A stretch of 64,000 nt of DNA from Octopus sinensis (GCF_006345805.1 NC_043002.1:23188001-23252000); one strand, 5' to 3'. Shown: positions 1-64,000, counted from the first letter of the stretch. The notes: a model not told the origin generated them from the letters alone. Numbers and translations: made by a program.

Positions 1-59
1 CGTATGTATGTACATATATATGTATGTCTTTGTGTTTGCACGTATATATATATATATAT

Positions 60-137
<78 letters not shown>

Positions 138-332
138 ATATGCGTTTGTGCGCGCAGGAAAGCCTTCCTTTTTTTCCCTGTCGAGGGCTTACATGACCCT
201 TTATTCGACTATTTTACTTAGTCAATGCATGGTGATCGCCATAAGTTTTAAGCTTATATAAATATACCATTATTATTATTTACACGATTGTAAATCTCGG
301 CGTCGTAATAAAAAAAAACCATATGCACCGAA

Positions 333-376
<44 letters not shown>

Positions 377-413
377 TGTGTTGTGTGTGTATCTATGTGC
401 AAGTATGTATATG

Positions 414-455
<42 letters not shown>
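1..455. repeat. (TA)n/(TG)n/(GA)n microsatellite cluster
   Basis: Direct dinucleotide runs. The ORFs called here (YIYI, VCVC, ERER) are translations of these repeats. Confidence 0.97.
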
Positions 456-458
<3 letters not shown>

Positions 459-849
459 GGAGAGAGATGAAGAGATTTGTTGAGGTTCCAAGCTTTGCCT
501 TGTTAACCAATATGTAGAAGCATGTTTTTACTTCACTGAAAGTTGTTTATGCAATACATTTTGTGTATAATTATTTTTGCAGTTATTGTTTTATTGTAAT
601 GTAAACACATGTGAAAAGCTTAGTGTTTTTCCAGGTTTCTGAGCTGGTGCTTTTTTTCTTCTTGGCTTTTTTAGTTTTTTTTTTCTTTGTACTTGTTTCA
701 CTCGTTGGACTGCGGCCTTGCTGGGGCACCGCCTTGAAGAGTTTTAGTCGAAGAGATCGGTCCCAGTATTTTATTTTAAGTCTTTTATTCTATCGGTTCT
801 TTTGCCGAACAGTTGACTTACAAGGACGTAAACAAACCAACGTTGGCAG

Positions 850-895
<46 letters not shown>

Positions 896-903
896 TATAT
901 ATA

Positions 904-944
<41 letters not shown>

Positions 945-946
<2 letters not shown>

Positions 947-1106
947 CGCAGGAGTGGCTGTATGGTAAAAAACCTGCTTCCCAATCACATGGTCCCGGTT
1001 CAGTCCCACTGAGTGGCACCTTGGGCAAGTGTCTTCTACTATAGCCACGGGCTGACCAAAGCCTTGTGAGTGGATTTGGCAGACGGAAACTGAAAGAAGC
1101 CCGTCG
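945..1106 (+). mobile_element. tRNA-derived SINE family A (octopus OK/OR-type), 5' part
   Basis: GGCGCAGGAGTGGCTG head with A-box-like TGGCTGTATGG and B-box-like GGTTCAGTCCC. The same sequence recurs many times in the window. Confidence 0.85.
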
Positions 1107-1111
1107 TATAT

Positions 1112-1143
<32 letters not shown>

Positions 1144-2757
1144 CACACAACCAGCTTCCATGCAGTTTCCGTCAACTAAATTCACTCACGAGACATTGGT
1201 CGAGTCGGTCGGGCTACAGCATAAAACACTTACCCAAGACGTCGAGCAGAGGGACCGAACCCGTGACCACGTGGCTGCTAAGCTAGCTTCATTACCACAC
1301 TGCCACACTTAGTAATTTTAATTTCTTTGTTTTATTTTATATATTTTCTTGTAACAAATGTTATTCAGAAAACAAAGCATTTGTATTAGAAGAGTGTTTT
1401 ATTCGACGAGAGTTCCGGAGACTGCATTTCCTGTTCTTTTGAAATGGAGATAATGCATGGAATGCAAAGCCAGTTATAATGATTACTTCGATCACATGGG
1501 GCATAAGAATTTTGACCGTTTGTTTTGTAGCTGCATATTGTGAAGAAGGAAAACAAATGTTTGAAGAATATTAAGAACATTTTGTTTTTCTCTTTTTTTT
1601 TTTTTTACTTTTTGGTCAGGAAGGAAGGCGGTGCTATGGCCTTTTGCAGGGCCTCCAAGACTGTTGGAAGGGAGAAAGAGAGGAAAGTATCCTCAAATCG
1701 GAAATCTGGCCCGAATACTTGCAACAGAGTAGACTCTGCTTAAGGCACCGAGAATGCCAGCTGGAGGTATTAAACTGGGCAACGGACCTATAAGTCGTCT
1801 TTGCAGGTCATGGCAGGATTTGGACTCATAATGCAAGAGCCGGAATACTGCAAGGCATCCGATCTGATGGATTGATACCTTTATATCGATCTCCAAAGGG
1901 ATGAAAGGAAAGTAGCCTTCGGCGAAGTTTGAACACGGAGCTCAGAGAATCGGAACAAATTCCGCAAAACATTCTGCCTGAGGCTCTAACGACTCTGATA
2001 GTTTGCCGCCTTTGTTACATTAACGGTAACATAGTTCATGGCAGCTACAGTATGAATAGATACCGGCCCAATACAGATGAATTGGGCTGATACCTATCGA
2101 ATGATGGTAAGCTCGGATATTCCCAAAATTCTCCAAACCATTCATGATTTGTATAAAATCTGAATATAATCCTTAAAAAATATGTAAATAATTTTAACCG
2201 CAAACAACGAACGAATGGTATTTGAAACTACATAACTTTTTGAAGACGTAGTTTTTTTTCTTAAAATAGGAATTTTAATAGCGATGTCAGCCTTCCAAAA
2301 TAAACTGTCGCTATATTTAGTGTGCATTATTATTGACTCAGATGCTGGTAAAACATTTTAAGTAAACATTATTTGATACGAATACAGTCAAATTTAAATG
2401 TCAAACAAGAAACTGTATTTATTGCCTCCTTTGCTATTTGAAACCGCCTTCAGACTTTCTGAAAATATGATTGTTAAGTGAAGTATTTTAATTACCTATT
2501 CAACTCTCTGTACAGTGCTGTAACTATAATTCATCCTCTTCTCAGGACCCCAAAACAATTGCTTGGTACGTCTGTGCAACATACCGCGAAGGTTGCTAGA
2601 ATAATACTGTGGAAGAGATTGTAGTCTCGTGTTTTCTATACGAGATGAGGAGTGTTTTTGTTATCATTTTCTTTATTTGCTTACCATCCACTCCTCAGCA
2701 ACTTTTGCGTAGTCTCCAGGACGACGTGACAAAATACATTATATTAAGTGCAACATA

Positions 2758-2977
2758 GGCGCAGGAGTGGCTGTGTGGTAAGTAGCTTGCTTACCAACCA
2801 CATGGTTCCGGGTTCAGTTCCACTGCGTGGCATCTTGGGCAAGTGTCTTCTACTATAGTCTCGGGCCGACCAAAGCCTTGTGAATGGATTTGGTAGACGG
2901 AAACCCAAAGAAGCCCGTCGTATATATGCATATATATATACATACACACAACACACACACACACACACACACACCAC

Positions 2978-3035
<58 letters not shown>

Positions 3036-3267
3036 GTGTGTGTGTGTGTGTGTATGATTGTGTGTCTGTGTTGTCCCCCTAGCATTGCTTGACAACGGTG
3101 CTGGTGTGTTTATGTCGCCGTCACTTAGCGGCTCGGCAAAAGAGACCGATAGAATAAGTACTGGGCTTAAAAGGAATAAGTCCCGGGGTCGATTTGCTCG
3201 ACTAAAGGCGCTGCTCCAGCATGGCCGCAGTCAAATGACTGAAACAAGTAAAAGAGTAAAAGAGTAA
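2758..3267 (+). mobile_element. SINE family A, full length, with internal (TA)/(CA)/(TG) microsatellite
   Basis: tRNA-like head, internal microsatellite, conserved 3' part ending GACTGAAACAAGTAAAAGAG. Mirrored on the minus strand in the right palindrome arm. Confidence 0.88.
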
Positions 3268-5461
3268 GAGGAAAACAAACATCTCGAGTTTACGTATGTC
3301 ATGTACCACAAAGCGTTGATCGTCATTGAAAATACTGCACAGTCCATTGTTAGCAAGGATCTCGAACAGTAAAGACTACCAGCTCCAGTACGAACGGCAG
3401 TTCGTACTGTGACATTAAAAAAAACTGTAACAGTACATTCACTAAAATAAATTACTCTCAGTTCCAGATAGATAACGCTTATGCCAGGCTCAAGAAGACT
3501 AATACTATCTGGCCTGGTAGAAAAAGTTTCCTTTGATGCTTTGAGCGAAACAAATGCAAATTTGCTCATCAACTGTACTTGATAAAAAATTCGTTCCCTT
3601 AACAGATTGTTATGACAGTGGTCTCATCTGGGACAGTTATAACTTTACATACATATGACACAACTGCTCATTCTCCTTTTAAGCCATCACTCAACCTTAC
3701 ACACAAATGACACTCCCGTGTGTAGCACAGACAGAAGTTCTAAAGCAGGTCAAACTGAAAGTATGAGTGTACAACGTCTCACAGACTTGTATTTGAGGCT
3801 CTAAATTGCACCTGAGATTACACAAAACAATAAGTGGAGTTACACTTTACTAGTTCAGGGAAACTCTGCCTGTCATTGAAAGGGTACAAGATGAGCTGAG
3901 AGGATGCCTCAAGAAACCAACAATTGTAGATTAGAAGGAAAACTTAATCTTTCTACCGACACGAGAGTAGCACTTAACAGAGCCGTCTCAGTCGCCAAGT
4001 TTGCTAAAGTTTTAATTTAGCTGGGAATAATTGTGAGTTTACCAGAGTATGGAGAATTGAAAATAAAATTTTAAAAAGTGAAACGATCTTCAAGATATCT
4101 TTGCTACTGAAAGTACTCTCACAGGATTATTCTGTGAGAGTAAACTTTCAGTAGCAAAGATATCTTGAAGATCGTTTCACTTTTTAAAATTTTATTTTCA
4201 ATTCTCCATACTCTGGTAAACTCACAATTATTCCCAGCTAAATTAAAACTTTAGCAAACTTGGCGACTGAGACGGCTCTGTTAAGTGCTACTCTCGTGTC
4301 GGTAGAAAGATTAAGTTTTCCTTCTAATCTACAATTGTTGGTTTCTTGAGGCATCCTCTCAGCTCATCTTGTACCCTTTCAAATGACAGGCAGAGTTTCC
4401 CTGAAACTAGTAAAGTGTAACTCCACTTATGTTGTTTGTGTAATCTCAGGTGCAATTTAGAGCCTCAAATACAAGTCTGTGAGACGTTGTACACTCATAC
4501 TTTCAGTTTGACCTGCTTTAGAACTTCTGTCTGTGCTACACACGGGAGTGTCATTTGTGTGTAAGGTTGAGTGATGGCTTAAAAGGAGAATGAGCAGTTG
4601 TGTCATATGTATGTAAAGTTATAACTGTCCCAGATGAGACCACTGTCATAACAATCTGTTAAGGGAACGAATTTTTTATCAAGTACAGTTGATGAGCAAA
4701 TTTGCATTTGTTTCGCTCAAAGCATCAAAGGAAACTTTTTCTACCAGGCCAGATAGTATTAGTCTTCTTGAGCCTGGCATAAGCGTTATCTATCTGGAAC
4801 TGAGAGTAATTTATTTTAGTGAATGTACTGTTACAGTTTTTTTTAATGTCACAGTACGAACTGCCGTTCGTACTGGAGCTGGTAGTCTTTACTGTTCGAG
4901 ATCCTTGCTAACAATGGACTGTGCAGTATTTTCAATGACGATCAACGCTTTGTGGTACATGACATACGTAAACTCGAGAGTTTGTTTTCCTCTTACTCTT
5001 TTACTCTTTTACTTGTTTCAGTCATTTGACTGCGGCCATGTGGAGCAGCGCCTTTAGTCGAGCAAATCGACCCCGGGACTTATTCCTTTTAAGCCCAGTA
5101 CTTATTCTATCGGTCTCTTTTGCCGAGCCGCTAAGTGACGGCGACATAAACACACCAGCACCGGTTGTCAAGCAATGCTAGGGGGACAAACACAGACACA
5201 CAATCATACACACACACACACCACACACACACACACACACAACACACACACACATATATATATATATTATTATATATTATAATATATATATATATATTAG
5301 TTATCGCCATACTAATATGGCATCTTATTAAAAATAAGAAAAAAGCTGACCGCTTATTAGCTCCATGAGGCCATCGCCTTAAGTTAGCTATTGATACACA
5401 AACTGTATCCATATAACCTTTGAACAAGGGAGGTCAGTCGCTCCACACTACTTGGCCGGCA

Positions 5462-5503
5462 GCTACAGACGCGTTTCGGGGTATTGCCCCTTTTCAATGC
5501 AGC
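5462..5503 (-). ncRNA. Type I hammerhead ribozyme (U3-A8 variant), inverted copy
   Basis: Exact reverse complement of the motif in the direct units. Confidence 0.78.
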
Positions 5504-5673
5504 GTAGCCAAACCAGTAGGTGTCGCTTCCGACAATCTCTGTTCAAAGGTTATAGAGAGACTTAGTATTTTAATATTTCTATTATTGAAAACAAGTGGAT
5601 GTATTCCACCGAAGCTAGGTAAATAAAACCTTTGAACAGAGATTGTCGGAAGGGACACCACTGGTTTGGCTAC

Positions 5674-5715
5674 GCTGCATTGAAAAGGGGCAATACCCCG
5701 AAACGCGTCTGTAGC
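5674..5715 (+). ncRNA. Type I hammerhead ribozyme (U3-A8 variant), unit 1; predicted cleavage after C5709
   Basis: GCUGCA [stem I] UUGAAAA [core] GGGG-CAAUA-CCCC [stem II] GAAA C-GC-G [stem III, palindrome ACGCGU] UC, then UGUAGC [stem I']. Confidence 0.82.
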
Positions 5716-6037
5716 TGCGGCCAAGTAGTGTGGAGCGACTGACCTCCCTTGTTCAAAGGTTATATGGATACAGTTTGTGTATCAAATAGCTAACTTAAGG
5801 CGATGGCCTCATGGAGCTAATAAGCGGTCAGCTTTTTTCTTATTTTTATAAGAATGCCATATTAGTATGGCGATAACTAATATTTTCTGGGAACGCTGCC
5901 GTTGTTCTCTTTTAGAGAGAGACTTAGTAATTTTAATATTTCTATTATTGAAAACAAGTGGATGTATTCCACCGAAGCTAGGTAAATAAAACCTTTGAAC
6001 AGAGATTGTCGGAAGCGACACCTACTGGTTTGGCTAC

Positions 6038-6079
6038 GCTGCATTGAAAAGGGGCAATACCCCGAAACGCGTCTGTAGC
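6038..6079 (+). ncRNA. Type I hammerhead ribozyme (U3-A8 variant), unit 2
   Basis: Identical motif to unit 1. Confidence 0.82.
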
Positions 6080-6396
6080 TGCCGGCCAAGTAGTGTGGAG
6101 CGACTGACCTCCCTTGTTCAAAGGTTATATGGATACAGTTTGTGTATCAAATAGCTAACTTAAGGCGATGGCCTCATGGAGCTAATAAGGTCAGCTTTTT
6201 TTTATTTTATAAGAATGCCATATTAGTATGGCGATAACTAATATTTTCTGGGAACGCTGCCGTTGTTCTCTTTTAGAGAGACTTAGTAATTTTAATATTT
6301 CTATTATTGAAAACAAGTGGATGTATTCCACCGAAGCTAGGTAAATAAAACCTTTGAACAGAGATTGTCGGAAGCGACACCTACTGGTTTGGCTAC

Positions 6397-6438
6397 GCTG
6401 CATTGAAAAGGGGCAATACCCCGAAACGCGTCTGTAGC
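6397..6438 (+). ncRNA. Type I hammerhead ribozyme (U3-A8 variant), unit 3
   Basis: Identical motif to unit 1. Confidence 0.82.
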
Positions 6439-6754
6439 TGCCGGCCAAGTAGTGTGGAGCGACTGACTCCCTTGTTCAAAGGTTATATGGATACAGTTTG
6501 TGTATCAAATAGCTAACTTAAGGCGATGGCCTCATGGAGCTAATAAGCGGTCAGCTTTTCTATTTTTATAAGAATGCCATATTAGTATGGCGATAACTAA
6601 TATTTTCTGGGAACGCTGCCGTGTTCTCTTTTAGAGAGACTTAGTAATTTTAATATTTCTATTATTGAAAACAAGTGGATGTATTCCACCGAAGCTAGGT
6701 AATATAAAACCTTTGAACAGAGATTGTCGGAAGCGACACCTACTGGTTGGCTAC

Positions 6755-6796
6755 GCTGCATTGAAAAGGGGCAATACCCCGAAACGCGTCTGTAGC
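6755..6796 (+). ncRNA. Type I hammerhead ribozyme (U3-A8 variant), unit 4
   Basis: Identical motif to unit 1. Confidence 0.82.
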
Positions 6797-7115
6797 TGCC
6801 GGCCAAGTAGTGTGGAGCGACTGACCTCCCTTGTTCAAAGGTTATATGGATACAGTTGTGTATCAAATAGCTAACTTAAGGCGATGGCCTCATGGAGCTA
6901 ATAAGCGGTCAGCTTTTTTCTTATTTTTATAAGAATGCCATATTAGTATGGCGATAACTAATATTTTCTGGGAACGCTGCCGTTGTTCTCTTTTAGAGAG
7001 ACTTAGTAATTTTAATATTCTATTATTGAAAACAAGTGGATGTATTCCACCGAAGCTAGGTAAATAAAACCTTTGAACAGAGATTGTCGGAAGCGACACC
7101 TACTGGTTTGGCTAC

Positions 7116-7157
7116 GCTGCATTGAAAAGGGGCAATACCCCGAAACGCGTCTGTAGC
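7116..7157 (+). ncRNA. Type I hammerhead ribozyme (U3-A8 variant), unit 5
   Basis: Identical motif to unit 1. Confidence 0.82.
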
Positions 7158-7475
7158 TGCCGGCCAAGTAGTGTGGAGCGACTGACCTCCCTTGTTCAAA
7201 GGTTATATGGATACAGTTTGTGTATCAAATAGCTAACTTAGGCGATGGCCTCATGGAGCTAATAAGCGGTCAGCTTTTTTCTTATTTTTATAAGAATGCC
7301 ATATTAGTATGGCGATAACTAATATTTTCTGGGAACGCTGCCGTTGTTCTCTTTTGAGAGACTTAGTAATTTTAATATTTCTATTATTGAAAACAAGTGG
7401 ATGTATTCCACCGAAGCTAGGTAAATAAAACCTTTGAACAGAGATTTCGGAAGCGACACCTACTGGTTTGGCTAC

Positions 7476-7517
7476 GCTGCATTGAAAAGGGGCAATACCC
7501 CGAAACGCGTCTGTAGC
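7476..7517 (+). ncRNA. Type I hammerhead ribozyme (U3-A8 variant), unit 6
   Basis: Identical motif to unit 1. Confidence 0.82.
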
Positions 7518-7837
7518 TGCCGGCCAAGTAGTGTGGAGCGACTGACCTCCCTTGTTCAAAGGTTATATGGATAAGTTTGTGTATCAAATAGCTAACTAAG
7601 GCGATGGCCTCATGGAGCTAATAAGCGGTCAGCTTTTTTCTTATTTTTATAAGAATGCCATATTAGTATGGCGAGATAACTAATTTTTCTGGGAACGCTG
7701 CCGTTGTTCTCTTTTAGAGAGACTTAGTAATTTTAAATTTTCTATTATTGAAAACAAGTGGATGTATTCCACCGAAGCTAGGTAAATAAAACCTTTGAAC
7801 AGAGATTGTCGGAAGCGACACCTACTGGTTTGGCTAC

Positions 7838-7879
7838 GCTGCATTGAAAAGGGGCAATACCCCGAAACGCGTCTGTAGC
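7838..7879 (+). ncRNA. Type I hammerhead ribozyme (U3-A8 variant), unit 7
   Basis: Identical motif to unit 1. Confidence 0.82.
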
Positions 7880-9469
7880 TGCCGGCCAAGTAGTGTGGAG
7901 CGACTGACCTCCCTTGTTCAAAGGTTATATGGATACAGTTTGTGTATCAAATAGCTAACTTAAGGCGATGGCCTCATGGAGCTAATAAGCGGTCAGCTTT
8001 TTTCTTATTTTTATAAGAATGCCATATTAGTATGGCGATAACTAATATTTTCTGGGAACGCTGCCGTTGTTCTCTTTTAGAGAGACTTAGTAATTTTAAT
8101 ATTTCTATTATATATATATATATATATCTATATATATATGTTGTGTGTGTGTGTGTGTGTGTGTTGTGTTGTTGTGTATGTATATATATATGCATATATA
8201 CGACGGGCTTCTTTGGGTTTCCGTCTACCAAATCCATTCACAGGCTTTGGTCGGCCCGAGACTATAGTAGAAGACACTGCCCAAGATGCCACGCAGTGGA
8301 ACTGAACCCGGAACCATGTGGTTGGTAAGCAAGCTACTTCCCACACAGCCACTCCTGCGCCTATGTTGCACTTAATATATGTATTTTGTCACGTCGTCCT
8401 GGAGACTACGCAAAAGTTGCTGAGGAGTGGATGGTAAGCAAATAAAGAAAATGATAACAAAAACACTCCTCATCTCGTATAGAAAACACGAGACTACAAT
8501 CTCTTCCAAGTATTATTCTAGCAACCTTCGCGGTATGTTGCACAGACGTACCAAGCAATTGTTTTGGGGTCCTGAGAAGAGGATGAATTATAGTTACAGC
8601 ACTGTACAGAGAGTTGAATAGGTAATTAAAATACTTCACTTAACAATCATATTTTCAGAAAGTCTGAAGGCGGTTTCAAATAGCAAAGGAGGCAATAAAA
8701 CAGTTTCTTGTTTGACATTTAATTTGACTGTATTCGTATCAATAATGTTTACTTAAAATGTTTTACCAGCATCTGAGTCAATAATAATGCACACTAAATA
8801 TAGCGACAGTTTATTTTGGAAGGCTGACATCGCTATTAAAATTCCTATTTTAAGAAAAAAAACTACGTCTTCAAAAAGTTATGTAGTTTCAAATACCATT
8901 CGTTCGTTGTTTGCGGTTAAAATTATTTACATATTTTTTAAGGATTATATTCAGATTTTATACTTTATGCTGATAAAAGTAGAATACCTGAGTGCAGATA
9001 GTTATAAAATCTAAAATATATCCAAATTTTATATGAGCACAAACTTGTATACATGCACCTTAACTTACATACATAGTGACATATACTTATAGTGACATAC
9101 AGAGTAAACAGTCGACGATCTACTCTGGTGTTGTTTGTTCGTTCGAAGTCCTAACTCTCCATAAATTTTATATTTTTAAAATTTCTGGATGCTGCTGTCT
9201 TATGAAGTTTTCCCGTCTTGTCGTTGAAAGCTCTAAACAAGTATTAATAAACGGCCGACAAATGAGAAGGAATTAGACTTCCTTTAGTATTTTGTCCTGT
9301 ACTTATCTCTGTGTGTTTACGTATTTTTCACTCTTTCGTGATATCCTGTATTTAATGTGTATCTTTTTTTGTATTTATTTAGTATTTATCTCTCGTGTGT
9401 TTACATAATCTCTCGCTGATGATGCCCTGTAATTAATGTGTATTTTTAATTATTTTTAATTGAACGCCA

Positions 9470-9835
9470 CGCAGACTTTGTCAACAGTAAGATTTTCACT
9501 GAAGATTTAGGTATGAGATGTGTGTCTGCCAAGTTTGTGCCGAAACTACTTTCAGCTAACCAAAAAGACACTCAGATTTCAGTTACACAAGATCTCTTTG
9601 ATTCTGTTGAGAACGATGAAAACATTTTGAAAACTTTGAGTAAACCTCTGAGCAGATATTACCAAGCTTTTAGCAAATTTTGATGCAGATTCTCTGCTCA
9701 GCTTTCTCTGCCATGGTCAATGTGACGATCACACGCTACACACTTTTCTTCCAAGCACTGCTGTAAACAGCAGCAGTAAGCTAGAACGTTACAACTTGGT
9801 GCGTATGCACAGTAGAGTTTAAGGTCAATGTGCGA
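9470..9835 (+). mobile_element. Fragment of the mariner-derived element family also found at 10611-11455
   Basis: Reverse-complement match to ~10690-11020. Encodes TEDLGMRCVSAKFVPKLL, a mariner WVPxxL-like region. Confidence 0.7.
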
Positions 9836-10610
9836 TGTGTGTGTATAAGACAAGCTTCTTTCAGTTTTTGTCTAACAAATCCACTCACAAGTCTTTGGCC
9901 AACACGAGGCTATAGTAGAAAACACTTGTTCAAGGTGTCACGTAGTGTGACTGAACCCGGAACCATGTGACTCTGAAGCAAACATCTCACCACACAGCCA
10001 CGCTTGCACCTTTAATATGGATGATAGCTTTTAAAAAAAAATTGCTAACTGCCTTAGGTGCCTTCGTAGACGCGAACAGGCATAAATTCTATGGCTTAAA
10101 ATATTTTTTTAAATCACGGCTTCAGCTGGTTCAGCTCCTATCAAGTGTTAACAATACAAACAACTCCAGCTGCCGCAAAACCTAAGTATGTTTACATTCC
10201 GTTACGTCAATCCAGCGGTTTCGAACCCGGATCTTATGTTCTAGTTTGTGTATGTATGTGTGTGATGGTGGTTGTTAGATGTGCACGCATGTGTGTGCGT
10301 GTGCTTGGTTGTGTTGATATGTATTATCTTTGTGTTGAAGTGTCTATGTGTGTGTATGTATGTATGAATGTGTGTATTTGTATATGAGATCCTGTGTATA
10401 TGTGGGTGAATATGTGGGCTTATGTATTAGTAAACATGCTTGTATGTGTGTATATAACTCTTTATGTATGCGCATGACTACGATTCTATGAGACTGCATG
10501 TGTGCGTGTATGTGTGCGTGTTTGAGTTTGTATATGTGCGCGTGTGCGAGCGTATAACTAGTGCATGTTGGTCATATGTGTATAAGCGTGTCTGTGACTG
10601 TTTACGTATA

Positions 10611-11455
10611 CGTGATCTGATCAATAAGTATCCGGACTGTTGTAATAGTAACGGAACTAAAGCACGCAGAGCAAAACCGCTTTGCAAAGATTGACCTTAA
10701 ACTCTACTGTGCATGCGCACCAAGTTTTAACGTTCTAGCTTACTGCTGCTGTTTACAGCAGTGCTTGGAAGAAAAGTGTGTAGCGTGTGATCGTCATATT
10801 GACCTTGACAGAGAAAGTTGAGCTGAGAATCTGCATCAAAATTTTCTAAAAGCGATATCTGCTCAGAGACCTACTCAAAGTTTTCAAAATGTTTTCATCG
10901 TTCTCAACATATTCAAAGAGATCTTGTGTAACTGAAATCCGAGTGTCTTTTTGATAGCTGAAAGCAGTTTTGGCACAAACTTGGCAGACACGCGTCTCAT
11001 ACCCAAATCTTCAGTGACAATGGACTGAACTGAACCGGATGGTAATTCTACGATTTCTCTTCACAGCTACACGCACATCTGCGATGTTTTTCCAATTCTG
11101 CTGGCTGCATGTCTACCAGAATATTCTTCAATATCGATATTTTGCGGCCATCTTGGAAACATCTGAACCACTTGTACACATCTGTGCGGCTCATACACTC
11201 CTCTCCATACATTTTCTGCAACTTTGCTTTGGCCTCTGGGCAGGTATTGCCATGAAAACTTTCTCTGTCACGGTCAATGCGACGATCACACACTACACAC
11301 CTTCCTTCCAAGTACTGCCTTAAACAGCGAAAGTGAACTAGAACATAAAAACTTAGTGCACATGCACAGCAAAGTTCAAGGCCAAACGACTTCACTCTGC
11401 GTACTTTGGCTTCGTTACTATTGCAACAGTCCGGATACTTATTGATCAGACCTCG
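10611..11455 (-). mobile_element. Non-autonomous mariner derivative with TIRs and TA TSD
   Basis: TA|CGTGATCTGATCAATAAGTATCCGGACTGTTG ... CAACAGTCCGGATACTTATTGATCAGACCTCG|TA. Minus strand encodes transposase N-terminal remnants (KLQKMYGEECMSRTDVYKWF; DLGMRRVSAKFVPKLL). Confidence 0.85.
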
Positions 11456-12181
11456 TATACATGCTTGTCTGTGTAATCGTGTACGGACGAAGCAGGGACT
11501 TGATTTACCATTCAGTTCCTTCCAGAACATCATATAATAGAACAGTAACAGTAAATAACTTCCGCTTAGTTTAAAACTCATTGTCCGAATATTACTAACA
11601 AGTAAAATTATGTCCAACAACTGTTGTACGAAGAACCGATCTGGTTTCCAATCGAATCCATCACGATGATCACTCCATCACTCTCCTTTGGTCTACAAGT
11701 GCAGATAGTTTTCCTTTGGCGGCTGTAGCAAGAGATTGCAGGGTGGCTGGAGGCAGGAACTTTCCTCTTAACCAGGCCCTCGTCAACTTTGAATTTCACT
11801 GGAATAGGAGGTTATGGTGAAGGAAGAGGTGCTACCCCCAGAAAATACCCTGAAAATGAGTGATAGTGATGTATATAGTCCGAGTGACTGAACCTTTTAT
11901 CAGCATTCATCTCAGAGAAAACTTTTGTCGCTAATATTCAGAGAAATTATGACTCTGTCGGTTTCGTCGATTGGCCTTAGGAGGCTGACCTCTTATTGGG
12001 ACGCTTCAGTTTATTACACTTATGTACTTTGGTTTTCGCATGTAATTGTTTTGTTAATAATCAACCCAATATAAACCCCTACACTTTCTGTAATTCGTTC
12101 ATGTAATGTCCCCGCTTCCACCACCATTGCGGCAAATAAAAAGTCATGGCCATTACCAGCAGCACTAGCATAATGGTTTTG

Positions 12182-12410
12182 GTGGCGAGATAGCAGAAAC
12201 GTTAGCACGCCGGGCGAAATGCTTAGCGGTATTTCGTCTGCCGCTACGTTCTGAGTTCAAATTCCGCCGAGGTCAACTTTGCCTTTCATCCTTTCGAGGT
12301 CGATAAAATAAGTACCAGTTACGCACTGGGGTCGATATAATCGACTTAATCAGTTTGTCTGTCCTTGTTTGTCCTCTCTGTGTTTAGCCCCTTGTGGGTA
12401 GTAAAGAAAT
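12182..12410 (+). mobile_element. tRNA-derived SINE family B (octopus OK/OR-type)
   Basis: Head GGTGGCGAGATAGCAGAAACGTTAGCACGCCGGGCGAAATG, B-box-like GAGTTCAAATTCC, body ending GTGGGTAGTAAAGAAAT. Many copies in the window. Confidence 0.85.
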
Positions 12411-12507
12411 GGATATTGAATGCTATTTTAGTTATCCGAATGTTGTTAGAGGTTTGTAAAAACTGTCCTCAAATCTCAAGAACCTTTCTTAATATCCTTG
12501 CTGAATT

Positions 12508-12552
<45 letters not shown>

Positions 12553-12553
12553 T

Positions 12554-12593
<40 letters not shown>

Positions 12594-12601
12594 ACTTAAT
12601 T

Positions 12602-12810
12602 AATTAAGTGAAATGTTTTGTAAATATTTTCATAGTCTTTGAATAGGTAAATATTTTCATAGTTTTCAGACAATCTGTCTGTCTCTCTATTCCTTTGTGA
12701 ATACCTGGACTCAGGCCACAAAGGAATAGACAGACAGACTATCTGAAAACTATGGAAATATTTACCTATTCAAAGACTATGAAAATATTTACAAAACATT
12801 TCACTTAATT
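12602..12810. repeat. Palindrome with ~100-bp arms between (CT)n and (TA)n microsatellites
   Basis: AATTAAGTGAAATGTTTTGTAAATATTTTCATAG...CCTTTGTG / CACAAAGG...CTATGAAAATATTTACAAAACATTTCACTTAATT, spacer ~17 nt. Confidence 0.9.
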
Positions 12811-12967
12811 CTTTTCTCCATTTTAATTGTATTTTTCTTATTTTACTCTTAGTTGAAAAAAAAAGACGGAAACCAGTACTAAAATGTACTTCACGCTAAA
12901 ATTATTTTAGCATTTTCTACCTTGTCTTATTTTCATTATACATATCAACTCGCGTGTTACTTTTCTA

Positions 12968-13007
<40 letters not shown>

Positions 13008-13150
13008 AGTTAGAGGAGTTTAATACCTCTAAGGGATAATTAAATTCAGAGTTGCTCCTGGCTATTACCTGGGTAGGCGCAGTCTTTTGTAAGATTGTAC
13101 GGTAGCAAGCGTTTCGGTTAGTAAACCAGAGTTTAGGTTATATAAGAGAA

Positions 13151-13325
13151 GAAAATGGATATAATGACAATAGGAAACTCATGGTTTACGGTGGCATGCC
13201 TTTAATTAAATAGGTAACAAAGAAGTAAGAAGCAACTGCTTCTTACGTTTTTTATTACCTATTTAATTAAAGACATGCCAGCGTAAACCACGAGTTTCTC
13301 ATTGTTATTATATCCATTTTCTTCC
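13151..13325. repeat. Imperfect palindrome with ~85-bp arms and a 4-nt loop (AACT, 13234-13237)
   Basis: GAAAATGGATATAA...GTAAGAAGC / GCTTCTTAC...TTATATCCATTTTC. Confidence 0.88.
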
Positions 13326-13331
13326 CATATA

Positions 13332-13367
<36 letters not shown>

Positions 13368-13438
13368 TGTATGTATGTATGTATGTATGTATGTATGTAT
13401 GTATGTATGTATGTATGTATGTATGTATGTATGTATTA

Positions 13439-15069
<1,631 letters not shown>

Positions 15070-15088
15070 TAATATATACATATATATA

Positions 15089-15119
<31 letters not shown>

Positions 15120-15353
15120 CGTATACATATATGCACACACATATGCACATATACACATATATGTATACATACATATATAGATAGATATATATACACACGT
15201 ATATACACACACATTATATATAGATAGATACATACATATAAGAGGGATAATAATTTTTCTGAATCTTCAGATTTTTTCAATATGCTAGGCCACTGGTTTT
15301 AAATTGATATTAATCAAATTAATATTCAATTTTTCACCCATATTATTTAAATT

Positions 15354-15390
<37 letters not shown>

Positions 15391-15403
15391 TGATAGACAG
15401 ACG

Positions 15404-15447
<44 letters not shown>

Positions 15448-15881
15448 TCGATTTCTCACTTAGATATCGATTTCTCCCTAAGGATTTTTGAAGTAACACT
15501 TGATAGTGGATCTGGGATTCAACTGCATCACATCAGTGTTTAAATGCAGAATTTTCTCATACGATTTATTTCCTGACGGCGACAACCGAGAACCTTTTAT
15601 TCTACCCGCGAGGTTGATTCGGAGGAGGAGGAGGAGGAGGAGGAGGAGGATGTTGTTTTTGTTGTTTCCTTTATTCCTTTTCAGTAAATACACACAAAAG
15701 ACTACCCACTTCTCAGCTGCATCAGAAGATAAAGTCAAGTGCAGTTGTAATTATTGTCGTTGTTTTTGTTGTTATTGTTTAACCTGATGCCCTGCACTAA
15801 TTGGGAAGACCTATAACGAAAATGCTTCCCGCTGTGACGTTCCAGTTTTTTATTCAGACAAGGATGCAGGAAGGACATAAA

Positions 15882-17253
15882 AATATGGACGAGTATGAGA
15901 ACCAAGGAGGTATGTGAACATTGAAGTTACTTAAGAAGATGACTTCGGAGAGAAGTAAGATGTGATGGATATTTTTGAAGCAGGAGAAAGATATTTTCAA
16001 AGCAGGAGGAGATATAACCAAAGACTTATTGGTGGTCGAAGAAATTCGGAGAGCGGTAGAAGACGCAGATGTAAATGAAAGTGTGGGTGAAAGAGGCTTT
16101 GAGCCAGAGTAACTAGCAGCCTTTGTTGTTGATGTCCAAACGAGAAAGGCGAGTGACCAGGAATCTACGTATGCACAGACAAAACATTAGAGTGTGGAGG
16201 CTGAGGAAACAGGCGGCGAGCTAGCAGAAACGTTAGCACGCCGGGCGAAATGCCTAGCGGTATTTCGTCTGCCGTTATGTTCTGAGTTCAAATTCCGCCA
16301 AGGTCGACTTTGCCTTTCATCCTTTCGGGGTCGATAAATTAAGTACCAGCTACGCACTGGGGTCGATATAATCGACTTAATCCATATGTCTGTTCTTATT
16401 TGTCCCCTCTATGCGTAGCCCCTTGTAAAGAAATAAGAATCGTTAGCACGCAGGACAAAATGCTTAACGGTATTTTATCCATTGCTACGTTCTGAGTTCA
16501 AATTCCACCAATAAATTAAGTACCAGCGAATCACGGGGTTCGATGTAATCGACTAGTCCCCTCTTCTCAAATTTCTGGCCTTGTGCTTATAATAGAAAGG
16601 ATTGTTATGTCCTTGATAAATGATAGACACCACATAGTCTGATGTAACTCCGTCACGTGACCCATATATGCCCTTAGCAGAATTCGCTCTGCTGTAAGCA
16701 TTCGGATGAATTCCCCGGTCGTAGGGTTTCCATACTGTCTCAACTCACTTTCGCCCATCGCTCTTCACCAAGGGTTAGAGCTAAGCCCACTGGCCAAATA
16801 CTTTTTCTCTAGCATCTGCAAATTCCTACCTGATCTAAACCAACTACATCACGCATTACAAACATACAAACTACACACCCTATTCTTCTCTGAGAAGCAA
16901 ATCACTCAAACCCTATCGATAGTACATCATGGCTATTCAAAGCAAACTGTTTACTCAGCCTCCACACTTTAATGTTTATCTGTGCATATGTAGATTCCTA
17001 GTCACTCGCCTTTCTCGTTTGGGCATCAACAACAAAGGCTGCCAGTTACTCTGGCTCAAAGCCTCTTTCACTCACTCCTTCATTTACATCTGCTTCTTCT
17101 ACCGCTCTCCGAATTTCTTCGACCACTAATAAATCTTTGGTTATAGCTTCTCCTGCTTCGAAAATATCCATCTCATCTTACTTCTCTCCGAAGTCTCTTC
17201 TTAAGCAATTTTAACGTTAACAAACCTCCTTGGTTCTCACACTCATCCATATT
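15882..17253. repeat. Diverged inverted repeat; arms 15882-16212 and 16947-17253 enclose SINE-B copies
   Basis: E.g. CTTCGGAGAGAAGTAAGATG vs CATCTTACTTCTCTCCGAAG, and GAAATTCGGAGAGCGGTAGAAG vs CTTCTACCGCTCTCCGAATTTC. Confidence 0.85.
16212..16605 (+). mobile_element. SINE family B, two adjacent copies
   Basis: Same head and body as 12182-12410. Confidence 0.8.
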
Positions 17254-18496
17254 GGTATTGTCGGTGCAGCAACCGGAAAATTTGCAATCCTCAACATATT
17301 TCATCCCTAACACTCTTATCTGACCAACACACAGACCTCGCTCTAATCTTGAAACCCATTTTCTATCACACCGTACAGTATACGTATCTACGTTTACGGG
17401 TGGGGTCGTCCAAACACTACCTTAGTGTTACTACTTTGCACACATACACATATTACACCCCCCCCCCCGCTGTCGGAGACATAACAAGTCAATAGCATAA
17501 GTCAATTGATTTGTCAAAGCTCTGTCAGTTTTATACTGAATATTCCTGATACTCCTGACTGATCAGTAACAGTTACGGGTGATGTGACAATGTTGGACTT
17601 CTGAAATTTTCACCCTGAACATGTCTTTTCTGCATGTATCAATTTACAAAGTTTAAGCGGGTTCCTAAATTACATTACACTTGAATGATCTGCAAAAGAT
17701 ATAGGTACCGCTGCTTCATCTAGATGTAAGAAATAAAAACAAATCATGACAGGTTGCGATCTGTGATAAGTTTGGCTGCTATTTCTGGTAGAGATAGTGA
17801 CTAATTGAGGCTCACATACTGAATCAATATACCACCAGTCAGTTAATTGAGTTCCATTAAGGCGTATGCATTTGTGTTATAAATAAGAGAAATTATTAAT
17901 ATATAATATAAATAACTGGTGTTTAATTGACAATTTTTATTCTCTGTTGCAGGTTGCTACTCGAGTAGCGGATGTATACGTTGTAACTGTTTGCTTTGAG
18001 GATATTTGAAAACGGAGCATTTTCCACTCTTTATAGGAGTAATACATAATTAAGAAAGAAAAGAGAGTCAGGCAAACAACATACAACGCTGGGATTTATT
18101 TACAAGGAAGACAGAATAGAAAATAACTAAAGGATTAATGTTAGAAATCAAGTGAGTCCTTTTAATTTATACACACCCATAAAATATAAATGAAACGTAG
18201 TACAGTCGCGTGTGTACTGTGTGTGTGTATGTGTGTGTGCGTGCGTGTGTTTGTATGTGTGTAGTTCTCATAATATCCAATACTCCGAGTTTCATGTTTC
18301 CGTTCTTTAAGCTACTAATCCAAACCTATTTTCTCAGGAATTATTTGTTATTTCAATGTATTTGAAAATACTATACAAAACTGATAAATGTTGCTAGTAG
18401 TGTATCTTACTTTTCAGTAAATATATATGCGTATATATATATACAAATATGTATGTATATAGATACGTGTGAATGTGTGTGTGCGTGCGTGTATGT

Positions 18497-18534
<38 letters not shown>

Positions 18535-18942
18535 GTGTGTGCGTGTAGACATGTATATGTAGGACAGTTTTTTCTATTAGACACTCTATATTAAAAATAC
18601 AACTTTCTTATTCCATATTAACCAAGAATTCTTTTTTCATATCTTCCGATGAGTTCCTTGTAATTTGTTTAAAACAATAAACTTCCTAAATCAGTCATCA
18701 AGTAGATGATTATGCCATCATAAGTTCTACACTTGCGTAATCTTACCTTCAGTACGAAATGATGTTGGAAGGTTATGCGGCTTCTGTTGTAAGTAGAGCC
18801 AATGACACAGATACGAAAATCACCACCGAATTTTGCAATTCTACCTTAAATTGTGTTTTTACTTGCGACTTATGTATGTTGCGTGTTTGCTTATTCAAGT
18901 ATTTTGCTGCATTGTATTGCTGCTATCGTTAATCGGTTATTT

Positions 18943-19391
18943 GGATCTTTTCAGTTTGAACGGCAGTTTTTTATAGCGGTGTCATATGAAATTGTCACCC
19001 ATAATTATGACCCTAGAATCGATCTATTGCATTTCAATCCTTTTTAGGGTTAGGATTAGTTAGGGTTAGTTAGGGTTAGGGTTAGGATTAGGGGTGGGGA
19101 AAAGGTATCTTTTTTTCTTCACAAATGTAAATAAACCCAATCTGTTTCTTAAACGAGGGACATATTCATACGGCATAGAATGCTTTTTAACTCAATAGAC
19201 GTCACTGATTGGTTGAAATAGCAGAAATTGAAGGAAAAAAAATAACAAATATCTTACAAAATATAGAATTTTCTCAATAAAGCCAAGAGAAAAAGATGTT
19301 TTATAAACACATTCTACCAGTATATGAAGTTTAAAATTTTTTAGTTACCTAGAAATTATGTTAAAAACTGTCGTTTAAACCGAAAATATCC
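18943..19391. mobile_element. MITE with ~30-bp TIRs (GGATC...GATCC-type ends) and 8-bp TSD; Merlin-like
   Basis: GGTTATTT|GGATCTTTTCAGTTTGAACGGCAGTTTTT ... AAAAACTGTCGTTTAAACCGAAAATATCC|GGTTATTT. GG..CC termini with an 8-bp TSD fit the Merlin superfamily. Internal TTAGGG run. Confidence 0.75.
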
Positions 19392-20235
19392 GGTTATTTT
19401 TCTAGGGAACTCTCTCCAGATACGTTGTCCACTAATGTTTTCCTGCATAGTTTTGTTTTTATTGTGTGGTACAATGTATAGTAATTGTTTTGTGCTGTAA
19501 GTATATGGTGTACCGGAAAATGATTGACTTATTTGTATAATAGATGGTGTCGTAAAGTTTATGACTTTCACGTTTGTGATCGAATTTATAAAACACATTG
19601 TCAATAGGTTCAAATACCTGTGGTTTGTTGTTAATAAGGTTTATTATTTTATTGTCTTTGTACCATGTTATTGTTGTTAGTTAATGTGTTTAGCATTCTG
19701 TTTCATGATTTTTTTTTTGTGTTCGCCAATTCCATAGTCAGAAATGTACATTACTGACATAAAACACTTTATGTAGAGTCTCTATATTTTAATTGTTGTA
19801 GCACCTGCATTTCCTGTATGGGTCTATGCATATATAAGCGTCTCCCTATCCATCTATCTATCTATCTATCTATTTATCTGTCTATTTATTGGAATGGCCA
19901 TTGTTGATTTCTATTTATTTTATTTTGCGAACTTCTTTATCTCGTAGTTGGTTTTGGAAGGAGAATCTAAAAGTTCTTCATATTATCATGCTGCATTTAT
20001 GTTGGCATTCGTTGTTACCATGTAATTACATTCGTGCTTTTATAAACGGACGTGATTGAAAGCAGATGTGTGTAAAAGGATGTATCTGTCATTTTGCATC
20101 TGGATGCTTACTTCTAGAAATGTAGTTATTTTATTGTTAGCAATTTTATTTGTACTGTCCTGAATATTAAACGGAACTGTTGTATAAGTTTTCCTTTAAA
20201 TTCGTTACTTTTTTGCTTTGTTTATTACGACGCGT

Positions 20236-20648
20236 GGATCTTTTCGGTTTGAACGGCAGTTTTTCTAGCGGTGTCATTTGAAACTGTCACCCATAATTAT
20301 GACCCTAGAATCGATCTATTGCATTTCAATCTCTTTTAGGGTTAGGGTTAGGGGTGGGGGAAGGGTATCTTTTTTCCTTAACAAATGTAAATAAACCCAA
20401 TCTGTTTCTTAAACGAGGGACATATTCATACGGCACAGAATGTTTTCACCTCAAATAGACGTCACTGATTGGTTGAAATTGCAGAAATTGAAGAAAAAAA
20501 AAACAACAAATATCTTACTATAGAATTTTCTCAATAAAGCCAAGAGAAAAAGATGTTTTATAAACACATTCTACCAGTATACGAAGTTTAAAATTTTTTA
20601 GTTACTTAGAAATTATGTTAAAAACTGCCTTTCAAACCGAAAAGATCC
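20236..20648. mobile_element. Second copy of the Merlin-like MITE (no TSD), plus an inverted partial copy at ~20886-20976
   Basis: Near-identical to 18943-19391, with better-conserved TIRs GGATCTTTTCGGTTTGAACGGCAG / CTGCCTTTCAAACCGAAAAGATCC. Confidence 0.8.
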
Positions 20649-21658
20649 TAAAGTGGTTCCAAGTGGTGAAATGCACCAAGGAGTGTAGACGCTGTACGCG
20701 TCGTAATAAACAAAGCAAAAAAGTAACGAATTTAAAGGAAAACTTAAACAACAGTTCCGTTTAATATTCAGGACAGTACAAATAAAATTGCTAACAATAA
20801 AATAACTACATTTCTAGAAGCATCCAGATGCAAAATAACAGATACATCCTTTTACACACATCTGCTTACAATCATGTCCGTTTATAAAAGGAATAGATCG
20901 ATACTAGGGTCATAATTATGGGTGACAATTTCATATGACACCGCTAGAAAAACTGCCGTTCAAACCGAAAAGATCCCCACTTTATACTCTATCATGGCCA
21001 CTTAGAGTGTTACGAACGCGAACTCTAAGGGAACACAGATGGCCACATCGTTTTTGTTTATATAATTTGCTGTGTGAACAACGGGAAGCTAATTTGGTTG
21101 TACAGAGGGATTAATTAATTTCAATGCAACGTAAACAGGTGTTTGTGTAAATGTTTGGATACCATTTCTATTGTGTTAATGTTTCTGCTAAGGCATTGTT
21201 CGTAAATAGAAATTCTACATCTGAGATGGGGATTTTGCTTATTTCTTTGGTTTCTCCAACGATATTTTGGTACCATTCCGACTACCGTATGCCGTATCTT
21301 TAACGTATCTTTCCTAACTGTATTGTTTGATAATGTTAACTAGAAATAATTATGTAGAATATAATGGACATGAAAAGGTTGTTCTGCTGTTATTTATATT
21401 GTTCCGTGGATAAGTGATAGAGTAAATTCTAATTAAATGCAGACGAACTGAGGTACTCGTATTCATGCGTTTATTTATCGTTGTAATTATTGCATTCACT
21501 CTAGTTTTTAATTAAGTGATATTATCTCTCCGAACCTTCATCAATCTATCAGAAAGATAATCGCACACAATTAAATGTTAAACTGAAGAAACTAATTTCA
21601 ACGATAAACGCACAAATACAAACCTCTTTTTCCCGCATACCATTGCCTCTTTCTTCCT

Positions 21659-21735
<77 letters not shown>

Positions 21736-21885
21736 TCATTCACTCATTCATTCACTAACTCTCTCTATCTATCTATTTGTCTATCTTTCTCTCTCTCCTT
21801 CTGTATCTATCTATTTATACGCACACACATACTACATAGACACACACACACACACATACTACTACATAGACACACACTCACACAC

Positions 21886-21923
<38 letters not shown>

Positions 21924-22042
21924 TGAGAGAGAGAGAGAGAGTGAGAGAGAGATAGAGAGAGAGAGAGAGAGGAAGATAAATAGAAAAATAGATAGATGTG
22001 TATATGTATGTTTATATTATATATATATAATATATACATATA

Positions 22043-22200
22043 TCAATTCTTTATTTTCTCTCCTTGTTTCTTTCTGTGGAAGAGCGTAGGCTCGAAACGT
22101 TAAAGACTTTTTCCTTCCCGAGTGTTAAACTAATACATCTGTTTGCTGTCTACACTGTCTGTCTTCGTCTTTTATTTTTTTTGTGAATTATCCCTATAAA
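22043..22200 (+). mobile_element. Short dispersed element with a variant HHR-like motif (CUGUGGA-A-GAGC-GUAG-GCUC-GAAACGUU), ending in a microsatellite
   Basis: Related copies at ~31470-31640 (+), ~31760-31855 (-, partial), ~58985-59120 (-) and ~60120-60290 (+). Confidence 0.65.
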
Positions 22201-22201
22201 T

Positions 22202-22248
<47 letters not shown>

Positions 22249-23237
22249 GCATGTAACTTTGGATCGGCATTATTCTCAGATATGTCTGTACATGACTTCC
22301 TATCCTCGAGGATACGCCTGGTGAAACACTCGCTCTTCCAAGGCAAACAAACGGTGGAACATGTTCGCAGCTCATGCAAAATGGCATCAAGCCAAGAGAA
22401 GCCAAGAGAAGTACAACCAAGTGCTTAAAGCTATAGTACATGCGATTTGTACTGCAAGAGGAACGGCTACGTCACCAGAAGCTCTAATAATGTTCCATGT
22501 ATGCCTGCGTGCATGCACAGAAACACTGATACGTATATTGTAAGTAAAGCTAATGGTGACCATCGATCGTCTGTCTGTTCGTTAATCAAAACTGATACTG
22601 TGCATAAACAATAGAAGATCTCCACCCAAACTGATATTACATTTCCAGAACACATTCAGAACACAGACACACACACACACAAAGACATGTCCTCCCTTTT
22701 GTTGCTTGGGTTCTTGTGATGATGGCTATGGTGGTAGGTACAATGGTATTAGTCGTCGTGGTCGTTGATGTTCGTTATATTTGTTGAGGTTATTGTTGAG
22801 ATTACTTGATGCGGTGGTTGCTATTATTGATGTAGTTATGGTTATTTGTGTTGCTGTGGTTATTGCTGTTCATGATTTTGATGTCGTGGTTTATTTTTGA
22901 TGAGGAGAAGAGTGTTAAGGTAGTTGTTGTTGTTGCTGCTGCTGCTGCTGCTGTTGTTGTTGTTGTTGTTGCTATGCTTGTTGTTGTTGCTATGCTCGTT
23001 GTTTCTGTTGATGTCGTTGTTGTTAGCGTTGGTTGCATTGATGAGCATTTATTGCTTGGGTCGTGTCTTAGTTGTTGTGGTTGATGTTCTTCTTCTTCTT
23101 CTTGCTGATGATGATAATGGCGGTAGAGTTGCTGGCGGTAGTTGGCGGTGTTGTTGTTAGTATCGATGTTTGTGCTGTTGTTGTTCGTGGTGACGGTGTG
23201 GTTAATCTCTTGTCGGTATGGTGATGGTGGTAGTAGC

Positions 23238-23733
23238 CAGCACTGGATTAACCATTACGCAAAATAAGCACAAGGGCAACAAAGGAAGCGGGTGGCTCCA
23301 CAGAGATGGTAAATGGCTTACGACACAAAAGAAATCACTTTAAACTTATTGAAACAGTATTCGAAGTGATTTATACAAATGGAACTATAATTTCGAAGTA
23401 TTCTTGGTATCATAGAGAGGATCTGATCAAAAACTATGTAATTAACAAAAAAATTGGAGGAAAGTTTTCAGATATAAAAAAAAATGGAAGTATACAAAAA
23501 TTAACATCATTTTCTATCTTACTGTTTTGTTTCATTTTCAAAAAAAAAAAAGGATTTAATTTTTGGTTTATTATCGTGGTAAGAAGCTTGCTTACCAACC
23601 ACATAGTTCCGGGTTCAGTCCCACTGTGAGGTACCTTGGGCAAGTGTTTTCTACTGTAGCCTTGGGGCGACCAAAGCCTTGTGAGTAGATTTGGTAGACG
23701 GAAAATGAAAGAAGCCCGTCGTATATATGTATA

Positions 23734-23775
<42 letters not shown>

Positions 23776-24054
23776 TGTGTCTGTGTTTGTCCCCCCAACA
23801 TCACTTGACAACCGATGCTGGTGTGTTTACGTCCCCGTAACTTAGCGGTTCGGCAAAAGAGACTGATAGAATAAGTACTAGGCTTACAAAGAATAAGTCA
23901 TGGGGTCGATTTGCTCAACTAAAGGCAGTGCTCCAGCATGGCCGCAATCAATTGACTGAAACAAGTAAAAGAGTAAAAGAGTTTATATTTTGAATTACAT
24001 ATACATATAATCTTTTAAGTGCTTAGGGCCTCTATGGGTTTTGATCTGGCCCTG
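23238..24054. mobile_element. hAT-like MITE with a nested SINE-A (23576-23982)
   Basis: Ends CAGCACTGGATTAA ... TTGATCTGGCCCTG. 8-bp TSD GTAGTAGC/GTAGTAGT. Homologous copy without the SINE at 57325-57732. Confidence 0.75.
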
Positions 24055-24418
24055 GTAGTAGTACCAGCGTTCCTGCAGTGTTGTACCGCTGCTGCTGCTA
24101 CTGCCGCCGCTGCTGCTGCTGCAGCTGGCGGTAATGGTAAAAGTGGTGGTAGCAATAGTTGTTGCTTGTGCTGTTTTTGTTTTGTTTTTTTTATATGATG
24201 GTTATTGGTATTGTTGGTGTTGTGGTTGTTGCGATTGTTTGTCTCCTGTCCAAGTCTAATTTGGTCACACAGTCCAATAACCAAAGACTTCGCAGAGATC
24301 AAAATACGTCCGCAATCTCCAGTGACCTTCTAATTTTAAAACAGCTGATCTTGATTTGACGAGCATTCGTCAACTTATTTCAAACAGTTTGAAAAAAAAA
24401 ACACGTTGAGTTACCCCA

Positions 24419-24419
<1 letters not shown>

Positions 24420-24449
<30 letters not shown>

Positions 24450-24606
24450 TGTTCATCGTATGGTATTTAATTTTGTGTGTTTTTGTTGTTGCGGTGGCGG
24501 TGGTAGTGATGGTGGTTGTGGTCGTCGTCGCCGTCGTCTTCGTTATGATGGTGTTGGTGACAGGGCATGATTTAATTGTTATGATGATGATGATGATGAT
24601 GACGAC

Positions 24607-24651
<45 letters not shown>

Positions 24652-24667
24652 GGTGGTGGTGGTGGTG

Positions 24668-24698
<31 letters not shown>

Positions 24699-24890
24699 TC
24701 GTCGTCGTGATGATGCAATAACTCCAGCGTGAGAAACCCATGACAAACCAAATTTGTTTTTGCTTTTGTTTTTCTTTATTATATACTTCCTCTGAAACAT
24801 CACGACATTTCCTCTTACCAACCACCAACACCACCACCACCAGCACCAGCACCACCACCAGCACCACCACCACCACCAGTACCACACCTA
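24420..24890. repeat. Compound trinucleotide microsatellites (GTT/GAT/GGT/GTC/CAC)
   Basis: Direct inspection. Poly-T/V/M/N ORFs here come from the repeats. Confidence 0.95.
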
Positions 24891-24891
24891 C

Positions 24892-24983
24892 CATCACCTC
24901 TCTTTATGCCAAAACCACCAGTAACAAACAACAGCGCTAAGACTACCATTGACGACATCACTATGACCAAGCGAGTATGACAC
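24892..24983 (-). CDS. Possible signal-peptide-like exon (MSSMVVLALLFVTGGFGIKRGD-G)
   Basis: Acceptor TTATTATGCAG|, hydrophobic stretch and phase-1 donor G|GTAGGT. No homology support. Confidence 0.2.
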
Positions 24984-25230
24984 CTGCATAATAACACATT
25001 AATAATCGCTTCGCTAATTTGCACTTACCTGTGTGGGTAAAACACGTTTATGTTACATATAGGCGTAGGAGTGGCTGTGTGGTAAGGGGGTGAGGTGGGA
25101 AAGCCATAATCTTTTATTTATTATGTGACATGTTTTGAATTCTTTGGGAGTGGTCAAATGGTGACGACACCGCTGATGAGAACAGAATACGACTGGAAAA
25201 TTGTCTAAGGCTGTTCATCATTTTTTTATA

Positions 25231-25362
25231 GGCTTAGGGGTGGCTGTGTGGTAAGTAGTTTGCTTACAAACCACATGGTTCTAATATAACCTCGGGATGA
25301 CTAAAGCCTTGTGAGCGGATTTGGTAGACGGAAACTGAAAGAAGCTCGTCGTATATATGTAG

Positions 25363-25405
<43 letters not shown>

Positions 25406-25610
25406 TTTGTCTGCCCGTGTTAGTCCCCCAACATCGCTTGACAACCGATGCTGGTGTGTTTACGTCCCCGTAACTTAGCGGTTCGGCAAAAGGGGCCGAT
25501 AGAATAAGTACTAGGCTTACAAAGAATAAGTCCTGGGGTCGATTTGCTCGACTAAAGGCGGTACTCCAGCATGGCCACAGTCACATGACTGAAACAAGTA
25601 AAAAAAAATA
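25231..25610 (+). mobile_element. SINE family A
   Basis: Head, internal microsatellite and 3' part as in 2758-3267. Confidence 0.85.
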
Positions 25611-25883
25611 AGTTACATACCTATTTCAGTTTTTATCGTTTATTTATTTGTTTCAGGCGTTAGTGTGGCCATGCTGGAGCACAGCTGTGAAGAATTTTCA
25701 GTCGAATGAATCGAGCCCAATACTTTTCTTTATCATTATTTTAAACTTGGTACTTTATCGGTTCTCTTTGCCGAACCGCTATCATACGAGGACGTAAACA
25801 CACCAGCACCGGTTGGCAGGCTGTGGTGGAGGACAAAAACAAGTACAAAAGTCACATACACGCATGCGGCACGCGCGTGCACC

Positions 25884-25930
<47 letters not shown>

Positions 25931-26439
25931 ACAAACGCCTGAGTTATATGTTATATTTAGAGAAGGGAGAAGGCAATGACCACGACGCTTTGCAAGGCTG
26001 CCCACTCTAATGGCAATAAGATATCCTCGAATCGCAAGCTAAAGGCTATGGTGAAGGCACTAGCATGCGCGCGCGCGCGTGTGTGTGCTTGTGTGAGTAT
26101 GTGTGTGTATGCGTGCGTGTGTGTGCGTGTGCGTGTCTGCGTGTGTGTACGTATTGCATGTATGCGTATGTGTGTTTATAGATAGATAAATAGATAGACA
26201 GGCAGACAGGCAGACGGACAGACGGACAGACGGTCGCACGGACGGACGGACGGACGGACGGACGGACGGACGGACGGTCGCACGGACGAAAGGACAGACA
26301 GACAGACAGATAGACATTCAGACAGACAGGCAGGCAGACAGACAGACAAACAAAAAGACAAACAGACAGACAGACAGATAGATAGACAGACAGACAGACA
26401 GACAGCCAGACAGACAGATAGATAGATAGATAGATAGAT

Positions 26440-26478
<39 letters not shown>

Positions 26479-26625
26479 GGGCAAGCAGTCAAAAGGACAG
26501 ACAGGCGGACACACATACAGGCAGACGGATGGACAACTAGACATAGACATATACAAATCTGAACAATTCTTCCATAAAAGTATTTGTAGGCATGAATGAA
26601 GTGTGTACTGTCGCCGGGGTACATA

Positions 26626-27918
26626 CGAGGGGCGTTCAATAAGTAATGCCCCTGACCCACTTCCCATAGCAGTAGAGCAACGAAACTTGGCACAGTTATT
26701 AGTCTTTTTTTACATAGGAACCACTCAGAGTTACGCATTTCCCCCATCGTTTGATGCAGCTCTGGAGACCGTTTTTGTAGAAGACCCCAGCTTGGTCCTC
26801 CAACCACGATGTGACTTCAGAAATCAAGGCTGCATCATCTGGGAAACGCTTTCCTTTCAAAAACAACTTCATGGCTGGGAAGAGGTGAAAATCAGAGGGT
26901 GAAAGGTCAGGAGAGTAGGGGGATGGGGGAGGAGTTCATAGCTGCACGCCTGTGCTTCTGATCTGGCGACACGCGAGTTGTGGATCGGAGCGTTGTCCTG
27001 CAGGAGGAGGATGCCTTTGCTGATCTTGCCCCGCCTCTTGATTTTGATAGCTTCTCTTAATTTCTTCAAAAGTGAAGCATAATAGGCTCCTGTAATTGTG
27101 GTACCCTTTGCCAGGAAATCTGTCATCACTACTCCGTCCTGGTCCCAGAAGACTGTGAGCATGACCTTGCCAGCGGAGGGCTGCACCCTTGCCTTCTTTG
27201 GAGGAGGTGAGTCACGGTGCTTCCACTGCATTGACTGGGTTTTGGTCTCTGGATCATAGTGATGGGCCCAGGTCTCATCCTGTGTAATCAGTCTTCTGAA
27301 AAATTTTGACTCATCTTCTTGGCACATCTCCAAATTCATCCTCGAGCACTCGACGCATTCTTGCTTCTGGAAAGGTGTGAGCAACCTGGGAATCCATCTG
27401 GCAGACACCTTTTGCATATGCAAATGGTCATGAATGATAGTTTCCACAGACCCGGTACTAATCTTGACCTCATGGGCTATTTGGCGAATAGTTATGCGTC
27501 GATCTTCCAAAATGGCAGCCTCAACTTGACGGACAGATGCCTCATCAATGGCAGAAGGGGGGGCGACCAGATCTGGGAGCTGTTTCCACAGAGTTCCGAC
27601 CATGTTTGAATTCACGATGCCAGCGTTTTACAAGGTCATATGATGGGGCATCATCACCATAAGTTACTTTCATTTCATCAAAAGTCTCCCGTGGTGTGCG
27701 TCCTTTCAAATACAAAAACCGGATCACTGCTCGACACTCAACAGGCTCCATTTCACACTTGACTCTGTTCAAACACCTGTAAATCAGAAACCACAATTAG
27801 TTCAGAGCTGTAATTTGCCACTTAATCTATAGAGATATAAATAATTGCACATGCAAAATTTCAGCTAGATCAAACAACTGCAAGTGGGTTAGGAGCATTA
27901 CTTATTGAACGTCCCTCG
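26626..27918 (-). mobile_element. Full-length mariner (DD34D) transposon, 1293 bp
   Basis: TA|CGAGGGGCGTTCAATAAGTAATG ... CATTACTTATTGAACGTCCCTCG|TA, i.e. TIRs with TA TSD. Confidence 0.95.
26699..27751 (-). CDS. Mariner transposase (~350 aa) with two 1-bp frameshifts in G homopolymers
   Basis: [13 protein letters not shown]...GRP (HTH), [28 protein letters not shown]. +1 in G7 at 27557-27563 and -1 in G5 at 26918-26922. No in-frame stops seen. Confidence 0.9.
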
Positions 27919-30615
27919 TACCTGTGAAAGACATTGAGTTGGATATGTTATCACGAGAGATGAACTACATGTCCTTGTTGCATAACTTAGAAATCGTGTT
28001 TTCCCTTAAAAATTACATGTATACCTGAAGATAAGTTCTGGACGAATGCCCAAGCGGAATTTCAGAAAGATTAATGCTATGCCAGTATGTTAAATGCAGT
28101 GTTTGGTTAGTCGTGACCATTCGCCGCCTGCTCTTTGTTTGTCATGTTTTATTATCTGATCGCTGCTGCTACTGGTTGTCGCTTACTACCCGGAAAATAT
28201 ACGTCTGTATACATAAGGATGTGTGTGTTTGTGTTTGTATTTCTGTGCATGTGTGTTTGTGTGTATGTGTGTATATATATGTGTGTGTGTGCACGCACCA
28301 TTGTATCTGCCTGTGTATGTATGTATATAATTATACACCTCTGTATGCGAACGTCTGGATACGATTTATATCTTATATGATCCTGTGCAGTTGTTTTGAA
28401 CGTCATAGGCACACACACACACACTCACCGACAATGTCTACGCACGCGCGCACACACATATTCGTAGACTCACACATACACATGCACACTCATGCACACT
28501 CATGCATACTCATGCACATACATACACATGCACACACGAGCACATAACACGAACGCACACACCACCACATATACATAGACACAGATACACATATTTACAA
28601 ACATGCGCACGCGTACACATGCACATACATACATACACTCATACTTACACACACACATACACACACATACACACACATGCACATGCATACAAATATTTAT
28701 GCGTGTGCGCGTACACACATGAACTACGAAGGACAGCTACGCGTGCTATGTCTCTGCTTTCTGAAATACCAACGGAACGAAACGCCATCGTAGCAACCGA
28801 TATATTTTGAAGATTCCCCGAGATTTTGATCTAAACTGATTTATGCAATAAAGAACGAACAAGAGAAATGGGGAGTGCTGTAAGACCATCAAAACTCCCT
28901 TCCTTGTTCTGTCACACGTAATCTTTATTCACGCTGTTTTAAATTAATCATACGTTATCTCATAGCTTCAAGGTGGTCTCTCGTATATTTTTAGAATTAC
29001 ATTCTATGTAATTACATTATATATAATTCCGGTGAGACATCGGATCTGGCTGATTTGAATATAATGCAAGTAGAATATTTAGGCCAGATACGGCCAGGTT
29101 GCATGCTAAAAGATTAAATGGTCAGGGAAAAAATTTATAGAGCAGCAAGTTTAGTATTTAAAACCCGACATATTTATAATTTCTTTGCAAAATATTTACG
29201 AAACTTAACCAAAAATTCCGCTCAGAATTTTAATATAAAATGATATGAATGTATTTCTTTCGGACATCCTGGATCGACAAACTCCATCATTTAATCCCTG
29301 ATCAATCAGAAATGTAAGATATGAAGAAAATATGAGTGGTTGAGAAGCCAGAGAATCAGCTAAAGTAGGGGTCGCCAAAGGGAGTCCGAGGGATCGAATA
29401 GCCAAGGGGTCGAATGGGGGCGGGTGTGCGAAAGACCAGCTCACCCAGATGAACTGCTGTTGTTGTTGTTTTTGTTAAGCAACAAGTCGGGTAAGGGTGA
29501 TTAGGTGATGGTCTAGGGCTTAGGGGCAGGACACCCCAGACCTTGGGAAAAAATATAAAAAACTTTGGTCGTCTTGTTGTAGTCGAGGGCTCTTCGTTGA
29601 CGCCCGACACCACTGGGAGGTAGCCCTCGAAGTCGCTGGAAATGGAGATCTCCAGGTCCAAATTCTTGAACGGCAGATGAACTGCTTGAAATACCTAGTC
29701 GGCGCCATGAAACGTGGGAAAACATGATAAATTTTCACTGAAACGAGAAGTCTGCTGTTGCTAACATTCGAGGCCTGATGTCGTAATCTGTATTGTAATC
29801 GAAGATTGAGAGGCGTGATAAGCTGAGTGCGGACTGTCAAGTGTTTGCTTATGGAAATGACCAGGTCTGCTAGAGGAGATAAGACATTAAATACTTATCA
29901 TAAATGTTTTTGCCAACATCAGTAACTGGTACGCATTTAAGATATGGTACGGTAGGGTAAGGTCGATTTATATCTTATATATCTAAAGGTACCTGTGTGT
30001 ACATATATATATACGTTTTTACTTTTTTTTTTGCAATTTACTTAATCATTGGTATTTTATTGTTATTTTAATTTTAATATTTCTATTATATGTAATTTTC
30101 TAGATGGTGTAATTTAATTGTCATTTTGAATTGATAAAATGTGTTTTATTCTAATTATATATATATATATATATATATATTTAGATATATATATATATAT
30201 GTGTGTGTATGTATGTATATGTGTGTGTGTATCTGTATGTATGCATGTATGCGTGTATGTATGTATGTATGCATGTATGTATGTATGTATGTGTGTATGT
30301 ATGTATGTATGTATGTATGTATGTATGTATGTATGTATGTATGTATGTATGTATGTATGTATATACGCACATATTTAGTAAAATAAAGAAATAAGTCAGC
30401 CACACATAAATAATTTCAGTTCGCTTCGGACGACGATTGTAGAAAAATCCTGAATGGAGATACATAGCAGAATATTGCGGGTTGCATAATGCAGCTGCAC
30501 ATATTCTATGCAGCAGGAACACTTGTCGGTTATTTTAAATAATTATGCTATATAATTAGCAGTTGAATTAAAACAAAAATTGAAGTCTCCGTTTTTTTGT
30601 AATTGTTTTGGGTTT

Positions 30616-30683
<68 letters not shown>

Positions 30684-31041
30684 TGTGTCTATGGGGAGAG
30701 AGAGACAAAGAAAGGGGGAGGGAGATAAACAGACAGGTTGGCGGGAAAATAGATAGATAGATACATACATACATACATACATACATACATACATACATAC
30801 ATACATACATACATGGTTTTTTCAACACAATGATAATTTGTATGAATGTTTGTTAGTCGAGTGATTCGTAAAGCCTATTCGTGTAACTTTCTGACTATCA
30901 CTAACAAAGTATTTATTTATTCATATGAACATATGAATAAATATGTGCGTTTGTTTACGTGTGCGTATGTGCATGCGTGCGTGTTTACGTGTGCATATGC
31001 ATGTGAGTGCATGTGCATGTGAGTGCATGTACATGTGAGTG

Positions 31042-31078
<37 letters not shown>

Positions 31079-31677
31079 GTGTATTGTGTGTGTGTGTGTG
31101 TGATGTGTGTGTGTGGTAACCAAGTTAACAGACCCATCCTTAAAGAGTTCGTCCAACCTTTTTTGACAGCTGAACAAAAGTAGGAAGCGATAAGCCGGAA
31201 TACAGTATTCAGATATACGACTAATCAGTTCCATTCTATCTTCATCTCGGATATAAACATAAAATCCTCTTAAAACAGCTTGTTATTGCCTTATTCACCA
31301 ACAAAACAAGGAGGTTATACGAGCAAAACTTAATTCCATAAAACAAGAAATACATACATCCAGGAGAGAAGCACACTCTAAGATGTAGAGCATTTGATAT
31401 TATAATGGGGGTCGATTTATGGGTTACCCTGGGTTTCTCGCTCATAAGGGGTTTCCCCCTCTGTAGCCACTACACGCATTTTTTTCTCTCCTTGTTTTTT
31501 TTTTTCTGTGTTCTTTTCTGTAGAAGAGCGTAGGCTCGAAATGTAAAGGACTTTTTCTATTCCTGAGCGTTATACTAATACATCTGTTTGTTTTGTACAC
31601 CACCTGTCTTCGTCTTTTGTTTTTTTCGTGAACTCTCCCCCTATATATGTATATATATATATATGTATGTATGTATG

Positions 31678-31761
<84 letters not shown>

Positions 31762-32106
31762 GAGAATTCAAAGAAAAGATACAAAAGACGAAGATAGGTG
31801 GTATAGACAACAAACAGATGTATTAGTTTAATGCTCGGTAAGTGAAAAAGCCTTGAGGGATGGTCATATTTTTGCCAATCAAACGCATGCACTACATACT
31901 TGTCTTCACTTCAGTTCTATTATTGTTAATAATATTATTTGAGTGTCCTTTAAGCTCTTTCGTCTCATATTTCGTGACCTCTTCAACGAATCCTGTTCTC
32001 ACATGTCTCCTCTTGTTCTGTGTAGTCCATTTTCTCTCACTCTCCCTCTCTCTCTCTATCTATGTATCTATCTCTTTCTCTTTCTCCCGCTCTCCTCTTT
32101 TCGCTC

Positions 32107-32171
<65 letters not shown>

Positions 32172-32914
32172 GATATATATATTTAACATATATATATAGT
32201 GTTTATATATATGCTATATATAGGCGCAGGAGTGGCTGTGTGCTAAGTAGCTTGTTTACAAACCACATGGTTCCGGGTTCAGTCTCACTGAGTGGCACCT
32301 TGGGTAAGTGTCTTCTGCTATAGCCTCGGGCCGACCAAAGCCTTGTGAGTGGATTACGCACATACTATGTGTGTGTGTATTTATATACATACATCTGCTT
32401 GATCTGATCTGGACAAACCTAGGGCTATAAAAATCATGCAAGTCAAACTAAAATTCCATGCTAAAAAAAATAATACAATTCCCTTTGTTGTAGCGAAGAT
32501 CAAAAACCAATCGGAAATGGAAGTCATTGAACAGTTAATGGTTTGAAATGTTTTGCTGACGTCGATACGTCGATGACATTTAGAACGGTTCATTTAAGTA
32601 GTCATGTGATGTTTGTACAAGCGGTGCGGTGCAGTATTTGAGTTGTCAAAATACTCGTTGTATAAGGACAATGAGCGTATTGTCGTGTTTATGAGAGGTG
32701 TGGATGTAAAGTGTAGGTTCCAAAATTTATTGTCGACAAAGGCTTGTGTGTGTTACTGTACAGATAAATCGTGTGGTTGTCGAGTGTGGTTCTCTGAATA
32801 CTTATCATTAAAGATAATACTTATCCCCACTTAAACGTGGATGATCTGTTTGAGCAAACTATACTCAGGCAGTTACCATGAGAGAAACTCGTGTGGTTTG
32901 AGAAACTCATATAA

Positions 32915-33142
32915 GGTGGCAATCTGGCGGAAACGTTAGCACGCCGGGCAAAATGCTTAGCGGTATTTCGTCTGCCGTTATGTTCTGAGTTCAAATTCCG
33001 CCGAGGTCGACTTTGTCTTTCATCCTCTCAGGGTCGATAAATTAAGTACCAGTTACGCACTGGGGTCGATATAATCGACTTAATCCGTTGTCTGTCCTTG
33101 TTTGTCCTCTCTGTGTTTAGCCCCTTGTGGGTAGTAAAGAAA
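32915..33142 (+). mobile_element. SINE family B
   Basis: Matches 12182-12410. Confidence 0.85.
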
Positions 33143-33144
33143 CA

Positions 33145-34030
33145 GTTCCACAACCATAGGATGAATCTGATCAGATAAAATGCTTAAATAGTCTTGACTA
33201 TTATTTCTGCCATGAAGGGAAACCACTAGGCAGGCGGATTTCCAAGATATAGCCCCCACCCCAGATCATCACAGATATTCCTTCATGTTTAACAGTTGGA
33301 AGAAGGCCGTCTGGGTCAAATGCTTCTTTTGGCTGTCTCCACACTTACACTCGCCCGGTGGTCGGAAATAAGGTAAAGGATAACTCCTCCGATAAAATAA
33401 CATTCTTCCATTGCTTTAGGGACCAATCCTGTGGGTTTTTACTCCACTCTCAATGCTTCACAACGTTTGTTTTTGAAAGTAGTGGTTTTCTGATTGCAGC
33501 CCTCCCGTGAAATCCGGCTTTGTGTAGCTCCTGGCGAACAGTTTTTGTAGAAACTGGCTCCTTGAGGTAGTCATTAAGCTCTTCAATAATTTTGGGAGCT
33601 GTACTTTTGTGATCTTTTATAACAATTCACGTAAGAGTCCGACGGTCCCAATCTGAAAGTTTTGGTTTTCTTCCGAAGTTTTGTTTCGACGAGGAGGTTT
33701 TTCCCTCTTTCTCAAAGGCTGTCATTACTTTCGAGACAGTACTTCTTAATACACGAAACATTTCGGCTGTTTTCGTTACGCTAGCACTTGCCATACGAGC
33801 ACCAACAATTTGACCTCTTTGAAAGTCCGATAGATATGCCATTTTATTGAATTTTAATTACTTTTTTCTGATGATATCTAAAAAGAAACAGCAAGTTTGG
33901 CAAAACATATTAAGCAACACTAATAATAAATCAAAAACATAAAAATAAACAAGCTTTTGACGGTTTTATAGATATTTCAAAATTATGATGCTATGATGCT
34001 AGGTGTTTCCATTATTTTGTCCAAACCCTG
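33145..34030 (-). mobile_element. Tc1-like transposon remnant (5' TIR plus broken transposase)
   Basis: Minus-strand start CAGGGTTTGGACAAAATAATGGAAACACC. ORF MAYLSDFQRGQIVGARM...GRKPKLSDWDRR is typical of the Tc1 paired-like HTH. Confidence 0.85.
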
Positions 34031-34038
34031 TGTGTGTG

Positions 34039-34080
<42 letters not shown>

Positions 34081-34152
34081 GTATATATATATGTGAGATT
34101 GACTGTATACATGTATGTATATATAAGGGTTACAGATGTATATGATACATAT

Positions 34153-34832
34153 TGTTACGACCGTCGCTCAACTCGACTCAGGACCCTAAGTCGAGCGACG
34201 ACGACTACGCTCAGTCAAACGGAAATCCACCACAGAAAGCGGAAATGGACAGCGAACGCAAAGAGTTTGTTCTCAATTTTCTTTAAACATTTACAAGTTC
34301 TTTTTTTTTTCTTAAACAGATTACACATTCTTTTTACAGAGTCTCTTTTTTTTCAAACATCATAATTCAACATTAAAGTCCAAAGCACAAATCGAAATAT
34401 GAACAACAATACCGGCAACACTTCCTGAACATCACAACTCCCACTATAAGTAGTCCAGCTTCTTCGCTGTCATCTTCTTCTCTACCTCTCGCTTGTCAAT
34501 TCCCAATCTTCTCTGCCTGTCTTCCTCGCCTCTTGCCAACTGTCATCTCCTCGCTGGCCGTCTGCATCGACTCGCTGTCCCAACCGAACTCTTTTCCGGC
34601 CCTTCGCTATCTGATCTCCCTAACACCAGTTCGTCGCATTTTAATGGGTGGCATTCCCATTTTTTTTTCCAACTTTCCCTGACCGCGTAAGGGTCAGAGG
34701 TACTTCCTAAACTCATTAATCTTAACCTTGCCGTTGACAAGACAAAGAACCATTATTTTTTACCCCCGCCTGTTCGACTCCAACCAATGGAACTAGGGCA
34801 TAGCGTTTTCCCGTTTATTCCTCTCCGTAACA
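34153..34832. mobile_element. Solo LTR (680 bp), probably Ty3/Gypsy-type
   Basis: ATAT|TGTTACG ... CGTAACA|ATAT: TG..CA ends, 7-bp terminal inverted repeat, 4-bp TSD. Confidence 0.8.
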
Positions 34833-35469
34833 ATATTCTTTTGGGTTTTCACAGTTGTCGTTGATGCTACTACAATTGGCGAAATCATTATTACTGTTGT
34901 TCTTGTTCTTGTTTACCGCAGTTTTATTTGTTTGTTGTTGCTGCTGCTGCTGCTACTGCTGTTGCTGCTACTGCTGTTGTTGTTGTTGTGGCTGTTGTCA
35001 TTGTTACGGTCCTTGTCATTGATGATGGCGTTATTGTTGATGTTACTATAGTATTTTCCTCTGATTTTCGATGCTGACACTTATCCGTCATCATCATCAT
35101 GGCCACCACCGTAACAACTATCTCCAACACTACTACTTCCATCACAACCACCTCCACCAACACCACTACTACACTTACTACCACTACCACCATCAACATC
35201 ACCGCAACTACCACCACAACCAACACCACCACGACCAATACCAACACCACCACGATCAATACCAACACAGCCAACACCACCACAACCACCACTAGCACAA
35301 CCTCCAATCAACTACCATTCATAATACTCGTTCTTGTAAATGAATCTCAACACAGATTTTTATTTCATTATTTATTTAATTACTTAATCATTTATTTATT
35401 TATTTATTTATTTCCAATAACTTCTCTTATAGGAAATTAATACCTTGTTTCAGGACAGCTGTTGACGAG

Positions 35470-35528
<59 letters not shown>

Positions 35529-36032
35529 AACGCGTTTGTGAGTGAGTTTTGTGTCCACGTGCGAGGCGCACACTATCGATATTTTTCGTTTTATCTTCGA
35601 AACTTAGTGGCTTCTTTATCTCTTTCTATGTAACAAGACACCCAAAGTTTCTAGGATATATACTTCGAGATTATACGTAGATGACCATTGATCCACGAGG
35701 AGAGATAGACATCTTATCACTGTGTTAATATCATTTTACATATTACGACATACACACGCATGCGTAAAGTTTATATACATTTGTTATGTAAGTTGAATAT
35801 GGTAGATTTATATAATCAATTACTAACTTACAAAATATCAGAAATGCTTGTATGTGGTTGCTCGATGTACAATGAATAGTAGCCAAAACTCCCTCAGATC
35901 ACACTCATACGCTGTCTTGAAAAGCAAGAAACGGACAGATTCAATGAACAATGTAGTCACTAATATGAAAGAGACGTGAGAGTCATGGTAGGTCTACTTT
36001 CGACCAAAGATTTGCTACTGTTGCTTTATCAG

Positions 36033-36096
36033 GTTTGGCGTGAAGTTAAACAACATCAGAGTAACAAAAGAAAATTTATCCAAGGAAACATACGAT
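36033..36096 (+). CDS. Possible 64-nt internal exon (FGVKLNNIRVTKENLSKETYD in one frame)
   Basis: Acceptor TTGCTTTATCAG|, donor |GTAAGT, two open frames. No homology support. Confidence 0.25.
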
Positions 36097-36319
36097 GTAA
36101 GTCATAGCTCCGTAGCCATATGATGGCACAAACAGGGGAATCAGAACAGTTAAAACTGCTTCGACAAGTACTCGTAGAAACAAATGTATCAGAGCTAATA
36201 AGTGATTTAGCCTTAGCAGAATTTGAACCCGGAATGTAAAGGGCCAGAAGAAATATCTCAAAGGATTTTTCCAACACTTTAACAATTCTGCCAAATTGCT
36301 GCCTGAATAATAATCTTTT

Positions 36320-37150
36320 CTATTCTAGGCACACGGCCCTAGATTTGGGAGGAGGATGAAAGGCAAAGTCGACCTCGGCGAAATTTTAACTCAGAACGTA
36401 AAGACAGACGAAATACTACTAAGCCTTTCACCCGGTGTTCTAACGTTTCTTATTTCTTTATTGCCCACAAGGGGCTAAACATAGAGGGGACAAACAAGGA
36501 CAAAGTTTTGAGTTCAAATTCCGCCGAGGTCGACTTTGCCTTTCATCCTTTCGGGGTCGATTAAATAAGTACCAGTTACGTACTGTGGCGATATAATCGA
36601 CTTAATCCATTTGTCTGTCCTTGTTTGTCTTCTCTGTGTTTAGCCCCTTGTGGGTAGTAAAGAAATAGGTATTTCGTCTGCCGTTACGTTCTGAGTTCAA
36701 ATCCCGCCACGGTCGACTTTGCATTTCAGCCTTTCTGGGTCGATAAATTAAGTACCAGTTGAGTACTGGGATCGATGTAATCGACTTAATCCCTCCCCCA
36801 AATTTCAGGCCTTGTGCCTAGAGTAGAAATGTTTATTAGTAGGCAACGAGCTGGCAGAATCGTTAGCACGCCGGTTGAAATGCTTAGCGGCATTTCGTCT
36901 CGCTTTACGTTCTGGGTTCGAATTCTGTCAAGGTCTTTCATCATAAAATAAGCACCAGTTGAGCACTGGTGGCGAACTGAGTTTTGTCATCCAAAATTTC
37001 AGGCCATATGCTGTCAGAATTGCTAAAGCGTCAGAAAAAATGTTTTAAAGCATTTCTTCTGGCTCTACGTTGTGAGTTCAAATTCTATCAAGGTCAATAA
37101 AAGCACCAAGTAAATACTGGATGTGATTGTGTTGACTTAGTCCTCCCCTA
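36320..37150. mobile_element. Cluster of SINE-B copies and fragments in both orientations
   Basis: Repeated GAGTTCAAATTCCGCCGAGGTCGACTTTG motif and its reverse complement. Confidence 0.8.
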
Positions 37151-37290
37151 AAATATGCTTCCCTCGTGTCTAAATTAGAATCAATTAATAAATAAAACAT
37201 AGGATGCATGCATGCATGTATGTATGTATGTAAGTATGTATGTATGTATGTAAGTATGTATGTATGCATGTATGTACGTATGTATATTTA

Positions 37291-37462
37291 GGCGCAGGAG
37301 TAGCTGTGTGGTAAGTAGCTTCCTTAGCAACCTTACCAACCACATGGTTCCGGGTTCAGTCCCACTGCGTGACACATTGGGCAAGTATCTTCTGCTATAG
37401 CCTCGGGCCGACCAAAGCCTTGTGAGTAGATTTGGTAGACGAAAACTGAAAGAGGCCCGTCG

Positions 37463-37493
<31 letters not shown>

Positions 37494-37704
37494 ATTTTTG
37501 TGTGTCTGTGATTGTTCCCCCAACATCGCTTAACAACCGATGCTGGTGTGTTTACATCCCCGTAACTTAGCGGTTCGGCAAAAGAAACCGATAGAATAAG
37601 TACTAGGCTTACAAAGAATAAGTCCTGGGTAGATTTGCTCGACTAAAGGCGGTGCTCCAGCATGGTCGCAGTCAAATGACTGAAACAAGTAAAAGAGTAA
37701 AAGA
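37291..37704 (+). mobile_element. SINE family A, full length
   Basis: Matches 2758-3267. Confidence 0.88.
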
Positions 37705-37719
37705 ATAGATAGATAGATC

Positions 37720-37830
<111 letters not shown>

Positions 37831-38060
37831 CTGCATAACTGACTCCAAGCATTGAGTTCTTCCTTGAAAAAGTTGAGTAACGATTAGACAAATTTTTATC
37901 TGATAAACTAGATGGACCCACATCATTGTAAGAAACGCAAAGAAGGTCAGCCCTATCGAACTCACTATTCCATCATGAACAATTCCGGAGACAGAGCCGG
38001 TAAATGAGCCTAAGATATGCAAGCATTAATACTAATGGTAGTGCCCCAGTGTGGCCACAG
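37831..38060 (+). mobile_element. 3' end of a CR1/L2-clade LINE
   Basis: Translation RLDKFLSDKLDGPT...RSALSNSLFH resembles ORF2 C-termini of this clade (from recall). Confidence 0.5.
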
Positions 38061-40886
38061 CCTCTGACTTAGATCATTAGTAGAAGAATAGAATAAACTT
38101 TTAAATACAAGATACGTATTCTGCAAGAAGAGAATGTTTGCATGGAGAACAGTAAGAAATGCTGCAACAAATTTCAGTAAGAAACATAACCACAAATTCC
38201 AATAAAATTGCTGACGTAGATTTATAAATTCAAAATGAGACAAAGTTAGGTTTATCTGTAGTTGAGTGGCGAGGTAAAACTCCAAATTCAGCAGAGGAAA
38301 TCAAATTATGCGAGCATAAATAATCCAAAATTTTATCATTGACTAAACGCTCCAACAGTTTAACAACGCATGAATTGAGAGCGGTCTAAAGCTATCAGAA
38401 TCAAATTTACTACCTTTAATTTTGTCGATTGGTGCAACAGCGACAGACTTTCAGTCTGTAGAAGACATACCTTTATTAATTGATTGATGGAAGAGCTAAA
38501 ACAAAGGTGTGGAGAAAGAGAGAACTACAGCAACCACGTAGAACAGAGTTCTGAATTTCGTCTGGCCCGGTGGATTTAATGGAATCTAGCGAGCATAATA
38601 AAGTTACCTCGGCATTCTGAAGTTTGTAAGTCCTGGAAATGACGCAGATTTGTTGTTACCGGCCTTGAAAGCAAAATACTCATTAAATAGATTATTCTTG
38701 GTGTGTGGAATTGTGGTGATAATATTATGAAATAACTGCAGAATCTTAACAGTAACTTTCTCACCAACGTACAGATATTTAGATAAGTTGCGCCAATTTT
38801 TAGAAATTATTTTATTCTGTCAAATCCGTTGTGCTGCCAATAAAAAAAAAATGAATAGATTTACCAAGTTTAATCTAATCATGAAGCTGTTTGCTCGTTT
38901 TGGCAAAGGCGGAATAGAAACTATCCAAGTTATCAGAAATATATACTGTCTCTCACTTCTCGCCCCTTTGTCAGTTTTCAGTTTGGTAAAAAAAAAAATA
39001 TCTATAATTCCAAACTGATTTCACTTATTGACTAGGAATGACATCTGGGCATATCAAAATAAATTGTTTTGAACTTACTCCAATTTGAAATGCGCATTTT
39101 CAACAGAACCAAATATATTCTATTCAATATAGAAGAGCGAACCCTTTATAGCAATCCAATCATTGACTTTTAAGAATTTTGTGTCAGAAGACAAGTCAGT
39201 AATTGAATTGTATTGTGTAGATAAGCTAAAAATAATTACAGTATGATCAGAGGTACCGATTGGAGGATCAGCAAACACCAGCAAAATATAGTCAGCTGTG
39301 TTAGCGATAACAAAATCGAGCGATGAACTTGTCTTGCAACATGACTCTGTTGGAAGAGTTGTAATTTATGTTAGATCGTTATCATTTAGAGATTCATTCA
39401 TTTGAGTCCCAGCTGAATTGGCGATGTTACAAAATAACCACGAGGGAAAACAAGCATCAAAAGGATCTAACAGCATCAGGGTTCGATTCAAAAGTATATG
39501 AAAGGAAATTTTCATACTATATCTAACTTAGAATTTGAAAGCTAATAATGAGAATACTAAGTAAAATTTGAAGTTATTGCAGTCAGAAAGGAAGCAACTA
39601 ATTTCAAGAGCAAAATTACGTTTAATGTTGAGACAGAGTTTAGTAAACGATCGAATCTCTTCAAGATTACTACGGTCTTTGCGAAATATAGAAAATCAAA
39701 TCCAGTCATTGAAACGGAAGAGACCGGTATAGAATAAGTAAGAAGTTGATACAGAAAGATAACTTGGAAGATAGATTATGTCAGAATACATAATTGAAAC
39801 TCATCAAACTGGCTAATTGGTTTGTGCTAATTAAATCAATGTTGGTTACTGAATTAATCTGAATTTCTGCAATTAAGATTTTTCTAATAAGACACCCTGT
39901 GAAGGTTGCTCGGTAAGCGCAATTGGTGATATGACATTTTGTTCCTTTGATAAGTCCTATGTGGTCGGTGATTTTTCTGAGCAGAGCGGAAAACTAACGC
40001 CATGATTGTAGCGCTGACAACGATAACATTGGCCAGCGTGGGTAGCCAACTAGGATTTTGCATGTCAACACATTTAATACGATATGTACCTAAAGTAAAC
40101 GGAATCCGGGAATCTTTTAATTCGAGTTAAAACATTCTGGATCCGGGAAGTGAAACCAAAGGAAGCAAGCATTTCTCCGATTTCAGTCTCTTGAGGATCC
40201 AGTTAACACTTCAGCCTTAACAGTTTCAATTTGCTTTCTGCTTGCCAATTCGTGAGTGACAGAATAATCTAATATTTTGTAGAGCAGTATTGAGCATATG
40301 ACATATAGTTACATCCTGACCAAAAACATTGGCCAGTATGGCTTACAATAAGAAGCAGCACGAGAATAGTTTCTGAAATGCTGTGCTGAGCGATTACTAA
40401 ATAAGAGAACTTATTTGTGAGCATTCATAGCAATAGCTGACATCACGTTATCTGGAGAAACCGTGATTGCTTCTACATTTGATTTGATATGCCTCACAAC
40501 CTTGGCAATTTTGAAGGTAGAGTGTAGGGCAATCAGAGACTGGGAGTTATATTGTATATTTCAATAAATCTCCTGAGAAAAGACTGAGATTGTGACTTGT
40601 TATACGTGGAAAGCAGTAATGGAAAATAAACAAACCTCAGTTCAAATATATCTGCAACACTTCAACTTGCATAGGCTATTACACTGCAGTTTACAGCGTA
40701 GAAAACATTCTCGCTCTTGGTGTAAGAATACCCTTGTCAGTTTAAAGCGCCATCTTTGGACTAATAGATGCATTTCGAGCTTACTGAAACAAGCTAAAAG
40801 TGTATCTTTCAGTCCACAGAGGGCGCTTTAAATTGACAATGCTGTTCTTATGCCTTTTTATCTATCGAGACAAAGGAGCAAAAAAC

Positions 40887-40981
<95 letters not shown>

Positions 40982-41919
40982 GTTAAAGGCTACAAATCTA
41001 CATTTGTTAGTCTCCTATGAGAAGGTATGCATTGATTTTCTAGAAATCACATGACTGTGATTTCTAGTAGGTACATCCGGTATCAGTTCCTTGTCTGGCT
41101 TATACTTATACTGTTAACCTCCTGATGGTGTGCTGTCTGAAACATACGAACTTCTTCAATACACACCTGAAAATTAATAATTGAACATTAAGTAGTTCAA
41201 TCAAATAATTAAGCAACAGCTGTTGTATAACCACTAAACTTTGCTAAAATTATGACAAAATACTCTTGGTGTTTTTATGAAACTTACAAGGAGCAACACT
41301 TTAGCTCTCTTATGCCAACCAACATATGCGGTATAAAGAAGGCTTCATGCGTTTGTATTTGTATATGTATGTGTGAATGTGTGTGTGACACAGAGAGCGA
41401 ATGAGAAAGAGAGAGAGAGGGAGCGTGTGTGTGTATGTGTTTGTGTGTGTTGTATGTGTATGTGTGAGGTGTGCATGTGCGCGCGTGGGTGGGGGTAAAT
41501 TACATTAGATAGACTGTCGTTCAATACTTAACGTAGCGACGACAACCAGAAAACAGGTGTGTTTATAGAGTGTATGTATGTATATGTGTATATGTATGTG
41601 TGTAGATATGTGTGTATGCGTGGGATTGCTCACGTCTGTAAATGCGTTTTGTATGTGTGCGAAGAAGCTCACGTGTATATGTGTTGGTGGTTGCGGGTCT
41701 ATGTGTGCGTGTGTGTATGTATGTTTGTTGCACATGTGTGTGTTATGTGTTTGTGCGTGTGAATGGGCATGTGTGTTCGTGTGTGCTTGTGTGCGCGCGT
41801 GTGTCTATTCACTTCTATGAATGACTACCTCTATGTGTGCGTGGGAGTTCACATAGGTGTGTACACATGTGCGTGTGCATGCCACCATCTGTGCAAACAG
41901 TGCAAATGGGCATTAGCAC

Positions 41920-42601
41920 CAGCGGTGGCTCGTAGATAAAATTAGTGGGGGTGCTACTTCAGAAAATTTTTAGCCGTTGTTTTAATATTGTGCAAAAGGA
42001 AACAAACATGTAAAAAAAAATTATATATAAACTTGATCGGTTTGGGTAGAGCGTTTAATTTGTTCAATGAACACCGCCGCGAATTCCTCCATGTTTTTCA
42101 AAAATCCCCCTAAATCACAAAATAAGAGAAAAACTGTCCTATTTTTCGAAACCTGGCAGCCACACTGTAGCTGGAAGCAGGATAATAATCTAATTCTACA
42201 CTTTATCACATTCAAGAATATAAACACATTTTTAAGCACAAAACACGCAGAGTCAAAAAGAAACACTGCCTTTCACCAGCACACCAGGGTCGGCACTGCG
42301 TGAACCACAGTGCTCTCTCTCCTTAGCGTGCAGCTTCCTATCTCGGACATATGAGCATGCGCACAACAGGCAAACACCGCGTCGCTGGAACTGTGGAGCG
42401 CACAGTTCTATACATGGATTTTTGTATTTTTTTCATAAACTAGGGGATGGTTACTGACATTAAGATTAAGGCTTATATAATGTACAAGTATAAAGAAAGA
42501 ATTAAAGAAAAAAGGGCTCGTTATATTGAACGTTATCGATAATATCGAATGGAAATAGGGGGTGCTGCAGTTCCGCAGTGCCTATACACGAGCCGCCACT
42601 G
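41920..42601. mobile_element. hAT-like MITE
   Basis: Ends CAGCGGTGGCTCGT ... ACGAGCCGCCACTG. Decayed 8-bp TSD ATTAGCAC/ATTAACAT. Confidence 0.7.
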
Positions 42602-43841
42602 ATTAACATTGACGCATGTGTTTTTGTGTGCACGCTTGCCTGTGTATTTATTTATGAGTATATGTATACGTGTGCGAGTGTGCACATCCCAGTCTGTGTG
42701 TATCTATGTATGCGTGGATATGTGCAAGATACATACACTTCTGTGTATCTGCGTATGTGTTTGTATGCGTGTGCACTGACATCCGTATCAAAGTCTGTAT
42801 GTATGTGTTTGTTGTTGCTGTTGTTGTTGTTGTTGTTGTTAAACTCAAAGAATACCGTGATCAGGTAGTTCTACGGTCAGAGACATTCCTTCCATGACCA
42901 TCCTATCTGCTTTGAACTATAGTGCTTCAAGGATTACTGTATGTTCACAGACGCAGCTATTTTTATGTAAGGGATTATTGGGGGAAATTTGGCTGCTATT
43001 TCTAGCAAACTGAGTGACTATGTAGATGCATCTTCGTTGCGACAGGAATGGGTTGCGTGTGTGTGTGTATGTGTGTATGTATATGTGTATGCATCTATGT
43101 GCACGCGTGTGTGCGTGAGTGCTGCTTATGGTGTTAACCATGTCATTACTCGTAAAGTAATTTTGCGATTTGCTCATCGATAATCGATAACACACATGCG
43201 TAATCGCGTAAATATGGTTGTTGTTGTTGTTGTTGTTACTGCTGTTGTTGTTGTTGTTATTGCTGTTATCGTCGTTGATACTGTCATTGTTCTTTAGTCC
43301 TTGGTCAACCCTACACTGAGCAGAACAATGATGAAAGGCGTTCCTATCATGACCGTCCCGTCTGTCTTTTGTTTTGTTTTGTTTTTTTTTACATTGCAAG
43401 TTTAAGACTACAATAGTAAAATACCTGCGCCATCCTTTTCAATAACGATATAGTGTTGTTTTAGTAGATTTGGCTGCTATTTCTCATAGGTCACGATTTG
43501 AGCCAATGACCCAGAAACTCTTTCGCACACACCTTTTGTTATTTGCTGCCATGACTACTACTCCGTTGCTGCTGCTGATGATGCTGCTGATGCTGCTGAT
43601 GCTGCTGCACTGCTGCACTGCTGCTGCTGCTGCTGCTGAGAGTATCCAGGTGGTTACTTGATCCGCTAGAAATAACAATGAAGTTTCTTCCATTCCTCCA
43701 ACTACACACTACCGCTTTTAAAAAGAACACGGATAAAGCAGTCCTGGCTTCCCGGCATATTGAGAAAAAAAAACAAGACAGGGTGGTCACAGCGGGAATA
43801 AATTTCGTCATAGGTCTACTCGATTGGGACTGACCTGGAGT

Positions 43842-43897
<56 letters not shown>

Positions 43898-44020
43898 AAC
43901 AACAACAATAACTAATCCACTTTTACTTATGTTTACGGGTTTAGCAGCTGGAGAGACATTCTGTAGGGAACAATTCTCCTTTCACACACATGCGCGCGCA
44001 CTCACACACACACACACACA

Positions 44021-44078
<58 letters not shown>

Positions 44079-45533
44079 ACATACACACAGTTCCTTGCTT
44101 CGTATTGATTGTGTTTTTCTGTGTTTGTGTTACATATTTATATAATACTTTGCTGCAGTGTATCGTAAATCTTTTTCCCAAGCCATTCATTCTTGCTGGG
44201 AAAGCGATTTTCTGTTGTAGAACCGTTTATTACTTCATCTTCGATTATAATTCCATTCGCAATGCATTACAGGGTTGCAAACCAACCTATGTTCTTAACT
44301 GCTACTTTATTTTATCGATCTCCAAAATTATGAAATGAAATGCAATTGTGATATTTTTATTATTTATTTGATGTTTTAATAAGGAGTGAAGGCATTGCTT
44401 ATGGCCCTTTGCAAGGCTTCCCAGAATCGAGGGAGAGAGAGAGAGAGAGAGGGAGGGAGGGCGAAGGTATCGTCAAAGCGAAGACTTTGCCAGAATGCTT
44501 ACAACTGAGAGGCTTCCGTTAAAGCTGCCTAATGTATTAAGTGGAGGTGTTAAACCTGGCAATGGATTAAATTTATAATCCAAAATGTAAGTCGAATGTG
44601 CCATGGGGGGGAGAGGTTGAACTCAGTGTGCAAAGAGCCGGACCAAATACTGAAAGGCATCCAATTCGACATTCTTACTCTTGTACCAATCCACTGACGT
44701 AGACTGGTACTGGTTTTTATTGATTTTGAGAGGAAGAAAAACAAAGTTGACCTCGGTGGTATTTGAACACAGATTGACAAGTGTTGGAACAAATACTTTG
44801 AAATATCCTATCCGGCGTTCTAATGACTTTTGTTGATTCTAGACCGCCACGAGATTTGAACTCAGGGTGTAGCTGTTGTGGTTTGGATGGTTGGAACAGC
44901 TGACGTCTCAATCTTGCTATGTCTTTGTTATATGACATGACTGAGGAGTTACAAAGGTTTTGTAGGAAATATAACATTAAAATATGGAAGCTTTTTGAAA
45001 CGTTCTCACTGGAGTTGTCATTAGATTAACACTTGTAAAAGGGAGTTGGACGTAAGAAAGAATTGAATTGTATGTGTAACACGCATATGTCGAAGATCTT
45101 ACAAAGCAGAGACATGACGGTTCTTAAAAACCATAAAAGAAAACTGTAGAAATTCTGTGATCAAAAGAGAAACAGCAAAGTTGGGAATAACTGAATATGT
45201 ATAACTGAATATGTATTGTGAGAATGGAAATTATACATCACTATGGAATGAAGATTCCATTATTGAAGGTGACGTAAGGTAATAACAGATCAAAAGAATC
45301 GACACCGAAGCAAGCAACGGAAGGACTTCAGTACAGATGCTCAATGCTAAAAGTCGCAGCCAAATTTACCTCGAATTACCCTCAAATCCCATAATACCGT
45401 CTTAAAAATGGAGGAAAAGCATAAATGAGAAAAACAATACAAATATAGTATTCTAATCACCAGAATATGAAGAAGTCAAAGGTGGCAATGTACAATGCCT
45501 AATATTTTGTCTCCCACCCTCCCCACTCTCTCA

Positions 45534-45583
<50 letters not shown>

Positions 45584-45603
45584 CACACATATGTGTGTGT
45601 AAA

Positions 45604-46001
45604 TCTTTATATATAAAAGTAAAGTTGTGTGTTGTCTGTCTCCTACGATTTAGATTCCTAACTACTCCCACATTTTGCGGAGCGATTTAACAAAAACCGG
45701 TTATCTTATAGTCGTGATTCATATCGAGCCCTTCTGGGTATTAGCGCACGTCTGCGATGAGTTTACGATTTAAAAAAAAATTTACCATCAATTTTTCCCA
45801 TTTTTAATGCATTTTTGGCATATATAAGGGAAGTAACTTTCTAAAAGTTTATTATTAAATCTCAGAACGTAAAAAGCTACAGTAACACCCCCCCCCCTTT
45901 GTGGTTAACATATTGAGATGGCTATTATACTTTACATCTCTAAAAATGCTTATATAGTTATTTCCCTTACAAACCTGAGCAACGCCGGGCGATACTGCTG
46001 G
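45604..46001 (+). mobile_element. Non-autonomous Helitron-like element
   Basis: A|TCTTTATATATAAAAG 5' end. 3' GAGCAACGCCGGGCG hairpin region then CTGG|T (CTRR) at an A/T junction. Confidence 0.7.
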
Positions 46002-46117
46002 TATATATATATTCCCTTTCATTCTCTTATTTCCCTCTATATTCCCTATCTCCTCCTTGTCCATAATAATTCCTTATTTCGAACTCAAATATTTACCTCT
46101 ACCTAACCATCGCACAT

Positions 46118-46166
46118 CGACTCTGATGAAGAGATATCCATAATGTCCCAGAAACAGCGCTAAAAC
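46118..46166 (+). ncRNA. Degenerate type I hammerhead-like motif
   Basis: CUGAUGA-A-GAGAUAU-CCAUA-AUGUCCC-A-GAAA-CAGCGC-UA. Stems I and III are mismatched. Confidence 0.35.
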
Positions 46167-46437
46167 TATATTTATATCTTTTTGGTTATGAATGTCCTGA
46201 AAACTCCTCACAGCCTTGGCATAGTTATCTCATTTTGTCTAAGATATATATATGTGTATATGTGTGTGTGTATGTATATATAAATTTTTATATATACACA
46301 TGCTGATATATGACCTACGTTGGACTCCTTATTTGCATAATCACCGAACCTGGAGCTTAACTATGGTCTACCCATAGCACTTACTCAGTATTACCTGACA
46401 CCTTTGGGTCTTACTGACACCATTACCTCTCATAACC

Positions 46438-46492
<55 letters not shown>

Positions 46493-46551
46493 ATATATAT
46501 ATATTCACACACATATACACATATATATGTAAGTATACGTGTGTGTGTGTG

Positions 46552-46638
<87 letters not shown>

Positions 46639-47227
46639 TGTGTGTGTGTGGTGTGTGTGTGTGTGTTTGACGTATTGGAAAAGTACGAGATTGTCAAGAT
46701 CGCGGAAGCATCGCTATTCAGGGCTGATCAAAGATAAAATAACAACAATGATAACCACAACAAATTGAAAATAAATTCAGATGCAACACAAACTGTACAT
46801 ATTCCATGCCGAGCAACTGTCTTTCACATCTACGAAAGCAAAAAAAAACACTATTTGGGGAGTGGGTAGCTAGACATGTTCAACAGATGATATTTGTGTT
46901 TCACATTGAATTAAAGAAATACATAGCTAAACAAAACAAAAGAAAAAGTAGTCACACATCTTACAGATTCCTATTGAAATAAATATGGTGGTTGTTTATC
47001 TAATTCGACTTGCAGCGCTAGTCAAGATGGTGCCAGAAAACAATGACATTGGTTAAACGAAGGATCAGGATTCCTTTCTAAATCAGCATTTCTGTAGAAA
47101 AAAGAAAAAGAAACCAAAATACAAAAAGAGACTTTTTGAACAGCTTCATTAATCGTTTTGCCTACAGCATTTTCAAACAAGCAGGGCAACCAAGAAATGT
47201 GTGTATGTGCGTATATATATAATATAT

Positions 47228-47258
<31 letters not shown>

Positions 47259-47302
47259 TATATATAATATATATATATATATATATACACATATATATAT
47301 AT

Positions 47303-47383
<81 letters not shown>

Positions 47384-47932
47384 GTGTATGTATGTATGTA
47401 GTGTGTATATAAGTATGCATGTGGGCATTATTTTGCATGTATATTTCTATGGGATATGTGTGTGTGAGAAAGAGAGAGAGAGAGATGAGAGTAAAAACAG
47501 TTTAGAATTGTTTATTGATGCTTTCGATTCATAATTTAATTGGATATTTATTCATATATGTATACACATAATAACTATCAGAGGTTTATCTTTATCTGCA
47601 TACACACCATATACCCGCACACACACATGCACACATACACACAAATACGCGTGCGCACGTTCGTACTCACTCGCAAGGAAACAAACACGTAAACACACAC
47701 TTACTGTCACACACACACACACGCACACACAGAAACACACACACACACATGTATACATATATACATAAACACACATACACAACACGCACTCACACGCACA
47801 GATATACATATGCACACACACTTACACACATACACACACTAACACACACACGTATAGATACACAAAGAAACATACACATAGATCCGTATAAACATACATA
47901 CAGACACGAACACACAAACATTTATACACGCT

Positions 47933-47968
<36 letters not shown>

Positions 47969-48517
47969 TTCACACACACACACATACACCAATGTTTGTA
48001 TGCGTGGATATATGTTTTCAGATATATATCACACTATATTGATTTCAAATTTTAGCACAAGGCCAGAAATTTCAGGTGAGAGGTTAAATCGATTACATCG
48101 ACCCCAGCATTCAACTGGTACTTATTTTATCGACCCGGAAAGGATAAAAGATGTTCTAATTTGACATCAGAACGTAATGATGGACAAAATGGCGCTAAGC
48201 AATTTGTCCTGTGTAGTAACGTTTCTGACAGCTCGCTACCTTCATTATCTCAATAATAAAACACACGCACTGCTTCTATTTCTCTTTCATTATTCTTATT
48301 AGACCGTTTGCATTTAGGTAATTAGCTCATCGATCTTTTGCTTAATCGATCGGTCTATCAGTGAATCAGCTATACCGGCTTAATGTCAGCTTATAGGGAT
48401 TGTCGGCTTCGTTTGTTGTACACAGTAATGGTGAATGGAAGGAAGGAAGGAAGGAAGAATAACCTATGAATACATTATGAAAATGCTGTGAGCAGTGATT
48501 TCGTTAGCAACGCGGTG

Positions 48518-49761
48518 AACTGGCAAAGTCGTTAGAACGTCTGTAATTGTAATTGTTCCGACGTTTTACGACTTGCGTTCAAAGTTCAAATTCCTCCGGG
48601 AGTAGCTTTGCTTTTGATTCTTATGGGATGGTAATGGTCGATAGATGGAATATCGATGCAGGGCAACAGACGCGAGGAATTGTTTGAGACTTATATTTCA
48701 GTATCTGCTATGGCAATTTGCGCTCTGAAGACAAAAGCCTGCGACAACGCGTGTGGTACACTGTATCGGACATCATTAGTGTCCGGGAACATAGCGGACT
48801 GCACGCATGCGCAACCTTTAGGTTTTCACAAAAAATCTCCTCTCGAGTCTTGCTCATTCACTACCTTATAAGATATTTCGTTGTCGTCATTTATCGTGCG
48901 CTTAGCAGCGCATTGATGGCACTACAACGAAAGTCTTCCATATACAAAGTTCACCCATCGGATGAATTTATAACGTTACTTCGTTTTGACTTTCTCATAG
49001 TGTTTTCTTGGCAGATATATTGAGATGGTTTATCATTGCCTTCCTCAACTGAATAGCTGTTGGCCCACAAGGAGATCATCCGCCCTTCGATAGGTCTTGT
49101 TTTTAGTTCTGTTAGACACCCTTTTCACAAGAGTAGCAAACTACACAAACAAGGGAGCCGGTTTAGTCGGTGACCACTTTGTGATGGACGCCGGAATTCC
49201 AATGTCATGTGATTTCACCGTACAGGAAATTATCAATGGGAAGCCTTCCGGTCATTACCTGCCTGTCAAATCTCGCTGCTACGATGTTTAGAATATCAAC
49301 ATCTTTTCAGGAAAAGTGGCATGAGGGGACTTGATGCTTCCTACTGATGATTTCCAGCAGAATGAAATCACGGGATATGGGAATTCTGTTGCCAATGACA
49401 GACGATTCTCGTCTGCTAAGATTTATGTGTTTACTTTTATGCACCAACCACCGATATCAAGGGATCTCTCAAGGCTAATAACACAGTTTTCGGTTTTCTA
49501 GCATGAAATCCATGTTAAGTTGGATATAAAGATCGCCTTTTCGTATTAATGCTGATTCCGTCACTAATAATTAATTTTATATAGCTAATAATTAATAATT
49601 AATAATTAACTGGCAAAGTCGTTAGAACGTCTGTAATTGTAATTGTTCCGACGTTTTACGACTTGCGTTCAAAGTTCAAATCCCTCCGGGAGTAGCTTTG
49701 CTTTTGATTCTTATGGGATGGTAATGGTCGATAGATGGAATATCGATGCAGGGCAACAGAC
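48518..49761 (+). repeat. 154-bp near-perfect direct repeat (48518-48671 and 49608-49761) around ~940 bp of unique sequence
   Basis: AACTGGCAAAGTCGTTAGAACGTCTG...CGATGCAGGGCAACAGAC occurs twice with about one difference. Confidence 0.92.
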
Positions 49762-49835
49762 CTAAGCCTTGTGAATGGATACGGTAGACGAAAACTGAAA
49801 GAAGCCCGTCGTATATTTGTGTGTGTGTGTGTGTT

Positions 49836-49874
<39 letters not shown>

Positions 49875-50392
49875 CTTTGCGTCTGTGTTTGTCCCACACC
49901 ACTGTTTGACAACTGGTGTTGGCGTGCGTACATCCCAGTAACTTAGCGGTTCGGCAAAAGACACCAATAAAATAATTATCAGGCTTAAGGGTGGGGTGGA
50001 AATAAGTAATGGGGTCGATTTATTCGACAAAAAATTCTTCAAGGGTATGCTCCAGCATTGCCGCAATTAAACAACTGAAACAAGTAAAATATTTGTAACC
50101 AGTGTATACATACATACATATATATACATATATACAGTCAAAAATTGTGAAGCATGACTGTCAACACTACTACATGAACCCGATTGCAGAATTCAATGCA
50201 TGAAAGTACTAGTTCAATCAGAATGAATATTTAACATTCTACTATTTCATTTTATTTTATTCAATTATAATATTATCTTATAATATATCATTATAAGATT
50301 GTAAATAAAACGTGAAAATCAGACAAGGTTGGAATATTTTTATTATATATTCTTCTATACACAATCACACACACCATATATATATTCTATAC

Positions 50393-50448
<56 letters not shown>

Positions 50449-50643
50449 GTTTACTTCTTTCAGTGAGTTGATTATTTCGACTGCGAAATACCGCTAAGCG
50501 TTTCGCCCAGCGTGCTAACGATTCTGCCAGCAAGTCGCCCTGTAGAGCTCAATACATTGATAATATTAGATTGACTGGGACATCATATTTTGACTTTAAC
50601 GGTTTATTCAACCATACACACACACACACACACACACACACAT

Positions 50644-50686
<43 letters not shown>

Positions 50687-51230
50687 TACACACATGCACA
50701 CGTACAAAATGAGCCACCGTTGTTTGTTCGCGGCTTATCTGTGCGTGTGTATTTACTAAATTACGGAGACCGTGTATGTTTTTGGATAAACTGTAAATGA
50801 ATTTACAGGCGTTCATTTTTACACACCACATTATGTAACCGCTTGTTTTCATTGTTTATATATAGAATGAACGTAGTCTTGATAATTCTAATAAGCTAGC
50901 AATAAGTAGGCGAAACTAGTGGAGCTGTTCCTCAGTTTCTACTGCAAAGACAGAGATTTGTGCCCAAACCACAGAATCTGGATACACACAGGCATACTAG
51001 ATTTATGATTAATAAACGTAATTGTGTAAACTTATTTACAGTTTATAGACACACGTGCACACATACACACACACTCACACAAGCACATACACACACACAC
51101 ACACAAGCACATACACAGACACATAGACACAGCAATACGCACATGCAAACATTCACACCCGCAAAGGTTGTATAAGTAATTTAATTAATACGTGCCACAA
51201 TATATGCGCGCGCGCGTTGCGTGTGTGTGA

Positions 51231-51282
<52 letters not shown>

Positions 51283-51305
51283 TGTGTGTGGTGTGTGTGT
51301 GTGTG

Positions 51306-51338
<33 letters not shown>

Positions 51339-51546
51339 TGATTGTGCGTGTGCGCGGTCGTGTGAAAAATATTCCCTTTGAAATGTTCCATAAAAGAAAC
51401 GTCGAGATAATTTATTTATAAATTATCTATTATTTTATAAACACAAAACTTACAAATACGCAAACTCACTCATGCGCACAGACACATATAAACACTAACA
51501 CACAAACACTATATGTTTACACAGAGATATTTCATTATACATCTAC

Positions 51547-51636
<90 letters not shown>

Positions 51637-51681
51637 GTGTGTGTATGTGTGTGTGTGTATGTGTGTGTGTGTGTTAATGTA

Positions 51682-51712
<31 letters not shown>

Positions 51713-52021
51713 CAATTGTATACAATGTATTATGTATACATGTTTGTTACACGTGCATATGGATGTGTGTGTGACCATAAAAGAATAATAAAAACAATTA
51801 TACACACACATGCATACGTACATATATATATATATGCATATGTATGTATACATATACATATATATATATCATCATCATCATCATCATTTAGCGTTCGTTT
51901 TCCATATATATATATATATATACATACATATATATACACATATGTATATTTTCATATATATATATATGTGTGTATGTATTTATGTATATATATATGTATA
52001 CATATGTATATATGTGTGTAT

Positions 52022-52075
<54 letters not shown>

Positions 52076-52447
52076 GTATATTTTCATATATATATACACA
52101 CACATGTATATATACGTACATACTCATGTATACATACATACACATATATATATATATGCACACATGAATAAGTATATATGTACGTGTGTGTGTATATGAT
52201 CAACATGGATGAAAACTAAAGCAAAACAAACATAAAAACAGAAAACTGTAATATTTTATAACAAAATCCTTCCCGTTTGCATTCTTCAAAGATTTTGTTG
52301 TTTTACCAATCTATTTAACTGCAGCAATGCAGTAAACTACATATATTTGCACAGATACATGTATGTATGTAAATATATATATATACAGGTGTGTATGTAT
52401 GTATGTATGTATGTATGTATGTATGTATGTATGTATGTATGTATGTA

Positions 52448-52490
<43 letters not shown>

Positions 52491-52984
52491 CCCGTAATAA
52501 TGAAGGGTGAAATTAATTAATTTGGAATAATTATCAATTACACCAAGTAGTCTTCGGCATGTAAAAGCCTCATTCGAGGAAATTTAAGTAATACTAAGCA
52601 ATAAAGGGTTTAGCAACGAATTGCCTTACCACAATGGTTGTGGTAAGGCAATTCGTTGCTAAACCCTTTATTGCTTAGTATTACTTAAATCTTCCTCGAA
52701 TGAGGCTTTTACATGCCGAAGACTACTTGGTGTAATTGATAATGATTCCAAATTAATTAATTTCACCCTTCATTATTACGGATACCATATTTTATCTCAG
52801 TAGATGACCACAGCATCTTGTTTTGGCTACACGCGGGTGGGAAGGGGCTGGTGACACAATCTTTCCATTCACACATTGAATTTGGTGATACTAGTTGCGG
52901 ATTCTAGCTCGCTCTGATACTGAGTTGAGTTGGTGCCTTCTAGTATCTCAAAATTCAATATATAATCATTTATGATTATAGTAT

Positions 52985-53085
52985 TCTACGCTGAAGAGAA
53001 AAGAAGTTTTTGGTAAGATAGAATTATTTAATATTTAATTCTTATGCTTTCCTAAAAACTTGATTTCGAAACGTACGTCCGTAGA
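52985..53085 (+). ncRNA. Type I hammerhead ribozyme with canonical core and ~70-nt stem II; predicted cleavage after C53079
   Basis: UCUACG [I] CUGAAGA GAAA...long hairpin (AAGUUUUU/AAAAACUU, GAAUUA/UAAUUC)...UUUC GAAA CG-UA-CG UC, then CGUAGA [I']. Confidence 0.88.
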
Positions 53086-53583
53086 TAACTTAAATTGTAT
53101 GATAGATTGCCGTCAATTCATTCTCTCTTACCTGTTTGTGTCTGCCTTCCAATTGCTGTTTTTACTGAGATCTCCTTTTTAGTAGAAGAAATAGCTATAA
53201 CTCTTTGACTGCTATTTCTAAATTCGGTATGTGGTAAGGCAATTCGTTGCTAAACCCTTTATTGCTTAGTATTACTTAAATTTCCCTCGAATGAGGCTTT
53301 TACATGCCGAAGACTACTTGGTGTAATTGATAATTATTCCAAATTAATTAATTCACCCTTCATTATTACGGATAACCATATTTTATCTCAGTAGATGACC
53401 ACAGCATTTTGTTTTGGCTACACGCGGGTGGGAAGGGGCTGGTGACACAATCTTTCCATTCACACACATGAATTGGTGATACTAGTTGCGGATTCTAGCT
53501 CGCTCTGATACTGAGTTGAGTTGGTGCCTTCTAGTATCTCAAATTCATTCAAATTCATATATAATCATTTATGATTATAGTAT

Positions 53584-53684
53584 TCTACGCTGAAGAGAAA
53601 AGAATTTTTTGGTAAGATAGAATTATTTAATATTTAATTCTTATGCTTTCCTAAAAACTTGATTTCGAAACATACGTCCGTAGA
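53584..53684 (+). ncRNA. Second copy of the long-stem-II hammerhead; predicted cleavage after C53678
   Basis: Same motif. Stem III reads CAUACG (one mismatch) and there is one substitution in stem II. Confidence 0.75.
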
Positions 53685-53873
53685 TAACTTAAATTGTATG
53701 ATAGATTGCCGTCAATTCATTCTCTCTTACCTGTTTGTGTCTGCCTTCCAATGCTGTTTTTACTGAGATCTCCCTTTTTAGTAGAAGAAATAGCTATAAC
53801 TCTTTGACTGCTATTTCTAAATTCGGTATGTGGTAAGGCAATTCGTTGCTAAACCCTTTATTGCTTAGTATAT

Positions 53874-53916
<43 letters not shown>

Positions 53917-54314
53917 CTATTTGTGAATCATACTTAATGCAGATACATCATGAAAGGGCAAATTAACAGTGTTATTCGTCTGGAGATATTACTTATGGAC
54001 GTCCTGTGTTTAAAAATACAAATATATCAGTGGCAGACAAGACTCCCGCAGCAGCGGTGATGAGAATACTACATGGCTATTTCTGACTTGAGCTTTGTCA
54101 GTTTGGATGCTAACCGCATCCAAAGACAAAATCCATCCTACTAATATAGTTAAAAACTGAGTGAGAAATCACTGATGTTGCGGTTAGCCCCCCGGGTGCA
54201 CCAAACATCCTTTATGTGCAACGGAAGCACTTTTAGATCAAAATAACAATTTCTGTATGTCTTTCTGTGATCTATCTGCATCAGTATGCTACTAATATAT
54301 TTGTGGGTTTTAAA

Positions 54315-55185
54315 GCGGCGAGCTGACAGAAACGTTAGCACGCTGGGCGAAATGCTTAGCGGTATTTCGGCTGCCGCTACGTTCTGAGTTCAAATTCCGC
54401 CGAGGTCGACTTTGCCTTTTATCCTTTCGGGGTCGATATAATCGACTTAATCCGTTTGTCTGTCCTTGTTTGTCCTCTCTGTGTTTAGCCCCTTGTGGGT
54501 AGTAAAGAAATAGGTATTTCGGCTGCTGTTACGTTCTGAGTTCAAATTCCGCCGAGGTTGACTTTGCCTTTCATCCTTTCGGGGTCGATTAAATAAGTAC
54601 CAGTTACGCACCGGGGTCGATTTAATCGATTTAATCCGTTTGTCTGTCCTTGTTTGTCCCTCTATGTTTAGCCCCTTGTGGGTAGTAAAGAAACAAGTAT
54701 TTCGTCTGTCTTTTCGTTCTGAGTTCAAATTCCGCCGAGGTCGACTATTCCTTTCATTCTTTTGGGGTCGATTAAATAAGTACCTGTTACGCACTGGGTT
54801 CGATGTAATCGACTTAATCCGTTTGTCTGTCCTTGTTCGTCCCCTCTGTGTTTAGCCCCTTGTGGGTAGTAAAGAAATAGGTATTTCGCCCGTCGCTACG
54901 TTGTGAGTTCAAATTCCCCCGAAGTCGACTTTGCCTTTCGGGGTCAATAAAATAAGTGCCAATCAAGCACTAGAGTCGATGTAATCGACTAGTTCCCTCC
55001 CCCTAAATTTCAGGCTTTGTACCTATAATAGTAAGGATTATTATTATTATTGCGAGTCGCCGAGGTTGACTTTGCCTTTCATCCTTTAGGAGTCGGTGAA
55101 ATAAATACCAGTTACGCACTGGGGGTCGATGTAATCGACTTGCCCTTCCCCTCAAATTTCAGGCCTTGTACTTACATTAGAAAGG

Positions 55186-55190
<5 letters not shown>
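54315..55190 (+). mobile_element. SINE-B head followed by head-less tandem body repeats (concatemer)
   Basis: About four repeats of GGTATTTCG...GAGTTCAAATTCC...GTGGGTAGTAAAGAAA with a period of ~150-185 bp. Confidence 0.85.
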
Positions 55191-55235
<45 letters not shown>

Positions 55236-55247
55236 CATCATCATCAT

Positions 55248-55331
<84 letters not shown>

Positions 55332-57324
55332 GCACGGGTATTGCATTGGGATATTCAGCAAAGAGCCAGGTACAGCGTTTTGCAGTATATTTTCAGTTCA
55401 TAAGCTGTCGATAGCTACATTGTTTTTTGTTTTTTTTCCATTATTATTATTCATCTGAGGTCGATAAAATCGGTTGCCACCCTCCCTCACTATTAGTATC
55501 CCTACGCCAATCAATATCGGACTTCACTTTCATTATTCTGGAGTTCGCACGCCGGACAAAATATTTAGCGGCATTTCGTTCGTCTTTACATTCTGAGTTC
55601 AAATTTCAACGAGGTCGACTTTTGCCTTTCATCTTTTCGGGGGTCAATAAAATAATTACCTAGCAAGCATTGGGGTCGGTGCAATCGACTTGTCGCCTCC
55701 CACGAAATTGCTGGCCTTGTGCCTATAGTGGAAAGTATTATTCTGGAGTCGATAACATAACTACTAATTAGGTACAGGCGGGGGGTGGGGAACATTCGAC
55801 TCGATCCTCTCGCAAGCTGTTTAATCATGTAACTGTATTTCTATCTTCTATCTTTTACTTGTTACAGCCATTGGACTGCGGCAATACTGGAGCATCGCCG
55901 TGAATGAACGCTTTAATCGAACACCCCACCCCCTCAGTGCTTATTTTTTAAAGTCTGGTGCTTATCGGTCTCTTTGCCGAACTTACGGGTATGTAAACAA
56001 ACACTGCTTGTCAAGCACGGCGAAGCAGGCCAAACAACCACACATATATTATATGATGTACTTCCGTCTACCAAATTCACTCACAAGACATTAGTCGTCC
56101 CGGGTCTATAGTAGAAATTACTTGCCCAAGATGACACGCAGCGGGACTAAACCAGAACCACGTAGCTGCAATGCAAGCTTCTTAACAACGCAACTATGCT
56201 TGTGTCTTGGAAATATTATTCAAACTTCTTTGCGGTATATATTTACCTCCCTTTAAGTTGTCGGTATTGAGTGAAGTGAAAGAGTTAGTTGCGAAAATAG
56301 CTCGTAATATGTACAGCGTACAATATTGAATCCCAACAGAAATGTCTACATTTTAGAAGCCACTTTAATCCTTTTGCTCCACTGTAGATTCTTATTGCGG
56401 AAGGTGAAATTTCAACAAGTAGTCTGGGCCAAGTATATTGTTTGAAAAATACAAAGGTCAGATGTCATTCCTAGGTTTAGGTTCATGTGGCCGGTTTCCT
56501 GGATTCTGTGGTGTCTATACTTCCCACTGGATAGGACGCCAGTTCATGGCAAATTACTCACTTTTGTCTCTGAGTGGACTGGAGCAACATGAAATGAAAA
56601 TGTTTTGCTCACGGACATAACGCATAGCCTGATCCAGGAATCGAAACAACAATCTTATAATCATGAGTGCAACAGCCTAACCACTAACCCACACGCATCC
56701 ACAAGGATATCGTTGTTTTATATAATCAGAGGCTGTGGTTGACAATTAGTAAAATTTGCCCCACTAATTTCCTTATTAATGATTTCTAATTTAGCAAAAT
56801 GAAAATTTTGGAGAGAGGTGTTTAGTCAACCATATCAACCCCATTTCTTGATTATTTTAGTTTGTCGACCTTGGGGTGGGGTGAAAGGCAAAGTAGTTCA
56901 GCAGAATCCGAACTCAGAACATAAATCATTCATTCCGTTGATCTAACCATTCTTCTTAAATGTTTCTGACTTAGGCACAATGCCAGCCATTTTGAGGTGA
57001 GGGTGTTAGTCAACACCAACGAACCATGTGTGTGACAAATACTTTATTTTATCGACCCTATGACGAAGAAAGGCAAATTTAACCTCAGCAGGAATTCAAC
57101 TCATAGCATGAAGAATGTGAAAAAATATCACAAGGCATTTTGTCCGATGCTCTGACGATTCTGTCAGTTTACCACCTTCCGCTCTTTACTATTCATAAGA
57201 CTAGCATAAAATTTACAGTCATATACTTCTGTTCTCTTTACCAAGGTGTTGGAAGAATTCAGTTTTATAAACGATCTTGATTTTATAAAATATGACAACT
57301 TGCCTCTTTTTCAATCCTTACTGG

Positions 57325-57732
57325 TAGCATTGGATTAACCATTAGCAAAATAAGCACGCGCTTATGGCATCAAGGGAAGAGGACACCACAGAAATGGTAA
57401 ATAGTTTACGGTACAAAAGAAATCACCTTAAACTTGCTATAATTATATTTGCAGTGGTTTATATAATCGGCAATATGATATCGAAGTGTTCGTGGTGTCA
57501 TACTGAGAATCTGATCAATAGCTTTGCAATTACACAAGTCGGAGAAAACGTTTCAAATATAAATAAAGTGGAAGTATACAAAAATATACATTTTTATCCA
57601 TCTTACTATTAGTTTTGTTTTATTTTGAAAAATAAAAATTTATTGAATGGATATTTATATTTTGAATTACAAAAATATGAGCACCAAAATTTTTAAGAAC
57701 TTAAGGCATCTATGGGTCTTAATCCGGCCCTG
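57325..57732. mobile_element. hAT-like MITE, homologous to 23238-24054
   Basis: Ends TAGCATTGGATTAA ... TTAATCCGGCCCTG. Shared internal sequence. Confidence 0.7.
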
Positions 57733-58182
57733 ATCACCAGCCGTTCGGTAGACCAGTGTAAAGATGTTTAATTTTATATCTTAAAGATTCTTGTACATCC
57801 CATAACTGCATCATTTTCACTTGTGAACTGCCTTTCGACAAATTCATTATTCCATTTATTGCTTCCAGCATTTTGTCAGTTACAAAACCAAAGTACATAA
57901 GTTATATGTACGAGCGAGTTCTATCAGAAATTGGCTCCATTTGTATAACCTCTTTATTTATAGAACCTTAGACGCAAAGAATTCCTTCCTTTACAAGCTC
58001 ACTGTCTTCACCAGTGAACTAATGAATGTCAGATCAGCTACATATGTATGTATACATGAATGTATGTATGTATGTATGTATGTATGTATGTATGTATGTA
58101 TGCATGCATACAAGTGTGTATGCAAGCATGTATCTATAAATGTATACATGCTTGCAGGCATGATGGATGATTTGATGAACGG

Positions 58183-58248
<66 letters not shown>

Positions 58249-58252
58249 TATA

Positions 58253-58288
<36 letters not shown>

Positions 58289-58896
58289 GATAATAACAAA
58301 GGGTGATTGAAATGTGAATGAATATGGATTAAATATATAGATATTGATATATACATATATATATGTATATATATATCTATATATATATATATATATTATA
58401 TTTATTATATATAATGCATGTATATATATGCATGTATATATATGCCTGCATGTATATATATATATATATATAGCTGTGTGTGTGTGAGTAGATAGATAGA
58501 TATGTAAATTGCGGTATCGGCATTACATTTAACTCACTGTTCCACTGTGTGATCTAACTGTCATCAGAATTCAAGAGCATTATTGAAAGAAAATGAAGCA
58601 TCAAATATCCTTTCATATTTCCATGAAACTTCTGACTGGGGAAATTCTTTTTCCTTTGTACAACAGTTGCATCTATTAATGAGTGAATGTGGGCCTCAGT
58701 GTGCATGTGCGCATGTGCACGCGCGGGCGTGCATGGCCAATGATGTTGACTTCTGATGATACTGTGATAACGTATTCAGTCTTTTATTGGTGTATATATA
58801 TATTATATATATATATATATATAATTAATGTAGGTTGTCAAGCGATGGCTGACACACACATACACACACACACACACAACACACACACAATTAAAT

Positions 58897-58966
<70 letters not shown>

Positions 58967-59220
58967 TATACTATACATATATACAGGGGGGTGGAATTCA
59001 CAAAAAAAAACAAAAACAAAAGACGAAGACGGGTGTGTAGACAACAACATGTATTAGTATAACGTTCGGGAAGTAAAAAGTCTTTAACGTTTCGAGCCTA
59101 CGCTCTTCCACGCTCTTCCACCAGAGTAAACACATAAATGTTAAACAAGGTGGAAAAAAGAGTACTCAAATACCAGGGGTAGAGTAATATGCTTTATTTA
59201 AAAGCAGCAGAAAATTCAAC

Positions 59221-59268
59221 AAAACCTGTTACTCTGAGTTTCACGTTCCCGTTCGTCGGACAGTTTTT
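59221..59268 (-). ncRNA. Minimal type I hammerhead ribozyme (U4C variant)
   Basis: Minus strand: AAAACUGU [I] CCGACGA ACG-GGAA-CGU [II] GAAA CUC-A-GAG [III] UA, then ACAG(G)UUUU [I']. Confidence 0.7.
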
Positions 59269-59467
59269 GCTAGAATATATATGTATATATACATATATAT
59301 GTATATATACATATACATAGGTGCAGGCGTGGCTGTGTGGTAAGAAGCTTGCTTCCCAATCACATGATACCGGGTTCAGTCTTCTACTATAGCCTCGGGT
59401 CGACCAAAGCCTTGTGAGCGGATTTGGCAGACGAAAACTGAAAGAAGTCGTATGTGTGTGTGTGTGT

Positions 59468-59504
<37 letters not shown>

Positions 59505-59689
59505 GCGTGACAGAAGTCAAAAGACACCCTTATAACCATTACAATTTATTTAAAGCTGAAATTATACATTTCAAATTATTTATTAATTACAACAATGTGA
59601 ATATCTAATATTTAGCAGACATGCCCTTTGCATTATTCAATGCAAGGATCCTATAAGGCATGCTACTCACCAGATAACGAATATTCTCT

Positions 59690-60070
59690 CGGGCAATTTC
59701 TTGACAAGTTTCATGCAATAATCTCAAAAGAGGATTATCCTTCATGCTTCACCTGCAAAGCAAAGGGTCCGGTGAGAGTCCTCTGGTCGACCTGGGCAAG
59801 ATGATATAGACTCCTTCCCTTCTCTGGTAAATTAGAAAGCGGGATCCCAAGGTTTTCTGCAATTTTACGCTACATCCACCTTCAGATTCACCCACAATAA
59901 GGCCTCTTTGAAACTGAGACAGTTCCAAGGATTCTTCTGTACGTGGCATGATTAAACAGTCATATATAGAAACTGAAACATAAAAATGTCCATTAGTAGA
60001 AAATATAAATCTTTTCAAATTAAACATAAAACAATGTTTATAGGATGTCTATTTACTTCTGTCGAGTCTG
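59690..60070 (-). mobile_element. Tc1-like 5' fragment
   Basis: ORF remnant ELSQFQRGLIVG. TA-flanked terminus CAGACTCGACAGAAG. Confidence 0.6.
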
Positions 60071-60319
60071 TATGTACATATATATATATATATATATATA
60101 TCGCTAGCCACTACAAATTCTTTATTTTTTCGCCTTGTTTCTTTCTGTGTGCCTTTCGGTGGAAGAGCGTAGGCTCGAAACGTTAAAGACTTTTTTACTT
60201 CCCGAACGTTATACTATTACATGTTTGTTGTCTACACAACCTGTCTTCGTCTTTGTTTTTGTTTTTTTGTGAATTCCACCACCCCCCTGTATATATGTAT
60301 ATGTATATATATATATAAT

Positions 60320-60350
<31 letters not shown>

Positions 60351-60604
60351 TATTTATATATTTGTGATTTAATTGTGTGTGGTGTGTGTGTGTGTGTGTG
60401 TCAGCCATCGCTGACAACCTACATTGGTGTGTTTACGTTCCCGAAACTTAGTGGTTCGGCAAAAGAGACCGATAGATTAAGGCTTACAAAAAGTAGATTC
60501 TGAGGTCAATTCCTTCGACTAAAGGCAGTGCTCAGCATGGCCACAGTCAAATGACTGAAACAAGTAAAAGAATAAAAGAATATATATATATATATAAAAA
60601 TATT

Positions 60605-60641
<37 letters not shown>

Positions 60642-61250
60642 CATATATATATATATTTTATTTTATCTAGTTTCAGCTCACGAGCTGTGGCCATGCTGGG
60701 GCACCGCCATATATATATATATACATATATACACACGCACACATACATAATACACTTGCCTCATATACATGCTCTCACACGTAAACACGTACACAGACGT
60801 ACACATACATACACACACACACACATACACACACACACACACATAAACACAGATGCAACAGTCACAAGAGGAATGGATTTTTTTCATTCCGAAGAATTTT
60901 CATTGAAATATGGAAATATATATGTGGTACTTATTTTTTTTTATTTTTTAATATTCTCCTTGGATGATCGATAATGCGGTTGAGTAGCAGCAACAGCAGC
61001 CGTAGTAGCAGCAGCAACAGCAGCAGCAGTTGCAGTAGTAGTGGTAGTAATAATTATGTTGTTGTCGTCGTCGTTGTTGTTGCGGCTGCTGCTGTTATTG
61101 TTATATCCAGAATTTCTATTATATAAATATATATATATATATGAGCGGGTCTGTGCACATATATGTAAAAGTATGTGTGGGTGAATGACATATATATGTA
61201 TAATATATATTATATATATAATATATATATATATATATAATATATATATA

Positions 61251-61414
61251 GGCGCAGGAGTGGCTGTGTGGTAAGTAGCTTGGCTTACCAACCACATGGT
61301 TCCAGGTTCAGTCCCACTGCGTGGCATCTTGGGGAAATGTCTTCTACTATAGCTTCGGACCGACCAAAGCCTTGTAAGTGGATTTGGTAGATGGAAACTG
61401 AAAGAAGCCGTCGT
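61251..61414 (+). mobile_element. SINE family A, 5' part
   Basis: Matches 2758 onward. Confidence 0.85.
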
Positions 61415-61491
61415 ATATATATGTGTGTGTCTCTGTATGCATGTATGCATGTATATATATATATATATATAATAACTTTCTTGACAACCTA

Positions 61492-61572
<81 letters not shown>

Positions 61573-61573
<1 letters not shown>

Positions 61574-62165
61574 TAGGTTGTCAAGAAAGTTCTGGCAGTC
61601 TTTAACCATTAAATTCAGATGTTCATATCTCGGCTCAAACAAAACTTTATTAATCGAAATAAATACCATCAGAACCAACACACTTTCGCCAACGCGAAAC
61701 AAGTTTATTTATGCCAGTAGCGTAAAAAATCCTGCGTTCTCGTGGCGATGAAGTCGTTGAAGACGTGTTCGGCATTGTCTTGATTTTTGAAGCATTTCTC
61801 ACGCAGGAACTTGTGTCGTGATGCTTGAAAAAGTCGTGGTTGGTAGGCGAGATGTCTGGTGTGTATGGCGGATGAGACAGAGTTTCGTAGCCCAATTCGT
61901 TCAACTTCTGCAGGGTCAGTTGTGCGACGTGCGGTCGAGCATTGTCGTGGAGAAGAATTGGTCCTTTTCTATTGACCAATGCTGGCTGTTGTCGGAGTTT
62001 CTTATGTATTTCATCCATTTACTAACTGTACTTCTCTGCCGTAATGGTTTCGCCTGGATCCAAAAAGCTGTGATAAATGAGACCGGCCGCAGACTACCAA
62101 ACAGTCACCATGAAATTCTTTTAGTGAAACTTTGGCTTCAGGAAGTGCCGTAGAGCTTCGTCAGC
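61573..62165 (-). mobile_element. 5'-truncated mariner (3' half of transposase plus 3' TIR)
   Basis: RKGPILLHDNARPH...HPPYTPDISPT. TIR TA|TTAGGTTGTCAAGAAAGTT. Confidence 0.88.
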
Positions 62166-62856
62166 AGCCCTTGCCGATGATTCAGCAGCCCTTGCTATAT
62201 ATATGTCATGCAGTGTCAAAATAATAATAAAGGAATATGAATGGAGTTTAGTTTCCGTTCAAAGTAAGTGCAGGGCGTTACACAGAAAGTGTAAAGCCTC
62301 ATATTTCAGTAAGAAATCAATAGCAACATGATCTATTATTCCCAGATATGAGTTTTATTTTCCTCCCACATTCAAACTATCAGCTTTTGAAATCTATTTT
62401 CCATCGGTGTATCTTTGTAGGATTTAAAATTTAGAGTTAAATTAAAAAGATTTCAAATAATTCTAAAGTAGTATTTTTTTTTTCTCTCATTCGTTATTTT
62501 TGAGTGATTACACATATGAGATGCTTGAAGAAAGGAAAACGTTATCTAACGAGTTATAAGAATTAGGGATAGTTTTTTTTTTCTGTTTTTCTCTTTGGAT
62601 TTTTTTGGAAGATTATTTGTGAGTTATGTAGAATAAATATTAAGCAATGAAGAAAATATTAAATATAAATAATAGTTTTTAGTTAGATTATAGCTTAATT
62701 CTTATCTTAGCCGAAAAATCCTTTCAGTTATTTAATGCGTAATTAGTGTATGAATATGTATGCAGGTATAGTATACGGGGTATTTACGTATGTATGCACA
62801 TATATATATATACCACACCCACACAACACACCACACAATATATATATATATATATA

Positions 62857-62912
<56 letters not shown>

Positions 62913-62952
62913 AATATATATACATGTATATAAATATATATATACATGTGTG

Positions 62953-62998
<46 letters not shown>

Positions 62999-63341
62999 AA
63001 ATAATATATAAATATATGTATATATACATACCTATATGTACATACCTACATGCATATGTATATATACATGTATATATGGGTACAGGACATCGACAAAACG
63101 TTGAACACAATGAGAAACGAAAACATAAAAACAAAAACATAGAAATGAACTTTTTTCGAACAACGAAAAAAACAGAGAAACGAGACATGCAACATAAATA
63201 ACATTCCCCTTCTTCAGTTGTCCCTGTTTCATCTACTCCGTGTTTCGATATATATACAGTTTTATATATACTTTATGCAATGTATATTTGTATATTTTTA
63301 AAAGCATATATTATATCTGTATACACTCACACACGCGCTTA

Positions 63342-63410
<69 letters not shown>

Positions 63411-64000
63411 TGCATGTAAATATGTAAATGCATGACTGCATGCATACATACATATACATACATACATACATACATACATACATACATACATACATACATA
63501 CATACATACATACATACATGCATGCATGCATACATAAACACGTTGACAAGCCACACAGGAAAAGACAGAGCGCTACCTTCTGAAGCCAAGAAGATAGCTC
63601 TGAATACATGTTCCTGTCTCAATAGACGTCACCAGCACAACAGTGACACTACTGTGTCTCCAGTAGAGTGATATACTTAGATATACATCTGCAGAAAGGA
63701 GCACGACCCATTTATGGCGTAGGTGATTTGCAAAAATGAAATGCTAATAGCTAAGAGAATTAATTTCGAAGCTAATGGTGAGCGCCTTCACCATCAAAAT
63801 ATCCAAGTACAAGTCCTCCGACGAATTTACTGAGAACATTTAAATCTAAAGTCTATAATCATATTTGCTCATTCAGAAATATTGATAAAAGGGAAAACAT
63901 TTGCCTGTTTTTCTTTTTTCTTACTGAAAAACCAAAGGAATACAAACGACAAAATTAAATGGAAACTCATCGAAAACGCCGCGTCATTCTTGCAGAATGT

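What the first reader, a model, noticed from the sequence alone, without database searches (positions are those of the whole stretch)
5294..8111. Eight-copy hammerhead ribozyme array with a compensatory U3-A8 core: a candidate octopus retrozyme
Seen: each ~361-bp unit contains GCUGCA-UUGAAAA-GGGG(CAAUA)CCCC-GAAA-CGCG-UC-UGUAGC. All three helices of a type I hammerhead pair, and the cleavage triplet is GUC. The core differs from CUGANGA at exactly positions 3 and 8. Established: C3 and G8 form a tertiary Watson-Crick pair in the full-length hammerhead, and the U3-A8 double change preserves that pair. Loop II (CAAUA) and the UAC internal loop in the extended stem I resemble the loop contacts of the Schistosoma Sm-alpha hammerhead. 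The tiny palindromic stem III (ACGCGU) is typical of Penelope-type and non-LTR retrozyme hammerheads that cleave as dimers, which tandem copies would allow. Inference: transcripts would be cut into ~361-nt monomers able to circularise. A standard CUGANGA motif search would miss this family.
Basis: partly seen in the sequence, partly recalled or inferred. Interest (0 to 1): 0.93.

Follow-up and report, generated by a model that had tools for sequence, protein, structure and literature searches.

The report
Tandem hammerhead retrozyme with U3-A8 core
A 2.8-kb block of ~363-bp repeats, each carrying a self-cleaving hammerhead ribozyme motif with a known but uncommon compensated core, looks like a recently inserted small circular-RNA-making retroelement (a "retrozyme"): a new member of a known class, not a new kind of ribozyme.

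Summary
The 42-nt motif occurs 8 times without a mismatch, but 7 copies are direct (5555..8111, +) and one lies in an inverted, 5'-truncated copy (5294..5554, -). The motif is a complete type I hammerhead except for U3/A8 in place of C3/G8. A covariance model built only from four experimentally validated retrozyme hammerheads (coral, mussel, two axolotl) finds all 8 copies as the window's top hits (32 bits, E~6e-7). Shuffles give no descriptor hits. Rfam finds nothing. A dimeric transcript folds, unconstrained, into the classical double hammerhead with a 6-bp ACGCGU:ACGCGU helix III; the monomer has helices I and II only. A ~99%-identical copy of both flanks elsewhere in the window (2418..3560) carries an uninterrupted (AC)n(AT)n(TG)n microsatellite, so the array is an insertion into a (TA)n tract. 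The layout matches that reported for Penelope-like-element insertions. Natural U3-A8 hammerheads were published in 2011 and 2014, so the core is not new. No related copies could be retrieved, so covariation, activity, circles and the "octopus" label remain untested. Verdict: a probable non-LTR retrozyme and a new member of a known kind; moderate interest.

The parts
5555..8111 (+). Direct tandem array, about 7.1 units of a 363-nt consensus (40.8% GC). It begins at consensus position 207 and ends at position 238, counting position 1 as the first nucleotide after the cleavage site.
   Evidence: TRF; unit alignment; placement on the consensus; GC
5294..5554 (-). Inverted, 5'-truncated copy (consensus 277 through the hammerhead to 175) abutting the upstream end of the direct array. 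Its hammerhead is at 5503..5462 and its C17 at 5468.
5674..5715 (+). Hammerhead motif copy 1 (helix I 5' strand, UUGAAAA, helix II/loop 2, GAAA, CGCG, UC, helix I 3' strand). Predicted cleavage is after C5709.
6038..6079 (+). Hammerhead motif copy 2, C17 = 6073
6397..6438 (+). Hammerhead motif copy 3, C17 = 6432
6755..6796 (+). Hammerhead motif copy 4, C17 = 6790
7116..7157 (+). Hammerhead motif copy 5, C17 = 7151
7476..7517 (+). Hammerhead motif copy 6, C17 = 7511
7838..7879 (+). Hammerhead motif copy 7, C17 = 7873
6708..6843 (+). One example of the extended hammerhead domain: ~50-nt 5' arm (AACCUUUGAACAG...), core, and ~50-nt 3' arm (...UGUUCAAAGGUU) that prolong helix I, with a UAC/U internal loop above the 6-bp proximal helix I. 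The same domain starts at 5627, 5990, 6349, 7068, 7429 and 7790.
5186..5293 (.). Left target microsatellite, (CA)n then (TA)n
8112..8181 (.). Right target microsatellite, (TA)n then (TG)n
2940..3071 (.). Empty site: an uninterrupted (AC)n(AT)n(TG)n microsatellite. It lies in the ~99%-identical inverted copy (2418..3560) of the array's two flanks.

Best explanation
This is a non-autonomous, non-LTR retrozyme: a ~363-nt non-coding unit carrying a type I hammerhead ribozyme with the U3-A8 variant of the C3-G8 core pair. It is present as an insertion of about 7 tandem copies plus an inverted truncated copy inside a (TA)n microsatellite. The proposed mechanism runs as follows, and every step from transcription onward is inferred. 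The array is transcribed as a multimer. Neighbouring hammerheads pair their palindromic ACGCGU segments into a 6-bp helix III, forming a double hammerhead whose helices I form in trans between adjacent copies. Each copy then cuts after the C of GUC. [quoted passage not shown] A host tRNA-type ligase circularises them, and the circle has no stable helix III, so it resists re-cleavage. A reverse transcriptase from an autonomous Penelope-like element copies the circle or multimer by target-primed, rolling-circle synthesis at a nicked (TA)n site. That yields tandem copies, and priming from the second strand yields the inverted 5'-truncated copy. Shown here: the motif and its significance, the predicted folds, and the insertion status and layout.
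For: Motif: 8 exact copies. Every conserved core position is canonical except the 3/8 pair, which is changed to another Watson-Crick pair. By my own count, 3 of 702 possible double substitutions in the core would do this. Independent model: a CM built from coral, mussel and axolotl retrozyme hammerheads taken from PMC7229834 suppl. Table 2 hits all 8 copies full-length at 32 bits, E~6e-7, as the top hits of the window. A strict descriptor gives 0 hits in 300 + 20,000 shuffles. Architecture is the same as the validated mussel motif, GCGUCA-CUGAUGA-GUCU-UUUGU-AGAC-GAAA-CGCGCG-UC|UGGCGU, in a 353-nt unit. It also fits the published description of metazoan type I HHRs: helix I 6 bp, helix II 4 bp, helix III 1-2 bp with a small palindromic loop. 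Folding: the monomer gives -124 kcal/mol, z = -6.6, with helices I and II in the MFE. The dimer MFE is the double hammerhead, 5.5 kcal/mol better than any structure without helix III, with pair probabilities 0.83-0.99. Retrozyme features: tandem units of 363 bp, 40.8% GC, no ORF with any homologue, and 7 units, the maximum reported for 75% of retrozyme families. Mobility: the flanks are contiguous in a 99%-identical copy and in older SINE-like copies. Tandem copies, an upstream inverted 5'-truncated copy and a (TA)n target are the layout described for PLE insertions (PMC8557442). Both outer ends fall in UA-rich unit sequence (CUAAUAU, CUAUUAU), giving microhomology to the target. U3-A8 cores occur naturally, and 3/8 covarying ribozymes were reported active in vitro (PMC3088659; PMC4209133).
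Against: There are no homologous copies from any other locus or genome, so no covariation supports helices I/II or the 3/8 pair. The 8 copies are effectively one observation. No Rfam hammerhead model matches even at E<=10. My model is built from only 4 sequences and its calibration is rough. It gave one clear false positive at 18.5 bits inside mariner coding sequence. PLE-associated dimeric hammerheads showed only low activity in vitro. No Penelope-like RT/GIY-YIG ORF is seen in the window. ORFs read from the unit have no match among 5.8 billion proteins predicted from public assemblies, which argues weakly against an abundant, highly expressed family. The surrounding 2-kb-arm spacerless palindrome and the indel noise suggest assembly problems, so copy number and the inverted copy could be partly artefactual. 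During transcription the local cis hairpin may form first and compete with the double hammerhead.
Confidence: 0.72

Rival explanations
1. A dead relic. The repeat descends from a hammerhead-bearing element (a retrozyme or a Penelope pLTR), but the ribozyme no longer cleaves at a useful rate. The array is now plain low-copy satellite DNA amplified by DNA-level processes such as unequal exchange or replication slippage.
For: No activity, expression or covariation data are available. Dimeric PLE hammerheads cleave poorly in vitro. The two core changes are both transitions. The unit's ORFs have no match in public assemblies.
Against: Both changes fall on the one pair whose covariation is documented as natural and functional, and every other core position is intact. 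The copies differ by 5 substitutions in 2.8 kb, so there has been no time for decay. The array is an insertion with a PLE-type layout and did not grow in situ as a satellite. The dimer fold is the catalytic topology.
Confidence: 0.17
2. The repeat consists of terminal (pLTR) fragments of an autonomous Penelope-like element, left as a solo tandem and inverted remnant. It is not a separate non-autonomous retrozyme family.
For: pLTRs carry type I or minimal hammerheads, including U3-A8 variants, and PLE insertions form partial tandems with an inverted 5'-truncated copy. Retrozymes are reported to be closely related to pLTRs.
Against: There is no RT or GIY-YIG coding sequence in or next to the array. 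Seven complete head-to-tail units with no internal ORF fit the retrozyme description. The motif is a full hammerhead with a helix II loop and an internal loop in helix I, unlike the minimal PLE form.
Confidence: 0.08
3. A chance resemblance or an assembly artefact. A hairpin-rich tandem repeat happens to look like a hammerhead, or the array, inverted copy and palindrome were created by fold-back or chimeric long reads.
For: A spacerless 2-kb-arm palindrome surrounds the site. The arms and the copies differ mostly by 1-nt indels. Rfam finds nothing.
Against: Shuffles give 0 descriptor hits. The independent CM gives E~6e-7. A simple fold-back read would give two identical arms, yet only one arm carries the array. 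An artefact could change copy number or orientation but could not invent the unit sequence.
Confidence: 0.03

Closest known systems
Metazoan non-LTR retrozymes (Cervera and de la Pena 2020, PMC7229834), especially the Mytilus galloprovincialis retrozyme
   Same: Head-to-tail repeats of ~350-390 bp, low GC and no coding capacity. Each unit has one type I hammerhead with a 6-bp helix I, a 4-bp helix II, a 5-nt loop 2 and a CG-palindromic helix III directly before UC (mussel GAAACGCGCGUC; here GAAACGCGUC). The monomer is predicted to be highly self-paired.
   Different: The core pair is U3-A8 where the mussel has C3-G8. Helix I is extended to ~50 bp. Only one locus is known, and RNA circles and cleavage have not been shown. 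The source organism is unverified.
Penelope-like element hammerheads, including the U3-A8 variant of Schistosoma mansoni Cercyon PLEs (Cervera and de la Pena 2014, PMC4209133)
   Same: The U3-A8 covariation in the core; a helix III too short to work as a monomer, so action as a dimer is predicted; and an insertion layout of tandem plus inverted 5'-truncated copy in a microsatellite.
   Different: PLE motifs are mostly minimal: they lack helix III and loop contacts, are heterogeneous and occur singly in pLTRs flanking an RT-EN ORF. Here the hammerhead is full-size, sits in ORF-less tandem units, and has no PLE ORF nearby.
Newt satellite 2 and axolotl retrozyme hammerheads and Schistosoma Sm-alpha satellite hammerheads (classical dimer-active type I motifs)
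   Same: Type I topology within a tandem repeat of a few hundred bp. A palindromic helix III allows a double hammerhead. The axolotl motifs GAAACACGUGUA and GAAACAUGUC are direct analogues.
   Different: Those have canonical C3-G8 cores.
Rfam hammerhead families (Hammerhead_1, _3, _II, HH9, HH10)
   Same: The same ribozyme class.
   Different: None of these models scores the motif, even at E<=10 in a 161-nt search. A canonical-core motif elsewhere in the window reaches only 16.7 bits with HH9.

Membership tests
Hammerhead ribozyme, type I | Conserved core C3 U4 G5 A6 N7 G8 A9 / G12 A13 A14 / A15.1-U16.1 / H17 | tested here: met
   The motif reads UUGAAAA / GAA / A..U / C. Every position is canonical except 3 and 8, which form U-A in place of C-G. 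This exact covariation is documented in natural hammerheads. It is met as the known variant, not as the strict consensus.
Hammerhead ribozyme, type I | Three helices around the core, with helix I open and helices II and III closed | tested here: met
   Helix I (6 bp, extended to ~50 bp) and helix II (4 G-C pairs) are in the MFE of the monomer. Helix III is absent in the monomer and forms as a 6-bp intermolecular-type helix in the dimer MFE.
Hammerhead ribozyme, type I | Match to a curated family model (Rfam) | tested here: not met
   No hammerhead hit at gathering score or at E<=10.
Hammerhead ribozyme, type I | Match to a sequence-plus-structure model of experimentally validated retrozyme hammerheads | tested here: met
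   Model R1, built from 4 validated sequences with the window sequence left out, gives 32 bits, E~6e-7, full length, as the top 8 hits. Caveat: it is a small model, and 18-23-bit hits are unreliable.
Hammerhead ribozyme, type I | Compensatory changes in the helices among homologues | not testable with these tools
   All 8 motif copies are identical. There are no diverged copies in the window and no relatives in the viral, metagenome, prokaryote or protein collections.
Hammerhead ribozyme, type I | Site-specific self-cleavage | not testable with these tools
   This needs in vitro transcription of monomer and dimer constructs.
Non-LTR (metazoan) retrozyme | Short tandem repeats (150-450 bp), each with one type I hammerhead, and GC below 45-50% | tested here: met
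   The consensus is 363 nt with 7.1 direct units and one motif per unit. GC is 40.8%. Criteria come from PMC7229834.
Non-LTR (metazoan) retrozyme | No LTR/PBS/PPT and no protein-coding capacity | tested here: met
   There are only short ORFs; the longest open frame on the consensus is 111 codons, and none has a homologue. PBS and PPT were not specifically searched.
Non-LTR (metazoan) retrozyme | Monomer RNA predicted to be stable and highly self-paired, with the hammerhead free to form | tested here: met
   z = -6.6 against shuffles. The circular fold is 65% paired, with helices I and II intact.
Non-LTR (metazoan) retrozyme | Mobile element: an insertion relative to an empty site | tested here: met
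   The flanks are contiguous in the 99%-identical copy at 2418..3560 and in older SINE-like copies, and the array sits inside the (TA)n tract. No target-site duplication can be called inside a microsatellite.
Non-LTR (metazoan) retrozyme | Expressed as linear and circular ~170-400-nt RNAs | not testable with these tools
   No transcriptome of the source organism is available here.
Non-LTR (metazoan) retrozyme | Co-occurrence with autonomous Penelope-like elements in the same genome | tested here: inconclusive
   No RT/GIY-YIG ORF of 120 aa or more is present in the 64-kb window.
Autonomous Penelope-like element | A single ORF with RT and GIY-YIG endonuclease, flanked by pLTRs | tested here: not met
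   There is no such ORF in or next to the array. The only transposase-like ORFs in the window are mariner-type.

The most novel reading that the evidence does not exclude
This is a currently active retrozyme family whose hammerhead uses U3-A8 as its working core pair, in a lineage where no ribozyme-derived circular RNA has been reported (if the window is indeed cephalopod). The presence/absence difference between two ~99%-identical arms would then record a very recent, possibly still polymorphic, mobilisation. It would also imply that censuses of animal hammerheads and retrozymes based on CUGANGA descriptors or Rfam models undercount whole families.
Probability: 0.4. Interest if true: 0.55.

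Novelty: new member of a known kind. Interest (0 to 1): 0.42.

Why it matters
If confirmed at the bench, this would add a mollusc lineage beyond bivalves to the animals that make small circular RNAs through self-cleaving ribozymes. It would be a natural tandem-repeat retrozyme built on the U3-A8 core and a convenient natural test of how that pair affects cleavage. It would also be an unusually clean insertion, with an empty site, a (TA)n target and an inverted 5'-truncated copy, linking retrozyme integration to Penelope-type machinery. In addition, it shows concretely that curated hammerhead models and strict descriptors miss such elements. None of this changes the current picture of hammerheads or retrozymes; it extends it.

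Tried and rejected
(1) Rfam at gathering score and at E<=10 on 3 kb and on 161 nt found no hammerhead hit for the array. The weak miRNA and sRNA hits there only reflect the long inverted repeat.
(2) I searched for diverged copies of the unit in the rest of the window with nhmmer and blastn and found none.
(3) I used spurious ORFs through the unit as handles into 5.8 billion predicted proteins and found none. A consensus-ORF check showed that a second search would add nothing, so I did not spend it.
(4) I scanned metagenome, viral and prokaryote genome collections with the DNA pattern GCATTGAAAAN{12,14}GAAACGCGTC. The 4 hits are all chance matches in bacterial coding sequence without a helix II.
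(5) I tried to name the organism through the mariner-like ORF. The closest proteins are unnamed, and the one long contig fetched (L005) shares only the mariner and none of the window's SINE-like repeats.
(6) Literature searches for an octopus or cephalopod hammerhead or retrozyme found nothing on record in the held library. One of these searches was badly framed and uninformative.
(7) The model hit at 10981..11020(-) was rejected as a hammerhead. It lies in conserved mariner transposase coding sequence, has GAGA where GAAA is required, and has a helix I mismatch.
(8) The letter-level comparison of loop 2 and the UAC loop with Sm-alpha could not be checked, because the reviews held give no sequences.

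Full report
WHAT IS THERE. Tandem Repeats Finder reports an array at 5553..8111 with period 361, 7.1 copies and 97% matches. The 42-nt string GCTGCATTGAAAAGGGGCAATACCCCGAAACGCGTCTGTAGC occurs eight times without a mismatch, and none is expected in shuffles. Seven copies are on the + strand, starting at 5674, 6038, 6397, 6755, 7116, 7476 and 7838. One is on the - strand (5503..5462). The stretch 5294..5554 is therefore not an eighth direct unit. It is an inverted, 5'-truncated copy that abuts the upstream end of the direct array. The predicted cleavage-site cytidines are at 5709, 6073, 6432, 6790, 7151, 7511 and 7873, and at 5468 on the minus strand. The majority consensus of the cleavage-to-cleavage monomer is 363 nt with 40.8% GC. 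Across all pieces of the array there are 5 substitutions and 24 indel events, many in homopolymers. The copies are thus essentially identical, and much of the apparent length variation (358-364 nt) looks like long-read consensus noise. The window consequently holds no covariation information.

IS IT A HAMMERHEAD? Read as RNA, the motif is: helix I 5' strand GCUGCA; core U3 U4 G5 A6 A7 A8 A9; helix II GGGG, loop CAAUA, CCCC; G12 A13 A14; A15.1 CGCG U16.1; C17; helix I 3' strand UGUAGC. Every conserved position is canonical except 3 and 8, which are U and A where the consensus has C and G. I ran three tests of significance.

(a) A strict descriptor allowed any Watson-Crick 3/8 pair, helix I of at least 6 bp, helix II of at least 4 bp and short loops. 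It finds the 8 copies, with 0 hits in 300 dinucleotide shuffles of the window and 0 in 20,000 shuffles of the unit.

(b) I built a covariance model from the four hammerheads of experimentally validated retrozyme constructs (coral, mussel, two axolotl families) printed in supplementary Table 2 of PMC7229834. The window sequence was left out. Run over the whole window with filters off, the model puts the eight copies at the top, full-length, at 32 bits and E about 6e-7.

(c) The architecture is the one described for canonical metazoan type I hammerheads: helix I 6 bp, helix II 4 bp, helix III 1-2 bp capped by a small palindromic loop (PMC4209133). It is nearly superimposable on the validated mussel motif GCGUCA-CUGAUGA-GUCU-UUUGU-AGAC-GAAA-CGCGCG-UC|UGGCGU, which sits in a 353-nt unit.

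Against this, no Rfam hammerhead model scores the motif, at gathering thresholds, at E<=10 on 3 kb or on 161 nt. My small model also has limits. Its 18.5-bit hit at 10981..11020(-) lies inside conserved mariner transposase coding sequence and is a false positive. Its 23.2-bit hit at 49338..49383 has a canonical core but does not adopt the hammerhead in the MFE. The 32-bit array hits stand clear of that grey zone.

THE U3-A8 CORE. By a simple count, 3 of the 702 possible double substitutions in the 13 conserved positions would do so. That argues against random decay. The variant is not new, however. Perreault et al. [quoted passage not shown] Cervera and de la Pena 2014 found the U3-A8 core in a Schistosoma Penelope-like element, and a descriptor allowing it retrieved about 1,300 hits (PMC4209133).

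FOLDING AND LIKELY MODE OF CLEAVAGE. The monomer folds to -124 kcal/mol against -88.9 +/- 5.3 for shuffles (z = -6.6). Its MFE contains hammerhead helices I and II, and helix I is prolonged to about 50 bp through a UAC/U internal loop. The circular fold is 65% paired and likewise has no helix III. ACGCGU cannot close on itself, but it is a palindrome. I folded a 500-nt construct with two motifs. Its unconstrained MFE (-190 kcal/mol) is the classical double hammerhead: both helix II hairpins, helix I formed in trans between adjacent copies, and a continuous 6-bp ACGCGU:ACGCGU helix III. This is 5.5 kcal/mol better than the best structure without helix III, and the helix III pair probabilities are 0.83-0.99. 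Two 52-nt hammerhead fragments cofold the same way, at -40.7 against 2 x -17.3 kcal/mol. This is the dimer mechanism established for newt, viroid and axolotl motifs. It predicts cleavage in multimeric transcripts and stability of the monomer or circle. These are thermodynamic predictions only. During transcription, the local cis hairpin could form first and compete.

IT IS AN INSERTION. The 485 bp left of the array and the 519 bp right of it match, at 99.4% and 99.0% and in inverted orientation, one contiguous stretch at 2418..3560. There the two flanks are separated only by a compound (AC)n(AT)n(TG)n microsatellite at 2940..3071. In the filled copy the array sits inside the (TA)n part, with some 27 extra TA-rich bases. 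The same flanks are also contiguous, around a microsatellite, in older copies (about 89% identity) at 23576..23982, 37289..37707 and elsewhere. The host sequence is thus a SINE-like repeat with an internal microsatellite. The array was therefore inserted and did not grow in place.

The layout is what Craig et al. 2021 describe for Penelope-like element insertions: tandem copies, an inverted 5'-truncated copy at the upstream end, and a TA microsatellite target. [quoted passage not shown] Penelope-like elements are the proposed mobilisers of animal retrozymes (PMC7229834; preprint 10.64898/2026.07.22.740005). Both outer ends of the insertion fall in UA-rich unit sequence (CUAAUAU and CUAUUAU). 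That fits priming of reverse transcription by nicked (TA)n DNA on both strands, but this is an inference.

WHAT IT MOST LIKELY IS. It is most likely a non-LTR retrozyme, meaning a non-coding, hammerhead-bearing, tandemly integrated retroelement. It meets the structural criteria of the family: tandem 150-450-bp units with one type I hammerhead each, GC below 45-50%, no coding capacity, and a self-paired monomer. Seven units is also the maximum reported for 75% of retrozyme families. The criteria that need RNA or a whole genome were not testable. These are circular RNA, cleavage, co-resident Penelope-like elements, and covariation among family members. No Penelope RT/endonuclease ORF lies in the window.

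RIVALS. There are three. A dead relic amplified at the DNA level (0.17) is disfavoured by the compensated pair, the intact core, the youth of the copies and the insertion layout. Solo pLTR fragments of an autonomous Penelope-like element (0.08) are disfavoured by seven ORF-less full units and the full-size motif. Chance or artefact (0.03) is disfavoured by the statistics and by the asymmetry of the palindrome arms.

CAVEATS. The array lies in one arm of a spacerless palindrome: 2980..5289 is self-complementary with its centre near 4134, and 2151..3015 pairs with 8106..8963. The arms differ mostly by homopolymer indels. I cannot tell whether this is a true inverted duplication, two alleles mis-joined, or a fold-back artefact. 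It does not affect the unit sequence but could affect copy number and orientation. ORFs read from the unit have no match in a very large collection of proteins predicted from public assemblies. This is weak evidence that the family is not abundant or highly expressed in sequenced samples. The 'octopus' attribution could not be verified. The letter-level Sm-alpha loop comparison rests on memory.

NOVELTY AND SCORE. The ribozyme class, its dimer mode, the U3-A8 variant, the retrozyme life cycle and the Penelope-type insertion layout are all published. What is apparently new is this particular family. No cephalopod hammerhead or retrozyme is reported in the held literature. The combination of a U3-A8 core with a full-size hammerhead in a tandem retrozyme is also new, as is a clean filled/empty pair. 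This is a new member of a known kind. Interest is 0.42.

Noticed in passing
window 2151..8963 (centre ~4134): A large spacerless palindrome. 2980..5289 is self-complementary at 98%, and 2151..3015 pairs with 8106..8963 at 98.3%. The arms differ mainly by 1-nt homopolymer indels and by the presence of the 2.8-kb array in the right arm only. It could be a real inverted duplication, a haplotype mis-join or a fold-back assembly artefact.
   Followed up: partly
window 49338..49383 (+): A solitary type I hammerhead-like motif with a canonical core: UUCCUA-CUGAUGA-UUUC-CAGCA-GAAU-GAAA-UCACGGGAU-A|UGGGAA. It scores 23.2 bits with my model and 16.7 bits with Rfam HH9. It has a U-U at 10.1/11.1, and the MFE prefers another fold. 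It is possibly a relic of a hammerhead-bearing element, possibly chance.
   Followed up: partly
window 10981..11020 (-), inside inverted repeat 9492..9829 / 10690..11021: A hammerhead-model hit (18.5 bits) that is really conserved mariner transposase coding sequence (..TEDLGMRRVSAKFVPKLL..). It is a false positive and a reminder that CUGANGA..GA[AG]AC-like strings occur in this transposase family. The two 92%-identical inverted arms are mariner fragments.
   Followed up: yes
window 4995..5185 and 8182..8365; also 23576..23982, 37289..37707, 25228..25603, 60412..61420, 771..1175: An abundant SINE-like repeat made of a tRNA-like head, an internal compound microsatellite (CA/TA/TG) and a body. 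The hammerhead array is inserted in the internal microsatellite of one copy.
   Followed up: partly
window 26869..27615 (-), 61650..62018 (-), 11048..11620 (-): Mariner/SETMAR-like transposase ORFs (Pfam Transposase_1, HTH_48 in homologues). The closest relatives, at 90-93% identity, are in unnamed Logan and ENA contigs, including a contig (L005) from a genome that shares nothing else with the window. That pattern is compatible with horizontal spread.
   Followed up: partly
L005 12393..12436 (-) and 12889..12932 (+): In the unrelated ENA contig, two identical weak hammerhead-like motifs (16.1 bits, CUGAAGA..GAAACAUGU) lie ~450 bp apart on opposite strands. This arrangement is described for Penelope-like element minimal hammerheads.
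   Followed up: no
window 19044..19093: A short interstitial run of TTAGGG-like telomeric repeats (9 copies, degenerate).
   Followed up: no
window 54428..54939: A 183-bp tandem repeat, 2.8 copies, 89% matches. It is unrelated to the hammerhead unit.
   Followed up: no
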